From an uncultured Acidobacteriota bacterium (GTDB lineage Bacteria > Acidobacteriota > Thermoanaerobaculia > UBA5066 > DATFVB01), in NCBI GenBank assembly GCA_963813155.1, contig CAWEYG010000002.1, positions 64,001 to 128,000 on the forward strand: a DNA stretch of 64,000 nucleotides, in the 5' to 3' direction. The notes under the pieces were generated by a model. The model was given only the letters and a program-made list of their open reading frames with translations. It did no database searches and had not been told where the DNA came from. Below are positions 1 to 64,000 of the stretch, piece after piece. Positions within the stretch are counted from its first letter, which is position 1. Each line of letters opens with the position of its first letter. The position numbers and the translations under genes are program-made.

Positions 1-73
1 AGTCCCGGCCCCGCGGGCGAACAGAAGCGCTTGTCCGCCGAAAAAAAGCCTCCGGCGTCGTCGCGCTCCCGCT

Positions 74-1012
74 CTAGAACGCTCCGCTGACGGCCTTGCT
101 GGGCGTTCCGTCGTGGGTCGTGTTGTCGATCTGATCGATGACCGCGTCGATGGCCGAACTCCCCGAGACGACGTTGATCGTGAGGAGCACAGTATCTTCG
201 CTCGCCGGAATCCCGAGCTGGGAGAAGACCGCCACGACGACGGTGGCTCCCGGCGCAAGGCCCGTGATTTTGAACGGGGTGCCCACGGGGTTCCCGCTCG
301 AGTTCGAGAAAGCGGAAACCAGGATGTCCACGGCGGAAGCCGTGCCCGATCCCGTCGGCGTGAGACCGGTGTTGTTGACGAAAAGGTTCGAATAGAGCTG
401 CGGGCCCGCCTTGCCGACCGTGTCCCTCGCGGTACAGACGAGCTTCGTCGGCTCGCTCGTGGTGATCTCGCGCCCGTTGATCGCCTGGCCGACCGTCCCG
501 CCGAAAGCGCTGTTGTAGAAACGCGCGGTGGCGCTGCCCTCGCCGCTCTTGAAAAACCCGTTGAAAATGAAGAGCGTCGAGCCGAGAATCCCGTTCGTTT
601 CGACGCTCGAAGGCAGGAGGCCCGCGGCGACGAGGGCATCCACGAAATCGTCATAGTGCGCGTTCATGTGGCCGCGGACGGCGCCGCCGGTCCCCTGAGC
701 GACGAGCGCGCCGGAGCTCGAAATGCTGCCCTTCGCGGAAAATGGGGAACCGCCGCTCGTCCCGTCGAAATAGAAATCGATCTGGGTCGCCGACGCCGCG
801 TTGTTGCCGACGTCGACGGCAGTTTTGAAGAGGGTATTCCCGCTGCCGACCAGTCTTCCGACCGCGGCCAGATTCACGCCGAGCCCCGTCGCGATCCCCG
901 CGAGCCTGACTTGCGAGGTCTCCCAGTCGGCGACGGTCCCGCGAACGCCCGCGGCCGCGGGCAGGGCGAGCAGGAGGAGGAAACCGGGAAGAACCGCGCT
1001 TTTTTTCGTCAT
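74..1012 (-). CDS. Secreted hypothetical protein (predicted beta-rich, unnamed family)
   Basis: ATG at 1012 with an upstream GGAG; signal peptide MTKKSAVLPGFLLLLALPAAAG; C-terminal part of ORF 74..2050. Confidence 0.75.
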   Translation of the reverse strand: MTKKSAVLPGFLLLLALPAAAGVRGTVADWETSQVRLAGIATGLGVNLAAVGRLVGSGNTLFKTAVDVGNNAASATQIDFYFDGTSGGSPFSAKGSISSSGALVAQGTGGAVRGHMNAHYDDFVDALVAAGLLPSSVETNGILGSTLFIFNGFFKSGEGSATARFYNSAFGGTVGQAINGREITTSEPTKLVCTARDTVGKAGPQLYSNLFVNNTGLTPTGSGTASAVDILVSAFSNSSGNPVGTPFKITGLAPGATVVVAVFSQLGIPASEDTVLLTINVVSGSSAIDAVIDQIDNTTHDGTPSKAVSGAF

Positions 1013-1055
1013 CAGCGTCTCCCTTTCGCGTCGTTGCATCCAACCTCGGCGGCCT

Positions 1056-2114
1056 TCACGGCCGCGTTCCCGTCGTCCGAATCGTCCCGCCCGGGATTCG
1101 AAGCACGCACCCGCGCCCCGGCGAAACGCACCCGCCGGAAGCGGCCGGAACGAGTTTGCCGATCTTGTTGGCGTGTTGCTCGGTGAACCAGAGCGCACCG
1201 TCCGATCCCGAAGTGATGCCGACCGGCCCGCTCGCGGCCGTGGGAATGTTGAATTCCGTGATCGCGCCGGCCGTGGAGATCCGCCCGATCTTGTTGCCGC
1301 TCTGCTCAGTAAACCAAAGCGCACCGTCCGATCCCGAAGCGATGCCGTTAGGAATGCTCGAAGCCGTGGGAACATTGAATTCCGTGATCGCGCCGGCCGT
1401 GGTGATCCGCCCGATCTTGCTGACGAAGTTCTCTGTAAACCAGAGCGAGCCATCCGGTCCCGAAGCGATGGCTTGAGACCCGCTGCCGGCTGTGGGAACA
1501 GCGAATTCGGTGACGGCGCCCGCGGTGGTAATCCGCCCGATCTTGCTACCGTTCGACTCAGTGAACCAGAGCGCGCCGTCCGGTCCGGGAGCAATATCCC
1601 AGGGCGAGCTGGCGGCCGTGGGAACAATGAATTCGGTGACCGCGCCGCCGGTCGTGATCCGCCCGATCTTGCCGGCGTGCTGCTCCGTAAACCACAGCGC
1701 TCCGTCAGGTCCCGAAGTGATGCCGTGAGGCGAGCTTGAGCCAGTGGGAACAGTGAATTCGGTGACCGCGCCGCCGGTCGTGATCCGCCCGATCTTGCCG
1801 ACGAAACTCTCGCTGAACCACAGCGCTCCGTCCGGTCCTGAGACGATGTGCCAGGGAAAACTGCCGGCCGTGGGAATATTGAATTCGGTGATCGCGCCGG
1901 CGGTCGTGATCCGCCCGATCTTGTCGCTGATCTGCTCCGTAAACCAGAGCGCTCCATCCGGTCCCGAAGTGATGTCCCAGACGAAGCTCCCGGCTGTGGG
2001 AACATCGAATTCGCTGAACGTCGGCGTCTGCCCGCTCGCGGTCCCTTCACCGACCAGGTTGATCGCGCCGACGACCATCACGACCGCGAGGATGACCCGC
2101 CGCGGGAAATGCAT
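1056..2114 (-). CDS. Secreted Vgb (virginiamycin B lyase)-like beta-propeller repeat protein
   Basis: Signal peptide, then about 7 tandem 42-aa repeats [24 protein letters not shown]. Confidence 0.85.
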
Positions 2115-2188
2115 TCTGCCTCCAACATACCCTTGAGACTCGCGACCCGCAACCCTTTCGCGCCGAACGATGCAATAAACTAGGATCG

Positions 2189-4979
2189 ATGAACAAAGAG
2201 ACGCCTTCGCTCGACAGTTTCCACACCCGAACCTCGATCTCCTCCGGCGGAAAGACCTACGAAGTCTCATCTCTTCCTCTTCTGGAAAAAGCCGGGTTCC
2301 CGGAAATCTCGAGGCTTCCGGTGTCGCTTCGCATCCTGCTCGAGAACCTGCTGCGGCTCGAAGACGGCCGCGTCGTCAAGAAAGCGGATATCGAAGCGCT
2401 CGCGCGCTGGGACGCGAAGGCCGAGCCGTCCCGGGAGATCCAGTTCACTCCCGCGCGCGTGCTGTTGCAGGACTTCACGGGCGTTCCATGCGTCGTCGAC
2501 CTCGCGGCCATGAGGGATCAGATTCAACAGTGGGGCGGCGACCCGGCGCGGATCAACCCGCTGCGCCCGGCCGACCTCGTCATCGACCACTCCGTGCAGG
2601 TCGATTCGTACGGGACCCCGCAGTCGTTCGCCGCGAACGCGAAGATCGAGTTCGAGCGCAACCGCGAGCGCTACGCGTTCCTGAAGTGGGGACAGACGGC
2701 GTTCGACCGGTTCCGGGTCGTTCCGCCGGACACCGGCATCGTGCACCAGGTCAACCTCGAGTACCTCGCGTCGGTCACGTTCGCCGAGAGCGCGAACGGC
2801 GGCCACCGCGCGTTCTTCGACACGCTCGTCGGGACGGACTCGCACACGACGATGATCAACGGGCTTGGCGTCCTCGGCTGGGGCGTCGGCGGCATCGAGG
2901 CAGAAGCGGCGCTGCTCGGCCAGCCGATCTCCATGCTCATTCCGCAGGTCGTCGGATTTCGGCTCTCCGGAAAGCTGCCGGCCGGGGCGACGGCGACCGA
3001 CCTCGTGCTCACGGTCACCCAGATGCTGCGCGCCCGGGGGGTCGTCGGGAAGTTCGTCGAGTTCTTCGGACCGGGCGTCCCGGCGCTCGCGCTCGCGGAC
3101 CGCGCGACGATCGCGAACATGTCGCCCGAGTACGGGGCGACGGTCGGCTTCTTCCCGGTCGACGAGGAGACCCTGCGGTACCTGCGCCTCTCCGGCCGGA
3201 GCGACGAACAGGTCGCGCTGACGGAGGCCTACTTCCGCGCGCAGGGCGTCTTCGGAGCCGCGCACGAGCCGGTGTATTCCGACCGGCTGGAGCTCGACCT
3301 CGGGAACGTGGAGCCGTCGATCGCGGGCCCGAAGCGGCCCCAGGACCGCATCGCCCTTCGCGACTCCCAGCGCTCCTTCCGCAAAGCGCTCGTCCAGCTG
3401 CTCGAGAAGAGCACGAACCGGGTGAGCCCCAACGCGATCGAAAGGTTCGTCGGCGAGGGCGGCAACCCGAAGAAAGTTCCGACGTCGATGCAGCGGCCGG
3501 AAGAGCTCGGCCACCTCGGCACGACGGCGGAAGTCCAGCTCGAGCAGGAGCGCGTGACGATCGGCCACGGCTCGATCGTGATCGCCGCGATCACGTCGTG
3601 CACGAACACGTCGAATCCCTCCGTGATGATCGCCGCGGGCCTCCTCGCGAAGAAAGCGGCGGACAGGGGCATGAAAGTCCCGAGCTGGGTCAAGACGAGC
3701 CTCGCGCCCGGCTCGAAGGTCGTCACGGAGTATCTCCAGGCGGCGGGACTCCAGGATTCGCTCGACCGGCTCGGCTTCAACCTCGTCGGATACGGCTGCA
3801 CGACGTGCATCGGAAACAGCGGCCCGCTGCCGGAGGCGATCGGCCAGGCCGTCAAGGAGAGCGACCTCGTCGTCGCGGCGGTGCTCTCGGGAAACCGCAA
3901 CTTCGAGGGGCGGATCAATCCCCTCGTTCGCGCAAACTACCTCATGTCGCCGCCGCTCGTCGTCGCCTACGCGCTCGCGGGAGACATGTGCGTCGACGTC
4001 GCGACGGAGCCCCTGGGCTGCGGCGCGGACGGCCGCGACGTGTACCTCCGGGACATCTGGCCCTCGCCGCAGGAAGTCGAGGAGGCCGTTGCGCGGGCCG
4101 TCACCTCGGAACAGTTCCACAAGGCCTATTCACAAGTCTTCGAAGGGGAAGAGACGTGGAACTCCATCCCCGTTCCGCAGGGAAAGGTCTACGCGTGGCC
4201 AGATTCGACCTACATCAAGTCCCCGAGCTTCCTCCACGACCTCCCGAAGACCCCCGCCCCGCTCTCGGACATTCGCGGGGCGCGCGTGCTCGCGCTGCTC
4301 GGAGATTCGGTGACGACCGATCACATCTCGCCCGCCGGGTCGATCGCCGCCGACGGGCCCGGCCGGCAAGTACCTCCTGGAGCAGGGCGTCGAGGCGAAG
4401 CAGTTCAACTCGTACGGCTCGCGACGCGGAAACCACGAGGTGATGGTCCGGGGCACGTTCGCGAACGTCCGTCTGCGCAACCGGCTCGCGCCCGGCACCG
4501 AGGGCGGGATCACGATTCATTTTCCCGGCCGGGAGCAGCTGTCCATTTTCGATGCCGCGATGAAATACGAGGAGGAAGGCGTCCCGCTCGTGGTCCTCGC
4601 GGGGAAAGAGTATGGCTCCGGCTCGTCACGCGACTGGGCGGCGAAGGGCACGCGTCTCCTCGGCGTCCGGGCGGTCATCGCCGAGTCGTTCGAGCGGATC
4701 CACCGAAGCAACCTCATCGGCATGGGAGTGCTGCCGCTCGAGTTTCGGCCCGGCGAGAGCGTCGAGTCGCTCGGGCTCACGGGCGAGGAAGTGTTCGAGA
4801 TCGAAGGCGCGGCGGAAGGTTTTCACCCGGGAAAGAGGATGCTCGTGCGGGCGACGGCGCCCGGCGGCGTCGCGCGGGAGTTCTCAGCGGTCGCGCGGGT
4901 CGATACGCCGAACGAAGGGGATTACTTCCGACACGGCGGAATCCTCCCCTTCGTCCTGCGGTCGATGATGGGGCGCTAG
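2189..4979 (+). CDS. acnA: Aconitate hydratase A (frameshift near 4360)
   Basis: Motifs [50 protein letters not shown]; C-terminus ([12 protein letters not shown]) is in ORF 4440..4979. Confidence 0.95.
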
Positions 4980-5230
4980 GGCTTCGAGGAGACCTTTCGA
5001 ACGATCCACGTCAGCAGGATCGCCCCGATGACCGCCACGATGATCGTGTAGATCATCCCCCCTTCGGCGCTGAAGCCGAGGAGCCTCATGAGGAACCCGC
5101 CGGCGAGCGCCCCGATCAGACCGATGATGATGTCCATCAACGCGCCCTTGCCGGGGCCTCCCATGATCTTCCCCGTGAGCCATCCCGCGATCAGCCCGAC
5201 GATGAGCCACCAAATGATTCCCATGCTCAC
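4976..5230 (-). CDS. GlsB/YeaQ/YmgE family stress-response membrane protein
   Basis: 84 aa, three TM helices, [14 protein letters not shown]...[13 protein letters not shown] pattern. Confidence 0.85.
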
Positions 5231-5745
5231 CTCCTCGCCTGCGAAATCCTCGACATCAGAAGCGCGAGCGCTCCGGCGCCGATGGCTTTCACCAGCGTCG
5301 GATGCTGCGCGTAGAAACCCGAGGCGACGTCCACGATCGAGGGGTCCTTCTTTTCGGCATGCTGGGCAAGGACCTGAACCTGGTCCGGCGTGACCTGGCT
5401 TGCCTGCGCGGGGGTGACGTTCCCGCTCTGCAGCGCTCCGCCGAGAGCACCGAGCCCGCCCGCCCCCGCCAGCACCGAGGACAGCCCGCCGGGCCCGAGC
5501 GCCGAAGCGATCTGATTCAACAGGCCGGCCTTCTGCTCCGGGGTCGACTGGTTGAAGAGCTGGGAGAGCATCTGCGCGAACGGAGGCGTCTGGTCGGAAT
5601 TGAACACGTGGGAAATCCCGTCCGCAAGCGTCCCCTGCGGCACCGCCTGCGCGACCTTGTCAAAGGTCGAGTGGACGTCCGCGGCGGGCAGGGTTCCGCT
5701 CGCCATCTGCTTCGCCAGATCGCCGAGAGAATCGAGCAGTCCCAT
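5227..5745 (-). CDS. Hypothetical protein (YidB-like, MGLLD start)
   Basis: 172-aa ORF with RBS GGAGG; overlaps next gene by 4 nt. Confidence 0.7.
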
Positions 5746-5758
5746 GGTGCTGACCTCC

Positions 5759-6657
5759 TTACTGCTTCTTGGGTTTTTCCTTCGACTCGTGATTGCCCGC
5801 GGCGACGGCGTCGGCCTCCGTCATGAACTTGCCGTGCTTCGTCTTGCCGTACCAGGGATCGCCTTCGCGGTGAAACACCTTCGTCGAAGTGTTGACCCAG
5901 ACCATTCCTTTGGACGGAGGAGTCTGCGCGACGACGTCGGAGGCGGGCGCGGCAGCGGCCGCCTTCGCGGGAGCCGGGGCGGGCGCGGGGTACGAAGGCG
6001 CGGAGGCGCGCGCAGGCGCGGGGGCGGGCGCGGCTTTCGCGGCGGGGGCTGCCGCGGCGGCGGCACCGACCGTCACGAGCGGCGAGATCTTCTCGATCGT
6101 CTTCGCGGAGACTCCCGCCTTCGAAAGATCGCCGACCGAGGTGTACGGCCGTCCCGCGACGATCTTCTTCGCCGTCGCGGCTCCGACGGCCGGCAGGGCT
6201 TCCAGCTCCTTCTCGGAGGCGCTGTTGAGGTCGACCGGTCCGGCCGCGGAGGAAGACGCGGCGGAAGCCGCCGAAGACTTCTTCTCCGCCTTCGACGCCT
6301 TCGCCTCGGGCGCGGCCTTCTTCGCCGCCTCGGGAGCCGCCGCAGACGCGCTCACCGTCACGAGCGGCTTCAGCTTGTCGATCGTCTTTGCAGAGACGCC
6401 GGCCTTCGACAGGTCGGCGACCGACGAGTAGGGGCGGCCGGCGACGATCTTCTTCGCCGTCGCGGCACCAACGCCGGGCAGGGCTTCGAGGTCCTTCGCC
6501 GAGGCCGTGTTCAGGTCCACCGGCGCGGCGGCGAGGCTTTCGGGGCGGCCTTTTCCTTCTCTTTGGCCTTCGCGGCGAGCAGGCCCGCCGGCGACAGGAA
6601 CAGAAAGACTGCGGCGGCGGCGACGAGATACCGGGAAACCTTCGTGGAAAATCGCAT
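5759..6657 (-). CDS. Secreted ComEA-like helix-hairpin-helix DNA-binding protein (frameshift near 6525)
   Basis: Two copies of [25 protein letters not shown]; Ala/Pro linker; C-terminal [19 protein letters not shown]; signal peptide MRFSTKVS lies in another frame. Confidence 0.8.
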
Positions 6658-6665
6658 CGTTCTCC

Positions 6666-6888
6666 TCACTTCTTCAAAATGTCGGGCAACTTGTCGGTGA
6701 GCCGCTTCTTCTGCTCGTCGACAAGCACGTTGATCTTCTGGGTGGCCTGCTCCTGCAGCTGGCCGGCCTTCTCCGCGAGCTTCTGTTTTCCCTGTTCCAG
6801 CAGGTCTTGCCCCTGCTTTTTCGGCGAGCTCCTTTCCCTGTTCCGCGAGCTCCTGGGCTTCTTCCTTGAGCTTGTCCATGATTCCCAT
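6666..6888 (-). CDS. Small hydrophilic helical protein (LEA/CsbD-like; one frameshift)
   Basis: [24 protein letters not shown] continues in a shifted frame as [16 protein letters not shown]...DILKK*; RBS GGAGG. Confidence 0.6.
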
Positions 6889-6980
6889 CGGGGTCAGCCC
6901 TCCTTCCTTGTGAACCTTCGACTTGCAAAAGGTGCCGGATCGTTGGAACAAGACTATAGTATTTGGAAGAGAGGGCCGCC

Positions 6981-7394
6981 ATGATCAAGGATTTCAAGGA
7001 CTTCCTGCTGAAGCAAAACGCGATCGCGCTGGCGATCGGCGTCATCATCGGCGCATCGATCGGCAAGGTCGTCAGTTCGATCGCGGACGACGTGATCAAC
7101 CCCGTGATCGGGCTTCTCCTGCCGGCGGGCGACTGGCGAAACGCAAAGATCGTGCTTTCGCGAGCGACCGATGCCGCCGGCAAGGTGACGGAGAACGCGA
7201 TCGCCTACGGCGACCTGATCGGCCGCCTCGTGGACTTCGTGATCATCGCGCTGGTCGTCTACCTCATCACGAAGACATTCCTCCCGAAGCCCGGGGCGCC
7301 GACGACGAAAGAGTGCCCGGAATGCCGCGAGGCGATTCCGGTCCTCGCGAAGCGGTGCAAGGCCTGCGGCCAGCCGCAACCGGTCGCCGGGTAG
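6981..7394 (+). CDS. mscL: Large-conductance mechanosensitive channel with C-terminal CxxC..CxxC tail
   Basis: MIKDFKDFLLKQNAIALAIGVIIG...SSIADDVINP; tail CPEC...CKAC. Confidence 0.9.
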   Translation: MIKDFKDFLLKQNAIALAIGVIIGASIGKVVSSIADDVINPVIGLLLPAGDWRNAKIVLSRATDAAGKVTENAIAYGDLIGRLVDFVIIALVVYLITKTFLPKPGAPTTKECPECREAIPVLAKRCKACGQPQPVAG

Positions 7395-7422
7395 GGGCAC
7401 TCCGCTCGCCACCGGCGCTCGA

Positions 7423-7437
7423 GGGCACGACTCTTGC
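7423..7437 (+). promoter_or_regulatory. Putative sigma-54 (-24/-12) promoter
   Basis: GGGCACGACTCTTGC = GG-N10-GC, 30 nt before ATG 7468. Confidence 0.6.
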
Positions 7438-7467
7438 TTCCGTGCGAGCCTCGGGAAGGAGTCCTAA

Positions 7468-8197
7468 ATGAAACGAGGGATTTTCACCGGGCTGGCCATC
7501 CTTGCAGGGTCGTGGGCCGCGGCCGAGGAGCCGCCCGCCGGGCCGCCTCCCGTCTGGTCGGGAAAAGCGGAGGCTTCGTACGTCTCGACGTCGGGCAATA
7601 CGAGCGTTCAGACGATCGGGGCGGGCATCGAAGCCGACTACAAGAAGGACATCTGGGACGGCCTCGCGAAGGGGGCGTTCGTCCAGGGAAAGACCGACGG
7701 CGAGACGACCGCGCGAACGATCGCGGCCGAGCTGCGCGGCGGGCGCCATTTCACGCCGCGGTTCGAGCTCTTCGCGCAGGGCGACTATTTCAAGAATGAG
7801 TTCGCCGGAATCGAGCACCGGATCTCCGGAGTGGGAGGCGTCGCCTATTCGGCCGTCAAGACGCCCGCGCAGGAGCTCAAGCTCCAGGCGGGGGTCGGGT
7901 ACACGAAAGAAGCACGCCTGGAAGGCGGGAGACCGCTCCTTCGCGACAGGGCTCGCCGGCTTCCTCTATAAAATCAAGCTCTCCTCGACGACCGATCTGT
8001 CCGACGAGTTCTCCTACGTCGAGAGCTTCAAGGACTCGAGCGACTGGCGGATCGCGAACGCCTTTTCCATTTCGGTCGCGATCAACAAAACGTTCTCGCT
8101 CAAGGCGTCGCACACGCTCGCGTTCCTGAACGAGCCGGTGCCGGGCTTCGGGAAGACCGACACGATCACGTCGGTCGCGCTCGTCGCGAAGTTCTAG
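7468..8197 (+). CDS. DUF481-type outer-membrane beta-barrel (frameshift near 7920)
   Basis: Signal peptide, WSGKAEASYVSTSGNT, alternating beta strands, C-terminal Phe (VALVAKF). Confidence 0.8.
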
Positions 8198-8453
8198 GGG
8201 CTTGCTCGCCCCGATTCGCGGCTAGCCCCAGCGCCGGTCTCGGCAAGTCTCTTCGACCCTCGGCCGCAGTTCGCTTTCCCTCGAACCCCCTCACCCGGCC
8301 TTCGGCCACCCTCTCCCTCAAGGTGAGAGGGGAGTTCGAGGGGAAACATCCCCTCGGTTTGACATGCGCGGCCGCCGGGCCTTCGCGCGCGAAGCGCGCG
8401 GCCGCGCCAGCCTGCGCCGGCGCGTTGGCCCCGCCGCTCCCGGGGCTCGCTCG
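8195..8453. repeat. Composite intergenic repeat: modules D and C flanking a REP-like hairpin
   Basis: 8195-8250 resembles revcomp of 46128-46180; 8414-8452 resembles revcomp of 45972-46011; inner CCCCTCACCCGGCCTTCGGCCACCCTCTCCCTCAAGGTGAGAGGGG at about 8286-8333. Confidence 0.7.
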
Positions 8454-9149
8454 CTACGGGGTCGCGCTCGACCGCGTCGCCATCAGCAATCCGAGCACGA
8501 CGCCGAGAACGGCGAGCAGCAGCAGGATCACGACCGCGAGCGGAATGAGCATCGCCGCAGCCGCGCGGCCCGGCGTCGTGCGGTGCATGCGAACGGCGCC
8601 CCGGAGGTTCAGGTAGAAGCCCCACACGAGCGCGATCAACCCTCCCATGAACGGCACAACGTTCGCGAGCATCGACACCGATGAATACGAGACGGTCCGG
8701 AACGTTCCCTCGAAGCGCGACGGGGAGTTCTTCAACCCGCCCACGAGCATCAGGCAGAGGTGAAAGATCGCCGACGCGATGAAGAGTCCGACCGTCACGC
8801 CAATCGCCGTCGCGATCGGCCAGAGGACGAGGGCGCAGCCGGTCGCCCGGTGAGGCCAGCCCGCCAGCCACCGGTTCCGGACCGCGAACGGAATGAACCG
8901 CATCCAGATCGGCGCGAACATCAACCCGTAGACCGCGCGAAAGAGCGAGCCGACGACGGCCGAGGCGATCCCGAAGAGGAGCGGGTCCTCGAGCCCGCCG
9001 CTCTCGCGCGTCCGGGCCCACGCGGCGTCGGGGTTCGAAAGGAACTGGGTCACGGTCTCGATGTACGCGCGCGCGACGCCGATCTGCGAGCGGTTCTCCC
9101 AGGGCAGAGCATCCGGGACCGAACCCGGCGGCGGAACTGCCGACATCAC
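8454..9149 (-). CDS. Yip1 family membrane protein
   Basis: LPWENR N-terminus, about 5 TM helices, FEGTFRTVSYS motif. Confidence 0.75.
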   Translation of the reverse strand: MMSAVPPPGSVPDALPWENRSQIGVARAYIETVTQFLSNPDAAWARTRESGGLEDPLLFGIASAVVGSLFRAVYGLMFAPIWMRFIPFAVRNRWLAGWPHRATGCALVLWPIATAIGVTVGLFIASAIFHLCLMLVGGLKNSPSRFEGTFRTVSYSSVSMLANVVPFMGGLIALVWGFYLNLRGAVRMHRTTPGRAAAAMLIPLAVVILLLLAVLGVVLGLLMATRSSATP

Positions 9150-9198
9150 GTCCTCCTTATGGAAACCTTCCGGAATTGTACTCCCGGCCCCGGGGGAA

Positions 9199-10537
9199 TC
9201 AGCGGCCGGCCGGGGAGGAAGACGCGTTGCGCCGGATCGTCGCGCGCAAGCCGTCCCGCGGCTCGGGCGGCGTCTTGTGGAAGTCGGTCTCGAAGCTCTG
9301 CGCCGGGAGCTGCCACGAATAGTCCCGCAGCAGGGCGATCGCGAAGACCTCCATGAAGAGCGTCGCGAAGTCGAGACCGGGGCAGCGGTGGCCCGAAGCC
9401 GGCCCGGCGCCCTGCGGCACGAACGCGTGCTCGTGGCGCTTGTCTTCGGCCCTTTCGGGCGAGAAGCGGTCCGGATCGAATTTCTCGGGATCGGTGAAGA
9501 CGCCGCGGGCCACGTGGCTGGGCCGCAGCGCCCACATCACCATCCAGCCCGCCGGAACCGACACGCCGTCGAAATCGAACGCTTTCCGGGCCTTCCCGAA
9601 AACCGCCGGAATGATCGGACAGAGCCGCTTCACCTCGTTGACGACCTGGAGGAGGTACGGCATTCTCGCGAGCTTCTCCGGCTTCAGCTCGCCCGAAGGA
9701 GACGCCTCGCGGATCTCCTCCGCGAGCCGCTCCCGGACGCCGGGGTTCTCCGTCAGGTGGCGCACCATCTCGCCGAGCTCCGCGTACACGATGAAGCCCG
9801 CGATCACGATGTGGTGGAGCTCCAGCGCGGCCTGGTCGTCCGTCAGCGGACGCGTCGGCGGCGAGAATGCGCGAGAGACCCTCGTCGCCGGGAGTCCGCC
9901 GTTTTTCCCGGATCCGGCCGAGCAGCGTTGCCAGAATTCGGTCGCGCGCGCGCAGCGCCTTCCAGTACCGGGTGCCGGGCGCGCGGATCGGCAGGGCCGC
10001 GAAGGCGCGCGTGACGACGCCGTAGTCCTGGCGAAGGCGGTCCATTTCCTCGCCCGCCGGCATTCCGATCACGGTCGAGCAGATCACCTCGATCGACAGG
10101 CGCTTCATGTCGTCGAGCCAGCGGATTTCTCCCTCTTCCGACCAGGACCGCAGGTAGCGCTCGACGCTTCCCTGGATCGCGGGAAGGTACGAGGCGAGCG
10201 CCTCGCGCGAGAAGCCCTGCAGCACGGCCCTTTTTCTCGCGGCATGCACCTCGCCGTCGAGCAGCGGCAGGCTTCGCCCGCCGAAGAGCTCCTGCACGTG
10301 CGGCGGCATCGCCCCCTCGCGCATCACGATGCCGGCGTCGATGAAAAGCCCCGCGGCGTCCGCGCCCGCGAGGACGACTGTTTTCCTCCCGAGGATCCGC
10401 GATCGGAAGATGCGGCCGTGGGTCGCGAGGCGATCGTCGATGAATCCGAACGGGTTCTTCGCGAACGAGAGCGTCTCGCCGACGAGAGGAAGCCCTTCGC
10501 TTCCCGGGGGAAGCCGGGGACCGGGTGTCGAGCTCAT
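9199..10537 (-). CDS. Cytochrome P450, atypical (frameshift near 9850)
   Basis: LPPGSEGLPLVGETL start, ExxR (EVKR), PDRF, heme motif FVPQGAGPASGHRCPG. Confidence 0.9.
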
Positions 10538-10657
10538 TTCTGTCCTCCGAGTTCTGTGTCAGACAGCATACGCCCGCGGAGAGGGAGCGGATTCCGCGAG
10601 TTTTCCCCGCGGATTTTGGCGTCGGGTTTGCAGCCCCGAAGCCCGGGAGCGACGAAC

Positions 10658-11758
10658 GTGTCTTCAGCAGCCGGCAGCCCGGACGAACCGCAGATCGAGG
10701 AACAGCGGCCCGAGGAGACCCCTCCCGAGGCCATTCGCCATCGGGAGGACGTCCGCGAGGCTCTGCGCCAGGCGGGAACGGAGGAGCCCTCCGCCTCCCG
10801 GCTGACGCGGCGAGACCGGTTCTTTTTTGCCGGCCTCACCCTCGCGGCGCTTCTCTTCGGGGCAATCTATCTGCTCGGCGACAACGACATCGGAGGTTTC
10901 GAGAAGCTTGACGAGCCGCTCGCTCTCCACATCTTGCTCGCGGGCCTCCTCATTTCGGGCGTGCTCATCGCCGATCGCCTCGTCGACGCTCTCATCGTCT
11001 CAAAAATCGAGAATCGCGCGTCGCAGTACAACGTTCGCCGGGTCCGGCGTCTTGTGACCGCCCTCGCGGTCGTGGCGCTCGTCGTGACATCGTTTTTCGC
11101 GAACTGGCGGGCGACGCTCGCCTCCCTCGGAATCCTTTCGATCGTGTTCGGGCTCGCCCTGCAGGCCCCCCTGAGCAGCTTCTTCGGCTGGATCTACATC
11201 CTCGTCAAACGCCCCTACCGCGTCGGCGACCGGATCGAGATCAACGATGCGACGGGCGACGTCATCGACGTGGGATACCTCGACACGACGCTATGGGAGT
11301 TCGGAGGAAAGTACATCTCGGGCGACCACCCGAGCGGGCGCGTCATCAAGTTTCCCAACTCGCGCGTGTTCAGCAACGAGGTCTACAACTACTCCTGGCC
11401 CCTGTTCCCGTACATCTGGAACGAAATTCGCTTCCCCGTCGGCTACGACGCCGACTTCCCGTTCGTCTCCCGCGTCCTTCAGGAGGAAACGGCGCGCGAG
11501 GTCGGTCGGAACATGAAGAGCCGCGTCGAGGTCTTCCGCGAGCTGTTGTCGAGAACCCCGGTCGACCGGCTTCCCGTGCAGGAGGAGCCGACCGTCTTTT
11601 TCCGCGTGAACGAGAACTCGTGGATCGACGCGACGGTCCGCTACCTCGTCTCGCCGAGAAACGCGGGCAACGTGAAGAGCGGTCTCATGCGCGCGCTGCT
11701 CGAAAAGATCCAGGAGCATCCCGAGAAGTTCCGTTTTCCGAAGGGGGACTCGCGGTAA
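10658..11758 (+). CDS. Small-conductance mechanosensitive channel (MscS family)
   Basis: GLALQAPLSSFFGWIYILVKRPYRVGDRIEI..GDVIDVG; probable GTG start. Confidence 0.85.
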   Translation: MSSAAGSPDEPQIEEQRPEETPPEAIRHREDVREALRQAGTEEPSASRLTRRDRFFFAGLTLAALLFGAIYLLGDNDIGGFEKLDEPLALHILLAGLLISGVLIADRLVDALIVSKIENRASQYNVRRVRRLVTALAVVALVVTSFFANWRATLASLGILSIVFGLALQAPLSSFFGWIYILVKRPYRVGDRIEINDATGDVIDVGYLDTTLWEFGGKYISGDHPSGRVIKFPNSRVFSNEVYNYSWPLFPYIWNEIRFPVGYDADFPFVSRVLQEETAREVGRNMKSRVEVFRELLSRTPVDRLPVQEEPTVFFRVNENSWIDATVRYLVSPRNAGNVKSGLMRALLEKIQEHPEKFRFPKGDSR

Positions 11759-11782
11759 TCCCGCGGTCCGGACGCGAAGCCG

Positions 11783-12508
11783 TCAGGCCGTCACGCTCCG
11801 GCGCGACCCTTTCTTCTCGTACAGGTCCTTGTCCGCCCGCGCGAGGATCTCCTCGAGCTTTTCCGTCGACGGGTCGATCGAGACGGTCCCGATGCTGAGC
11901 GAGACGTCGAACGGCTGCCGCGAGCGCGCGTTCCAGAAGTCGAGGTTCTTCTGAAGCCGACCGAGAATGCCGGCGCCGCCGTCCCGGGAGTCGACGAGCG
12001 CGAGCACGGCGAACTCGTCGCCCCCCAATCGCGCGAGGATGTCGGAGCTGCGAAACGTCAGCTGGAGCGCGCGGGCCGCGCCCGCGAGGGCCAGGTCTCC
12101 GGACGCGTGGCCGAATCGGTCGTTGATCCGCTTCAGACCGTCCACGTCCGCGAGGAAGACGATCGCCGGCCGCTCGATCCGGTGGGCCAGGCCCAGGACG
12201 CCGGTCGCATGGGCGACGAAGCCGCGGCGGTTGTAGAGCCCCGTCAGGTCGTCGACCATCGCAAGCGCCGTCAGCGTCCGCTGCGCGCGTCCGCGGGCTG
12301 CGAGCTCCCGGCCGATCGTCGCGCCCGAGAACACGATCAGCGAGAGTCCCAGGGCGCCGCCGGCCGCGAGCCCGGCCGCGAGCCCCGGGTCGATGCCCGA
12401 GAGGCGAATCGAGGCGAATCCGAGCAGCGCCGCGAGCAGGGAGACGCCGGTGATGCCGGCGCTCATCTTTCCAGCCGCCGAGCGGCGGGCCTTCGAACGA
12501 ATCTTCAT
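11783..12508 (-). CDS. Membrane-anchored diguanylate cyclase
   Basis: Two TM helices, DDLTGLYNRR, RSSD I-site, GGDEF. Confidence 0.9.
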   Translation of the reverse strand: MKIRSKARRSAAGKMSAGITGVSLLAALLGFASIRLSGIDPGLAAGLAAGGALGLSLIVFSGATIGRELAARGRAQRTLTALAMVDDLTGLYNRRGFVAHATGVLGLAHRIERPAIVFLADVDGLKRINDRFGHASGDLALAGAARALQLTFRSSDILARLGGDEFAVLALVDSRDGGAGILGRLQKNLDFWNARSRQPFDVSLSIGTVSIDPSTEKLEEILARADKDLYEKKGSRRSVTA

Positions 12509-12561
12509 GGGGCTGTTTCGGCCGGGATACTAGCAGATTTTTCGGCCGGCGCCGAACGGGG

Positions 12562-13029
12562 TTAGCCCGCGCGCTCAATCCGGAACATGTAGCACCCCTC
12601 CGCCACGTTGCGTGCGTGGAGGTAGGCGGCGCGAGGGTCGCCGAGCAATTCCTCGATCACGGATTCCACGCGGCGGTCGCCGACAGCCTGCGCCGCCAGC
12701 ATGGAATCGCCGGAATCGTACGCGCGGATCACGGCGGATCGCTTCGGAAATTGCGCCGGATATTCGAGCTCGAGCGCGTATCGCGCGCATTCCCGTTCGT
12801 GGACGAAGACCGGCCCGCGCTCGGCGTACGGCTGATCGGAGGAGAACGGGCAGTAAGAAGCGAGCAGGACGGTCTCGCCGGGCTCCGAGAGCGTCAGGCA
12901 ATGCCGGCACTGATGCGGCTCCACGTCCCGGCGGGGGACCACGGACGAGCCGCCGTTCCGGGCGGTAGCCCGCGCGGAATCGGCGAATTCGGACGGGATC
13001 GCGACGAAGCGATATTTCTTCTCATTCAT
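12562..13029 (-). CDS. DUF1203 family protein
   Basis: CRHCL, PYAERGPVFVH, YLHARN..GCY motifs. Confidence 0.85.
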   Translation of the reverse strand: MNEKKYRFVAIPSEFADSARATARNGGSSVVPRRDVEPHQCRHCLTLSEPGETVLLASYCPFSSDQPYAERGPVFVHERECARYALELEYPAQFPKRSAVIRAYDSGDSMLAAQAVGDRRVESVIEELLGDPRAAYLHARNVAEGCYMFRIERAG

Positions 13030-13090
13030 GGGACGCAGACTACCGGACGCCGGCGACCGCGTCTGGCGGTTTTCGGACGCGGCGTCCCGG

Positions 13091-14200
13091 TCAGCTGACG
13101 AGCGCGAGCGGGGCGTATCTCCCGGGCTCGCTCTCCCGCGTTTCAATCGAAATCCGGTCGCGCCCGAGGCGCTTCGCGGAATAGAGCGCGAGGTCCGCCC
13201 GGGCAAGCGCGGACTCCGCGGTGTCCCCCGGGAGGACGTCGCAGATCCCGAACGTCGCGGTTGCGTGAAACGCGACGCCCCGCGAACCGAGAAACAGGTG
13301 CGAGCCCAGGCGCTTTCGGATCCGTTCGAGCACCGCGACCGCATCGGCGGCCGAGGACCGCGAAAAGAGAATGCAGAATTCGTCTCCGCCGTAGCGCGCG
13401 GCGACGTCGTCGGAGCGCAGCTCGGCGAGCATCAGGCTTCCGAACGCGCGGAGCACTTCGTCGCCGGCCGCGTGGCCGTGCTCGTCGTTGACGGTCTTGA
13501 AGAAGTCCAGATCGGCCATACAGAGACTCAGCGGATCCCCGTGGCGGCGCGCGGACGAGACCGCGGGGCCGAGGCGACCCAGGAAGTGCCGCCGGTTGAA
13601 AAGCCCGGTCCCCTCGTCGCGGCTCGACTCGTGGCGGAGCCGGTCTTCGAGGAGCTTGATCTGCGTGATGTCGGTCTGCGCGCCGGCCATGCGCACCGGC
13701 CGCCCGCTCGCGTCGCGGATCGCGCGGCCGCGGCTCAACATCCAGCGGTAGGAGCCGTCCTTGTGCCGCATCCGGACCTCCATCTCGAACTGAGAAGTCT
13801 CTCCGCGGAAATGCGCGCCTTTCGCCGCCTGGTAGAGCGGAAGGTCGTCCGGATGCCCCATTCCGAGGATCGCTTCGGGAGTGTCTCCGATCTCTCCGGG
13901 CTCGTAGCCGAGCATTTCCTTCCAGCGGTTCGAGACGAAGACGCGGCCGGCGTCGAGATCCCAGTCGAGGATGCCGTCGTTGGACCCGTCCACGGCGAAC
14001 GCGTAGCGTTCCTGGCTGAGGCGAAGCGCGTCTTCGACTTGCTTGCCGCCCGGGTGCAGAGGCGCTGCTTCCAGAGCAGGATGAGAAGGCCGAGAGCGAC
14101 GGCTACCAGTCGGTGCCCGTTCGGCGGGAAGCAGGACGACCGCGAGGCCGATCAGGAGGAGTCCGCCGTCGGCGAATTTCGGCTTCCAGAGTCTCTTCAT
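13091..14200 (-). CDS. PAS-domain diguanylate cyclase
   Basis: SNDGILDWD..HPDD..RHKDGSYRW PAS domain, RSDD I-site, GGDEF; start uncertain, N-terminal TM region probably has compensating indels. Confidence 0.85.
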   Translation of the reverse strand: MKRLWKPKFADGGLLLIGLAVVLLPAERAPTGSRRSRPSHPALEAAPLHPGGKQVEDALRLSQERYAFAVDGSNDGILDWDLDAGRVFVSNRWKEMLGYEPGEIGDTPEAILGMGHPDDLPLYQAAKGAHFRGETSQFEMEVRMRHKDGSYRWMLSRGRAIRDASGRPVRMAGAQTDITQIKLLEDRLRHESSRDEGTGLFNRRHFLGRLGPAVSSARRHGDPLSLCMADLDFFKTVNDEHGHAAGDEVLRAFGSLMLAELRSDDVAARYGGDEFCILFSRSSAADAVAVLERIRKRLGSHLFLGSRGVAFHATATFGICDVLPGDTAESALARADLALYSAKRLGRDRISIETRESEPGRYAPLALVS

Positions 14201-14358
14201 ACCGAGGGGTACTTGCATCCGGGCGGCCAGCTTTTCCACCCCTGGATCCGCCTCGATCCCATTGAAAACAAGTGGTCCTGACGATCTCCAGGTGGCCAAA
14301 TTCCGTGGGAATCTCCGCGGGGGAGGCCAATTCTGGAATCCGGAGAATTCCGGCGCCC

Positions 14359-15346
14359 TCATTTTCGGGGTTCGTAGACTCCGACGACGACGATCTCGTA
14401 GGGGAGACTCCGGGTGAGCAAGCCGGGCTGCTCCGGCGACCGCTCGGCCCGGGATGCGACTTCCGAAAGGCTGATTCTTGGCAGGCCGCAAACGTGAAGG
14501 CGGCTTCCGGGCGGGAGGTCTCGCACGATCCTTTCGGGAGGGGAATTCGCGACGAAGGCCATCCGGATCTTCGGCGCCAGGAGATTTCCCTTCAGGTCGA
14601 GGACCGCCGCGTCGACGAATCTTCCGTCGCTGACGACCTGCTGCGGTCCCGGCCCGGTCTCCAGCAGGAACTCCGCGTCGTTGAGCCTCGTGCTCGGCGT
14701 TTCGATCGTCGTCGTCGTCTCTCCCCTCGAAATGCGGCAGGGAATCTTCTCGAGGCCGCGGAAAACGAGGTCGGCGCTCCCCGGGCGATACCCCTTGACG
14801 GGGCGGAGCGATTCGAGAAGGTCGAGCTTTCCCGCGCGGACGACCGGGTGAATCTCGAAGACGTGGTCGGGGTTCGTGCTCTCCGCGGAAGCCGTCTCTC
14901 CGCCCTGAATTTCTTCCGACTCGCCGGGATGCTCGATCCAGAGGCGCCACGCGCCGGCCATGTCGAGCGTCCGGCCCGTTCCGACGACTCCCCGAACGAG
15001 GTCGAAGGCCCCCTTCTCCTTCGCCGAGTTCTGGATCTCCGCGACGAACGTCAGGCCGATCCCGGGCGAAGTGCCGGCGATATGGAAGTCTCCGTCGACG
15101 ATCGCGGGATGCGGCCTCGTGTCCGCCCGGTCCACCGCCATCGGAACCTCGATCGTGACCCTGTTCTTGTAAGCCTCGATGAATATCCGGTCGAGCGTGA
15201 TCGCGACGTCCGCCGAAGAGCCGATCGCGCGCACGCGGATCAGGTCCTGTTTCGCGCCCCGGAAGAGCGCCGCGCAGCCGCCGAGAAGAACGGCGAGGAA
15301 CGGCAGCGCGATCCGCGAGAAACGAGCCGGTCGGGGCGCGCGACAT
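14359..15346 (-). CDS. Hypothetical lipoprotein (frameshift near start)
   Basis: Frame of ORF 14359..15234 extends upstream to IALPFLAVLLGGC (lipobox); ATG at 15346 is in a neighbouring frame. Confidence 0.6.
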
Positions 15347-15354
15347 CGCCGACG

Positions 15355-17334
15355 TCAGGGCGAGGGAACGTACGACAGCGTCGCGCTGAACGACAGCTGC
15401 GTGATGTCGGAGGCCGACGCGTCGGTGCTCTGGAGCGTCCGAATGCGGACTCCGACGCGGTCGCCGGCGTTCACCACGATCGATCCCGTGTTGATGTTCG
15501 TCGCCGCTCGAAACGTCCCGGCCGTGATTGTGTTACTGGGAAAACCGAATCGGACAGAAGTCGTCAACGGGGTCGTCACATAGGACGAGGCGAGATGATC
15601 GATGCCGCTGTTCGGGCTCGACGGAGCGACGAAGACCGTAAAGTCGTACTGCAGGCCCAGGGTGTTGATCGAGGTGATGGAGGCGACGAGCAGATCCGCG
15701 CTGACCTGGAGATTCTGTATCGTCCCGGCGAAGGGAACCGGGAAGGAGAAGCCCGCTGCCTCCGGAGGCATCGTGGATTCCCCGCTCCCGTTGATGATTT
15801 CCACCGTGCTGCTTCCAAAACCCATGAGTATGGGCGCGGCCGAAACGACCGTCGCTCCCGAGAGGATCTGCCCGCTCGAGAAGACGATCACGCCCCCGCC
15901 GGGGCCCGTGGGACCCGTCGGACCCGGGACTCCCGACGGGCCGGTCGCGCCCGCGACTCCCGTGGGTCCCGTCGGTCCCGTCCCGCCGGTGGGTCCGGTC
16001 GGCCCCGTCGCTCCAGTGACGCCGGCCGGGCCAGTCGCACCCGTGGTTCCGGTCGGTCCGGTCAGACCGGTCGGCCCGGTGGGTCCCGTCGGCCCCGTGG
16101 GCCCCGGGGTCCTGTGGGTCCCGTCGCTCCGGTGACGCCCGTGGGTCCTGTCGGCCCGTGCCGCCTTCGAGCGCGATGACGTCCCAATCGGCCGTGTCGG
16201 CGGCGGGGTCGCCGCCGTTGCAACCCGCGACGTTCTTGCAGAAGTAGCTCGAGCCCAGGTACTGGACGGCATCGCGATAGTTGTACGCGACGTTCGTCCA
16301 CGTTCCCTGCCAGTTGATGCCGACGGGCCCCGTGGGTCCCGTCGGCCCCGTCGGCCCCGTCGGCCCGTGACTCCCGGGATACCGGAAATTCCCGGGTTCC
16401 CCTGCGGTCCCGGGTTTCCCCTTGTCACCCGGAGGTCCGTCGGTTTCCCGGTGCGCCTTTCGGACCCGTCGGGCCGGTCGGGCCGGTTGCCCCGAGCGCC
16501 GAGCCCGCTCGCAAAGAGCATCTCGAAACCGGAGGCGTCCTGGCTCTCGTTCGCAATCTGGGCTCCCGCGAAGATCACGCTGCCGGATCGGCTCGCGCCC
16601 GCGGCCCCGATCGTCGAGTCGACGGGAGCGAGCACCGTGCCGACCAGCCGGGCGTTCGTCGTCGAGAGGTTCGGAACGATGTCCGCGACGTTCGTCTGAA
16701 GGTGTTCAAAGCCGCCAAGCGAGTAGATCTTCGAACCGAGCAGGTGTCCGAGATTGTCGAGGACGCTCACCTGGAACGCCGCCGGATTGCCCGTCGTCTC
16801 GACCATCGCAAAGTTGTAGCGGAAATTTTCGTTTCCTCCCTGGTCGACTCCCTGGATCGTGGACGTCTCGCCCGGCGCGAGAGCGAAGATCGACGGAACG
16901 CCGGCGAAGAACAGCCCGGTGCTCTGCGCCCAGGTCCTGTCCCGGGGCAGAGGTTGAAGATTCTCGAGGAAACGAACACGTCCCCGCTGGAAGAGACGAT
17001 GTGGCCGGCGCCGAGCGCGGCCGTGAGGCCGAACCTGCTCAGGATGACGTCTTCGTACATTTTCGTCTCGCCGGGGGCAAGCGTGTCGGAAAAGGACGCG
17101 GGGTTCGGATTCGCCTGCCCGGAGGCGAGGAAGAAGAAACCGAAACTGGCCGGCTGGGTCGACGAAAGGTTCGTGATCCAGACCGTCGTCGAGAATTGCG
17201 CGCCTCGAAGCCCCCGCCACGCGGCCGATCGAAGCCAGGTAGAGGTCGCTCGAGGCAAAACCCGCATCGGCCGCAGGTGACACCGCCAGTGACGCCAGGA
17301 TTGCAATCACACACGACGCGAGGCGACCCTTCAT
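15355..17334 (-). CDS. Secreted collagen-like protein with BclB-like C-terminal domain (several frameshifts)
   Basis: Signal peptide; GPT/GAT triplet tracts at about 15900-16490; C-terminus VFSSG...LMGFGSS...[14 protein letters not shown] resembles the BclB C-terminal domain. Confidence 0.75.
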
Positions 17335-17407
17335 TGATATCCCCCTTCCCGAGTATGCCAGATTCGGAGCCTTCGGTTCCCGGAGTCTGAGATATTCTTC
17401 CTCTCCG

Positions 17408-18325
17408 ATGCCCGACCAGATCGCCGTGCGGGGGCTGCGAAAGCAGTTCCCGAAAGTCCTCGCGGTCGCGGGAGTCGACCTGAACGTCTCCGCCGGCGAG
17501 GTCTTCGGCCTGCTCGGCCCGAACGGCGCGGGCAAGACGACGACGCTCGAGATGATCGAGGGGCTCACCGCTCCCGACGCGGGAGAGATCGAGATCTGCG
17601 GATTGCGGTGGCGCGACAACGGCCCGGAGATCCGCTCCCGGATCGGCGTGCAGCTCCAGGCAACGAGCCTGTACAACAAGATCACCCCGAAGGAGGCGCT
17701 CGACCTCTTCGGAAGCTACTACCCGAAGCGGCGTTCCACGGCGGACCTTCTCGAGCTCGTTCAGCTGAAGGACAAGGCCGACTCGTACCACGTCACGCTC
17801 TCCGGCGGACAGGCGCAGCGCCTCGCGCTCGCGCTCGCGCTCGTCAACGATCCCGACGTCGTCTTTCTCGACGAGCCGACCGCGGGCCTCGACCCGCAGG
17901 GCCGCCGGTCGCTGTGGGAGGTCGTTCGCGCGATGAAGGGCGAGGGCCGCACGGTCGTCTTGACGACGCACTACATGGACGAAGCGGAGCAGCTCTGCGA
18001 CCGGCTCGCGATCCTCGACCACGGCACGATTCTCCGTTCCGGCACTCCCGCCGGGCTCATCGAGTCGCTCGGAATTCCGAGCGTCGTCGAGCTCGCGTTC
18101 GAGGGCGCCGCTCCCGATCCGTCGTCGCTCTCGTCGCGCCTTGGGGAACCCGTCGAGGCGCGCGGGGACTTCTGGGAGATCCCGACGCGCGACCCGAAGA
18201 AGCTGCTCCCGCGGCTGCTCACGGCGATCGAGGAAGAGCGGCTCGAATACGACCAGATCCACGTTCGCCGGGCGACCCTCGAAGACGTCTTCCTGCAGCT
18301 GACCGGAAGGAGCCTGCGTGACTGA
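17408..18325 (+). CDS. ABC transporter ATP-binding protein (DrrA-like)
   Basis: [31 protein letters not shown]. Confidence 0.95.
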
Positions 18326-19410
18326 CGGAAGGAAGCTTCCGAGCCCGTTCCGGCTCCTCGGGCAGCAGTTCCGCGTCGAGTGGCGGCTCTACGCGCGCGA
18401 CCGCGGCGCCATGTTCTGGACGTTTCTCTTTCCGCTGCTCATGCTCTTCGGCATGGGCGCGATTTTTCGCTCGGGCGGCGGCCCCGCCCTGACACTCGTC
18501 CGCGTCGCGCCGGAGCACGAAACGGCGCTCGACCGCGCGTTCGTGAAGACCCTCGAAGAAGCCCGCCTGAGGGTCCTCACGGTTCCTTCCGCTGACGCGG
18601 AGAAGCGGTGGCAAAGAGGGGAAACGACGGCGCAGCTCGAGAGCGTCGCCGGAGGGTACCGGCTTCGGGTCAACAGCTACCTCCTCGCGCAGGGGCAGGT
18701 CGCGGCGCAGGCGGCGAGCCAGGCGTTCCTCGTCGCGCAGGCGCGCGTCAACGGCTCTCCGGAGCCGCAGCGCATTCCGATGGTCGTCGAGAGCCCGGGA
18801 CACGCGCACGCGAACAACTACGCGGCCTTCCTTCTGCCCGGCCTGATCGGGTTGAACCTCTTGACGATGGGCCTCTTCACGGTCGGAATGGTCACCGTCT
18901 CGTACCGCGAGAAGGGAAAGTACCGGCGCCTCGCCGTCACTCCCCTGCCGAAATGGGTATTCCTGATGGGGCAGATCCTCCAGCGCATCACGGTCGTGGC
19001 GGTGCAGACGATCCTGCTGCTCCTCGCGGCGAAGCTCGGGTTCCAGGTCGTCAACGAGGGCTCGTACGCGCTGTTCGCGTTCCTTCTCGTTTTCGGCACG
19101 GCGGCGTTCATCGCGATGGGTTTCGCGCTCTCGAGCTTCGCGTCGACGATCGAGACGTACGGGGCGATCTCGAACCTCGTGTTCTTCCCGCTGATGCTGC
19201 TGTCCGGCGTCTACTTCCGGATCGACGGCGCTCCGAAGTGGATGCAGAAGCGCCGTGTACGTCCTGCCGCTGGCGCCGTTCCTGCGCGCGCTGCGCGCCG
19301 TGTTCAACGACGGCGCGACGCTCGTGGGCCACGGAACGGGGCTCGCGATCCTCGGCGCCTGGGGCGCGGCCTCGTTCCTCCTCGCGGTCCGTCGCTTCCG
19401 CTGGGTCTAG
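18318..19410 (+). CDS. ABC-2 type permease (frameshift near 19250)
   Basis: FWTFLFPL, YREKGKYRRL..TPL, PLMLLSGVYF; shifted frame ends AVRRFRWV* at 19410. Confidence 0.85.
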
Positions 19411-19428
19411 TTCACTCGTTGAACGGCG

Positions 19429-20385
19429 CTACTGCGGGTTCTCGCTGATCGAGACGAGGACGAGGCGGCTGCCGCACGAGTTGAAGTGGTAATAGTTCGC
19501 AAACTTCTTTCCCTTCGAGTTCACGCCTTCCGTCCGGACGTACGCGGTCCCCGGGCGGGCCGTGAACTCGCCGGGCGTGGGAGTGCCGGGCTGGAGAAAT
19601 CGATCGGCGTAAACGGCGAGATCGGCGTCGATCCCGTCGAGGCCCCGGATCGCCGCGATCGCCTTCTCGCCGAAACCCTGGGCAGCGAGGACTCCTTTCG
19701 CGTTTTTCGCGAGCGCGGCTTCTCTCACGGCGAGATACGCCGCCGTCACGGGGCCTTCCGAGGGGCGAGGAGCGGTCTCGTCCGACCTGCGGCCGTCGGA
19801 GCGGTTCATCTCGCTCACCTCGCGGACTTCCGGAAGGGCGACGGGAAGGTCGAACTGGAAACTTCCGTCGCTGCGATGGACCGCCGTGCCGACGATCCGG
19901 TTCGGGGGCGAAGGGCGGCGATAGACCCGGAATTCGCGGCCGCCCGGGCTCTTGTCGAACGAGCTCCCGTCGAACGCCGTGCCGTATCCGAAGTATTTCG
20001 ATTTTCCCTTCGCGTCGACGGTGACCTCGGCCCACGAGGCATTTCGGAGAGTCTTCAACGACCGGGCTTCGGTCATCGGGCAGGGAGAATCCGCGAGCAT
20101 CGGGGACGCGATTTGTTTGCTCGACGCGAAGACGACCGTCCCCGCTCCGTCGCCGGCCGTGAAGGCCACGCCGTCGACGAGGTCGAATCGGCCGATGTTG
20201 GTCTCGTGGATGCTTCCCTTGACGGGAGCCGGGTACTTGTACGGGGCGGGCCTCTCCGGGACGGCCGCCCGGGGCGCCGCGGGCTCGGGCCTTCCTCCCG
20301 AGGCGGCAGGCTCTCGCTTGCCGCACCCGGCGGTCCAAATCGCCAACGCGGCAGCGGCGAACGGGAGGAATCGAAATCGCGGCAT
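19429..20385 (-). CDS. Hypothetical lipoprotein
   Basis: Lipobox WTAGC; 318-aa ORF. Confidence 0.7.
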   Translation of the reverse strand: MPRFRFLPFAAAALAIWTAGCGKREPAASGGRPEPAAPRAAVPERPAPYKYPAPVKGSIHETNIGRFDLVDGVAFTAGDGAGTVVFASSKQIASPMLADSPCPMTEARSLKTLRNASWAEVTVDAKGKSKYFGYGTAFDGSSFDKSPGGREFRVYRRPSPPNRIVGTAVHRSDGSFQFDLPVALPEVREVSEMNRSDGRRSDETAPRPSEGPVTAAYLAVREAALAKNAKGVLAAQGFGEKAIAAIRGLDGIDADLAVYADRFLQPGTPTPGEFTARPGTAYVRTEGVNSKGKKFANYYHFNSCGSRLVLVSISENPQ

Positions 20386-20460
20386 TCGTTAATTTCCTGT
20401 CCGGAAAATCATATCCGGATACGGGCGCGCTACAATCCTTTTCCCCACAAAGGAGGCCCA

Positions 20461-22629
20461 ATGCTTTTGTCCCGACGCCCCGTCCTCGCGCTCTGGCTCT
20501 GTGTCGCAGGCATGCCGGTCATCTCGGCGGTTTCGTTCGCGCAAGCCGTGACGGCCCCGGCGGCGCCCGCCGCGGCAAAACATTCGTATCAGGTGCCCTC
20601 GCCGAACGGCTCGAGAGAGGACGACTATTTCTGGGTCCGAGACGACACGCGAAAGAACGCCGAGATGCTCGCCTACCTGAACGCCGAGAACGCCTACACC
20701 GACGCGGTCATGGCGCACACGAAGCCCGCGCAGGACGTGCTGTACCAAGAGCTCCTCGGCCGCATCAAGCAGGACGATTCGACGGTTCCCGTCCGCAAGA
20801 ACGGCTGGTGGTATTCCATTCGATACGAGACCGGGAAGGAGTATCCCGTCTACGTACGCCGGAAGGACTCGCCGCCGGGCTCGCCAGAGGCGCCCGTCCA
20901 GGTGATGCTCGACGGCAATGCCATGGCCGCCGGCCACGACTTCTTCCAGATCGGCGACTCCCAAGTCAGCCGCGACGGAAAGATCCTCGTCTACGGGCTC
21001 GACCTCGTCGGCCGCCGGCAATACACGATGCGCTTCAAGAACCTCGAGACGGGGCAGGACCTCCCCGACCGGATCGAGAACGTCAATCCGAATTTCGCCT
21101 GGGCCAACGACAACCGGACCGTTCTCTACGTCGAGAAAGACCCCGTCACGCTTCTCGGCGAGCGGGTGCGCAAACACGTTCTCGGGAGCGATCCGAAGAA
21201 TGACCCTCTCGTCTACGAGGAAAAGGACCACTCCTTCTACCTGGGAGTCGACAAGAGCGCCTCCGACCGCTACGTCTGGATCGACCTCAGGAGCACCGTC
21301 TCGACCGAGCATTGGATCGCCGACGCATCCGACCCCGATCTGAAGTTCCACGTTCTCGTGCCGCGTGAGCGCGATCACGAGTACGACGCCCAGGACCTCG
21401 GCGGCGACTTCATCGTGCGCACGAACTGGAAGGCCAAGAATTTCCGCATCGTACGCGTGCCGATGGACAGGGTCGCGGATCGTGAAGCCTGGCGCGACGT
21501 GATTCCGGCGCGGGACGACGCCTTCGTGCACGGCTTCGTGGCCTTGAAGGACTATCTGGCGGTCAACGAGCGCTCTGGAGGACTGCGAAAGATCAGGATC
21601 AAGCGCTGGAGCGACGGACGGGAAACGAGCCTTGCCGCCGACGAGCCCGCCTACACGGCGTCGCTCGGCGACAATCCCGAACAGGACTCCGGAACGCTTC
21701 GCTACGTGTACAGCTCGCTTTCCACCCCGCGCTCGACCTACGACGTCGATCTCGCGACGAGCTCCCGAACGCTCAGGAAGCGGGACGAGGTGCCCGGCGG
21801 ATTCGATTCGGGCAAGTACGCGACCGAATTCGTCTGGGCAACGGCGCGCGATGGAAAGAAGATCCCCATCTCGATCCTCTATCGGAAGGGATTCGTCCGG
21901 GGCGCCGGCGCTCCGCTCCTGCAGTACGGATACGGCTCGTACGGTTTTTCGACCGACCCCAGCTTCAACGTCAACGTCTTCTCGCTCGTCGACCGCGGGT
22001 TCGTTTACGCGATCGCCCACATCCGCGGCGGACAGGAGCTCGGCCGCGCCTGGTACGAGGACGGAAAGCTCCTGAACAAGAAGAACACCTTCAACGATTT
22101 CGTCGACGTGACCCGATTCCTCGTCGCTCAGGGTTATGCGGCGCCCGACAAGGTCTTCGCGATGGGAGAATCGGCCGGCGGGTTGCTGATGGGCGCGGTC
22201 GTCAACCAGTGCCCCGAGTGCTACCGCGGCGTCGTTGCGCTCGTTCCCTTCGTCGATGTCGTGACCACGATGCTCGACGAAAGCATTCCGTTGACCGCCA
22301 ATGAGTTCGACGAGTGGGGAAACCCGAAAGAGAAGAAGTATTACGACTACATGCTCTCCTACTCGCCGTACGACAATGTCGCGCGCAAAGCGTATCCCGC
22401 GATGCTCGTCTCGACCGGCCTCTGGGACAGTCAGGTTCAGTACTACGAGCCGACGAAGTGGGTAGCGAAGCTGCGCGCGATGAAGACCGATCGGCGGCCG
22501 CTCGTTTTCCACGTCAACATGGAAGCCGGTCACGGAGGGAAGTCGGGCCGGTTTCAGAGATTGCGCGAAACGGCCCTCTTCTATGCGTTCATGCTGGACC
22601 AGATCGGCATCGACGCCGCCCGGCGTTAA
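20461..22629 (+). CDS. ptrB: Oligopeptidase B (protease II, S9A), secreted
   Basis: REDDYFWVRD, GESAGG nucleophile motif, DSQVQYYEP, GHGG; RBS AGGAGG. Confidence 0.92.
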   Translation: MLLSRRPVLALWLCVAGMPVISAVSFAQAVTAPAAPAAAKHSYQVPSPNGSREDDYFWVRDDTRKNAEMLAYLNAENAYTDAVMAHTKPAQDVLYQELLGRIKQDDSTVPVRKNGWWYSIRYETGKEYPVYVRRKDSPPGSPEAPVQVMLDGNAMAAGHDFFQIGDSQVSRDGKILVYGLDLVGRRQYTMRFKNLETGQDLPDRIENVNPNFAWANDNRTVLYVEKDPVTLLGERVRKHVLGSDPKNDPLVYEEKDHSFYLGVDKSASDRYVWIDLRSTVSTEHWIADASDPDLKFHVLVPRERDHEYDAQDLGGDFIVRTNWKAKNFRIVRVPMDRVADREAWRDVIPARDDAFVHGFVALKDYLAVNERSGGLRKIRIKRWSDGRETSLAADEPAYTASLGDNPEQDSGTLRYVYSSLSTPRSTYDVDLATSSRTLRKRDEVPGGFDSGKYATEFVWATARDGKKIPISILYRKGFVRGAGAPLLQYGYGSYGFSTDPSFNVNVFSLVDRGFVYAIAHIRGGQELGRAWYEDGKLLNKKNTFNDFVDVTRFLVAQGYAAPDKVFAMGESAGGLLMGAVVNQCPECYRGVVALVPFVDVVTTMLDESIPLTANEFDEWGNPKEKKYYDYMLSYSPYDNVARKAYPAMLVSTGLWDSQVQYYEPTKWVAKLRAMKTDRRPLVFHVNMEAGHGGKSGRFQRLRETALFYAFMLDQIGIDAARR

Positions 22630-24179
22630 GTTCGAAGCGCGCGCGAGTCGAGGTACGACGCCAGGGCCGCGGGACTCGCCTCCGCCGACGCGAGGGCCAC
22701 GTACCCGTCCGGCCGCACGAGATAGAGCGCGTCCCGCCGCAGGCCAGTCTGCCGCATTTCCGGACGCCAGAAGAACACCCGGAGCGCCAGTTTCCGCGCG
22801 TCGCACGCGTCCCGGATCCCGGCCGAGGGCTCGCCGTACACGTGGACCTGCCAGTCGGTCGAATTCAACGAGGAGAAGTTGTCCTCCCCGCCGCCGCTCG
22901 GCGCGGCCACCCATGGCAGGCGATCGCCGCCCCGGATCCTTCCCGCGCGGCCCTCGCTCAGGCCGCTTCCGCGGTAGTTCACATCCGTCTGCGAGACCGC
23001 GCGGAACAAGAACCGCCGCGTCGCACGGAGACGAAAGAGCGGGGGGATCGCAAGGGGAACGAGGCGGAGTCGGACGAAACGCGCGATCGCGCCGGGGCTC
23101 GTCACCGCGGTGAAGGCGCGGTCGGTCGTCGCGACGAGTCGCCGCGCGAAAGCGATCCGTTCCGGCTCGTAGGTGTCGAGGACCGAAGCATCCGCCCGGC
23201 CGCGCACCACGGCCGCGAGCTTCCAGGCGAGGTTCACCGCGTCGCCGATGCCCGTGTTCATGCCCTGGCCGCCGACGGGGCTGTGGACGTGCGCGGCGTC
23301 ACCGGCCAGAAATGCCCGGCCCTTCCGGAAGGAGTCCGCGACCCGGTGGTGCACCCGGTACGTCGAGAACCAGTTGACCTTCCGGACCTCGACGCGCATC
23401 CGCTCGATCACGTCCTTGCTCACGTCGTCCCACGACATCTCCCGGCGTCGGAGCTCGGATTCCTCGCGAACGCTGCCGATCAGCCGCGCGCGCCCCTCTC
23501 CCTTCAACGGAAAGACGGCGAGGAAGTCGGCCGCGTCGAGAGCGACGTGCAGCTCGCCGTCCATCGGGTCTCCGCCCGCTTCCACGTCCGCGACGTAGAA
23601 GATGTGCGCGTACGTCCCGCCCGGGAAGCCGATCTTCAGGCCCTCCCGGACGGCGGAATGGGCGCCGTCGCATCCCGCGATGTAAGCGGCTTCGCAGGTC
23701 TCCGTCGAGCCGTCCGGGCGCTTCAGCCGAACGCGCACCCGCTCCGCGCTCTCCTCGAAGCCGAGAAGCTCCGTCCGGCGCTCGACGGCAACGCCCGCCT
23801 TCGCGAGGCGGTCGATCAGAAGGCGCTCGTGCTCGTCCTGCGGATACGTCAGGGCGAACGGAAACGGGCTGATGCCCGCGCCCAGCTCTCCGAACACGGC
23901 GTGCGCGACCCGCCTGCCGAAAGCCCACAGGTTCACGGCCGCGACGCGATGGCCGCCGGAGACGACCGCATCCGCGAGGCCGGCCTGGCGGTAGAGCTCC
24001 AGTGTCCGCGCCTGCACCGCGAGAGCGCGCGACGTCGTGCCCGGCTCCGCCGTTTTGTCGACGATCCGCACGCGCGCGCCCATCCGCGTCAGCCAGAGCG
24101 CCAGCACGAGCCCCGTCGGCCCGGCTCCGACGATCAAGACGTCCAGGAGTCCGGCTTCGCGATCCGAAGAGGCGTTCAT
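22626..24179 (-). CDS. FAD-dependent monooxygenase (aromatic hydroxylase family)
   Basis: GAGPTG, GCDGAHSAVR, GDAAHVHSPVGGQGMNTG. Confidence 0.9.
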   Translation of the reverse strand: MNASSDREAGLLDVLIVGAGPTGLVLALWLTRMGARVRIVDKTAEPGTTSRALAVQARTLELYRQAGLADAVVSGGHRVAAVNLWAFGRRVAHAVFGELGAGISPFPFALTYPQDEHERLLIDRLAKAGVAVERRTELLGFEESAERVRVRLKRPDGSTETCEAAYIAGCDGAHSAVREGLKIGFPGGTYAHIFYVADVEAGGDPMDGELHVALDAADFLAVFPLKGEGRARLIGSVREESELRRREMSWDDVSKDVIERMRVEVRKVNWFSTYRVHHRVADSFRKGRAFLAGDAAHVHSPVGGQGMNTGIGDAVNLAWKLAAVVRGRADASVLDTYEPERIAFARRLVATTDRAFTAVTSPGAIARFVRLRLVPLAIPPLFRLRATRRFLFRAVSQTDVNYRGSGLSEGRAGRIRGGDRLPWVAAPSGGGEDNFSSLNSTDWQVHVYGEPSAGIRDACDARKLALRVFFWRPEMRQTGLRRDALYLVRPDGYVALASAEASPAALASYLDSRALRT

Positions 24180-24258
24180 CGTCGGGTCATTCTCTCCCGA
24201 TTCTTAAGGAAAGCGCCGCCGCGGTTCCGGCTCGCGAGCCGGACCTATAATCCCGAGC

Positions 24259-24786
24259 ATGAAGAAAAATTGTCTTTTTACGCTCTTTGCGGCAATCTTC
24301 GCGCTCGCCATTTTCCGTTCCCTCGCGGCAGCGGTCCCGTCCGAGCCGCTGAAAGTCGGCGATGCCGCTCCGAATGCCGCGTCGGTCGACCAGGACGGCA
24401 AGCCCGTCCAGCTGTCGGACCTCTACGGCGGGGGGTGGACGCTCGTCTATTTCTACCCGAAGGCGGACACGCCGGGTTGCACCGCGGAAGCGTGCAGCCT
24501 GCGCGACGCGTTCGCGGACCTCACGAAAAAGGGCGTCACCGTCGTCGGAGTCAGCGCCGACAAGCCGGCCGAGCAGAATGCGTTCAAGCAGAAGTATCAG
24601 ATCCCGTTCACTCTGCTCGCCGACTCCGACAAAAAGGTCATCGCCGCGTTCGGCGTGCCGACGACGATGGGCTTTGCGAGCCGGCAGTCGTTCCTCATCA
24701 AGGGCGGCAGGGTCGCCTGGCGCGACCTGCACGCTTCGACGAAGGAACAGGCCGCGGACATCCTGAAAGTCGTCTCGGCGCAGTAG
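24259..24786 (+). CDS. bcp: Peroxiredoxin (BCP/PrxQ) with signal peptide
   Basis: YFYPKADTPGCTAEAC. Confidence 0.9.
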   Translation: MKKNCLFTLFAAIFALAIFRSLAAAVPSEPLKVGDAAPNAASVDQDGKPVQLSDLYGGGWTLVYFYPKADTPGCTAEACSLRDAFADLTKKGVTVVGVSADKPAEQNAFKQKYQIPFTLLADSDKKVIAAFGVPTTMGFASRQSFLIKGGRVAWRDLHASTKEQAADILKVVSAQ

Positions 24787-24804
24787 GAGTCTGAGCCTCG
24801 AGTT

Positions 24805-25377
24805 TCAGACCTGGACCAGCTCCGCTGTCTCCGCGACCGGAGCCGGCACTCCGAGAAGCTCTTCGAAAAGGGTTCGGTCGTGGACGAGAGCCTGGCGGAG
24901 ATCTTCCGTCGAGGCTTTGCCATCGCGGTTTCGAACCGCGATTTCTCTCGCGGCGCGATAATTCTGGACGACATCGGCATGGTCCACGGAAAGGTCGGCC
25001 GCTCGCTGCTCGAAGTCGCCGACGGGATAACCTCGCGCTTTCATGACTTCCTGAATGAGCGAATCGCCCTCGGAGACTGCCCCCGCGGGTTCGTCCACGA
25101 AACGCGCCTGCACGCGGACCCACGCCTGCGCGAACCGATCCCGGTCCGCCGCGGAAACCTCGCGGAGCTGCAGCTTCTCCACGCGCTTCGCTCGATCGGC
25201 CAGTCCCGCTTCGGCTCGCCTCGAGTCCCCGGCGGCCGCCACGGCGCGGTCGTACTCCGGCCCGAACTGGTCGCGAAGCTTCGCCGTGCGCTTTTTCCGC
25301 AAGAGCATCCAGCCGACAACGGCGATCGCGGCGACGACAACCGCCACGCCGATCAGAATTGTGGTTTGAGAATCCAT
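24805..25377 (-). CDS. Conserved hypothetical membrane-anchored protein
   Basis: N-terminal TM helix, LRDQFGPEYDR, QARFVDEP, TEDLRQA; ATG at 25377 with RBS GGAGG. Confidence 0.75.
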   Translation of the reverse strand: MDSQTTILIGVAVVVAAIAVVGWMLLRKKRTAKLRDQFGPEYDRAVAAAGDSRRAEAGLADRAKRVEKLQLREVSAADRDRFAQAWVRVQARFVDEPAGAVSEGDSLIQEVMKARGYPVGDFEQRAADLSVDHADVVQNYRAAREIAVRNRDGKASTEDLRQALVHDRTLFEELLGVPAPVAETAELVQV

Positions 25378-25420
25378 CTGTAGCCTCCATGGGTCGTGAG
25401 GACGGCCCAAGACGGGGAAT

Positions 25421-25435
25421 GCAAGATTCGTTCCG
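25421..25435 (-). promoter_or_regulatory. Putative sigma-54 promoter
   Basis: Minus strand CGGAACGAATCTTGC (GG-N10-GC), 43 nt before ATG 25377. Confidence 0.45.
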
Positions 25436-25459
25436 AAGAACGATAGACTCCTGACGATC

Positions 25460-26200
25460 GTGAATTCCGATGTCGTCATACTCTTCGACTGCGACAACAC
25501 GCTGCTCGACAATGACCGCGTTCAAGCCGATCTGAGCGATCGCCTCGATCGCGATTTCGGAACGCCGACCCGGGACCGGTACTGGACGATCTTCGAGCAG
25601 TTGCGCGCGGAGCTGGGCTACGCGGACTACCTGAGCGCCCTGCAGCGCCTCCGGCTCGAAGAGCCCGAAGACAACCGGCTGCCGCTGATTTCTTCGTTTC
25701 TTCTCGAGTATCCGTTCGCCGACCGGTTGTATCCGCGAGCGCTCGACTCTCTGCGACATCTCGGAAGCATCGGCCGGACGGCCATTCTGACGGACGGCGA
25801 CATCGTCTTTCAGCCGCGCAAACTCCAGCGCTCGGGGTTATGGGCGGCGGTCGAGGGGCGCGTGTTGATTTATGCCCACAAGGAAAGGATGCTCGACGAC
25901 GTCGCCCGCCGCTACCCGGCCCGGCACTACGTCATGGTGGACGACAAATTGAGCATCCTGTCGGCGATGAAGAAAATCTGGACGGATCGATTGACGACCG
26001 TTTTTCCCCGACAGGGACATTACGCGCTCGATCCCAAAATCCTCGCCGCGTATCCTCCCGCAGACCTCACGATCGAGCACATCGGAGATCTCGTCGATTT
26101 CTCCCCTCGCTCGTTCGGCCTCAATGATGAGGCCGGGGCCCTGGAGACCCCGACCGTTCATTCAAGAAACCTTACTGGTGGTCGTCGTGGAGATGGATGA
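25460..26200 (+). CDS. HAD superfamily hydrolase
   Basis: LFDCDNTLLDND motif I, LTDGD, VMVDDK. Confidence 0.85.
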   Translation: MNSDVVILFDCDNTLLDNDRVQADLSDRLDRDFGTPTRDRYWTIFEQLRAELGYADYLSALQRLRLEEPEDNRLPLISSFLLEYPFADRLYPRALDSLRHLGSIGRTAILTDGDIVFQPRKLQRSGLWAAVEGRVLIYAHKERMLDDVARRYPARHYVMVDDKLSILSAMKKIWTDRLTTVFPRQGHYALDPKILAAYPPADLTIEHIGDLVDFSPRSFGLNDEAGALETPTVHSRNLTGGRRGDG

Positions 26201-26585
26201 CGGACTTGACGCGATACTGGCTGTCGATCAACCCGACATGGCCTCCAATGGTCACATAGCGGTGGTGATGCGGCGGCGGCGGCAGAAGCGTCGTCAGCTC
26301 GCGAGGGGCGGCATGCACCTTGCGGCGAAGGTGCTTGTCGAGAACGACTCCCTCGTGGAGACGGGACTCCTCGTCCGCCGACAAGCGGTCTTCGTTCCGC
26401 AAGCCCGCCGGCGCATGATCCCGGTTCTTGCTGTACCAGTCGCGCGTCACCTGCTGGTCATGATCGTCGAACTGCGTGTGGCCGCGCTGATCGTCATGTC
26501 GTTCCTGGGCAAGAGCGACGCCGCCGGAAAGAGCGAGCAGCAACGCCGCGGCCGCTACTCCGATTGCCAATTTCTGTGTTTTCAT
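26172..26585 (-). CDS. Small secreted His-rich protein (RcnB-like)
   Basis: Signal peptide, LPPPPHHHRYVTIGGHVGLID. Confidence 0.65.
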   Translation of the reverse strand: MKTQKLAIGVAAAALLLALSGGVALAQERHDDQRGHTQFDDHDQQVTRDWYSKNRDHAPAGLRNEDRLSADEESRLHEGVVLDKHLRRKVHAAPRELTTLLPPPPHHHRYVTIGGHVGLIDSQYRVKSVIHLHDDHQ

Positions 26586-26697
26586 CGGAATCTCCCTGGT
26601 CTCTGAGTACCAATAGTCATTTCGCCATCAAACCAGGCCGCCCGGGATTCGAGGGTCCGCTGGTGGCGCTCTTCAACTCAACGAGAGACAAGTGGGA

Positions 26698-26712
26698 GCA
26701 AGGGCTGTGCCA
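26698..26712 (-). promoter_or_regulatory. Sigma-54 promoter
   Basis: Minus strand TGGCACAGCCCTTGC, perfect TGGCAC-N5-TTGC. Confidence 0.75.
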
Positions 26713-26732
26713 CGGGGAGGAGGGTTCGTCGG

Positions 26733-26768
26733 GAAAAGAAAAAGGGGCGGGCTCGACGCCCGCCCCGA
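26733..26768 (-). terminator. Intrinsic terminator
   Basis: Minus strand GGGGCGGGC-GTCGA-GCCCGCCCC followed by a T-rich tail, just after stop 26788. Confidence 0.85.
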
Positions 26769-26787
26769 TCCTCGAATCGTTGGTGTT

Positions 26788-27360
26788 TTAGCGACCGATT
26801 CTCACGTGGAGACGCGGCAGCGGAATGTGGATCCGCGGCACCGGAATGCGGATGTTCAGGCCGGGGCGATACGCGTAGCGCGGGTAAACCCGGGGCGCCG
26901 CGTAAGGCACGGCGTAGCCGGGCGCATACCCGTCATAGCCGTCGGCGTAGCCGTCATAGGCATACGGGTCGGCGTAGCCGTCGTAAACCGGGTACGGGGC
27001 GGCGTAACCCTCATACCCGTAATACGGGGAGGCGTACGGGACGGCGTAGCCCCGAGATCCGCGGAACTCCCGGCCTCGAAAACCCTCGCCGCGAAATCCT
27101 TCGCTGCGAAAGCCGTCCCCCCGGCGTTGGAAGCTTCCCCCGCCGCGGCGTTCGACGCCTCCGCGGAAGTCTTCCCTGCGAGAGTCTCCCCTCCGGGAGT
27201 CTCCCCCGCGGCTGCGCCAGCCGGAGTCGCGCGAGCCGGATCGGCCGTCACCGCGGCCTCCATCACGAAAATCCTGGGCTGCGGACGGACGCGCGATCGA
27301 AAGAAAAGCAGCGACCGCAGCCACCGCGAGAATGCCCTTGGTCAGGTTTGGGTACCTCAT
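26788..27360 (-). CDS. Secreted low-complexity Gly/Arg/Tyr-rich protein
   Basis: Signal peptide, GFRG repeats, Y-D-G-Y-A repeats; RBS GGAGG; own promoter and terminator. Confidence 0.7.
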   Translation of the reverse strand: MRYPNLTKGILAVAAVAAFLSIARPSAAQDFRDGGRGDGRSGSRDSGWRSRGGDSRRGDSRREDFRGGVERRGGGSFQRRGDGFRSEGFRGEGFRGREFRGSRGYAVPYASPYYGYEGYAAPYPVYDGYADPYAYDGYADGYDGYAPGYAVPYAAPRVYPRYAYRPGLNIRIPVPRIHIPLPRLHVRIGR

Positions 27361-27387
27361 GATTGTTTCCTCCGCCTGCAACAGATC

Positions 27388-27402
27388 GCAATCACTATGC
27401 CA
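27388..27402 (-). promoter_or_regulatory. Sigma-54 promoter
   Basis: Minus strand TGGCATAGTGATTGC, 27 nt before ATG 27360. Confidence 0.7.
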
Positions 27403-27491
27403 TTCCACCGTGCTGGAACCAAGGAACTTCCGGACATCGGCCCGTCCAACCTGTTCGAAATAGCGGAGAACTGTCACCCGCCGAGGGCGGT

Positions 27492-27854
27492 CTACTTCCT
27501 CAGGAGCAGCTCCAGCTCGGCGCGGACGTCCTCCATCTTCACTCCGTGGTCCGCCTGCTTCCAGAGGACCTTCCCGTCGGCTGACCGGATGACCAGGCCG
27601 TGGCTCTCGAATCCGAGCGCCTTCACGATCTTCTCGTTCTCCGGCGTCGTCGCGTCCACGTTCTGCCCGCGGACTTTCCCCTTGTACTCCTGCTCGAGCC
27701 CGCTCACGGCAGGCTTCACTTTCGCGCAGATCGGTCAGCCGGGCATGTAGTAGTACGTCACCTCGAGGGGAGTTCGCTTCTCGTGTTGTGCGGCGCCGAG
27801 AGCCGCGGAGAAAAGAACCAGGGCTGCCAGGAACAGGTTGCGTCGAGTCGTCAT
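27492..27854 (-). CDS. Secreted thioredoxin-fold selenoprotein (UxxC; Sec at codon 40)
   Basis: RBS GGAGG plus ATG 27854; MTTRRNLFLAALVLFSAALGAAQHEKRTPLEVTYYYMPG-TGA-PICAKVKPAVSGLEQEYKGKV...; in-frame TGA at 27737-27735; SECIS-like hairpin downstream. Confidence 0.85.
27697..27715 (-). promoter_or_regulatory. Bacterial SECIS element (putative)
   Basis: AGCCUGC-CGUGA-GCGGGCU: 7-bp stem starting 19 nt after UGA, G at second loop position followed by U. Confidence 0.75.
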
Positions 27855-27885
27855 GAAACCTCCGTATTCGCCGAGCATACGCTCC

Positions 27886-28314
27886 TCACTCTCCCGCGGC
27901 GGCGGTTCCGCGCGCAGTTATTTCGGAAATCGCGAAGTCGGCGTCCGGGTGCAGCTCGAGGAACGGGCCGTCGATGTCCACGACGACCGGGCCGCCGAAG
28001 GAAAGCGCGGCGCCGGCTGCCATCGGATCACGCTCGCAAACATCGTGCGCGCGAGTCCCGGGCTCGATTTCGAGTCGGAGGAACCGGGGAAGCTCTGCGG
28101 AGGCGATGCCGATCCGAAACGCGTCCAGCTCCACGTCGATCGTCCAGAAGCCGTCCGTCGAGTGTTGGGCTTCTCGGACCGGACTCCCGGATCCCTCCGC
28201 CGCGCAGCCCGTGTCGGTCCAGCCGGAGATGCCGAGGAACTTGAACGGGGTCGTGAGGAACGCGATCCAGCGCGAGAACCACCCGAGGCTCTCCTGCGGC
28301 TCGCGGGACAGCAT
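27886..28314 (-). CDS. Hypothetical protein (possible OB-fold-like)
   Basis: C-terminal part of ORF 27886..30120 from MLSREPQ; DGFWTIDVELD...RLEIEP...LELHP. Confidence 0.55.
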   Translation of the reverse strand: MLSREPQESLGWFSRWIAFLTTPFKFLGISGWTDTGCAAEGSGSPVREAQHSTDGFWTIDVELDAFRIGIASAELPRFLRLEIEPGTRAHDVCERDPMAAGAALSFGGPVVVDIDGPFLELHPDADFAISEITARGTAAAGE

Positions 28315-28459
28315 CGCGATCGTGCGATTTGCGTCGCACGACTGAGGCGCGAGGAGCGCGCGGCCGGTGCGCGCCGTGCGGCGCTTTCCGGCGTGGTACC
28401 ACAGGTGACGGGCGGTCACGAGGGCCTCGCTCGGCAGGCACGCGGCCCGGACCCCGGGC

Positions 28460-28607
28460 CAGGCGCTCGTCCGCAGGCCATGAGTGAGGCGCACGAGGAA
28501 CTTCGGTGTCAGCGGAGAGGCGAGATCTCGCGCCGAACGCTGAGGAGCGGGAGTCGATCCATCCGATCGATCGCGCCGTGCCAGCGGACGAGTGCCGAGC
28601 TCCGCGG
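28460..28607. repeat. Dispersed repeat, element A copy 1
   Basis: About 150 bp, closely similar to revcomp of 45751-45903 (shared blocks CGTCCGCAGGCCATGAGTGAGGCGCACGAGGAACT and GCCGTGCCAGCGGACGAGTGCCGAG). Confidence 0.9.
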
Positions 28608-28639
28608 CGGGCAGGCGCGAACGGGCCGAGCGAATCCCC

Positions 28640-29658
28640 TCACGGACCCCCACCGCCTTCCACGCGTCCCGGACCGCCTTCTGCTCCGCCTTCCCCGGCC
28701 CGTAGAGCTCGGCGGAGATGGATATCGTCGCGGCCGCGGCTTCTTTGAACGTCGAGGTGTGCGTCAGTCTCTGCGTCAGCGCGACGTACCAGATCTGCCC
28801 CGCCTTCTCCCAGGAGTTCCCCCCGATCGCGATCGCGGCGAGCGCGAACGCCCGGTTCGGGATCCCGGAGTTGATGTGCACGCCCCCGTTGTCGTCGTAC
28901 CCGTCGTAGAAGCCCCTCATGTTCGCCGGCTGTGGGTCTTTCCCGAGGACGGGGTCGTCGTAGGCGGTGCCAGGCTCCGTCATCGAGCGCAGCGCGACCC
29001 CCTTCACCTTTTTCGTGAAGAGCCCCGCGCCGATCAGCCAATCGGCCTTCGCCGCCGCCTGCTTCCCCCTCCACTGCTTGACCATCGACCCGAAGACGTC
29101 GGAGAAGCTTTCGTTCAGGGCGCCCGGCTGCCCCTCGTAGTCGAAGTTCGCTTCCGTCCCGGTCACGCCGTGCGTCAGCTCGTGCCCGATGACGTCGACC
29201 GCCAGGGTGAACCGGTTGAAGATCGTTCCGTCGCCGTCGCCGTACACCATCTGCGAACCGTTCCAGAACGCGTTGTCGTACTTGTGTCCGTAGTGCACGG
29301 AGGAGTCGAGCCGCATTCCCCTTCCGTCGATCGAGTTGCGGCAGAAGATCTTCTCGTAAAAATCGTACGTCGTGCCGGCGCCGTCGTAGGCCTCGTTGAC
29401 CGCGGCGTCCTTCGATTTCGCGCCGTCCTCGCCGCGGACGAGGTTGCCCGGCAGGACCTCGCTTCCGTGCTCGTCGTAGACCGTTCGGCGCTCCTCCCCC
29501 GCCGGGACCGCCGGACACGTTGCGCCGAGGACATCGCGGTGGCCGCGCAGCCGGGCGGTGAGGAGTCTCGTCGCGTCGGCGCACGCGCGCTCGGCGGGAG
29601 TCCCGTTCTTCGAGATCCGGTCGAGGATGTACGGCGGGACGATGAATCGCACCGTCAT
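28640..29658 (-). CDS. M4 metallopeptidase (protealysin-like)
   Basis: Short propeptide FIVPPYIL, NAFWNG, HELTH, GALNESFSD, GGVHINSGIPN, ending AWKAVGV; likely stop TGA 28642-28640 is off by one indel. Confidence 0.9.
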
Positions 29659-30128
29659 TTCGACGTCTCCACCTTCAGCTCGACACGGCGCAGCCCGCTC
29701 GCGAGCCCGGTCTGTGAGTCGAACTCGATCGCGTAGAGCCCGGGCGACAGCTCTTCCGGAGAAGCGAGCACGCCCTTGAACGCGGCGGCCGCCCGGCCGA
29801 GCCCGCCGACGGCTGTCAGGATCTCGGCGGCTCCATTCGTCCGGGAATCGCCGATCGAGGTCAGGTTCCAACCCTGGTCCAGCGTCGCTTTCGCGTCGAC
29901 CCCGTTGAAGCCGGCCCGCACCCGAAACGCATACTCCTCGTTCGTCTTCGGCAGGTAGATGACCGTCGTCTCGATCGATCCCTTCGCGTCGGTCACGAGC
30001 AGGTACGGCTGGGGCCGGTAGAACCGGGCTCCTCCCTTGTAGTCCGCGTCCGACGCAACCCTTTGAATGGAAACGCCCGCGCACCCGGCGAGGCAGAACA
30101 GAACGGGGAAAAACCGACAAATCTTCAT
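29655..30128 (-). CDS. Hypothetical lipoprotein, translationally coupled to the M4 peptidase
   Basis: Lipobox LAGC; GARFYRPQPYLLVT; ATGA overlap. Confidence 0.7.
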   Translation of the reverse strand: MKICRFFPVLFCLAGCAGVSIQRVASDADYKGGARFYRPQPYLLVTDAKGSIETTVIYLPKTNEEYAFRVRAGFNGVDAKATLDQGWNLTSIGDSRTNGAAEILTAVGGLGRAAAAFKGVLASPEELSPGLYAIEFDSQTGLASGLRRVELKVETSK

Positions 30129-30241
30129 CGCCATTGGAGCTCTCCTTGGCCTACCCATCGCGCCCCCGTGGAAATGGGGACACGGAAAACGGAGAAGCGT
30201 CCGTCCTAAACAACTTCCGGGGGCGTACGTACCTCAAAGGG

Positions 30242-31255
30242 ATGAGCTCCCGGCCAATCCCCGTCTCTCCGGCGCCTCCCTCCCGCGGGACCGTGGAAGG
30301 CATCGCGATCCAGTGGCTCTTCGACAGCTCGACCATTCGGATTACGCGCTGGGATTGCGTCGTCGGAAAAGGCGGATTGACGCCGGAGCGGCATCAGCTG
30401 TGGAACGTGATCGGGTTCGCGCACCGCGGCGCCTACCGCGTGCATTCCCCCGGTGGGGCGAGCCTGATCGACTCGACGCGGACCGCCCTGTTCAACCCGT
30501 ACGCCGCATACCAGACGTCCCACCCGTGCGGCTTCGGCGACCGCGGCAGCTCGCTTGTCGTTCGCACGGACGTCCTGCTCGAGGCGATCGAGCGTTTCGA
30601 TCCGTCCGTCCGCGAGCGGCCCGAAACGCCGTTCCTCTCTTCGAGCGCGCCGTGTTCGCCCCGAAACTACCTCCTTCAGAGGATGCTCGTCCGGCAACTG
30701 GAGCGGGCGCGGACGCTCGACCCGGTCCGGCGCGAGGAGGTCGGGATCGATCCGATCTCGGTCGAGGAGACGGCCCTGGAGCTCGTGGGCGAAGTCGCGC
30801 GGGCGGGCTTCTCCTCGGCCCGCCGGCCGGCGCGGGCGTCGACGCGGTTCCAGCGGGAGGCCGTCGAGAGAGCCCGCGACGCGCTCGCCGGCAGCTTCCG
30901 CCGGGCCCACCGTCTCGACGACGTGGCGCGGGCCGCCGGCAGCTCCCCGTTCTACCTGTGCCGCAGCTTCAAGGAAGAAACGGGACGCCCCCTTCGCAGC
31001 TACCTTACGGCGCTGAGGCTGCGGGCTTCGCTCGACCGCGTGCCCGACCGCTCCGCCGATCTCACCGACGTCGCGCTCGACCTCGGGTTCCCGAGCCACA
31101 GCTATTTCACGGAGTGCTTCCGCCGCGAGTTCGGAATCACGCCGACGACCCTGCGCCGCACCGCCACCCTCGGGCGGCTCCGGGAGCTCGCCGCGGCCCT
31201 CGACGGCCGGGCCGCACGGGCTGCTCGCGGGGGGCGCCGAGCACGTTTCCGATAG
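30242..31255 (+). CDS. AraC family transcriptional regulator
   Basis: LDDVARAAGSSPFYLCRSFK...LGFPSHSYFTECFRREFGITP. Confidence 0.9.
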   Translation: MSSRPIPVSPAPPSRGTVEGIAIQWLFDSSTIRITRWDCVVGKGGLTPERHQLWNVIGFAHRGAYRVHSPGGASLIDSTRTALFNPYAAYQTSHPCGFGDRGSSLVVRTDVLLEAIERFDPSVRERPETPFLSSSAPCSPRNYLLQRMLVRQLERARTLDPVRREEVGIDPISVEETALELVGEVARAGFSSARRPARASTRFQREAVERARDALAGSFRRAHRLDDVARAAGSSPFYLCRSFKEETGRPLRSYLTALRLRASLDRVPDRSADLTDVALDLGFPSHSYFTECFRREFGITPTTLRRTATLGRLRELAAALDGRAARAARGGRRARFR

Positions 31256-31289
31256 CGGTTTCGCGCGCCGCCGCGGTCTACTCCTCGCC

Positions 31290-32642
31290 ATGAGCGACCG
31301 ACTCTTTCTGCTGGCGCTCCTGATCGCCGGAGGGGTCCGCGCGGCGGCCACGCAGATCCCCGAGATCCCGCCGCGGGAAAAGGAGGTGCGCATGGCGCTC
31401 TCCGCCGCGCCGGAGCACCTGCGCGAACGGGCCGGCGTTTACGCGCTGGAGAAAGACGGCTTCGTGAAGGTCCGCGACTCGCAGAACGGCTTCACCTGCA
31501 TCGTCAACCGCGACCATCCCCTGAACATCAAGCCGACCTGCTACGACGCGGAGGGGACGGCGACGATCCTTCCGAAGGTCCTCTTCGTCGGGGAGATGCT
31601 CATGAAGGGAACGCCCCTGGCGGAGATCAGCGACGCCGTCCGAAAGGGATTCGAGACCGGAAAGTTCATCTCGCCGCGGCGGGCCGGCATCGCGTACATG
31701 CTGTCGGGAGACATCCGCAACTTCAACCCGAGGACCGGCCAGACCGGGTCGTTTCCGCCGCACGTGATGTTCTACGCCCCGAACCTGACGAACGAGGACA
31801 TCGGCTCGAAAGGCGATGGCGAAGGCGGCCTGCCGTTCATCGCGTACCAGGGGCCGCAGGGCTACATGATCATGATGCCTTCGGAACCGATGGCGGAAGG
31901 ACCGAAGGAGAAGGACACCCCGCACGGAGGCCCCGCGCGTCTCGCAGTGGGAGACCCCGCCGTTACGGGATCGCAATTGAAACCCTACACGAACCTCTGG
32001 AAGTTCACGCAGCAGAAGCCCGGCGGCCTGGCGATCGAGGCGGGAACGTGGAGCGACGCGCTCGAAACGACCACGTTCGACGGCCGCCCCGCGCTCAAGC
32101 GGACGCAGGTCGCGAAGTACGCGAAGGGAACCGTGCTCACGTTCGTGAACGTCTTCGACCCGAAGACGATGGAGCCGTTCACGGCCGACTACGAGCGCAG
32201 CGACAACGGCGACACGCGCCACGTCGACTTCCGGCACGAGACGGTCACGTTCCGACATGTCCCCTCGAAGGGCGCGAAACCCGAGGAGTCCACCGTGAAG
32301 CTCGACCGCTCCGTCTTCGACTTCTACGACGGGATGTACGGCGTTCTGATCTCGACCCTTCCCTTGAGCGACGGGTACGAGGCGGAAATCCCCGCGTTCG
32401 ATACGACGAAGATGGCCGTCGACTGGGTTCCCGTCCGCGTCACGGCACGCGAGACCGTTCCCGCCGGCCCGGGAAAGACGGCGGAAACGTGGGTCGTCGA
32501 AACGCCGACGAAGCAGTACGGAAAAATGACGTGGTGGGTCACGAAAGAAGCTCCGTACGTCATCAAGGCCGTGCTGGAAATCCTGAAGAACGAAGACGGC
32601 TCGAAAGACGTCGCCGCCATCATCACGTACACGATCGTCTGA
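31290..32642 (+). CDS. Secreted two-domain hypothetical protein (C-terminal part DUF3108-like)
   Basis: Signal peptide; ALSAAP..NGFTCIV..HVMFYAP domain, then LPLSDGY...ETVPAG..ETWVV domain. Confidence 0.65.
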   Translation: MSDRLFLLALLIAGGVRAAATQIPEIPPREKEVRMALSAAPEHLRERAGVYALEKDGFVKVRDSQNGFTCIVNRDHPLNIKPTCYDAEGTATILPKVLFVGEMLMKGTPLAEISDAVRKGFETGKFISPRRAGIAYMLSGDIRNFNPRTGQTGSFPPHVMFYAPNLTNEDIGSKGDGEGGLPFIAYQGPQGYMIMMPSEPMAEGPKEKDTPHGGPARLAVGDPAVTGSQLKPYTNLWKFTQQKPGGLAIEAGTWSDALETTTFDGRPALKRTQVAKYAKGTVLTFVNVFDPKTMEPFTADYERSDNGDTRHVDFRHETVTFRHVPSKGAKPEESTVKLDRSVFDFYDGMYGVLISTLPLSDGYEAEIPAFDTTKMAVDWVPVRVTARETVPAGPGKTAETWVVETPTKQYGKMTWWVTKEAPYVIKAVLEILKNEDGSKDVAAIITYTIV

Positions 32643-32653
32643 GGAGGAACCCG

Positions 32654-33202
32654 ATGAAGATGTCCCCTAAACCGTATAGCCTCGCTCTCGCGGCCGCGCT
32701 GCTCGCCGCGCTCCCGGGTCTCCGCGCCGCGACGCCCCCGTCCGCGCCGCCGTGCACGGGCCCCGAGTACAGCGGGCTCGACTTCTGGGTCGGGACCTGG
32801 GACGCGAGCTGGCCGGACGGCGGCGGGACCCCCGCGGGCACGGCGACGAACCGGATCGAGAAAATCCTGGGAGGCTGCGTCATCTCGGAAAACTTCGAGG
32901 CCGCCGGGCCCTCGCCGCTCATCGGAAAGAGCTATTCGACGTACAACCCGCGCCTGAAGAAATGGCAGCAGACCTGGGTCGACAACCAGAGCTCGTACCT
33001 CGCCCTCGACGGGGATTTCACGAACCCGGAAGGCAAGATCTTCGCGATGGACGCGGTCGGGCCCGACGGCAAGCCGCGCAAGCTCCGAATGGTCTTCAAG
33101 AACGTCACGGCGGAGGCGTTTGACTGGAGCTGGGAGCGCTCGACCGACGGCGGAAAGACCTGGCAGGTGCAGTGGCCGATCCACTACACCCGCAGGAAAT
33201 GA
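32654..33202 (+). CDS. Secreted DUF1579-like beta-barrel protein, paralog 1
   Basis: CTGPEYSGLDFWVGTWD..ILGGCVI.EN..WQQTWVDN..STDGGKTW; RBS GAGGAGG. Confidence 0.7.
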   Translation: MKMSPKPYSLALAAALLAALPGLRAATPPSAPPCTGPEYSGLDFWVGTWDASWPDGGGTPAGTATNRIEKILGGCVISENFEAAGPSPLIGKSYSTYNPRLKKWQQTWVDNQSSYLALDGDFTNPEGKIFAMDAVGPDGKPRKLRMVFKNVTAEAFDWSWERSTDGGKTWQVQWPIHYTRRK

Positions 33203-33726
33203 TCCGCCGGGCCTTCCGCGTCTCGCTCGCGGCGATCCTCCTGGCGCTCTTCTCAGCCAGGGCCCGCGCCGCGAGCTCACCCGAGCCGTGCTCCGCGCCG
33301 GAGTACAAGCAGTTCGACTTCTGGCTCGGCGAATGGGACGTCTCCCCTTCGCCCGGGCAGCCCGACGCCGGCAAAACCGACGCGGCGAGCCGCGAGGAGA
33401 AGATCCTCGGCGGATGCGTCCTCGTCGAGAACTACACCGAGAAGGCGGGATTCGCGGGCAAGAGCCTCAACTTCTACGACGGCCATCTCAAGAAATGGCG
33501 CCAGCTCTGGACCGACAGCGCCGGGAACATGAGCGAGTTCTCCGGCGAATTCAAAGACGGCGCCATGCGCTTCGAAGGGGAATCGCATACGGCGGGTGGA
33601 AAGAAGGCCTACCGCAGGATGATCTTCACGCCCGGCCCGAACACCGTGCGCCAGTACTCGGAGATTTCCGCGGAAGGAAAGACCTGGAAGTTCTTCTACG
33701 ACCTCACGTACGACCGGAAGAAATAG
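33199..33726 (+). CDS. Secreted DUF1579-like beta-barrel protein, paralog 2
   Basis: CSAPEYKQFDFWLGEWD..ILGGCVL.EN..WRQLWTD; ATGA overlap. Confidence 0.7.
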   Translation: MIRRAFRVSLAAILLALFSARARAASSPEPCSAPEYKQFDFWLGEWDVSPSPGQPDAGKTDAASREEKILGGCVLVENYTEKAGFAGKSLNFYDGHLKKWRQLWTDSAGNMSEFSGEFKDGAMRFEGESHTAGGKKAYRRMIFTPGPNTVRQYSEISAEGKTWKFFYDLTYDRKK

Positions 33727-33732
33727 GATCTC

Positions 33733-36507
33733 TCAAGTTGGCAGGCGTTTATTGCTTTCGAGCAGGAGATCCAACTCTTCCGAGGTAATCGCCGGGCTGT
33801 AGAGAAACCCTTGCAGGTCGTCACACTGGTTTTCGCAGAGAAACCGCAACTGTTCCGCGGTTTCAACACCCTCGGCAACAACGCGAAGTCGAAGCTCGTG
33901 CGCCATCACGATCGAAGCCCGAACGATGGAAGCATCGTTGGGATCGGTCGCGACGTCGCGAATGAAGGAGCGGTCGATCTTCACCGTGTTGACGGGGAGC
34001 ATTTTCAGATAGTTCAGGGACGAATATCCGGTCCCGAAGTCGTCCATGGTGATTCCGATGCCGAGGCTTCGGAGCTCTCGAAGCATCACGAGGCTGACGT
34101 CGAGATTCTGCATGGCGACACTCTCGGTGACCTCGAGGGACAAAGCTTCGGCGGGCAAGCCCGTGTCCTCGAGGATTCGGCGCACGTTCGCGACGAATCC
34201 CCGCTCCTGGAGCTGGCGAACGGAGAGGTTCACGGAGACGGAGAGGTCCCGGCCCCACTTGTTTCGCCACGACACCGTCTCCCGGCACGCCTCCTGCAGA
34301 ACGAAAGTGCCGAGCTCGAGGATCAGACCGGAGTCCTCGGCAAGTGAAACGAAATCGTCGGGAAGAAGAAGCCCGCGCTCCGGGTGTTGCCAGCGCACGA
34401 GAGCCTCGGCGCCGATGACCTCTCCGTCGCGGAGCCGGACGACCGGCTGAAAGTACACCTTGAATTCGGATCTCTCGATTGCCCGATGGAGCTGGGTCTC
34501 GAGGGCCAGGCGATCGACTCCGCCCGGATCGGCGTCGTGCGAGTAGTACTGAAAGTTGTCACGGCCCCTCTGCTTTGCGGCATACATCGCCGCGTCGGCG
34601 TGCTTGACGAGAGTGTCGGCGTCCTCGCCGTCAACCGGAAAAATGCTGATCCCCGTGCTGATCGTGACGAACATTTCGCGATCCGCGACCTGGAACGGCT
34701 TTCGAAAGCTCTGTTGAATCTTTCGGGCGACGGAGCCGGCGTTCTCGGATCGATCCAGCTTCGAAAGCAAAACCAGGAATTCATCGCCGCCGAGGCGAGA
34801 GAGTGTGTCGGATTCCCGGACCATCCCCGAAAGGCGGTCCGCGACTTCCTTCAGGAGCAGATCGCCGACCCGATGCCCCAGGCTGTCGTTGATGACCTTG
34901 AACCGGTCGAGGTCGATGAAGAGCACGGCGAGCGGATGGCGTTCGCGGCGCGCGCTGGCCAGGGCGACGTTGAGCCTGTCCTCGAGGCGGATCCGGTTCG
35001 CAAGACCGGTCAGGGCGTCCTGGAATGCGAGACGTTCGATCTGCTTTTCCGCACGTTTCTTCTCGATCGCCGCCGCGATGTGCTGGGAAACGAACACGAG
35101 AAGGTCCTTCTCCCGTTCGCCGTATCGGATCCTCTCGGTGTAGCTCTGGACGGCCAGGACGCCGAAGGTCCGGTCGCCTGTCCGAAGCGGGACGCCCAAC
35201 CAGTCGACTGCGGTGGCTCCCCGCGATACGATCTTCCCGCCGGCGTCCAATTCCCCGATTTCGTCCTCGGTCAGCAGGAGAGGCCTCCCGGTGCTGATGA
35301 TGTGACCGGTCAATCCCTGGCCGGGTTTGAGCGGAGGCGGCGGAGAATCGAACTCATCCACGAAATACGGAAATCGAATCTCCCCCGTGGCTTCATCGGA
35401 AAGCGCGATGAAGAAGTTCTGGGCGTACATGAGCTCGCTGATGACTCGATGCAGCTCGGCATAGAAGGAGTCGAGGTCCTCGGCGGCGTTCGTGATCTCC
35501 GCAATCCGGTAAAGCGCCGCCTGGCCCCTCTCGGCGCGCTTCTGGTCGGTGATGTCGCGGGCGATCGTCGAGGCACCGATGACTTTGCCGCCCGGCCCCA
35601 GGATCCGCGACATCGTCAAAGACACGACGATCTTCGTGCCGTCCTTTCGCAACCCCTCTGTCTCATAGGACTCGAGGACCTCTCCGCGTTTCAGTTTCTC
35701 CAGGGTTCCGGGGTTCGTCCCCGCCCGTTCGGAAGAGATCAGCAGGTCGATTTTCTTTCCGAGAACCTCCCCCGCCGAATACCCGTAAATCGATTCCGCC
35801 CCCTTGTTCCAGCTCGTGATTTCCCCGCTCAGGCTCTCTCCGATGACCGCGTCTCTCGAGGATTCGACGATCGCGGCTTCGATCGGCCGCGCGATCCTCG
35901 CGGCAAGCCGGCGTGCCACGAGCGCCATCACGGCGAGGGATCCGAGCATAAGACCCGTAAACGGCAGGGCCAGCGCCTTCATGGTGTGGATCAGCGAGCG
36001 GTAGTTGAACACGTAGAGAACTGAGCTCTCGTGGCGGCCCCATTCTTCGACGTAGGGAGAGACAATCATGAGAATGGGCCCCAGGTGCGGGTCGCTCGCG
36101 TGAAAAACGCGGAAGTGCAGTTTCGCCGAGGCTTCGATGAGTCGACGATCCTCCAACCTGCGGACCGGACGGTCCAGCTCGAGGTTGTAGTCGATGCTTT
36201 CGAGCGAGTCGTAGAGCACCTCGCCGGAGACCGAAAGGACCAGGATGCGCTGAACGTCCTGGTTCAACTCCATCGTGCTGCGAACGATCTCCAGGAATTT
36301 GTACGAGCCGGAGTCGTAATAGACGCGGTAGCCCTGGCAAATCTGGTCGTTGGTCGTCTGAGCGAACATCAACGCGTTGTTTTCGAGGAGTTTCTTCTCG
36401 TCGCGATAACGCACAAAGACGAGCGACGCGGCCACGAGAACCAGCAGGATTCCCGTCACTCCCGCCAGGACGAGCTCGAAACGGCGCGTGAGAGTGCGAG
36501 GTCTCAT
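33733..36507 (-). CDS. Membrane sensor PAS-GAF-GGDEF-EAL c-di-GMP enzyme
   Basis: Two TM helices around a periplasmic domain, PAS (WNKGAESIYGY), GAF (WLGVPL), GGDEF, EAL, DDFGTGYSS. Confidence 0.92.
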   Translation of the reverse strand: MRPRTLTRRFELVLAGVTGILLVLVAASLVFVRYRDEKKLLENNALMFAQTTNDQICQGYRVYYDSGSYKFLEIVRSTMELNQDVQRILVLSVSGEVLYDSLESIDYNLELDRPVRRLEDRRLIEASAKLHFRVFHASDPHLGPILMIVSPYVEEWGRHESSVLYVFNYRSLIHTMKALALPFTGLMLGSLAVMALVARRLAARIARPIEAAIVESSRDAVIGESLSGEITSWNKGAESIYGYSAGEVLGKKIDLLISSERAGTNPGTLEKLKRGEVLESYETEGLRKDGTKIVVSLTMSRILGPGGKVIGASTIARDITDQKRAERGQAALYRIAEITNAAEDLDSFYAELHRVISELMYAQNFFIALSDEATGEIRFPYFVDEFDSPPPPLKPGQGLTGHIISTGRPLLLTEDEIGELDAGGKIVSRGATAVDWLGVPLRTGDRTFGVLAVQSYTERIRYGEREKDLLVFVSQHIAAAIEKKRAEKQIERLAFQDALTGLANRIRLEDRLNVALASARRERHPLAVLFIDLDRFKVINDSLGHRVGDLLLKEVADRLSGMVRESDTLSRLGGDEFLVLLSKLDRSENAGSVARKIQQSFRKPFQVADREMFVTISTGISIFPVDGEDADTLVKHADAAMYAAKQRGRDNFQYYSHDADPGGVDRLALETQLHRAIERSEFKVYFQPVVRLRDGEVIGAEALVRWQHPERGLLLPDDFVSLAEDSGLILELGTFVLQEACRETVSWRNKWGRDLSVSVNLSVRQLQERGFVANVRRILEDTGLPAEALSLEVTESVAMQNLDVSLVMLRELRSLGIGITMDDFGTGYSSLNYLKMLPVNTVKIDRSFIRDVATDPNDASIVRASIVMAHELRLRVVAEGVETAEQLRFLCENQCDDLQGFLYSPAITSEELDLLLESNKRLPT

Positions 36508-36992
36508 TTCCCCTTGACGGTCAGGAACAGCTCGTTTCCGTTCGCGACTTCCGTCGCCGCGGACAGGAAAGCGTCCTTGACCGGGATCGAGCCGACCCAG
36601 CCTCGCACGAGCGTCTGCTGCGTGTCGTCGAGCTTTCGGAACACTTCGGAATAGAGCTTCGCCGCGGCGAGCGAGACGGAGAGCTCCGCGTCCGCGACGT
36701 CGCAGGATCGCTCGCGCACGAGCGCTTCGTCGAAGTCCGGCTTCGCGATCGCCTCGCGCAGAGAAACGCGCGCGGCGTCTTCGCGGTCGAGCAGGCCGCG
36801 AACCTCTTTCTGGTTGCGCAGCAGGAGAAAGAAGATCTCGGAGCGCTGCTCCGTCGTCAGCTGCAGCTTCGCGGCGACGCGGTCGAAGAGGTGGAGCGCC
36901 TCGAGTTTCGTGAGCGCGGACGCGGGCGCGGAGAGGAACAGCGCGAGAAGGATCGGCGAAAGGACGCGGGACACGTGGCGCATGACGGGCAC
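36504..36992 (-). CDS. Spy/CpxP-like periplasmic protein
   Basis: Signal peptide, LQLTTEQR and LDDTQQ (LTxxQ-like motifs), FDEALVR. Confidence 0.65.
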   Translation of the reverse strand: MPVMRHVSRVLSPILLALFLSAPASALTKLEALHLFDRVAAKLQLTTEQRSEIFFLLLRNQKEVRGLLDREDAARVSLREAIAKPDFDEALVRERSCDVADAELSVSLAAAKLYSEVFRKLDDTQQTLVRGWVGSIPVKDAFLSAATEVANGNELFLTVKGK

Positions 36993-37033
36993 CTCGGGAA
37001 GAGTTTAGCTCGTTGAATAGGCGAGCGAGCCCC

Positions 37034-39268
37034 TTATCCCGCGGCCGGCGCTTCCGGGTAGAGCTTCTCGAACTCGGGATCGCCATGGATCAGCGCGAGC
37101 GACGAATCGCGCCGCGCCCAGTCCGAGTCCCGGAAACCGGCGCGCCACGCCTTCGTCAGCGCCTCCAGCGCGTCGGGCTTCCTCTTGATCGAGCAGAACG
37201 TGCAGGCGGCGTTGTAGAGCACCAGCGCGTCGTTCGGGCGAAGCAGCATGGCGAGATTCGTCTCCCGAATGGCGTCGTCCTCGCGCCCGTCGTCCGCGTA
37301 ATAGCCGCTGAGGAGGATCCGCGCCCGCGCGTCTTCCGGGATCTCGCGCAGCTGACCCTCCAGCGCCTGGATCATCCGCTGCCGAATGTTCTTCTCCGCT
37401 TCCTCTTTTCCCAGCGCGGAGAGCGAATTCAGGATCGGCACATAGACGTTGTAGTCGGTGCCGCTCGCTTCGATCGCCTGCTCGGCGATGCTCGCGACTT
37501 CCGAATACTTCCCGGAAGCGTACAGCGCCCGCAGCAGCAGGTAGTAAGCGCCCTCGCAGTCGGGCTTGCGGGCGATCACGTTGCGGACGATCGCGGTGAG
37601 CTCGTCGTACTGGCCCTTCGCGTAGAGGATCCAGGCCTGGGCGACCATGACCTCCACGACGTCGGGCTGCAGCGCCATCGCCCGCTCGGCCGCGGATCGC
37701 GCCCGGTGGATCCAGACGTCTTCGCGGGCATAGTTCGTGTGGTAGTACGCGCACACGTTGGCAATGGCCGCGTAGGCGATCGCGAACTTCGGGTCCTGCG
37801 TCACCGCGTTCTCGAGCATCTGGAGCGCGAACTCCAGGTCCTGCCGCGTCAGGCGGCGGGCATAGCTGCGCCCGCGCAGGTAGAGGTCGTAGGCCTGCAG
37901 GTTGTCGGTCGGCTTCGCGGCGAGCGCCGCCTGCTCCTGCTGCGAGAGCTTGATCCGCAGCGCCTCGGCGATCTTGCGCGCGATCTCGTCCTGCACTTCG
38001 AAGACGTCTTTCATCTCCCGGTCGTAGCGCTCGGACCAGACCGGATAGCCCGTGGCCGCGTCGACGAGCTGGGTCGTGATGCGAAGCCGGTCGCCCGCGC
38101 GCCGGATGCTTCCCTCCAGCACGTAGGCGGCCCCGAGCTGCTGACCCACCTGCGACGACGTGACCGGCTTGTCCCGGAATGCCAGCACCATGGAACGCGG
38201 GTTGATCCGGAGGCCTTCGATCTTCGACAGCTCCGTGATGATGTCTTCGGTGATGCCGTCGCGGAAGTATTCGTCTTCCTTCGCGCCGCTCAGGTTCTCG
38301 AAATACAGGACGGCGACCGACTTTTCGGCGGCTTTCGCGGAACCGCCCTTCGAATCGGAAAGCTCGGCCGTGCGTTTCTCGCCGGACTCGACCTTGCGCT
38401 TCAGCCGCAGGAGGTCGGTCTTGAGCTCCGTCGCCGTCTGATAGCGAAGCTGGCGGTCTTTCTCGAGAGCCTTCTCGAGGATCGGAGCGAGACCGGCCGG
38501 CAGAGACGGGTTGATCTCCGAGAGGGGTTTCGGCTCGCGATTGAGGATCGCCTCGAAGACGACCGCGTCCGTATCGCCCTGGAACGGCATCTCCCCCGTC
38601 GCCATCTGGTAGAGCACGGCGCCGAGCGAGAAGAGATCCGTCCGCGCGTCGGTCAGCTGGCCGCGCGCCTGCTCCGGCGACATGTAATGCACGGTGCCCA
38701 TCACCGTTCCGGCGATCGTCAACGGGCCGGAGCCGACGGAAGTCTCCAGCTTGGAGACGTCCTCGCCCTTCCGGGTTGCCTCCGCCTCGACCTTCGCGAG
38801 GCCGAAGTCGAGGATCTTCACCTGCCCGCGGTCGTTGACCATCAGGTTGGCCGGCTTCAGGTCCCGATGCGCGATGCCCTTGGAGTGGGCCGACTCGAGC
38901 GCGTCGGCGATCTGGATGCCGAGGTCGAGCACGCCGGGGAGATCGATCGCGCGCTTGCCCGCCATCCGCTCGGCGAGCGTCGAGCCCTTGAGGAGCTCCA
39001 TCACGATGAACGGCCGCCCCTGGTGCTGCTGGATCGAAAAGACGGTGCAGATGCCCGGATGATTCAGCGCGGACGCGGCGCGCGCCTCGCGCTTGAAGCG
39101 CTCCAGCATCGGAGCGTCGTCCCGCAGGCCTTCGGAGAGGACCTTGATCGCGACGTGGCGGCCGAGCTCCGTGTCCTCGGCCTCGTAGACCATGCCCATG
39201 CCGCCGAACCCGAGCTGCCCGACGATCCGATAGTGCGCGATGGTCTGCCCGACGAGAGACTCCGCCAT
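37034..39268 (-). CDS. Cytoplasmic Ser/Thr kinase with TolB-N-like and TPR domains, copy 2
   Basis: GFGGMG, VAIK, HRDLKPAN, DFG, YMSPEQ; SVAVLYFENLSG; TPR helices. Confidence 0.92.
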   Translation of the reverse strand: MAESLVGQTIAHYRIVGQLGFGGMGMVYEAEDTELGRHVAIKVLSEGLRDDAPMLERFKREARAASALNHPGICTVFSIQQHQGRPFIVMELLKGSTLAERMAGKRAIDLPGVLDLGIQIADALESAHSKGIAHRDLKPANLMVNDRGQVKILDFGLAKVEAEATRKGEDVSKLETSVGSGPLTIAGTVMGTVHYMSPEQARGQLTDARTDLFSLGAVLYQMATGEMPFQGDTDAVVFEAILNREPKPLSEINPSLPAGLAPILEKALEKDRQLRYQTATELKTDLLRLKRKVESGEKRTAELSDSKGGSAKAAEKSVAVLYFENLSGAKEDEYFRDGITEDIITELSKIEGLRINPRSMVLAFRDKPVTSSQVGQQLGAAYVLEGSIRRAGDRLRITTQLVDAATGYPVWSERYDREMKDVFEVQDEIARKIAEALRIKLSQQEQAALAAKPTDNLQAYDLYLRGRSYARRLTRQDLEFALQMLENAVTQDPKFAIAYAAIANVCAYYHTNYAREDVWIHRARSAAERAMALQPDVVEVMVAQAWILYAKGQYDELTAIVRNVIARKPDCEGAYYLLLRALYASGKYSEVASIAEQAIEASGTDYNVYVPILNSLSALGKEEAEKNIRQRMIQALEGQLREIPEDARARILLSGYYADDGREDDAIRETNLAMLLRPNDALVLYNAACTFCSIKRKPDALEALTKAWRAGFRDSDWARRDSSLALIHGDPEFEKLYPEAPAAG

Positions 39269-39270
39269 CG

Positions 39271-41503
39271 CTAGTTCCCTTCCGCTTTTTCGGGATACAG
39301 CTTTTCGAATTCGGGGAGGTCGTGGAGAAGAGCGAGGTCGGGATCGCGGCGAGCCCAGTCTGCGTCTTTGAATCCCGCCTTCCAGGCCTTGGTAAGCGCG
39401 TCCATTGCCTCGCTGTTCCTACCGAGCTTGCAGAAGGTACAGGCGGCGTTGTAGTGCACGGTCGCCTCGTTGGGACGGAGCAACATTGCGAGGTTCGCTT
39501 CGCGAATGGCATCGACTTCGCGCCCCTCCTCCGCGTAGTAGCTCGCAATCAAGATTCGCGCCCGCGCATCTTCCGGATTTTCGCGCACATGGTTCTCGAT
39601 CGCCTGGATCGCCCGCTGGCGAATATTCCGGGCCGTGTCATCCTTGCCGAGCGCGCCGAGAGAATTGATGATCGGGACGTACACGTTGTAGTCCGTGCCG
39701 CTCGACTCGATCGCCTCTTCCGCGATTTTCGCAACCTCCGAGTAGCGTCCCGCCGTGAAGAGCGCCCGGAGCAGAAGGTAATACGCCCCCTCCGCGTCCC
39801 TCTTGCGAGCGATCACCGTGCGCACGATCTCGACCGCGTCGTCGTATTGACCCCGCGCATAGAGGGTCCAGGCCTGTGCCGCCATCACCTCGGGGAGATC
39901 GGGTTGAAGGGCTGCGGCCCGCTCCGACGCGGCCCGCGCCCGATCGATCCACGCGGGCTCGCGGGACAGGCTGTAGTGATACAGGGCGCAGACGTTGGCG
40001 ATCGCGGCATAGGCGAGCGCGAAGTTCGGGTCCTGAGTGACGGCGTTCTCGAACATCTGCAGCGCGAACTCGAGATCCTGACGCGTCAGGCGGCGGGCGT
40101 AGCTTCGGCCTCGAAGGTAGAGGTCGTACGCCTGCAGGTTGTCTGTCGGCTTGGCCGCGAGCGCCTCCCGCTCCTGCCTTGACAGTTTGATCCGCAGCGC
40201 CTCGGCAATCTTACGCGCGATTTCGTCCTGCACCTCGAAGACGTCCTGCATCTCACGGTCGTAGCGCTCGCTCCAGAGGAGCGAATCGGTTCCCGCGTCG
40301 AGGAGCTGCGCGCTGATCCGCAGGCGGTTGCCGCCGCGGCGGATGCTGCCCGCGAGCACGCAGGCGGCCTTCAGCTGCTGGCCGACCTGAGCGGTCGCGA
40401 CCGGCTTGTCCCGGAAGGGCAGCACGGCCTGGCGCGAGAGCACCTTGAGCCCCCCGATTTTCGACAGCTCGGTGATGATGTCCTCCGTGATGCCGTCCCG
40501 AAGGTATTCGTCCTCCTTGGTGCCGCTCAGGTTCTCGAAATAGAGCACGGCGACCGACTTCTCGGGTAATTCTGCGGATCCACTCTTCGAATCCGAGAGC
40601 CCGGCGGCGCTCTTCTGTCCCGAATCGAGCTTGCGCTTCAGACGCATCAGGTCGGTCTTGAGGTCCGTCGCCGTCTGGTAGCGCAGTTGCCGATCCTTCT
40701 CCAGGGCCTTGTCCAGGATCTGCGCGAGCCCGGCAGGCATCGAGGGGTTGACGTCTTCAATCGGCCGGGGGTCGCGATTGAGGATCGCTTCGAACACGAC
40801 GGCGTCCGTATCGCCCTGGAACGGCATCTCCCCCGTCGCCATCTGATAGAGCACGGCGCCGAGCGAAAAGAGATCCGTCCGGGCGTCGGTCAGCTGGCCT
40901 CGCGCCTGCTCCGGCGACATGTAGTGGACGGTGCCCATGACCGTGCCGGCGACCGTCAATGGTCCCGTGCCGGCGGACGTCTCGAGTTTCGAAACCTCCT
41001 CGCCCTTTTCGGTCGGGGCGACTTCGAACTTCGCGAGGCCGAAGTCGAGGATCTTGACCTGTCCGCGGTCGTTGATCATGAGATTTGCGGGCTTGAGATC
41101 CCGATGCGCGATGCCCTTGGAGTGGGCGGACTCCAGCGCGTCGGCGATCTGGATGCCGAGGTCGAGCAGCTCGGGAAGATCGATCGCGCGCTTGCCCGCC
41201 ATCCGCTCCGCGAGCGTCGAGCCTTTGATGAGCTCCATCACGATGAACGGGCGCCCTTCGTGCTGCTCGATCGCGAAGACCGTGCAGATGCCCGGGGTGA
41301 TTCAGGGCCGAGGCGGCGCGCGCCTCCCGCTTGAAGCGCTCCAGCATTCCCCCGTCGTTCTGCGAGTTTGCGGAAAGAACCTTGATCGCGACGTGGCGAC
41401 CCAGCTCGGTGTCTTCGGCGTCGTAGACCATCCCCATGCCGCCGAATCCCAGCTGCCCGACGATTCTGTAGTGCGCGATGGTCTGCCCGACCAGCGATTC
41501 CAT
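39271..41503 (-). CDS. Cytoplasmic Ser/Thr kinase with TolB-N-like and TPR domains, copy 1 (frameshift near 41295)
   Basis: Tandem paralog of 37034..39268; MESLVGQTIAHY start at 41503. Confidence 0.9.
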
Positions 41504-41563
41504 GAGTGTCCTCCGATGCCGCGATGCAGAAGAGCAAGATATCACGGGGCACATTCCGACCGG

Positions 41564-41672
41564 GCGGGTCCCGTCGCGGGACTCGCTCCGCTTTTCCGCT
41601 CGCCGCGAGCCTGAGGACTTTGCTACACCTGCGTCGCGAGCGGCAAAAGGGAGTCTCGCCCCGCGCCACCCG
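41564..41672. repeat. Dispersed repeat, element B copy 1
   Basis: About 110 bp, near-identical to revcomp of 46020-46130 (TTTTCCGCTCGCCGCGAGCCTGAGGACTTTGCTACACC...GCGAGCGGCAAAAGGGAGTCTCGCCCCGCGCCACCCGC). Confidence 0.9.
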
Positions 41673-41917
41673 CCCGGCCCCGCCCCGAGCGAAGATCCGC
41701 GAGGGATTGCGTCGTTCGAGGCGCGACGGCGGCTGTCGCGAGGGAGGGAATCGGCCTTGTCTGAGCTGGAGTTCTTCCACTCGAAGAGAAAGGAGAACTC
41801 CGGGGGCACCGGCATGAGGGGCAAAGCGATATCGCGAGTTGCGATTCCCGAGCGAGCGAGTTGCCGCCGGCACGCCGCGCAGATGTCGACACTCAGGCCG
41901 AAGAACTCCGCCAACCC

Positions 41918-41946
41918 GTAAACCCTCCGCTCGCCCTCCTCGTCTG
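41918..41946 (+). promoter_or_regulatory. Possible ECF sigma promoter
   Basis: GTAAAC-N17-CGTC about 25 nt before ATG 41968. Confidence 0.35.
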
Positions 41947-41967
41947 AACGGGTGGAGGTAAAGAACG

Positions 41968-42297
41968 ATGACCACACTTCAGCGACGATCGCAGGCTGCC
42001 CTCGGAGCTCTTTGTTTCGCGCTGCTTTCCACCACCGCGTTCGGCGGAGAGATCCAGCAGCGCAAGGAGAATCAGCAGCAACGCATCGGCCAGGGCGTCG
42101 AGAGCGGACAGCTCACGGCCGGGGAAACGGCGAACCTGGAGAACAAGGAGACGCGCCTGAACCGCGAAGAGCGCGACATGCGCGAGGACAACGGCGGAAA
42201 GCTCACCGCGAAAGACCGCACCCAGATCAACCGCCAGCAGAACCACCTGTCGCGGAACATCTATCGCGACAAGCACAACGCCCGCACCCGGCACTGA
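41968..42297 (+). CDS. Small secreted helical repeat protein
   Basis: Signal peptide; NQQQRIGQGVESGQLT..GGKLT..IYRDKHN; RBS GGAGG. Confidence 0.75.
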   Translation: MTTLQRRSQAALGALCFALLSTTAFGGEIQQRKENQQQRIGQGVESGQLTAGETANLENKETRLNREERDMREDNGGKLTAKDRTQINRQQNHLSRNIYRDKHNARTRH

Positions 42298-42398
42298 AGC
42301 TCGCGCGCGGGTAGTGTCCGGGATCACGCCGGGACCCTACCCGCGCGCATCCTCGATGCCGCAAACCGCCCCGCGCAAATGATAAAATTCGACGAACG

Positions 42399-42596
42399 AT
42401 GGACCGAAGCAAATATCCTGTTCGGCAGATCTCCCTCCGGGACGAAGGCGGCCCCGCCGCCGAAAACCTGACCACCGAAGAGCGGCTCCGAATGGTCTGG
42501 CAACTCACGCTGCAGGCATGGATGTTCAAGGAGGGGCGATTCGATGAACCGCGACTTCGGCGAGATGTTGTCCGCACTCTCCGCGGAAAACGCTGA
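42399..42596 (+). CDS. Small hypothetical protein, partner of nucleotidyltransferase
   Basis: 65 aa, LTTEERLRMVWQLT...PRLRRDVVR; overlaps next gene. Confidence 0.65.
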   Translation: MDRSKYPVRQISLRDEGGPAAENLTTEERLRMVWQLTLQAWMFKEGRFDEPRLRRDVVRTLRGKR

Positions 42597-43002
42597 GTTC
42601 CTCCTCGTCGGGGCACACGCGCTTTCGGTTTACGGCGTGCCCCGCGCGACCGGAGACATGGACCTCTGGGTGCGGCCGACCGAGCTAAACGCGAGAAGGG
42701 TTCTCCGCGCGCTGGAATCCTTCGGAGCTCCGCTCCGGGACCTGTTGCTCGAGGACCTGACGAAGCCGGACACGGTCTTTCAGATCGGTGTTCCTCCAAA
42801 TCGAATCGATCTGCTCACGGGGCTGACCGGCCTCACTTTCGAATCGTCCTGGGACCGGCGCATAATGGCCCCGCTTGATCAACTCTCCGTTCCCGTTCTG
42901 AGCCGCGCCGATTTCGTCGCGAACAAGAAATCTGTTGGCAGGCCCAAAGATCTCAGCGACCTGGCTCTGCTCGAAGAACTCGACTCGCGAAAGGCGGACT
43001 AA
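42544..43002 (+). CDS. Minimal nucleotidyltransferase (DUF6036-like)
   Basis: LLVGAHA...PRATGDMDLW, NK..GRPKD..D. Confidence 0.8.
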   Translation: MNRDFGEMLSALSAENAEFLLVGAHALSVYGVPRATGDMDLWVRPTELNARRVLRALESFGAPLRDLLLEDLTKPDTVFQIGVPPNRIDLLTGLTGLTFESSWDRRIMAPLDQLSVPVLSRADFVANKKSVGRPKDLSDLALLEELDSRKAD

Positions 43003-43004
43003 CC

Positions 43005-43559
43005 ATGCGACACCTCTTCGCCATTTCCGCGATCCTGTTCCTCGGCCTCCCTGCCGCCTACGCCGGCGACACACAGCAGCCGAAAGGGAACTGGCAGAAA
43101 CCCGGCGAGATCCAGCAGCCGAAAGGCACGTGGCAGGTCCCCGGCGAAATCCAAAAGCCGGGCGACATCCAGAAGGTCAAGGAATCCTGCGCGGAACGCT
43201 ACCGCATCGGCTCGGACGCCCTCTTCGCGTTCGACAAGGCAGACCTGACGCCCGCCGCGGAACAGACGCTCGCGAAGCTCGCCCCCATGATCCAGGGCGC
43301 CGGCAAGCACCCGATCTCCATCGACGGCCACACCGACGCGATCGGCGACCCGAAATACAACCAGACCCTCTCCGAAAAACGCGCCCGCGCCGTCCGTGCC
43401 TGGCTCGCGGACAAAAAGATCGTTGCGCCCGACACACCGACCAAGGGCTACGGAAAATCCAAGCCCGTCGCACCGAACACGAAACCGGACGGCTCCGACA
43501 ACCCGCCTGGCCGAGCGCTCAACCGCCGCGTGGAAATCGTCGTCGACACCTGCCGGTGA
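43005..43559 (+). CDS. OmpA-family peptidoglycan-binding protein
   Basis: LFAFDKADL, GHTDAIG..YNQTLSEKRA, NRRVEI. Confidence 0.9.
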   Translation: MRHLFAISAILFLGLPAAYAGDTQQPKGNWQKPGEIQQPKGTWQVPGEIQKPGDIQKVKESCAERYRIGSDALFAFDKADLTPAAEQTLAKLAPMIQGAGKHPISIDGHTDAIGDPKYNQTLSEKRARAVRAWLADKKIVAPDTPTKGYGKSKPVAPNTKPDGSDNPPGRALNRRVEIVVDTCR

Positions 43560-43771
43560 AAATTCTGGGCTACGCCCTCCTCGCGGCCGTCGTCGGCTAT
43601 GCCGCCGGCGTGGTCCTCGGTTTCGGCCTCGTCGGCGCACTCTCGAACAACCGGCACGACAAATCCATGGAAGCCGGCATGACCGCATTCTTCTTCGCGG
43701 GACCGGCATTCGCGGTTCTCGCGTTCCTCGGCTCGGTCGCCTACCAGCTCGTCGCTCGCCGGGGGCGCTGA
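43556..43771 (+). CDS. Small membrane protein
   Basis: GTG start overlapping the previous stop; two TM helices around NRHDKSMEAGMT. Confidence 0.6.
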   Translation: MKILGYALLAAVVGYAAGVVLGFGLVGALSNNRHDKSMEAGMTAFFFAGPAFAVLAFLGSVAYQLVARRGR

Positions 43772-43867
43772 GCGACGGGACAAACAACTTCTGAGCATCA
43801 ACGCGCTGCATGCACCCAGGAGAACGCTGAGTTCGGGTCGACGCCGGCGGCGCAACCGCTGTACCAT

Positions 43868-44152
43868 GTGGTCGTGGTTGACAATTCTCTCCCGGGAAGC
43901 GACCTCATCAGCGACGGTATCCGCGATCTCGCGCGCGGCGTGACGTCCGTGCCGGCCCTCCTCGTGCTCATCGGCGCGCCCCGCTTGAGGCGACTTGGCT
44001 ACGCAATTCCCACCGCAACCGAGGCCGACCCCGAGAGGAGGCTCTACGAGACTCTCGCCGCCACCGATTCGGATTCCGCCCATGCCCGCTACAACGCCCT
44101 TGTTCGCCGGCTCGTCAGCTTCGAGCGCGCAGCGGAATGCGCCAGCCCGTAG
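43868..44152 (+). CDS. Hypothetical protein (probable antitoxin-like partner)
   Basis: LPGSDLI..GI.DL...GAPRLRRLG...YNALVRRLVSFERA. Confidence 0.65.
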   Translation: MVVVDNSLPGSDLISDGIRDLARGVTSVPALLVLIGAPRLRRLGYAIPTATEADPERRLYETLAATDSDSAHARYNALVRRLVSFERAAECASP

Positions 44153-44160
44153 ACGCCGAA

Positions 44161-44585
44161 CGCGCCCTCCCTCCCAGCCCGAGCTCAACCTCCATGCCTT
44201 CGAATTTCGGAACATTCATCCTGATTTTCCAACCGAGGTTCGGCGGCTTTTTGATAATGGTCACTTTGCTCAGTCGACTCTCGAGGCGTTCAAGTTTGTT
44301 GATGAAGAAATCCAACGAATAACGGGCAGCTCGGAATTTGGGACCTCCCTCATGATGAAGGCGTTCAGCGGTTCGCCCCCCGCAGTTGCATTGAACCCTG
44401 GAATGACCCGATCTGAGAAAGACGAGCAGGAGGGTTACAAGTTTCTTTTCGCAGGCTCGATGCTAGGGATTCGCAATCCAAGAGGTCATAAGACGGCCAT
44501 GGCCGATGACCCTGACTTATGCCTAGATCACTTGGGCCTCGCATCAATGTTGCTCAGGCGTCTTGACGACACTGGGCTTAGATAG
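44161..44585 (+). pseudogene. TIGR02391 (Ymh-like) protein fragment without its own start
   Basis: HFAQSTLEAFKFVD, EQEGYKFLFAGSMLGIRNPRGH, LGLASMLLRRLD; visibly lower GC. Confidence 0.7.
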
Positions 44586-44791
44586 GCGAATAGCAACAGC
44601 CCCAGATGATCCTTGGCTTACTTCCCGCGGACTGTAAGGAACAGCGCCTTCCAACCGGCCCCTCCGTCATCGCCGAGCGGAGTGCGTCTTTGACGGGATG
44701 GAGCCCGGTGCGTCAAAGAAATCGTGAAACTTGCTCCCATCTTTGAGTTTGGCGCTGGAAAGCGTTTGGGTCTTCCGGTCTAATCTTCCCC

Positions 44792-45719
44792 ATGCGAATT
44801 GCGGTGGTTGGTACGGGAGCGGTCGGGGGGTATTTCGGGGGACGGCTGGCTGAGGCGGGTGAAGATGTCGTCTTTCTCGCGCGTGGCGCTCACCTGGACG
44901 CGATCCGGAAGAACGGGTTGACGGTGGAGAGCATCGCGGGAGATTTCAGGATCTCGCCCGCGCAGGCGACCGACGACCCGGCGAAGGTCGGCGCCGCCGA
45001 CGTCGCGATCGTCGCGGTGAAGGCGTGGCAGGTGCCGGAGGCGGCGCGCACGGTGAAGGTCTTTCTGAAACCGGACGGGGTCGCGATTCCGCTGGAAAAC
45101 GGCGTCGAAGCGCCGGATCAGCTGGCCGAGGAGCTCGGGGACAAGCGCGCGCTCGCGGGGCTGTGCAAGATCTGGAGCGCGGTCGGCGCGCCCGGAGTGA
45201 TTCGGCATCTCGGAGTGCCGCCGTCGCTCGCGTTCGGGGAGAGGAACGGGTCGGCGAGCGAGCGGGTCGAAAAGCTCCGCGACTCTGTTCCGAAAGGCAA
45301 AGGGCGTCACGGTCGAAACTCCGGCCGACATCCGGGTCGCGCTGTGGCAGAAGTTCGTGTTCATCGCGGCGTTTTCCGGAGTCGGCGGTGTGACGCGCTC
45401 GCCGGCAGGCCCGATCCGATTGACGCCCGAGACGCGGCGGCTGCTGCGGGAGTGCATGCGGGAGACGCAGGCGGTCGGGCTCGCGCGGGGCGTGCCGCTC
45501 GCGTCGGACACGTTCGAAAAGACGCTGAAGTTTTTCGACACGCTGCCGGAAGACGCGACGTGCTCGATGCAGCGCGACGTGGCCGAGGGGCGGCCGTCGG
45601 AGCTGGAGAACCAGACGGGCGCGATCGTGAGGCTGGGGCGCGAGGTCGGGGTGCCGGTGCCCGTCAACGAGTTTCTGTACGCGGCGCTGCTGCCGCAGGA
45701 AAAGCTCGCGCGTTCCTGA
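44792..45719 (+). CDS. panE: 2-dehydropantoate 2-reductase (frameshift near 45290)
   Basis: GTGAVGGYFG, VAVKAW, LENG, LWQKF, SMQRDV.GRPSELE. Confidence 0.9.
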
Positions 45720-45750
45720 CCAGGGCGAAGAATGGCCGCGTGGCCCGGGT

Positions 45751-45903
45751 CCGCGGGTCTCGGCACTCGTCCGCTGGCACGGCGCGTTCGATCGAGGTGG
45801 AATCACTCCCCCGCGCCTCTAGCGTTCGGCGCGAGATCTCGCCTCGTCCACTGACATCGGAGTTCCTCGTGCGCCTCACTCATGGCCTGCGGACGACCGC
45901 CTG
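45751..45903. repeat. Dispersed repeat, element A copy 2
   Basis: Revcomp homolog of 28460-28607. Confidence 0.9.
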
Positions 45904-45971
45904 CGCCCCGCGTTCCAGCCCCCCGAAAGCCGCTTTCCCGAATCTCGCTCGGGAGTGGGAGCCCAACCTCT

Positions 45972-46180
45972 GAGCGAAGGCCCGAGAGCGGTTGGGGCCA
46001 ACGCGCCGGCGCTACGAGAGCGGGTGGCGCGGGGCGAGACTCCCTTTTGCCGCTCGCAACGCCGGTGTAGCAAAGTCCTCAGGCTCGCGGCGAGCGGAAA
46101 AGAGGAGCGAGTCCCGCGACAGGACCCGCTTGCCGGGCCGGCGCCGGGCTTAGCCGCTCTCGGGCCGAGCGAAGCCCCTA
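45972..46180. repeat. Composite repeat: module C, element B copy 2, module D, with a 13-bp inverted repeat
   Basis: GGCCCGAGAGCGG (45979-45991) and CCGCTCTCGGGCC (46154-46166) enclose element B (46020-46130). Confidence 0.85.
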
Positions 46181-48902
46181 CTCGCTCCCCTTCGCCGCGA
46201 TCCGGTCCGCGAACCCCAGGTCGAGGTACACGGTGCGCGCCGAGCCGCGCCCCTCGGGCGAGCGCGGCGTGAAGATGCGACCGTCCGGCGCCTCCGAATA
46301 CGTGTGGACGATGCCGGCCGTCGAGACGCGATCGATGATCATCTCCGGCTTTCCGGCGGAGAACCCCTTGCGGGTATCGATCGAAACCCGGTAGAGCGCC
46401 GAGCCGGAGCGGAAGAAAAGCTCTTTCTCGTCCCGACTCCAGCGCGGCTCGAAGGCCAGACCGGCGGAGATCTGCCACCTGCCCTCGCCGGACGGAAAGG
46501 GGCGAACGAAGATACTATTCTGTCCTCCCTCGTTCGAGCAGTAAGCGAGCCAGCGGCCGTCCGGCGAGACGACGCCGTCGCGCTTGGCAAAGGTGTCGTG
46601 GAGCAGCAGCTCCGGCTTTCGGTCTCCCGTCACGGGAAGCAGATAGATGTCGGAAATGCCGTTCTCCGAGGTCGCGCGATCGTCCCTGGCGTTGCTGTAA
46701 AGAAGCTTGCGGCCGTCGGGCGTGAAGCCGCTCGGCGCCAACGGCCGGTCGCTTTCCAGCAGGGTTTCCGCATCCCGACTGCCATCCGCCGGCTTCCACG
46801 CGAGCCGCCACCGGCGGTCCTCCTGTCCGCGCACGCGAACCATGTAGGCGACGCGAGCGCCGTCGGGCGTCCAGACGGGATTCGTAATGACGTCGCCGAC
46901 CGTGAGGCGGGTCTGCGTGCCGCGCTCGAGATCCGCGACCCAGAGGTCCGCGACGCCACCCTTGCCTCCCGTCAGCGCGGCATGTTTGCCGTCGGGCGAA
47001 AGGGCCGACTCGTTGTAGGGATCGGGGGAAATCGGGATCGGCGTCTCGACGCCTTTCCGGTCGATCCAGAAAAGCCGGTACTGAGCGCTCGCGCCGCCGG
47101 GCGCCCAGATCGCCGCTCCGCTGGCGCGAGACGGCGAATTGAACGGCGCCGGAGCTGACGTCGGTCGCGATGCCCTGGGCCACGATCTCGGGAGCGCCGC
47201 GCGTCGAGAGCGTGCGCGCGTCGAACGCGATCGCGAAGAGGGACCCGCCGCGCGCGAAGATCAGGCGGCCCCCGGAGCCGTACCGCGCCTGGCTCGATCC
47301 TTCGACGACCACCTTTCGCTCGCCGGTCGAAGGCCGAACCGCTTCGATGCGAGCGTCGTCGTAGTACTCCGTGGAGGCCGCGGTGTCGCACGTGAAGAGC
47401 ACGGCGCTTCCGTCCGGGAGCGCCTGCGGCCAGCGGTGGGTGCGCTCGTCGCGCGCGAGATCGAGCTTCGTGACCGCCGTCACGGGACCGCCGTTCTGCG
47501 AGACCCTCGAGAGCCCGACGGCGACATTCGGCGCGAAGTAGATGAAACCGTCGCGGCTCCAGGTGGCGCCGCGCGCCGCCGTGACGGTGGCGGTCGCCGC
47601 GAGATCGATCGGCGGGCCGCCGCTCGAAGGAATCTTCAAAAGCGTTTGATTCCGGAAAAACCCGATCCACTTTCCGTCCGGCGAAAAGAAGGGGGAAGTT
47701 GCGCCTTCGGTGTCCGCCAGGATGCGCGGCTCGATCTCGTCCATCGAGCGAACGAGCAGGTGCGTCGTCCTCGCGGAATCGACGACGACGGCGGCCTGCA
47801 GGCGGCCGTCTGCGGAGATCGCGAGATTCGGCGACGATTCGCCGACGAGCGAAAAACCATCCGGGATCGCGAGCGCCCATCGCGCGCCGGCGCCGGACGC
47901 AAGCGCGGCCGGGCGGCGCAGGAGCCAGCCCGCCGCGAGCCCGAGGGCGAGGGCAAACGCGGCGGCGCCGATCGCCACGGCTCGGCTGCGGCGACCGGAC
48001 GCGGGAGGCGCGGCGACGGCTGCCGGAGATTGCTGCGGTGTCGCGTGCCCGGCGACTTCGAGCGCGATTCTCGCCTCGCCGATGTCGCGGAGGCGGTTCT
48101 TCGGGTCGCGATCGAGACAGCGCGCCAGCAGAGAACGGACCGATGGCGGAGTCGCGGGAGGCAGAGCGTCAAAAGAGATCTCGTGCCGCAGCACCGCGGC
48201 GAGCGTGTCTGAAACGGTCTCCCCCGCGAACAGCCGCTGCCCGGTCAACATTTCGTAAAGGACGACGCCGAAAGCCCAGATGTCGGCGCGGCGGTCGATC
48301 GCCTTGCCGCGAGCCTGCTCCGGGCTCATGTACGCGGCCGTGCCGAGGATCATTCCCGCCTGCGTGCCGAGGGACATCGTCGGCGAGTGGGAAATATCGG
48401 GAGAGGACGTCGAGGCGAGGGGATCGAGCGCCTTCGCGAGGCCGAAGTCCAGCACCTTGACCTGCCCCTCCGGGTCGATCTTCACGTTCGCGGGCTTCAA
48501 GTCCCGGTGGACGATGCCCTTCTCGTGCGCGACCTCCAGCGCTTCGGCAATCTGTTTCCCGATCGAAAGCGCTTCGTCGACGGGAATCGGCCCGGCTTCG
48601 ATCCGGTCCTGCAGCGTCTGGCCCTCGACGAGCTCGAGGACGAGCGCCTTCACGGACGTCGATTCCTCCATGCCGTAGATCGACGCGATGTGCGGATGAT
48701 TCAGCGACGCGAGCACGCGCGCTTCCCGCTCGAACCGCGCGAGACGCTCCGGGTCGGCGGACAGCGATTCCGGCAGCACCTTGATCGCGACTTCGCGATG
48801 GAGCTTCGTGTCCTTCGCCCGGTACACCTCCCCCATGCCGCCGGCTCCCAACGGAGAGAGGACCTCATAGGGACCGAGTTTCGTCCCGGCCGCGAGCGTC
48901 AT
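46178..48902 (-). CDS. Receptor-type Ser/Thr kinase with TM helix and PD40/TolB-like beta-propeller (frameshift near 47125)
   Basis: GAGGMGEVY, HRDLKPAN, DFG, YMSPEQ; TM helix; SPDG repeats; C-terminus in ORF 46178..46843. Confidence 0.9.
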
Positions 48903-51521
48903 GGCCGCGTCCCCTCCGGCGTAAATCGCCACATCACCGAGCGCAGCTCGTTCGATTCGGCGATGACCTGGCCGTCCGGCGCCCAGGCCATCCCGTGGAC
49001 GTCGCCGAGAGAATCCGTCGGAATCCGGGTCATGCGACCAGTCGAGAGATCGATCATTCCCGGCACGAAGTACCAGTCGTCGAGCGACGCGAGCGGAACG
49101 AGGAGCCGGCCGTCGCCCGACAGCTCCGCCGAGTTGAGCGGATCGAAGGTCATGTGGAAAGGACCGTTCAGCGCGATTTCCCGAGGGGCGCTGCCGTCCA
49201 GAGGAACGCGCAGGAGCCGCGCCTTCGGGACCTCCAGCACCTGCACGAGCAGGCTCTTCCCGTCCGGGTCGGCGGCCGCGCTCTCGCCGGCGCAGATTCG
49301 GCGGGGCTGATCCTTCGCCGACCCTGCCAGGGGAATCGCCCAGATCGAGCCGCCCGCCCCGCAGTAGAGCGTTCTTCCGTCCGGGGAGGCGTCGAGCGAC
49401 CCGATCGGGCCTTTGTCGAACGCGATGCGACGCTCGATGCGTCCGGTCGCGAGCGAGGCCACCCCGATCGTCCGGCGCGGCTCACTGCCGAGGAGAAACG
49501 CGACCTCGCCGGCGCCGAGTCGGGTCACCGGGGGCGTCGTTTCCTCGGCGGTCGTGACGAGGTTTGCGGGGTCTTTGCCCGGCTGGAGCACCACGAGGCG
49601 GTTATGACCCGCCGTCCTTTGCCCGAGCACCACGCGCCCGCCGCGCAGCGAGGCAAGAGACTCCAGGAACTGCCCCGTTGGAACGGTGACGATTCTCGTC
49701 GGTCGCCCGCCCGCAGGCGGAAGGCTCGAGATGATCCTTCGAAAGTTCAGGGCCTCGAGGTAGATGCTTCCGTCGGCGGCGCAGTCGAGCTCATGGATGG
49801 ACTCGGTCAGTGTCAGGAGGGGACGCGAGGCGTGGCCTCCCTTTCTCGGCACCCGAACCACTTGCGTCAGGTCGCCGGCCGACATGGCGACCAGGAGGGA
49901 CACGTTGTCCCGCGACGGCGCAAGCGCGGTCGTCGATTCATCCGGAAGGCCCGGTCTCGATCCGTCGCAGGGTTCCCGAATCGAGGTTGACGGCGTAGAT
50001 GTGCGGGGACTTGCTGCCGGGCCCCGGCTCCGTCGAGCGCGCGAAAGCGACCGCCTCCCGGCCGTCGGGAAACGAGGCGAGCGGCACCCAGTAGGTGGCG
50101 TCGAAGATCAGCGGCAACTCGCGCAGGCGTCCGGAATCGGGCCAGAACCGGTACAGCTGCAGCGCCCGCTGAGCATTCGCTTTGACCACGAGCAGCGTGC
50201 CATCCGGAAGCGGGACCGGCGCCTCCGCGTCCTCCAGCACGAGCTGCTCGTCGCCGCCGAGCACCGGGACGCTGTATACCCCCATCGGAACGTCGGCGCT
50301 CCGGTCGTAGAAGATCCGGTTCCCGTCCGCGGACCAGGCAATCGAGCTCACGTAGCCCGCTCCCCCCTTGTGCGTGAGGACCTGCCAGTTTCCGCTCTCC
50401 GGCTTCATGACGGCGACCTGCGTCATGTCGCTGACCATCGCCTGAAAGGCGAGCGTGTGGCCGTCGGGGGAAATTCGCGGCTCCATCGCGATCTCCGGCC
50501 CGCCGAGGAGCGTTCCCGTCCACGTCGTTTCGGGACGGCTCCACAGTGCTCGACCCGCCAGAAGCGCAACCGCGGCGATGACCAGGGCGCCGACGACGAC
50601 CGGCGCGAGCGGCAAAAGTCGCCGCCGCCCTGGGACGGCGATTCCCGCCGACACGGCCGACGACGAGGAGGACGTCTCGCCGGCCGACTCCAGCGCGAAC
50701 GCGAGGTCGCCGGCCGAGTGAAAGCGCGCCTCGGGCGACTTCTCGAGGCAATGACGCACGATGCGGTCGAGCGCCGGGGGAATCCGTCTTCCGGTCTGCT
50801 CGGACTCCGGCGGCTCTTCTTTCAGGATGGCATTCATCGTCTCGACGGCAGAGTTGCCCTTGAACGCGCGAGATCCGGTCAGCATCTCGAACAGCACCGC
50901 GCCGAAGGAAAAGAGATCCGTCCGCTCGTCGACCTCCCGGCCCAGGACCTGCTCCGGGGACATGTAGCCGACGGTCCCCATGACGGTCCCCGGTTCCGTG
51001 CCGGCGGGAGTCGTCGGAGCGCTCGTCTGCGCGGACTCACGCGCGACGACTTTCGCGAGACCGAAGTCCAGGATCTTGACGCGCCCGTCCCGCGTCAAAA
51101 ACAGATTCTCGGGCTTCAGGTCGCGGTGAACGACGCCCTTTTCGTGGGCCGCGGCAAGGCCCTTCGCGATCTGGACCGCGATCTCGACGGCGCGGCGGCG
51201 GGGAATGGCGCCGCCGTCGAGTCTCTGGCGAAGACTCTCCCCTTCGAGGAGCTCCATGACCGCGTACGCGACGTTTCCTTCTTTTCCGAAATCGTGGAGC
51301 GAGAGGATGTTCGGATGATTCAGCGCGGCCACGGCCTTGGCTTCGCGCTCGAAGCGCGAAAGCGCGTCGCGATCGCTCGCGAGAGATTCCGGCAGCACCT
51401 TCACGGCCACGTCGCGGTCCAGCCTCGTATCACGCGCCCGATAGACCTCGCCCATCCCGCCCGCGCCGATCGGCGACAAGATTTCATAAGGACCCAGCTT
51501 CGTCCCCGCTGCGAGTGTCAA
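48899..51521 (-). CDS. Receptor-type Ser/Thr kinase with beta-propeller (frameshift near 49930)
   Basis: TTG start LTLAAGTKLGPYE; kinase motifs; TM helix; SPDG/PDG repeats; ATGA overlap with next kinase. Confidence 0.88.
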
Positions 51522-51530
51522 AAGAGGATC

Positions 51531-51560
51531 CTTGTCCGCCGAAGCCTTGGCGAAGGCGGA
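51531..51560. repeat. REP-like palindrome
   Basis: CTTGTCCGCCGAAGCCTTGGCGAAGGCGGA (TCCGCC/GGCGGA stem). Confidence 0.6.
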
Positions 51561-51601
51561 TCGTAGGGCCCGAGGCGGGTGCCGGCGGAGAGTGTCATGC
51601 G

Positions 51602-54298
51602 CTACTTCCCCGGCTTCCTCTCCATCATCCAGATCTCCGAGCGCGAGAAGTTCGTGATCGCGTAGAGGCTGCGACCGTCCGGAGAGAGATCGATTTCGCC
51701 TCCGAGGGAAGCTTCCGGCGGAAAACGGCGGAGGAGCTTCCTCGTCTTCGTCTTGCGGTCGTAGAGCACCAGCGCGGAACCGGACGTTGAGGTGCTGCCG
51801 GACGAGGGCTCCGCCGAATTCGTTTCTCCGTAAATCACGAAATCGTCGGAGAGCCACACGCCATCCAGACCCGCGCCGGTGATCGAGTCCAGCGACCCCG
51901 TTTCCGGCGAATAGATCGCCGTGCCCTTGACTCCGTTCAGCAAGAGGAGCCGGCCATCGGGAGACCATCCGAGCGGAAAATCGAACATGCCTGCCGGAGG
52001 AAGCCGACCCGGCAGCGTCTCCGGAAGGTACTGGCCGTCCGGCTGCCGGCGCAGAACCGCGACTCGGCTCGACATCCCCTGCTCGATCAGCGTCGCGACA
52101 CGCTCGCCGCCCGTGTTGGGAATCACCGCCAGGACCTCGCCGATCGAGGGAGACGTGAGCACCTTCGCCTGGCCTCCGTCCACGCCGATCTCCCAGAGCT
52201 GGTACGGGCCGCCGCGCGTCGAGTAGAAGAGGATCCGCTTGCCGCCCGCAGTCCAGCGCGGCTGGCGGTTCTTGAACTCGTCGTCGGTCAGCTGCGTGAG
52301 GCCGCCGCCGTTCGTGTCGCAGGTATAGAGGACCTCGCGAGTGACGCCCGCCTGGAAGAGAAGCCGCCGGCCGTCGGGCGAAACCGCGACGTAAGACGCG
52401 ACCGGGAGGCCCGACAGAATCGTGTTCGGCGTTTCGGCGAGCTCGCGGCGAACGGGATCGAACGCGAACCGCTGGATTCCGTAGTTCGTCGAATCGACCT
52501 CGAAGGCAATGCGGCTGCCGTCGCGCGAGAGCGAGAACGGCCCGGCGGTGCCCGCGGGAACGGAGACCCGCTGGGGCTCCGATGTGGCCTTGCCCGTCGC
52601 CTCGTCGACTCCGATCCGGTAGAGGTCGAGCGTCCCGCCCCGGTCGCTGCCAAAATAAATCGAGCGGCCGTCGGGAGCCCACACCGGCGCCCAGTCGAGC
52701 GGCTTGTCGTTCGTCAGCTGCACCGGCTTCTGCTTCTCCCCGGTCACGTCGAGCGTGAACAGGTCGCGCTGCGCACCGCTCCCCATCAAGCCAAAGAACG
52801 CGATCCGGCGGCCGTGGGGAGACCAGGTCGGCCCGACCGCGTTCTTGAAGACGTCTTTCTCCTCGGTCGGGTGGCCGTCGAAGAGCTTTCGCTTCTTCCC
52901 AGATTGGACATCCACGATCAGGACGTCGCCCGGCGTTCCGAGGTGGTACGGGTCCTCATTATCGACCGTTGTGTAGACGAGCGATGACCCGTCCGGGGAC
53001 CAGGCAGGCGCGAAGCCCCCGTCGGCGACCCGATGGACGGATTCTCCGGTCGCTCCCATGACGTAAATCCCGCCGCCGTCCCGCTCGGAACGGAACGCGA
53101 CGTGCGCCCCGTCGGGAGAGAACGCCGGCTCGGTGTTGTCGAAGCCGCTCCCGCGCGTGAGGTCGACGGCATTCTGTCCGCCGACCCGCTGCAGGAAAAC
53201 GTCGAGCTCCTTTCCCTCCCGGCGGACGAACAGAAACTGCTGGCCGTCGGGAGAGATCGAAGGGAACGTCGCGGTCGCGCCGAACGTCAGCTGTTGAAAG
53301 CGCCACCCCTCGGCTGCGCCGGAGCTGGGCGCGAGACGCCGGCCCGCCAGATATGCCAGGACCAGAAGCACCGCGCCGCCTGCAATTCGTGCCGCGAGCG
53401 CGAGAGGCGCCGTCCTGCCCGCCCGGCCGGTCACCGCCCGCGCCGACGAAGAGGACGCGTTCGTGATCGCTTCGAGATCGAACGCCACATCGCCGGCGGA
53501 ATGGAACCGGGATTCGGGGCTCTTCTCGAGGCAGTGGCGAACGATCCGGTCGAGCGCGGGCGCGATGTTCCGGCCGGATTCCAGCAGCTCCGGGGGATCT
53601 TCCTTCAGGATCGCGTTCATCGTCTCGACCGCGGAGTTGCCCTTGAACGCCCGTCTCCCGGCGAGCATCTCGTACAGAATCGCTCCGAAGGCGAAGATGT
53701 CGGTCCGATGGTCGACGTCCCGGCCGCGAACCTGCTCCGGCGACATGTAGCCGACGGTCCCCATGACGGTGCCCGGCTCGGTGCCGGCGGTCGTCGGCGC
53801 GCTCGTTCCGGCCGACTCCAGGCCGATTCGTTTCGCAAGCCCGAAGTCGAGGATCTTGACGCGCCCGTCGGAGGTCAGAAAGACGTTCTCGGGCTTGAGG
53901 TCCCGGTGAACGATCCCTTTCTCGTGCGCCGCCGCGAGCCCCTTCGCGATCTGGATCGCGATCTCAACGGCGCGCCGCTGGGCGAGCGGTCCTTCGTCGA
54001 CCCGGGCGCGAAGGGTTTCGCCCACGAGCAGCTCGGTCACCGCGAACGCGATGCCATTTTCGCTTCCGAAGTCGTGGATCGACAGGATGTTCGGGTGGTT
54101 CAGCGCGGCGACGGCGTGCGCTTCGCGCTCGAAACGGGCGAGCGCGTCCGGGTCCTTCGAGAGCGACTCCGGAAGCACTTTGATCGCGACTTCGCGGTTG
54201 AGCTTCGTGTCCTTCGCCCGGTACACCTCGCCCATCCCGCCGGCCCCGAGAGGCGCAAGGATCTCGTACGAACCGAGTTTCGTTCCTGCGGTGATCAC
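51602..54298 (-). CDS. Receptor-type Ser/Thr kinase with TolB-like beta-propeller
   Basis: GTG start VITAGTKLGSYE; kinase motifs; TM helix; PAFSPDG, PAWSPDG, PVWAPDG repeats. Confidence 0.92.
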   Translation of the reverse strand: MITAGTKLGSYEILAPLGAGGMGEVYRAKDTKLNREVAIKVLPESLSKDPDALARFEREAHAVAALNHPNILSIHDFGSENGIAFAVTELLVGETLRARVDEGPLAQRRAVEIAIQIAKGLAAAHEKGIVHRDLKPENVFLTSDGRVKILDFGLAKRIGLESAGTSAPTTAGTEPGTVMGTVGYMSPEQVRGRDVDHRTDIFAFGAILYEMLAGRRAFKGNSAVETMNAILKEDPPELLESGRNIAPALDRIVRHCLEKSPESRFHSAGDVAFDLEAITNASSSSARAVTGRAGRTAPLALAARIAGGAVLLVLAYLAGRRLAPSSGAAEGWRFQQLTFGATATFPSISPDGQQFLFVRREGKELDVFLQRVGGQNAVDLTRGSGFDNTEPAFSPDGAHVAFRSERDGGGIYVMGATGESVHRVADGGFAPAWSPDGSSLVYTTVDNEDPYHLGTPGDVLIVDVQSGKKRKLFDGHPTEEKDVFKNAVGPTWSPHGRRIAFFGLMGSGAQRDLFTLDVTGEKQKPVQLTNDKPLDWAPVWAPDGRSIYFGSDRGGTLDLYRIGVDEATGKATSEPQRVSVPAGTAGPFSLSRDGSRIAFEVDSTNYGIQRFAFDPVRRELAETPNTILSGLPVASYVAVSPDGRRLLFQAGVTREVLYTCDTNGGGLTQLTDDEFKNRQPRWTAGGKRILFYSTRGGPYQLWEIGVDGGQAKVLTSPSIGEVLAVIPNTGGERVATLIEQGMSSRVAVLRRQPDGQYLPETLPGRLPPAGMFDFPLGWSPDGRLLLLNGVKGTAIYSPETGSLDSITGAGLDGVWLSDDFVIYGETNSAEPSSGSTSTSGSALVLYDRKTKTRKLLRRFPPEASLGGEIDLSPDGRSLYAITNFSRSEIWMMERKPGK

Positions 54299-54379
54299 TT
54301 GAAAGGCATTATCGCTCAAGAAACCCGCCGCCGCGTTTTCCGTATCAACCTCCGGACTTTTTCGAGAAAGGAGACCTTC

Positions 54380-55522
54380 ATGCGCATCTCGTTTTCCTTC
54401 CGGCCGCTCGCAGGCCTCGCCGTAGTGCTCGCCGCGTCGGCCCTCGCCGCTCAGGACATCACGCTTCCCCCGAGCGGAGACAACCAGCGTTCCACGGTTA
54501 CGCAACACATCGGCCCGGTCGTTTTGACGGTCGACTACCACAGTCCCCGCGTGAAGCGGGCGGACAAGGGCGATCGCCGCGGCAAGATCTGGGGCCAGCT
54601 CGTTCCCTACGGCATGACGAACCTCGGGTTCGGCACGTGCAAGGAGTGCCCCTGGCGAGCCGGGGCGAACGAGAACACGACCCTGACCGTCAGCCACGAC
54701 GTGGAAGTGGAAGGACAGAAGCTTCCGGCCGGCGTTTACGGCGTCTCCATGATCCCGGAGGAGATGGACTGGACGGTCATCTTCTCGAAGGACTCGACCT
54801 CCTGGGGCGCCTTTTTCTACGACCCGGCGCAGGACTTCCTTCGCGTGAAGGTCAAGCCGGCCGCGAGCGAATATCACGAGTTCCTGACCTACGAGTTCAC
54901 CGACCGCGAGCCTGACCGCGCCGTGCTCGCTCTGAAGTGGGAAGAGCTGCAGGTGCCCATCGCGATCATCGTGCCAGATATCGACGGCGTGTACATCGCC
55001 GAGATCCGAAAAGAGCTGAAGAACTCCAAGGGGTTCGATTGGCGCAACTGGAGCGCGGCCGCGAAGTTCGAGATCGATCACAAGAAGAATCCGCAGGAAG
55101 CCCTGGCCTGGGCGCAGGCGGCCGTCTCGGGCCAGGTCGGGATCGAGAACTTCCAGACCCTGGAGACGCTCGCGGAAGCGCAGAAGGCCAACGGCATGAC
55201 GGCCGAAAGTGAAAAGACGCTCGCTCTCGCGCTCAACCATCGGACGGCCGGCCCGATCGACATTCATCTCTACGCCCGCGCACTGCTTCAGGGCGGGAAG
55301 AAGGACGAAGCGATGAAGGCCTGGCAACTCAACGCCAAACGCTACGGCAGCGAGTGGCCGGTCAACGTCGGGCTTGCGCGCGGATACTCGGCAATGGGCA
55401 ACTACAAGGAAGCGCTCAAGTACGTGCGCCTCGCGATTCCGCAGGCGCCGGACGACGCCAACAAGAAGGCGCTCGAAGCCGCCTCCAAGAAGCTGGAGTC
55501 CGGGAAGGACATGAACGTCTGA
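54380..55522 (+). CDS. DUF2911 domain protein with C-terminal TPR
   Basis: Signal peptide, VDYHSPRVK, IWGQLVPYG, WRAGANENT, LPAGVY; RBS AGGAG. Confidence 0.85.
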   Translation: MRISFSFRPLAGLAVVLAASALAAQDITLPPSGDNQRSTVTQHIGPVVLTVDYHSPRVKRADKGDRRGKIWGQLVPYGMTNLGFGTCKECPWRAGANENTTLTVSHDVEVEGQKLPAGVYGVSMIPEEMDWTVIFSKDSTSWGAFFYDPAQDFLRVKVKPAASEYHEFLTYEFTDREPDRAVLALKWEELQVPIAIIVPDIDGVYIAEIRKELKNSKGFDWRNWSAAAKFEIDHKKNPQEALAWAQAAVSGQVGIENFQTLETLAEAQKANGMTAESEKTLALALNHRTAGPIDIHLYARALLQGGKKDEAMKAWQLNAKRYGSEWPVNVGLARGYSAMGNYKEALKYVRLAIPQAPDDANKKALEAASKKLESGKDMNV

Positions 55523-55547
55523 GCTCTTTCGGAGCTACTCTCTTCGT

Positions 55548-57401
55548 GTGACACGGTTCCGAAACCGGAGAAGGATCCTCGCCGCGGCGGGGATCCTTCT
55601 TTCCGGCATTCTCGCCGCCCGCGCTGCCGCCGAGACGGCGGGCCCCTCGTCGCGGGTGGGCGGCCTCGGCTTCGCACGGGACGCGCCCCGTCGGGTGCTC
55701 CTCGCCTCCAATGAGACGGGCGCTTTTCAGCTCTACTCGTTCGACCTCGTCTCCGGACGAAAGAGCCGTCTCACCTCGCTGCCGAACGGCAAGGCGTATG
55801 GAACGATCTCACCGGACGGCCAGTGGGTTTATTTTCTGATGGATACGGGCGGCTCCGAGCTCGGGCGGTACGTCCGCGTCCCGTTCGAAGGAGGAAAACC
55901 GCAGGAGATCGATCCCGGGTCGCCTTCCGCCTCCGGCCTCGGAATCTCGTGCGATCGCGCGGGAAAATTCCTCGTCGAGGGCCTCTCGGACGCCGGGGGC
56001 TTCCGCTTTCTGCGCCTGGAGCCGGGCAGGAGCGCCGAATCGCTCTACCGGTCGGACCATGAGGCGTACGGGCCGGCGCTTTCCGCCGACGGCCGCCATC
56101 TCGCGATCGTCGAGACCGAGAGAAAGAACGACCGCCACTACGCAACCCTGATTCTCGATGCGCGGACGGGCGCGCGCGAGGCCGAACTCTGGGACGGCGA
56201 GGGAATCAGCGCCACGCACGGCCCGTGGTCGCCGAAGGAGGGAGACGAGCGAATCGTCGTGCAGTCGGACCGCGGCGGCTACTTTCGGCCCGCGATCTTC
56301 GATCTTGGGAAAAAGACCCGCACCGAGCTGCCGGTCGATCTTCCCGGCGACGTGACGGGCGAAGACTGGTCTCCCGGCGGGACCGGCGTCCTGCTCCGCC
56401 AGCACCTCGCGGGGCGCGACGCGCTGTTCGTCTTCGACCTCGAATCGCGGAGGCTCTCCCCCGTTCCGCTTCCGCCGGGGAGCGCAGGCTCGGCCTGGAT
56501 CCGGCCGGACGGCAAGGTCTGGGCGCAATTCCAGAGCTCGACGATCTCTCCTCGACTGCTCGAGGTCGACAGAGAGTCGGGATCCTCGAAGACCGTCGTG
56601 TCGAGCGCGGAATTCCGCTCGGCGGCGCCGCTCAGCCAGGTCACGTTCCGCGGCGGCAACGGCGACCCGATCTCCGCATACCTGGGCGTCCCGCACCGGT
56701 CCCGGGCCAACGGCGCGGCGATCGTCTGGATCCACGGAGGCCCCCACTCCGAGGTTTCGGACGTTCTCTCGCCCGCTCTCCAGGCGTATGTCGACGCGGG
56801 GTTCGCCGTGCTCGCGCCGAACTACCACGGCTCGTCGGGATCCGGAAGAACCTTCGCCGTGTCGATCGAGGGAAACCCGATGGCTCTGGAGCTGGAGGAC
56901 TTCGCCGCCGCGCGCCGGTTTCTGCTCGATCGCGGCTTCGCGCCGGCGGGGCTCGTCTTCGCCGCAGGATGGTCGTACGGAGGATTCGCGGTGCTCTCTT
57001 GCCTGACTCGCCAGCCGGCGGATTGGGCGGGAGGTTCCGCCGGCGCGGCGATCGCCGACTGGACGATGCAGTTCGAAGACGCGCGCGGCCCTCTTCGCGG
57101 CTGGACGCTGTCGCTTTTCGGCGGGAGCCCATCGGAGAAGGGCGAGCTCTACCGGGATCGCTCCCCGGTCACCCGGGCGGGAGACATTCGGGCGCCGCTC
57201 CTGATCCTGCAAGGAAGAAACGACAGCCGCACGTCCGCGCGGCAGATCGAAGCGTTCCTTCGAAAACTGGATGAAGGGGGAAAGACCTACGAGGTCAAGT
57301 GGTACGACGCCGGCCACAACTCGCTCGATTCCGGAGAGCAGGCCGACCACGTGCGCAGGACGATCGAGTTCTTCCGAAGGATCCTGATGACCACCCGATG
57401 A
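55548..57401 (+). CDS. S9 family peptidase (acylaminoacyl-peptidase-like)
   Basis: IHGGP, PNYHGS, GWSYGG, QGRNDSR, AGH; N-terminal propeller. Confidence 0.9.
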   Translation: MTRFRNRRRILAAAGILLSGILAARAAAETAGPSSRVGGLGFARDAPRRVLLASNETGAFQLYSFDLVSGRKSRLTSLPNGKAYGTISPDGQWVYFLMDTGGSELGRYVRVPFEGGKPQEIDPGSPSASGLGISCDRAGKFLVEGLSDAGGFRFLRLEPGRSAESLYRSDHEAYGPALSADGRHLAIVETERKNDRHYATLILDARTGAREAELWDGEGISATHGPWSPKEGDERIVVQSDRGGYFRPAIFDLGKKTRTELPVDLPGDVTGEDWSPGGTGVLLRQHLAGRDALFVFDLESRRLSPVPLPPGSAGSAWIRPDGKVWAQFQSSTISPRLLEVDRESGSSKTVVSSAEFRSAAPLSQVTFRGGNGDPISAYLGVPHRSRANGAAIVWIHGGPHSEVSDVLSPALQAYVDAGFAVLAPNYHGSSGSGRTFAVSIEGNPMALELEDFAAARRFLLDRGFAPAGLVFAAGWSYGGFAVLSCLTRQPADWAGGSAGAAIADWTMQFEDARGPLRGWTLSLFGGSPSEKGELYRDRSPVTRAGDIRAPLLILQGRNDSRTSARQIEAFLRKLDEGGKTYEVKWYDAGHNSLDSGEQADHVRRTIEFFRRILMTTR

Positions 57402-57410
57402 CGGAGCTCT

Positions 57411-57493
57411 GTCATTCCCGCGCAAGCGGGAATCGCCCTGGTCGGGTTCTGGGAAGCGATGACGCTGGCGACCCCCGCTTTCGCGGGGGTGAC
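57411..57493. repeat. dRS3/REP-like paired palindrome between convergent genes
   Basis: GTCATTCCCGCGCAAGCGGGAATC ... GACCCCCGCTTTCGCGGGGGTGAC. Confidence 0.75.
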
Positions 57494-57507
57494 GCCTCGG
57501 TCGGCGT

Positions 57508-57981
57508 CTACTTCGGCTCCTGAACCGTCAACGTCACCGTCGTCTGCCCGTCCGCAGGATTCGCGACGACCGTGATCGAGCGCTTCTCGTCGGCCGACTG
57601 GAGCAGCAGGACCTTGCCGCCGCCGCTCGACATCTCCATCTTGACCTGCCAGGTGGAGAACTTCGACTTGTAGAAAGCGGCGATTTTCCCCGGAGCGTCG
57701 GAGCTCTGGAACGTGACCATATGGCCCGAGGTACCCGACTGCGCTGCCGAAACCGCGCTCACGATCTTCGAGCCGGGATACACCGGCACGTCTTTGGGAA
57801 AGTCTTCCGGAAGCTTCACGGCCTCGCCGCTGACGACGGTGGAGCCGTCCGCCGTCTTGACGGTGACGTTCTTGCCTTTCGCGTCGTACGCGACCTGTTC
57901 GCCGTGCGGCCCCACGTATTCGCGATTGCGGCACGCCGCGGCCGCGAGGAGGATCGCCACGGCGATCACGAGGTTTTTCAT
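57508..57981 (-). CDS. Hypothetical lipoprotein
   Basis: Lipobox AAAC; [16 protein letters not shown] motif. Confidence 0.7.
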
Positions 57982-58957
57982 GACTCGGATCTTATCGCGC
58001 GGACGGCTTTGGCGAACTCCGGCACGAAGGGAAACAGGTCCGCGACGACCCCGTAGGTCGCGACCTTGAAGATCGGCGCGTCGGCGTCCTTGTTGACGGC
58101 GACGATGACCTTCGAGGTCCCCATGCCCGCGAGGTGCTGGATCGCGCCCGAGATGCCGATCGCGACGTAGAGCGTGGGGGACACGACCTTCCCCGTCTGT
58201 CCGACCTGGTACTGGTGGTCGATCCACCCGGCATCCACGACCGCGCGAGACGCTCCGAGAGTCGCGCCCGCGCCGAGCGCCTCGACGAGATCCCGGATGA
58301 TCGGCCAGTTCTCGGGCCCCTTGATGCCCCGCCCTCCCGACACGACGATCGTCCGCCTCCGTCACGTCGAGCTCCTTGCCGCCCGATGCCTCGATGCCCG
58401 TCACCTTCGCGCGGATCTCGAGCGAGCCGAGGTCGAGCGTCTCGACTTTCGGGGCTGCGGCGCCCGGTCGAGGCTCCGCGGGAAACACGTTCGGGCGAGT
58501 CGTCGCGATCTGAAGCTGCGATGCTCCGCAATCCACCGTCGCGCGCGCCTTGCCCGAGTAAACGGGCCGCATGCCGACGAGACGGCCACCGTCCGCACTG
58601 CAGCTCCATGACGTCCGCGAGGACGCCCGAAGAGTTTCGCGCGGCGAACCGGGGAGCGATGTCCCTTCCCATCGACGTCGCGGCGATCAGCACGGCGTCC
58701 GGGGACTCTTTTTCCTTCGCGGCCTGGAGCGCGCCCACGTAACCGCGGTTCGAATAGAGCGAAAGCTCGTCGCGGTCCGCGACATAGACGACCGAGGCCC
58801 CGTAAGCGCCGAGGTCGTTCGCGAGGCCGGCGACGCCCTTGCCCGCGATGACGGCGGCAACCGGGCCTCCCGCAAGCTTCGACGCGAGCGAGAGAGCTTC
58901 GAGCGAGGCCTTGCGGACCTTGCCTTCGCGCTGTTCGATGAAGACGAGAAACTTCAT
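57978..58957 (-). CDS. etfA: Electron transfer flavoprotein alpha subunit (two frameshifts, near 58350 and 58600)
   Basis: [44 protein letters not shown]. Confidence 0.92.
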
Positions 58958-59748
58958 CAGATCACCTTCGCTTCTTCGCGCAGGAGACGCGCGAGCTCGC
59001 GGGCCGCTCCGGCCGGGTCCGCCGCCGCGCCCTCTGCGGAGGACTTCGGATCGCCGCCCGGGACGAAGTGGCACGGCTTGGGAGGAGGCGGAAGCTCGAG
59101 TTTCAGCGTTCGGCACGTCGGCTCGCCGGGAGAAAACGTCTTTTCGCGAATCGGCTTCTTCTTTGCCGCCATGATCCCCTTGAGCGACGCGTAGCGCGGG
59201 TCGTTCAAGCCCTTCTGCGCGGTCAGGACGCACGGCGTCGGCGATTCCACGTGCTCGTGCGCGCCTTCGATCTCCCGGTCGCACGAGACTTTCCCGTCTC
59301 CGGCCGAGAATTTCACGATGTTTCCGACGTGCGGAAACCCGAGGAGCTCGGCGACCATCGGGCCGACGAGCGATTCATCCCATCCCACGCCCTTCTGGCC
59401 GAACCAGACGAGATCGTAATTTCCTTCTTTGATGGCCTCGGCGAGCGCGCGCGCCGTCGAGAATGCGTCCAGCTCGGCGCCCTTCGGGTCGATCCACACG
59501 CCGTCGTCCGCGCCGCGCGCAAGGCACTCGCGGATGCCGGTCTTCGCCCGCTCCGGGCCCAGGGACAGAACGGTCACGGCACCGGCGCCCTTCGACTCCT
59601 TCGTCTTCAGCGCCTCTTCGAGAGCGAACTCGTCATAGGGCGAGACGATCCATTTCACGTCGCTCTCGTCGATCGACTTGCCGTCGGCGGCGACCTTGAT
59701 CTTCGTTTCCGTGTCCGGGACGTACGCGACGCAAACGATGGAATTCAT
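58957..59748 (-). CDS. etfB: Electron transfer flavoprotein beta subunit
   Basis: VPDTE, PYDEFALEEAL, REIEG, LNDPRYASLKGIMAAKKK. Confidence 0.95.
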   Translation of the reverse strand: MNSIVCVAYVPDTETKIKVAADGKSIDESDVKWIVSPYDEFALEEALKTKESKGAGAVTVLSLGPERAKTGIRECLARGADDGVWIDPKGAELDAFSTARALAEAIKEGNYDLVWFGQKGVGWDESLVGPMVAELLGFPHVGNIVKFSAGDGKVSCDREIEGAHEHVESPTPCVLTAQKGLNDPRYASLKGIMAAKKKPIREKTFSPGEPTCRTLKLELPPPPKPCHFVPGGDPKSSAEGAAADPAGAARELARLLREEAKVI

Positions 59749-59812
59749 GCGCTCTTCACCATCCGGCGAGGGACGATATCACGGGGGGTTTTTCGAATGA
59801 ATGATGCAGATA

Positions 59813-61075
59813 CTAGGGATTGATCCCAGAGACGATGGAAAAGCCACTCGTCGAAGACACGAGGGACATCTCCCCGGCGATGAAGCCAAGCCCGGTGGGA
59901 TTGTCGGTGGAGAGGGAGATGACGCGAATCTGGCCCTCTTCGAGATCCTCGACGCCCAGTTGTGCGAGAACGTCCAAGAAAAAGAGAGGTTCACCGAGAG
60001 CGAGCGCCTTCTCCGTCGAGCCCAGCAGCTGACCTCCTTGCGAGCGAACCTCGATTCGAATCAAGACGGTCCCTGCTCCCAGATTTGCGAGGAAGAGGTC
60101 GGCCCTGGACCCGAGGTGCCGTGTCGCACCAGGAAAACTCAAACCTGACAGATTTGATGAGGCCCCGGACTCCCCGATAACTGGAACGTCCGCCGACACC
60201 GTCGGCTGGTCGAGATTCAAAATTCGCGCGGAGACGATCGGGAGCCCGCTTCCGATCGGAATGATTCGATAAGCGTCGACACCAATGCCCGCCAGTGAGT
60301 CCGAGAGGCGCAGAGTCGAGGAGCCTCTGGGTTCAAGGGAAAATATCGGGCAACGGGGGCATTCCGTCGAGACCCGGGCTATTTGGCCGGCAATGGGAAA
60401 ATCAGTCGGATTTGTCACCGTAATCTCCGTGTCCCAGCGTCCCAGCACCCCCACCCCGGGCAGGATGATCGAGTCTACGCCTCCAAATGGAGACGCCGGC
60501 GCAGCAACAAAGCCCGCAACGACAGACCTCGTACCGTCGGCTCTCGTAACAGCGAGCTCTCCCCAGAGCAATCCCCCGCTCGATCGCTTCGTGACGCGCA
60601 CTTGGCCGCCGGTCATTTCTCCCACCGCGAGCACTCCGAGCACGTCGGGGATGAACCTCGTCTCGCCGGAAGCCAGGGAATAGGAAACGGGAAAGCCGGC
60701 CGGTTCGCCTTCGGGCGAAAAGGCCTCAACTGTCACGGCCAGAGACGAGGGGGAACTGAGAAAGTCGGGGATTACGTTCGCGATGACGAGACTGAGCGCG
60801 CGATCGGGCGGAAGGAAGAGGGTCGACTTACGGGACCCGGATGCCAAACCACCGTCCCCAAAAGTCCACTGAGGAATACCCCCCGCGAGGGGATGGGCAG
60901 CGAAGCTCACCGTCTTGCCCGCCGAAGTCTCATACGAATACGTGACCGGGTTCCAGGTTGCGCCTGAAACGACTATGCAAATGGGTGGCGGTGGAACCTC
61001 ACCGCAGTCGGCTCGCAACTCGACCGCAATCGCGAGAACCGAAAAGGTGAGGAGCCCGGCGAGGAGAGCTTTCAA
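59813..61075 (-). CDS. Secreted hypothetical protein (PKD-like start plus unnamed beta domains), lower GC
   Basis: TTG start after GGAG; signal peptide; PQWTFGDG; WDTEITVTNP; GQVRVT/GQIRVI repeats. Confidence 0.6.
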   Translation of the reverse strand: MKALLAGLLTFSVLAIAVELRADCGEVPPPPICIVVSGATWNPVTYSYETSAGKTVSFAAHPLAGGIPQWTFGDGGLASGSRKSTLFLPPDRALSLVIANVIPDFLSSPSSLAVTVEAFSPEGEPAGFPVSYSLASGETRFIPDVLGVLAVGEMTGGQVRVTKRSSGGLLWGELAVTRADGTRSVVAGFVAAPASPFGGVDSIILPGVGVLGRWDTEITVTNPTDFPIAGQIARVSTECPRCPIFSLEPRGSSTLRLSDSLAGIGVDAYRIIPIGSGLPIVSARILNLDQPTVSADVPVIGESGASSNLSGLSFPGATRHLGSRADLFLANLGAGTVLIRIEVRSQGGQLLGSTEKALALGEPLFFLDVLAQLGVEDLEEGQIRVISLSTDNPTGLGFIAGEMSLVSSTSGFSIVSGINP

Positions 61076-61086
61076 GCTCTCCGAGT

Positions 61087-62337
61087 CTAAAGCTTTTTGA
61101 GAAGCAGGCACCCGTTCGTGCCGCCGAAGCCGAAGGAGTTCGTGAGGGCGTAGCGGATCTTCGTTTCCCGCGCGACGTTGGGAACGTAGTCGAGATCGCA
61201 GTCGGGGTCGGGCTCTTCGTAGTTGATCGTCGGCGGGATGACGCCGTGCTTGACGGTCAGCGCGAGGATCCCCATCTCGAGGCCGCCGGCCGCGCCGAGG
61301 AGGTGGCCCGTCATCGATTTCGTCGACGAGATCGCGACTTTCTTCGCCCGGTCGCCGAAGACGCGCTTGACCGCGATCGTCTCGACTTTGTCGCCCAGGG
61401 GCGTCGAGGTCCCGTGCGCGTTGATGTAGTCGATCTCGTCCGCGTTGACGCCCGCGTCGTTCAGGGTGTTCTTCATGACCCGCGCGGGGCCGTCGCCGTC
61501 TTCGGACGGCGCCGAGATGTGGTACGCGTCGCCCGACATTCCGTAGCCGACGAGCTCCGCGTAGATGTCCGCGCCGCGCGCGACGGCCGCGTCCCACTCT
61601 TCGAGGATGACGACGCCGGCGCCCTCGCCGATGACGAAGCCGTCGCGCCCCTTGTCCCAGGGGCGGGACGCGCGCTGCGGCTCGTCGTTGCGCGTCGAAA
61701 GGGCGCGCATCGCCGCGAACCCGCCGACGGCGAGCGGCGTGATGACCGCCTCCGCTCCGCCGGTGATCGCCGCGTCCGCGTCGCCGTACTGGATCATGCG
61801 ATACGCCTCGCCGATCGCGTGCGCGCCGGTCGTGCAGGCGGTGACGGTCGCGAGGTTCGGGCCCTTGGCCCCGTACTTGATCGAGACCTGCCCGGACGGC
61901 ATGTTCGCGATGAGGCCGGGAATGAAAAACGGGGAAAACCGGTCCGGGCCGCCTTCCCACACGCGCCGGTGCTGGCTCTCGATCAGCGGCAGGCCGCCAA
62001 TGCCGGACCCGATGACGACGGCGACGCGCTCGGCGTTTTCGGGCGTGACCTTGAGCCCGGAGTCTTCCATCGCGTGGTGGGTCGCCCCCATCGCGTAGTG
62101 GATGAAGGTGTCCATCTTCTTGATGTCTTTTTTGGAGACGTAGAGGGAGGGGTCGAATCCCTTCACCTCGCCCGCGATCCGCACGGGGTACTGAGACGCG
62201 TCGAACCGCGTGATCGGGCCGACGCCGGAGCGCCCCGCTTTCAGGGCCTCCCAGTTTTCACGCGTGCCGATCCCGAGCGGGGAAACCAGACCCACTCCCG
62301 TGAGAGCCACGCGGCGTGAGGGACCGCGACGAGGCAT
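61087..62337 (-). CDS. fabF: 3-oxoacyl-ACP synthase II
   Basis: TACTTG, INAHGTST, KSMTGHLLGAAG, NSFGFGG. Confidence 0.97.
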   Translation of the reverse strand: MPRRGPSRRVALTGVGLVSPLGIGTRENWEALKAGRSGVGPITRFDASQYPVRIAGEVKGFDPSLYVSKKDIKKMDTFIHYAMGATHHAMEDSGLKVTPENAERVAVVIGSGIGGLPLIESQHRRVWEGGPDRFSPFFIPGLIANMPSGQVSIKYGAKGPNLATVTACTTGAHAIGEAYRMIQYGDADAAITGGAEAVITPLAVGGFAAMRALSTRNDEPQRASRPWDKGRDGFVIGEGAGVVILEEWDAAVARGADIYAELVGYGMSGDAYHISAPSEDGDGPARVMKNTLNDAGVNADEIDYINAHGTSTPLGDKVETIAVKRVFGDRAKKVAISSTKSMTGHLLGAAGGLEMGILALTVKHGVIPPTINYEEPDPDCDLDYVPNVARETKIRYALTNSFGFGGTNGCLLLKKL

Positions 62338-62340
62338 TTG

Positions 62341-62586
62341 CTAGGTTTTCTGCGCGTGCTTTTCGATGTAGTCGTACGCGTCCTTGACCTTCTGGATCTT
62401 CTCGGCGTCTTCGTCGGGGATCTGGATGTTGAATTCTTCTTCGAACGCCATCACGAGCTCGACCGTGTCGAGCGAGTCGGCGCCGAGGTCGTCCACGAAG
62501 GAGGCCTCCGGCGTCACCTGAGCCGCGTCCACTCCCAGCTGCTCGACGATCTTGCTCTTCACCCGATCCTGAATGCTGTCCGCCAT
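62341..62586 (-). CDS. acpP: Acyl carrier protein
   Basis: [20 protein letters not shown]. Confidence 0.97.
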
Positions 62587-62688
62587 CGCTCCTCCTCAGT
62601 TAACAGTCTCCGGAAACGCGTTCCCGCGGAAACCCGCGTATTCTACACGACGGCCTACCCCCCGCAACTCGACGGCCGGGGCCTCCGC

Positions 62689-64000
62689 TCAGAGCGCCGG
62701 GCCGTCGGACCCGAGAAGCTCGTGGCGGATGAGGGTTATCGGGATCGCCCCTTCCTTCAGGAACATGTCGTGGAACCGGCCGAGGTCGAAGGTCCCGGCC
62801 TGTTTGGCCTTCATCTCGTCGCGGAGCTTCACGATCATGAGCTTACCGAGTTGATAGCGGAGGTAGCCGGGATCCTGGGTCCCCCGCAGGGCCTCGACCA
62901 TCGCGTTGTGTGGCGTCATGAAGGCGTTTTTCTGGAAGAAGGCGGCCGCCTCGTCGACGGTCATCCCTTCGGTATGCAACGCGATGCCCACGAGGTACCG
63001 GCAGGCCCGCTGGAGAGCGGCCTGGATCTCCGCCAGCCGGTAGCTCGGGTCGTCTCCGTGGAGCCCCTGGTCGAGCATCATCTCCTCGCAGTAGAGCGCC
63101 CACCCCTCGGAGTTGGCGCCCGACGCGAAAAGCGCGCGCACCGGATCGGGATTCAGCCGGTTGTTGAGAAACTGCGCGTAGTGCCCGGGATACACCTCGT
63201 GCGCGGAGAAGTTCGAAATCGACGGCGCCGAGAAGAACTCGAGCAGCTGCTCGGCCTGCTCGGGCTTCCACGAGGGTTCCGGGAGCGTGACGTTGAAATA
63301 CGCCTGCGTCGCCTTCTCGAACGGTCCGGGCGTGTCCATCGACGCGAACGAGGTGGCGCGCGCGAATGGAGGTGTCTCCTGCACGATCGGCCGGACCTCT
63401 GACGGCAGGGTCGCGAGCCGATGCGAGACGACGAACGCGCGAAGGTCCTCGAGGCCGGCCTTCACCGCCGGGATCACCTGAGTGGCCTCCGGGTGCCGAC
63501 GCGCCATCGTCTCGTACACCTCGGCCGGGGACTTCCCGGGATCGATCTTCGCAGCCGTCTCCCGGAACTGCGCGAGCAGCCGGTCGAGCTCCTTCTTTCC
63601 GATGTCCTCGAGCTTCGAAATCGGCGTCTCGACCATGTCGTCGTCGGCGAGCATGCGCCGGTAGACCTCCGCGCCGATCGCAAAATGGCCGCCCGCCTTC
63701 GGGATCAGGTCGTCTTTCAGCCACTTTTCGTAGCTCCCGATCGCCTCGATCACCCGCGCGTTCTCCTCGGCAAACGTCTTCTTCGCCGGTCCGTCGGGAA
63801 CCGACGCGAAAGCGGCCGGCAGGTCGTTCCGGAAGAAGGAAATCGTGCCGGGCATCTGCTTCAAAGCAATCTCGACGGATATCTTTGGAGTCTCTTCGGG
63901 AGTCAGCATCACGCGAGCAGCGGCGAGATTGGCAAGCGAAGCTCGCTCTCGAGCGGTCGCGAGGCGCATCCGCTCGGCCAGCGGCGCGAAGTCGCGCTTG
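62689..64000 (-). CDS. DUF885 family protein (5' end outside the window)
   Basis: HEVYPGH, EGWALYCE, YQLGKL. Confidence 0.88.
   Translation of the reverse strand, partial: KRDFAPLAERMRLATARERASLANLAAARVMLTPEETPKISVEIALKQMPGTISFFRNDLPAAFASVPDGPAKKTFAEENARVIEAIGSYEKWLKDDLIPKAGGHFAIGAEVYRRMLADDDMVETPISKLEDIGKKELDRLLAQFRETAAKIDPGKSPAEVYETMARRHPEATQVIPAVKAGLEDLRAFVVSHRLATLPSEVRPIVQETPPFARATSFASMDTPGPFEKATQAYFNVTLPEPSWKPEQAEQLLEFFSAPSISNFSAHEVYPGHYAQFLNNRLNPDPVRALFASGANSEGWALYCEEMMLDQGLHGDDPSYRLAEIQAALQRACRYLVGIALHTEGMTVDEAAAFFQKNAFMTPHNAMVEALRGTQDPGYLRYQLGKLMIVKLRDEMKAKQAGTFDLGRFHDMFLKEGAIPITLIRHELLGSDGPAL

What the first reader, a model, noticed from the sequence alone, without database searches (positions are those of the whole stretch)
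27492..27854. Hidden secreted selenoprotein: thioredoxin-like UxxC with a SECIS hairpin
Seen: the ORF track calls only a 75-aa fragment. Upstream in the same frame are an RBS (GGAGG), ATG 27854, a signal peptide and VTYYYMPG-TGA-CCG-ATC-TGC, i.e. U-P-I-C at the position of the thioredoxin CxxC after a beta strand. The hairpin AGCCUGC-CGUGA-GCGGGCU starts 19 nt after the UGA. Established: bacterial SECIS elements lie just 3' of UGA with a G early in the apical loop, and UxxC is the typical selenoprotein redox motif. The usual cis-Pro appears to be replaced (GFESHGLVI). Inference: a 120-aa exported selenoprotein, possibly of an undescribed family, which standard gene callers would miss.
Basis: partly seen in the sequence, partly recalled or inferred. 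Interest (0 to 1): 0.88.

Follow-up and report, generated by a model that had tools for sequence, protein, structure and literature searches.

The report
Unannotated exported thioredoxin-fold selenoprotein gene
The apparent stop codon is almost certainly a selenocysteine codon inside one gene for a small exported thioredoxin-like redox protein, which gene callers cut to a fragment; the mechanism is ordinary, but no curated protein family covers it.

Summary
The minus-strand gene 27854..27492 encodes a 120-aa precursor: a signal peptide, then a thioredoxin fold (AlphaFold pLDDT 95) with U40-P-I-C43 at the CxxC position.

- **Codon conservation:** the in-frame TGA (27737..27735) sits at the same codon in all 87 distinct orthologous genes pooled from Acidobacteriota and a few other MAGs. 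Two more were seen by eye.
- **Sec/Cys pair:** more distant relatives carry Cys at that column (27 of 34).
- **Second Sec lineage:** a low-GC lineage that databases show as Trp is also TGA in its DNA.
- **Hairpin:** AGCCUGC-CGUGA-GCGGGCU (27715..27697) meets every published bacterial SECIS criterion. Its synonymous sites are frozen, and 5 of 7 stem pairs show compensatory changes.
- **Machinery:** the genome has selA, selB, selD (itself with an in-frame TGA) and tRNA-Sec. TGA is otherwise its commonest stop.

No Pfam or NCBIfam family reaches its cut-off, and the passages I read of the 2026 selenoprotein catalogue do not name the family. The usual cis-Pro is replaced by an invariant His-Gly.

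The substrate is unknown and no neighbouring gene is conserved. This scan met the same family earlier on other DNA (three windows). It is a new family of a well-known kind.

The parts
27859..27863 (-). Shine-Dalgarno-like GGAGG, 4 nt before the ATG
   Evidence: Read directly from the sequence. That it acts as the ribosome-binding site is inferred.
27492..27854 (-). Whole gene: ATG 27854 to TAG 27494..27492. It encodes a 120-aa precursor with Sec at codon 40.
   Evidence: The start is supported by orthologs that begin MTTRR.../MKTRR.... Full-length matches, each with exactly one TGA, occur in 26 of 61 related genomes, G000 included.
27789..27854 (-). Signal peptide, residues 1-22 (MTTRRNLFLAALVLFSAALGAA). 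Cleavage after G-A-A is inferred.
   Evidence: A basic n-region plus a hydrophobic h-region is present in 86 of 86 readable ortholog N-termini. About 17 carry a lipobox instead (own heuristic, no SignalP). The cleavage site is inference.
27735..27737 (-). Sec codon UGA (codon 40)
   Evidence: TGA at the same codon in 87 of 87 distinct orthologous genes, in L086 and L129 and in the low-GC lineage L139-L141. Cys stands at this column in 27 of 34 distant relatives.
27726..27737 (-). Redox motif U40-P-I-C43
   Evidence: It aligns to the two Cys of WCGPC in the solved thioredoxin 6bkv. It lies at the start of helix 1 of the model.
27697..27715 (-). SECIS hairpin: 7-bp stem AGCCUGC/GCGGGCU with 5-nt loop CGUGA. 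There are 26 nt between the UGA and the loop.
   Evidence: Energy -10.6 kcal/mol. RNAalifold recovers the helix. 97% of cells pair, against 17-44% when the partner is slid. Compensatory changes occur in 3 of 7 pairs among 85 distinct rows and in 5 of 7 pairs once the low-GC lineage is added. Synonymous variation is frozen in codons +9 to +12.
27597..27602 (-). H85-G86 (H58-G59 of the mature alignment), in place of the x-cisPro of thioredoxins
   Evidence: S-H-G-L aligns to S-I-P-T of 6bkv. Gly is kept in 34 of 34 and His in 29 of 34 family representatives.
27546..27551 (-). D102-H103 in the strand 4 to helix 3 loop. The His tracks with the redox motif.
   Evidence: Invariant in 23 Sec orthologs. 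His is present in 24 of 29 relatives that have C/W-x-x-C, against 1 of 5 without it. Its closeness to the active site is inferred from thioredoxin topology and was not measured.
27492..27719 (-). The 75-aa fragment that table-11 gene callers report (GTG 27719 to TAG)
   Evidence: Of the 120 database hits listed, 117 are such fragments of 71-81 aa.

Best explanation
One gene (27854..27492, minus strand) encodes a 120-aa precursor of an extracytoplasmic thioredoxin-fold selenoprotein.

**Sec insertion.** During translation the ribosome reaches UGA-40. The mRNA hairpin 27715..27697 has the loop CGUGA, with G-U at loop positions 2-3 and 26 nt between UGA and loop. It recruits SelB with Sec-tRNA(Sec), so selenocysteine is inserted instead of termination.

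**Export.** The N-terminal signal peptide directs export. In this order it is of the signal-peptidase-I type. In other classes the protein is a lipoprotein.

**Active site.** The mature domain of about 98 aa has the order strand-helix-strand-helix-strand-strand-helix. It presents Sec40 at the N-terminus of helix 1 as the attacking nucleophile, and Cys43 as its partner in a selenenylsulfide/selenol-thiol couple. The protein therefore most likely acts as a periplasmic selenol/thiol-disulfide oxidoreductase. An invariant His-Gly replaces the usual x-cisPro loop. A second His (H103) probably flanks the active site.

**Shown here:** the gene structure; the conservation of the UGA and of both flanks; the Sec/Cys pairing; hairpin conservation and covariation; the presence of the Sec machinery; the fold.

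**Inferred:** actual Sec insertion, export and the cleavage site, the redox chemistry, and the substrate (unknown).
For: **Gene and codon**
- The read-through ORF and motif are as described.
- 26 of 61 related genomes (G000 included) have a full-length match, each with exactly one TGA.
- 21 of 401 genomes sampled across the phylum do so as well, 16 of them outside the order.
- Pooling all loci gives 87 distinct genes, and 87 have TGA at that codon.
- Codons upstream of the TGA vary at third positions while the residues stay fixed: V, T and L at -8, -7 and -3.

**Sec/Cys pair**
- 27 of 34 full-length distant representatives have Cys at the column.
- The 2 of 34 with Trp belong to a lineage that is TGA in its DNA.

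**SECIS**
- It fits the published model of loop 3-9 nt, stem 4-16 bp, G in the first two loop positions followed by G or U, spacing 16-37 nt and MFE <= -7.5 (section 5 of PMC13188914). The values here are loop 5, stem 7, G2-U3, spacing 26 and MFE -10.6.
- Synonymous entropy is 0-0.4 at codons +9 to +12, against 0.9-1.9 at other four-fold codons.
- 3 of 7 pairs have both-side changes in 85 distinct rows, and 0 of 500 shuffles reach that.
- 5 of 7 pairs do so in a 34-row subset that I chose to span the diversity, and 0 of 500 shuffles reach that.
- The low-GC lineage keeps the loop CGUGA and the offset with three switched stem pairs, although the peptide there differs (TIVNGL against PAVSGL).
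- The genome's own selD and fdhA hairpins also have G-U at loop positions 2-3.

**Machinery**
- selA, selB, selD and tRNA-Sec are present.
- SelA is in all 26 carrier genomes of the related set.

**No code reassignment**
- TGA closes 1601 of 2430 long open frames in G000.
- TGA is the terminal stop of this same gene in 38 of 87 orthologs.

**Fold**
- pLDDT 95.1.
- Thioredoxins at TM 0.73-0.78 and at Z up to 13.5 with rmsd 1.7 A over 87 residues.
- U and C fall on the two Cys of WCGPC.

**Export**
- 86 of 86 N-termini have signal-peptide features.
Against: - There is no direct evidence of Sec insertion or of expression.
- The hairpin's stability in this single sequence is only modestly unusual (z -2.44). 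The 58-nt context is not unusual (z -0.69).
- Within the high-GC orthologs the stem is so conserved that covariation rests on few events (3 cells in 595). The stronger count comes from a subset I selected, and mainly from one extra lineage of two distinct sequences.
- A few orthologs have a mismatched pair: 5 of 175 cells, and L114 has C.A.
- Rfam gave no SECIS match.
- No neighbouring gene is conserved, so the role gets no support from context. The largest real neighbour cluster covers 6 of 41 loci.
- The redox role is inferred from the fold and motif alone. Loss of the cis-Pro, together with two conserved His residues, fits a metal site as well.
- Signal peptides were judged by my own heuristic, not by SignalP, LipoP or TatP.
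Confidence: 0.85

Rival explanations
1. It is a real exported selenoprotein, but not a disulfide oxidoreductase. Sec40, Cys43, His85 and His103 would form an extracytoplasmic binding site for a metal or metalloid, such as Cu(I), Zn or Hg. The protein would then act as a selenolate-based chaperone, scavenger or sensor.
For: - The cis-Pro that defines redox-active thioredoxins is replaced by an invariant H-G.
- The second His tracks with the C/U-x-x-C motif, in 24 of 29 relatives against 1 of 5.
- By thioredoxin topology, both His residues lie in loops that flank the active site (inference).
- From my own recall and no call here: Sco copper chaperones are thioredoxin folds that use two Cys plus one His, and cis-Pro mutants of human thioredoxin bind Fe-S clusters.
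Against: - No metal-binding family was hit at E <= 1.
- The motif spacing is CxxC, not the CxxxC of Sco.
- The nearest structures are all plain thioredoxins.
- The His-to-active-site distances could not be measured, because no model coordinates were available.
- No metal-homeostasis neighbour is conserved.
Confidence: 0.2
2. The UGA is decoded, but not as Sec. It would be read through by near-cognate decoding, or by a lineage-wide reassignment of TGA to Trp, Gly or Cys.
For: Two database gene calls print Trp at the position (P0009; P0157 and P0178). One prints Ser (P0003).
Against: - TGA is the commonest stop in G000, closing 1601 of 2430 long frames. It ends this same gene in 38 of 87 orthologs.
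- The Trp lineage is TGA in its DNA and carries the hairpin.
- The full Sec machinery is present.
- A conserved hairpin with frozen synonymous sites has no role in plain read-through.
Confidence: 0.03
3. The TGA is a true stop. The locus would hold a 39-aa leader ORF and a separate 75-aa gene, or a pseudogene.
For: Table-11 gene callers report only the 75-aa fragment. Two assemblies have frameshifted copies: L032/L134 and L129.
Against: - A nonsense lesion would not persist at one codon in 87 of 87 distinct genes across classes while both flanks stay under purifying selection in one frame.
- The fragment lacks strand 1 and the active site of the fold.
- The signal peptide would be separated from its cargo.
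- The Cys homologs are contiguous proteins.
Confidence: 0.01

Closest known systems
Sec-containing thioredoxin and glutaredoxin of bacteria (UxxC; listed under PF00085 and PF00462 in Table 1 of PMC13188914)
   Same: - Thioredoxin fold.
- Sec at the N-terminal, nucleophilic position of the CxxC motif.
- A SECIS hairpin in the coding region just 3' of the UGA.
- Cys-containing homologs exist.
   Different: - It scores below the Pfam cut-offs: 19.6 against 23.5 bits for PF00085 and 14.7 against 22.9 for PF00462.
- It has only 14-26% identity to solved thioredoxins.
- It is exported.
- Its motif is G-U-P-I-C, not W-C-G-P-C.
- The cis-Pro is replaced by H-G.
- It lacks the extra N-terminal strand and helix of classical thioredoxin.
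Predicted exported UxxC thioredoxin-fold selenoproteins: thiol:disulfide interchange protein (PF13098), DsbA-like (PF01323), DsbG-like (NF041057), and redoxin and TlpA-like families (PF08534, cd02966), as listed in PMC13188914
   Same: Extracytoplasmic location, thioredoxin fold and a UxxC redox centre, predicted by the same kind of comparative evidence.
   Different: - None of those Pfam or NCBIfam models appears for this protein at E <= 1.
- Those families carry inserted domains or are markedly longer. This one is a minimal 93-98 aa domain.
- The cd02966 model could not be tested here.
Small thioredoxin-like selenoprotein families in NCBIfam: VPGUxxT family (NF041383), HUIPC-motif family (NF047660), SaoT (NF040730), GOS_C (NF045500), and Sec.1/Sec.2 (PF13192)
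   Same: Short thioredoxin-like proteins with Sec in or beside the redox motif. They are typically truncated in databases.
   Different: - No hit to any of them at E <= 1 for the window's protein.
- Only one Cys relative (P0174) touches SaoT, at 19.3 bits against a cut-off of 65.
- The motifs differ: here it is [LM]PG-U-[PMAS]-[IV]-C.
Bacterial SECIS consensus (bSECIS model summarised in PMC13188914). The E. coli fdhF hairpin as the classical SelB-binding example is from my own recall.
   Same: A stem-loop immediately 3' of the UGA with G-U early in a small apical loop. Every numeric criterion of the model is met.
   Different: - The sequence is unrelated to the Rfam families searched, with no match at E <= 10.
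- The 17-nt core CCCGCCGUGAGCGGGCU is nearly invariant across classes, which is more conserved than the protein.

Membership tests
Bacterial selenoprotein gene (Sec-UGA with bSECIS) | An in-frame UGA conserved at the same codon in orthologs, with conserved coding sequence on both sides | tested here: met
   87 of 87 distinct orthologous genes, plus L086 and L129. Codons upstream vary at third positions while their residues stay fixed.
Bacterial selenoprotein gene (Sec-UGA with bSECIS) | Homologs with Cys aligned to the UGA (a Sec/Cys pair) | tested here: met
   Cys in 27 of 34 full-length representatives. These were chosen by length and coverage from the 150 listed.
Bacterial selenoprotein gene (Sec-UGA with bSECIS) | A hairpin meeting the bSECIS model: loop 3-9 nt, stem 4-16 bp, G in the first two loop positions, 16-37 nt from UGA to loop, MFE <= -7.5 kcal/mol | tested here: met
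   The criteria were read in PMC13188914 section 5. Here the loop is 5 nt (CGUGA), the stem 7 bp, G is at position 2 followed by U, the spacing is 26 nt and the MFE is -10.6. The bSECISearch program itself was not run.
Bacterial selenoprotein gene (Sec-UGA with bSECIS) | The RNA structure is supported by evolution, not only by energy | tested here: met
   Both-side changes occur in 3 of 7 pairs (0 of 500 shuffles) and in 5 of 7 pairs in a selected 34-row subset (0 of 500 shuffles). Synonymous sites are frozen. The events are few, and most come from one extra lineage.
Bacterial selenoprotein gene (Sec-UGA with bSECIS) | The genome encodes SelA, SelB, SelD and tRNA-Sec | tested here: met
   SelA is in all 26 carrier genomes of the 61-genome set.
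Bacterial selenoprotein gene (Sec-UGA with bSECIS) | Selenium is actually incorporated at the UGA | not testable with these tools
   This needs 75Se labelling or mass spectrometry.
Thioredoxin family (Pfam PF00085) | A score at or above the Pfam gathering cut-off | tested here: not met
   19.6 bits against a cut-off of 23.5. The Cys relatives score 16-17 bits.
Thioredoxin family (Pfam PF00085) | Thioredoxin fold with CxxC at the N-terminus of helix 1 | tested here: met
Thioredoxin family (Pfam PF00085) | A conserved cis-Pro loop opposite the active site | tested here: not met
   S-H-G-L aligns to S-I-P-T of 6bkv. Gly is kept in 34 of 34 representatives. That the cis-Pro is a defining feature is from my own recall.
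Glutaredoxin (PF00462) and glutaredoxin-like DUF836 (PF05768) | A score at or above the Pfam gathering cut-off | tested here: not met
   14.7 against 22.9 bits, and 16.5 against 26 bits. One Cys relative (P0166) just passes PF00462, at 23.5 against 22.9 bits.
Catalogued small thioredoxin-like selenoprotein families (NF041383, NF047660, NF040730, NF045500, PF13192, PF13098) | A match to the family model | tested here: not met
   None is listed for P0001 at E <= 1.
Sco/SenC-type copper chaperone (thioredoxin fold, CxxxC plus His) | CxxxC spacing and a match to the family model | tested here: not met
   The motif here is U-x-x-C, and no such Pfam hit appears at E <= 1. The Sco features are from my own recall.
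Twin-arginine (Tat) exported protein | A Tat signal: an [ST]-R-R-x-F-L-K-like motif or a match to a Tat-signal model | tested here: inconclusive
   T-R-R-N-L-F is present here, and an [ST]RRx-hydrophobic-hydrophobic motif occurs in 34 of 87 orthologs. No Tat-signal model was hit at E <= 1. The lipoprotein forms lack RR.

The most novel reading that the evidence does not exclude
The family is not a disulfide oxidoreductase. It would be an obligately selenocysteine-dependent extracytoplasmic binding or sensing module, in which Sec40, Cys43, His85 and His103 form a selenolate-containing site for a metal, metalloid or reactive chalcogen species. Loss of the cis-Pro would be the change that made this site possible. 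If so, it would be a periplasmic selenoprotein that uses Sec as a ligand rather than as a redox nucleophile, in abundant soil Acidobacteriota. I know of no other case from recall, and I did not search for one.
Probability: 0.15. Interest if true: 0.8.

Novelty: new member of a known kind. Interest (0 to 1): 0.5.

Why it matters
- **Annotation:** the gene is missed or truncated almost everywhere. Of the 120 database hits listed, 117 are fragments of 71-81 aa, and the one with an NCBI name is called a hypothetical protein. The selenoproteome of soil Acidobacteriota is therefore under-counted.
- **Strict use of Sec:** no ortholog above about 55% identity uses Cys. The SECIS core is conserved more strongly than the protein.
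- **A tractable test case:** this makes it a clean natural case for asking why Sec cannot be replaced in an exported redox site. The SECIS and SelB pair is also compact enough to study.
- **Possible different chemistry:** the H-G replacement of the cis-Pro and the co-varying second His point to chemistry that may differ from classical thioredoxins.
- **Practical use:** a family model built from alignments A2 and A4 would let annotation pipelines call the gene correctly.

Tried and rejected
- **Rfam:** a scan of 27400..27900 at E <= 10 gave only three chance snoRNA-like hits and no SECIS family.
- **Gene context:** clustering the flanking ORFs of 41 loci gave no conserved neighbour. The top clusters were shadow ORFs overlapping the gene itself, and the largest real neighbour cluster spans 6 loci.
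- **Local genes:** these are an M4 protease upstream, a Gly/Arg/Tyr-rich secreted protein downstream and an exported peroxiredoxin 3 kb away. They are not conserved partners.
- **Promoters and terminators:** no promoter-like site was found in 27200..28100. The only terminator-like sites lie inside the next gene.
- **Expression:** no RNA holder was listed among the 22 public runs, so expression could not be addressed.
- **Read check:** only Logan contigs were available, not raw reads. One holder may be the source sample, and 5 differences were not shown. I therefore give this check little weight.
- **Model coordinates:** none are exposed, so the His-to-Sec distances could not be measured.
- **First covariation test:** 25 close orthologs gave 0 compensatory pairs. 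Only deeper sampling changed that.
- **Literature:** four searches found no description of this family. The groundwater-MAG survey cited in the review as ref. 66 is not in the library. The family tables of BSepDB and deep-Sep are in supplements, which were closed.
- **Rejected readings:** nonsense mutation or pseudogene, and genome-wide TGA reassignment (see the rival explanations).

Full report
**Observation.** On the minus strand, table 11 gives only a 75-aa ORF, 27492..27719. Upstream in the same frame are GGAGG (27863..27859), ATG 27854, the N-terminus MTTRRNLFLAALVLFSAALGAA and VTYYYMPG-TGA-CCG-ATC-TGC. Reading TGA as Sec gives a 120-aa protein with U40-P-I-C43. The hairpin AGCCUGC-CGUGA-GCGGGCU lies at 27715..27697, 19 nt after the UGA. 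Alone it folds at -10.6 kcal/mol with z = -2.44, and 7 of 200 shuffles fold as well. The 58-nt context is not unusual, with z = -0.69. The description is therefore accurate, but the single sequence is only suggestive.

**Sec machinery.** The window's genome (3.81 Mb, 23 contigs, 66% GC, 90.8% complete) has four components:
- selA (384 bits);
- selB (351 bits, above its cut-off of 242);
- selD (332 bits, with one in-frame TGA of its own);
- one tRNA-Sec with anticodon tca.

TGA is still the ordinary stop. It closes 1601 of 2430 open frames of at least 500 codons in this genome, and it ends this same gene in 38 of 87 orthologs. A reassigned code is therefore excluded.

**Orthologs.**
- Six-frame searches found a full-length match with exactly one TGA in 26 of 61 related genomes, G000 included. 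Two further weak hits are unrelated.
- The same holds for 21 of 401 genomes sampled across the phylum, 16 of them outside the window's order. Two weak hits lack a TGA.
- A scan of one genome per species returned 73 loci. The MAGs are labelled Thermoanaerobaculia, Acidobacteriota, Polarisedimenticolia, Eisenbacteria and Myxococcaceae.
- Pooled, 115 loci gave 110 with the motif and 87 distinct genes, and all 87 have TGA at the same codon.
- L086 and L129 failed my regular expression but also have TGA. Three loci are cut by contig ends.
- L129 and the G001 copy (L032/L134) are frameshifted.
- Upstream of the TGA, residues are fixed while third positions vary, so that part is translated in this frame.
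- SelA is present in 60 of the 61 related genomes, including all 26 carriers.
- Rows from genomes flagged unpublished (G008, G210) are in these counts, and no conclusion depends on them.

**Sec/Cys pair.** Public gene calls are almost all fragments: 117 of the 120 listed hits are 71-81 aa. An exhaustive profile search found 170 representatives at E <= 0.001.
- I fetched 34 full-length ones, chosen by length and coverage.
- At the Sec column, 27 have Cys, 2 have Trp and 5 have other residues.
- The Trp lineage was recovered as DNA (L139-L141, 44-48% GC) and is TGA there.
- The family therefore shows the classical Sec/Cys pattern, and it has a second Sec-using lineage.

**SECIS.** The review's model asks for a loop of 3-9 nt, a stem of 4-16 bp, G in the first two loop positions (mostly followed by G or U), 16-37 nt from UGA to loop, and MFE <= -7.5 (PMC13188914, section 5 read in full).
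- Here the values are loop 5 nt, stem 7 bp, G2-U3, spacing 26 nt and MFE -10.6.
- In 25 close orthologs, RNAalifold predicts just this helix. There were 0 compensatory pairs, only wobble changes.
- Synonymous variation nevertheless collapses at codons +9 to +12: GCC in 25 of 25, GTG in 25 of 25, AGY, and GGG in 23 of 25. Other four-fold codons show entropy of 0.9-1.9.
- With 85 distinct rows, 3 of 7 pairs show both-side changes, and 0 of 500 shuffles reach that. 97.1% of cells pair, against 17-44% when the partner is slid. One example is L099, where an Ala-to-Thr change is matched by a synonymous Ser change.
- The low-GC lineage has CGACCAU-CGUGA-AUGGUCU at the same offset. The loop is identical and three pairs are switched, although the peptide differs.
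- In a 34-row subset that I chose to span the diversity, keeping the variant rows, 5 of 7 pairs covary and 0 of 500 shuffles reach that. RNAalifold recovers the helix again.
- This genome's own selD hairpin (loop AGUUC) and fdhA hairpin (loop with GUU) also have G-U at loop positions 2-3.
- Rfam has no match.

**Protein.**
- AlphaFold2, run on 23 mature orthologs, gives pLDDT 95.1 and the element order strand-helix-strand-helix-strand-strand-helix. L019 was left out because of its C-terminal extension, and L023 because it comes from an unpublished genome.
- Foldseek finds thioredoxins at TM 0.73-0.78 and 14-26% identity.
- A Foldseek-independent search also puts thioredoxins first, with Z 13.5, rmsd 1.7 A and 87 residues aligned.
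- A profile alignment to the solved thioredoxin 6bkv places U and C on the two Cys of WCGPC, and S-H-G-L on S-I-P-T. The cis-Pro is therefore replaced by Gly, preceded by His.
- Across the 34 representatives, Gly is kept in 34, His85 in 29 and His103 in 25. His103 is present in 24 of 29 with the redox motif, against 1 of 5 without it.

**Export.** All 86 readable N-termini have a basic n-region and a hydrophobic core. About 17 have a true lipobox, and three of my 20 regular-expression hits look false. A Tat-like [ST]RR motif occurs in 34 of 87, and no Tat model is hit.

**Mechanism.**
1. SelB with Sec-tRNA(Sec) is recruited by the hairpin and inserts Sec at UGA-40.
2. The precursor is exported and cleaved.
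3. Sec40 at the start of helix 1 attacks substrates and cycles with Cys43.

This is inference from the fold, the motif and comparison. The substrate is unknown, because no neighbouring gene is conserved. A metal-binding reading (Sec, Cys and two His) is a serious rival at about 0.2.

**Comparison and novelty.**
- Pfam and NCBIfam give only sub-threshold thioredoxin and glutaredoxin hits for the Sec form. One Cys relative (P0166) just passes the glutaredoxin cut-off, and the other nine tested stay below every cut-off.
- None of the catalogued small thioredoxin-like selenoprotein families appears.
- For the 2026 review I saw the outline and abstract, passages of its Table 1, and section 5 in full.
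- For deep-Sep and BSepDB I saw passages only.
- None of these names the family. Their supplementary tables were closed, and the groundwater-MAG survey they cite is not held.
- Earlier notes of this scan describe the same family on three other windows, and several other exported thioredoxin-fold selenoproteins of Acidobacteriota. My independent tests agree with them.

**Verdict.** This is a real, mis-annotated selenoprotein gene. It is a new family of a known kind, of moderate interest.

Noticed in passing
G000 C3:921620-922561 (L010), outside the window: The genome's selD is itself a selenoprotein gene (…AGSAG-U-ACK…). Its hairpin GGGUC-AGUUC-GACCU starts 11 nt after the UGA.
   Followed up: partly
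G000 C19:7331-10401 (L142-L146), outside the window: The formate dehydrogenase alpha gene has the expected Sec site (ARV-U-HGP) with a strong hairpin. The match is spread over several frames with extra TGAs, which suggests frameshifts from assembly errors or a decayed gene.
   Followed up: partly
window 27886-30120 (-): An M4 thermolysin-type metalloprotease with a protealysin propeptide ends 31 nt upstream of the selenoprotein start, on the same strand. No promoter-like site lies between them, so co-transcription is possible. The pairing is not conserved in other genomes.
   Followed up: partly
window 24259-24786 (+): An AhpC/TSA (BCP-like) peroxiredoxin with a hydrophobic N-terminus lies 3 kb away. 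It is another probably exported redox protein.
   Followed up: no
window 26788-27477 (-), likely start ATG 27361: The downstream ORF encodes a signal peptide followed by a low-complexity Gly/Arg/Asp and Tyr/Pro-rich sequence. It has no Pfam family.
   Followed up: no
window 27478-27490 (-): The hairpin CCGCC-CUC-GGCGG follows the stop codon directly, without a T-run. The terminator scan did not list it.
   Followed up: no
L032/L134 (G001) and L129: Two orthologs keep the TGA and the hairpin but change frame shortly after the hairpin. They are either assembly errors or recent pseudogenes.
   Followed up: no
L019 (G040): This ortholog lacks the usual stop and runs on for about 45 more residues to a TGA.
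   Followed up: no
P0003 (database protein, 125 aa): This full-length relative, 60% identical, prints Ser at the Sec column (LPP-S-PIC). It may be a TCA variant or a calling artefact.
   Followed up: no
N-termini of the 87 orthologs (window 27840-27854 for this gene): A twin-arginine-like T-R-R-x-hydrophobic-hydrophobic motif occurs in 34 of 87 signal peptides, mostly in the window's order. The lipoprotein forms in other classes lack it. Whether export goes by Tat or Sec is open.
   Followed up: partly
L139-L141 (metagenome contigs, 44-48% GC): A second Sec-using lineage of the family exists in low-GC organisms, as lipoproteins with the motif PG-U-PFC. Public gene calls translate its TGA as Trp.
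   Followed up: partly
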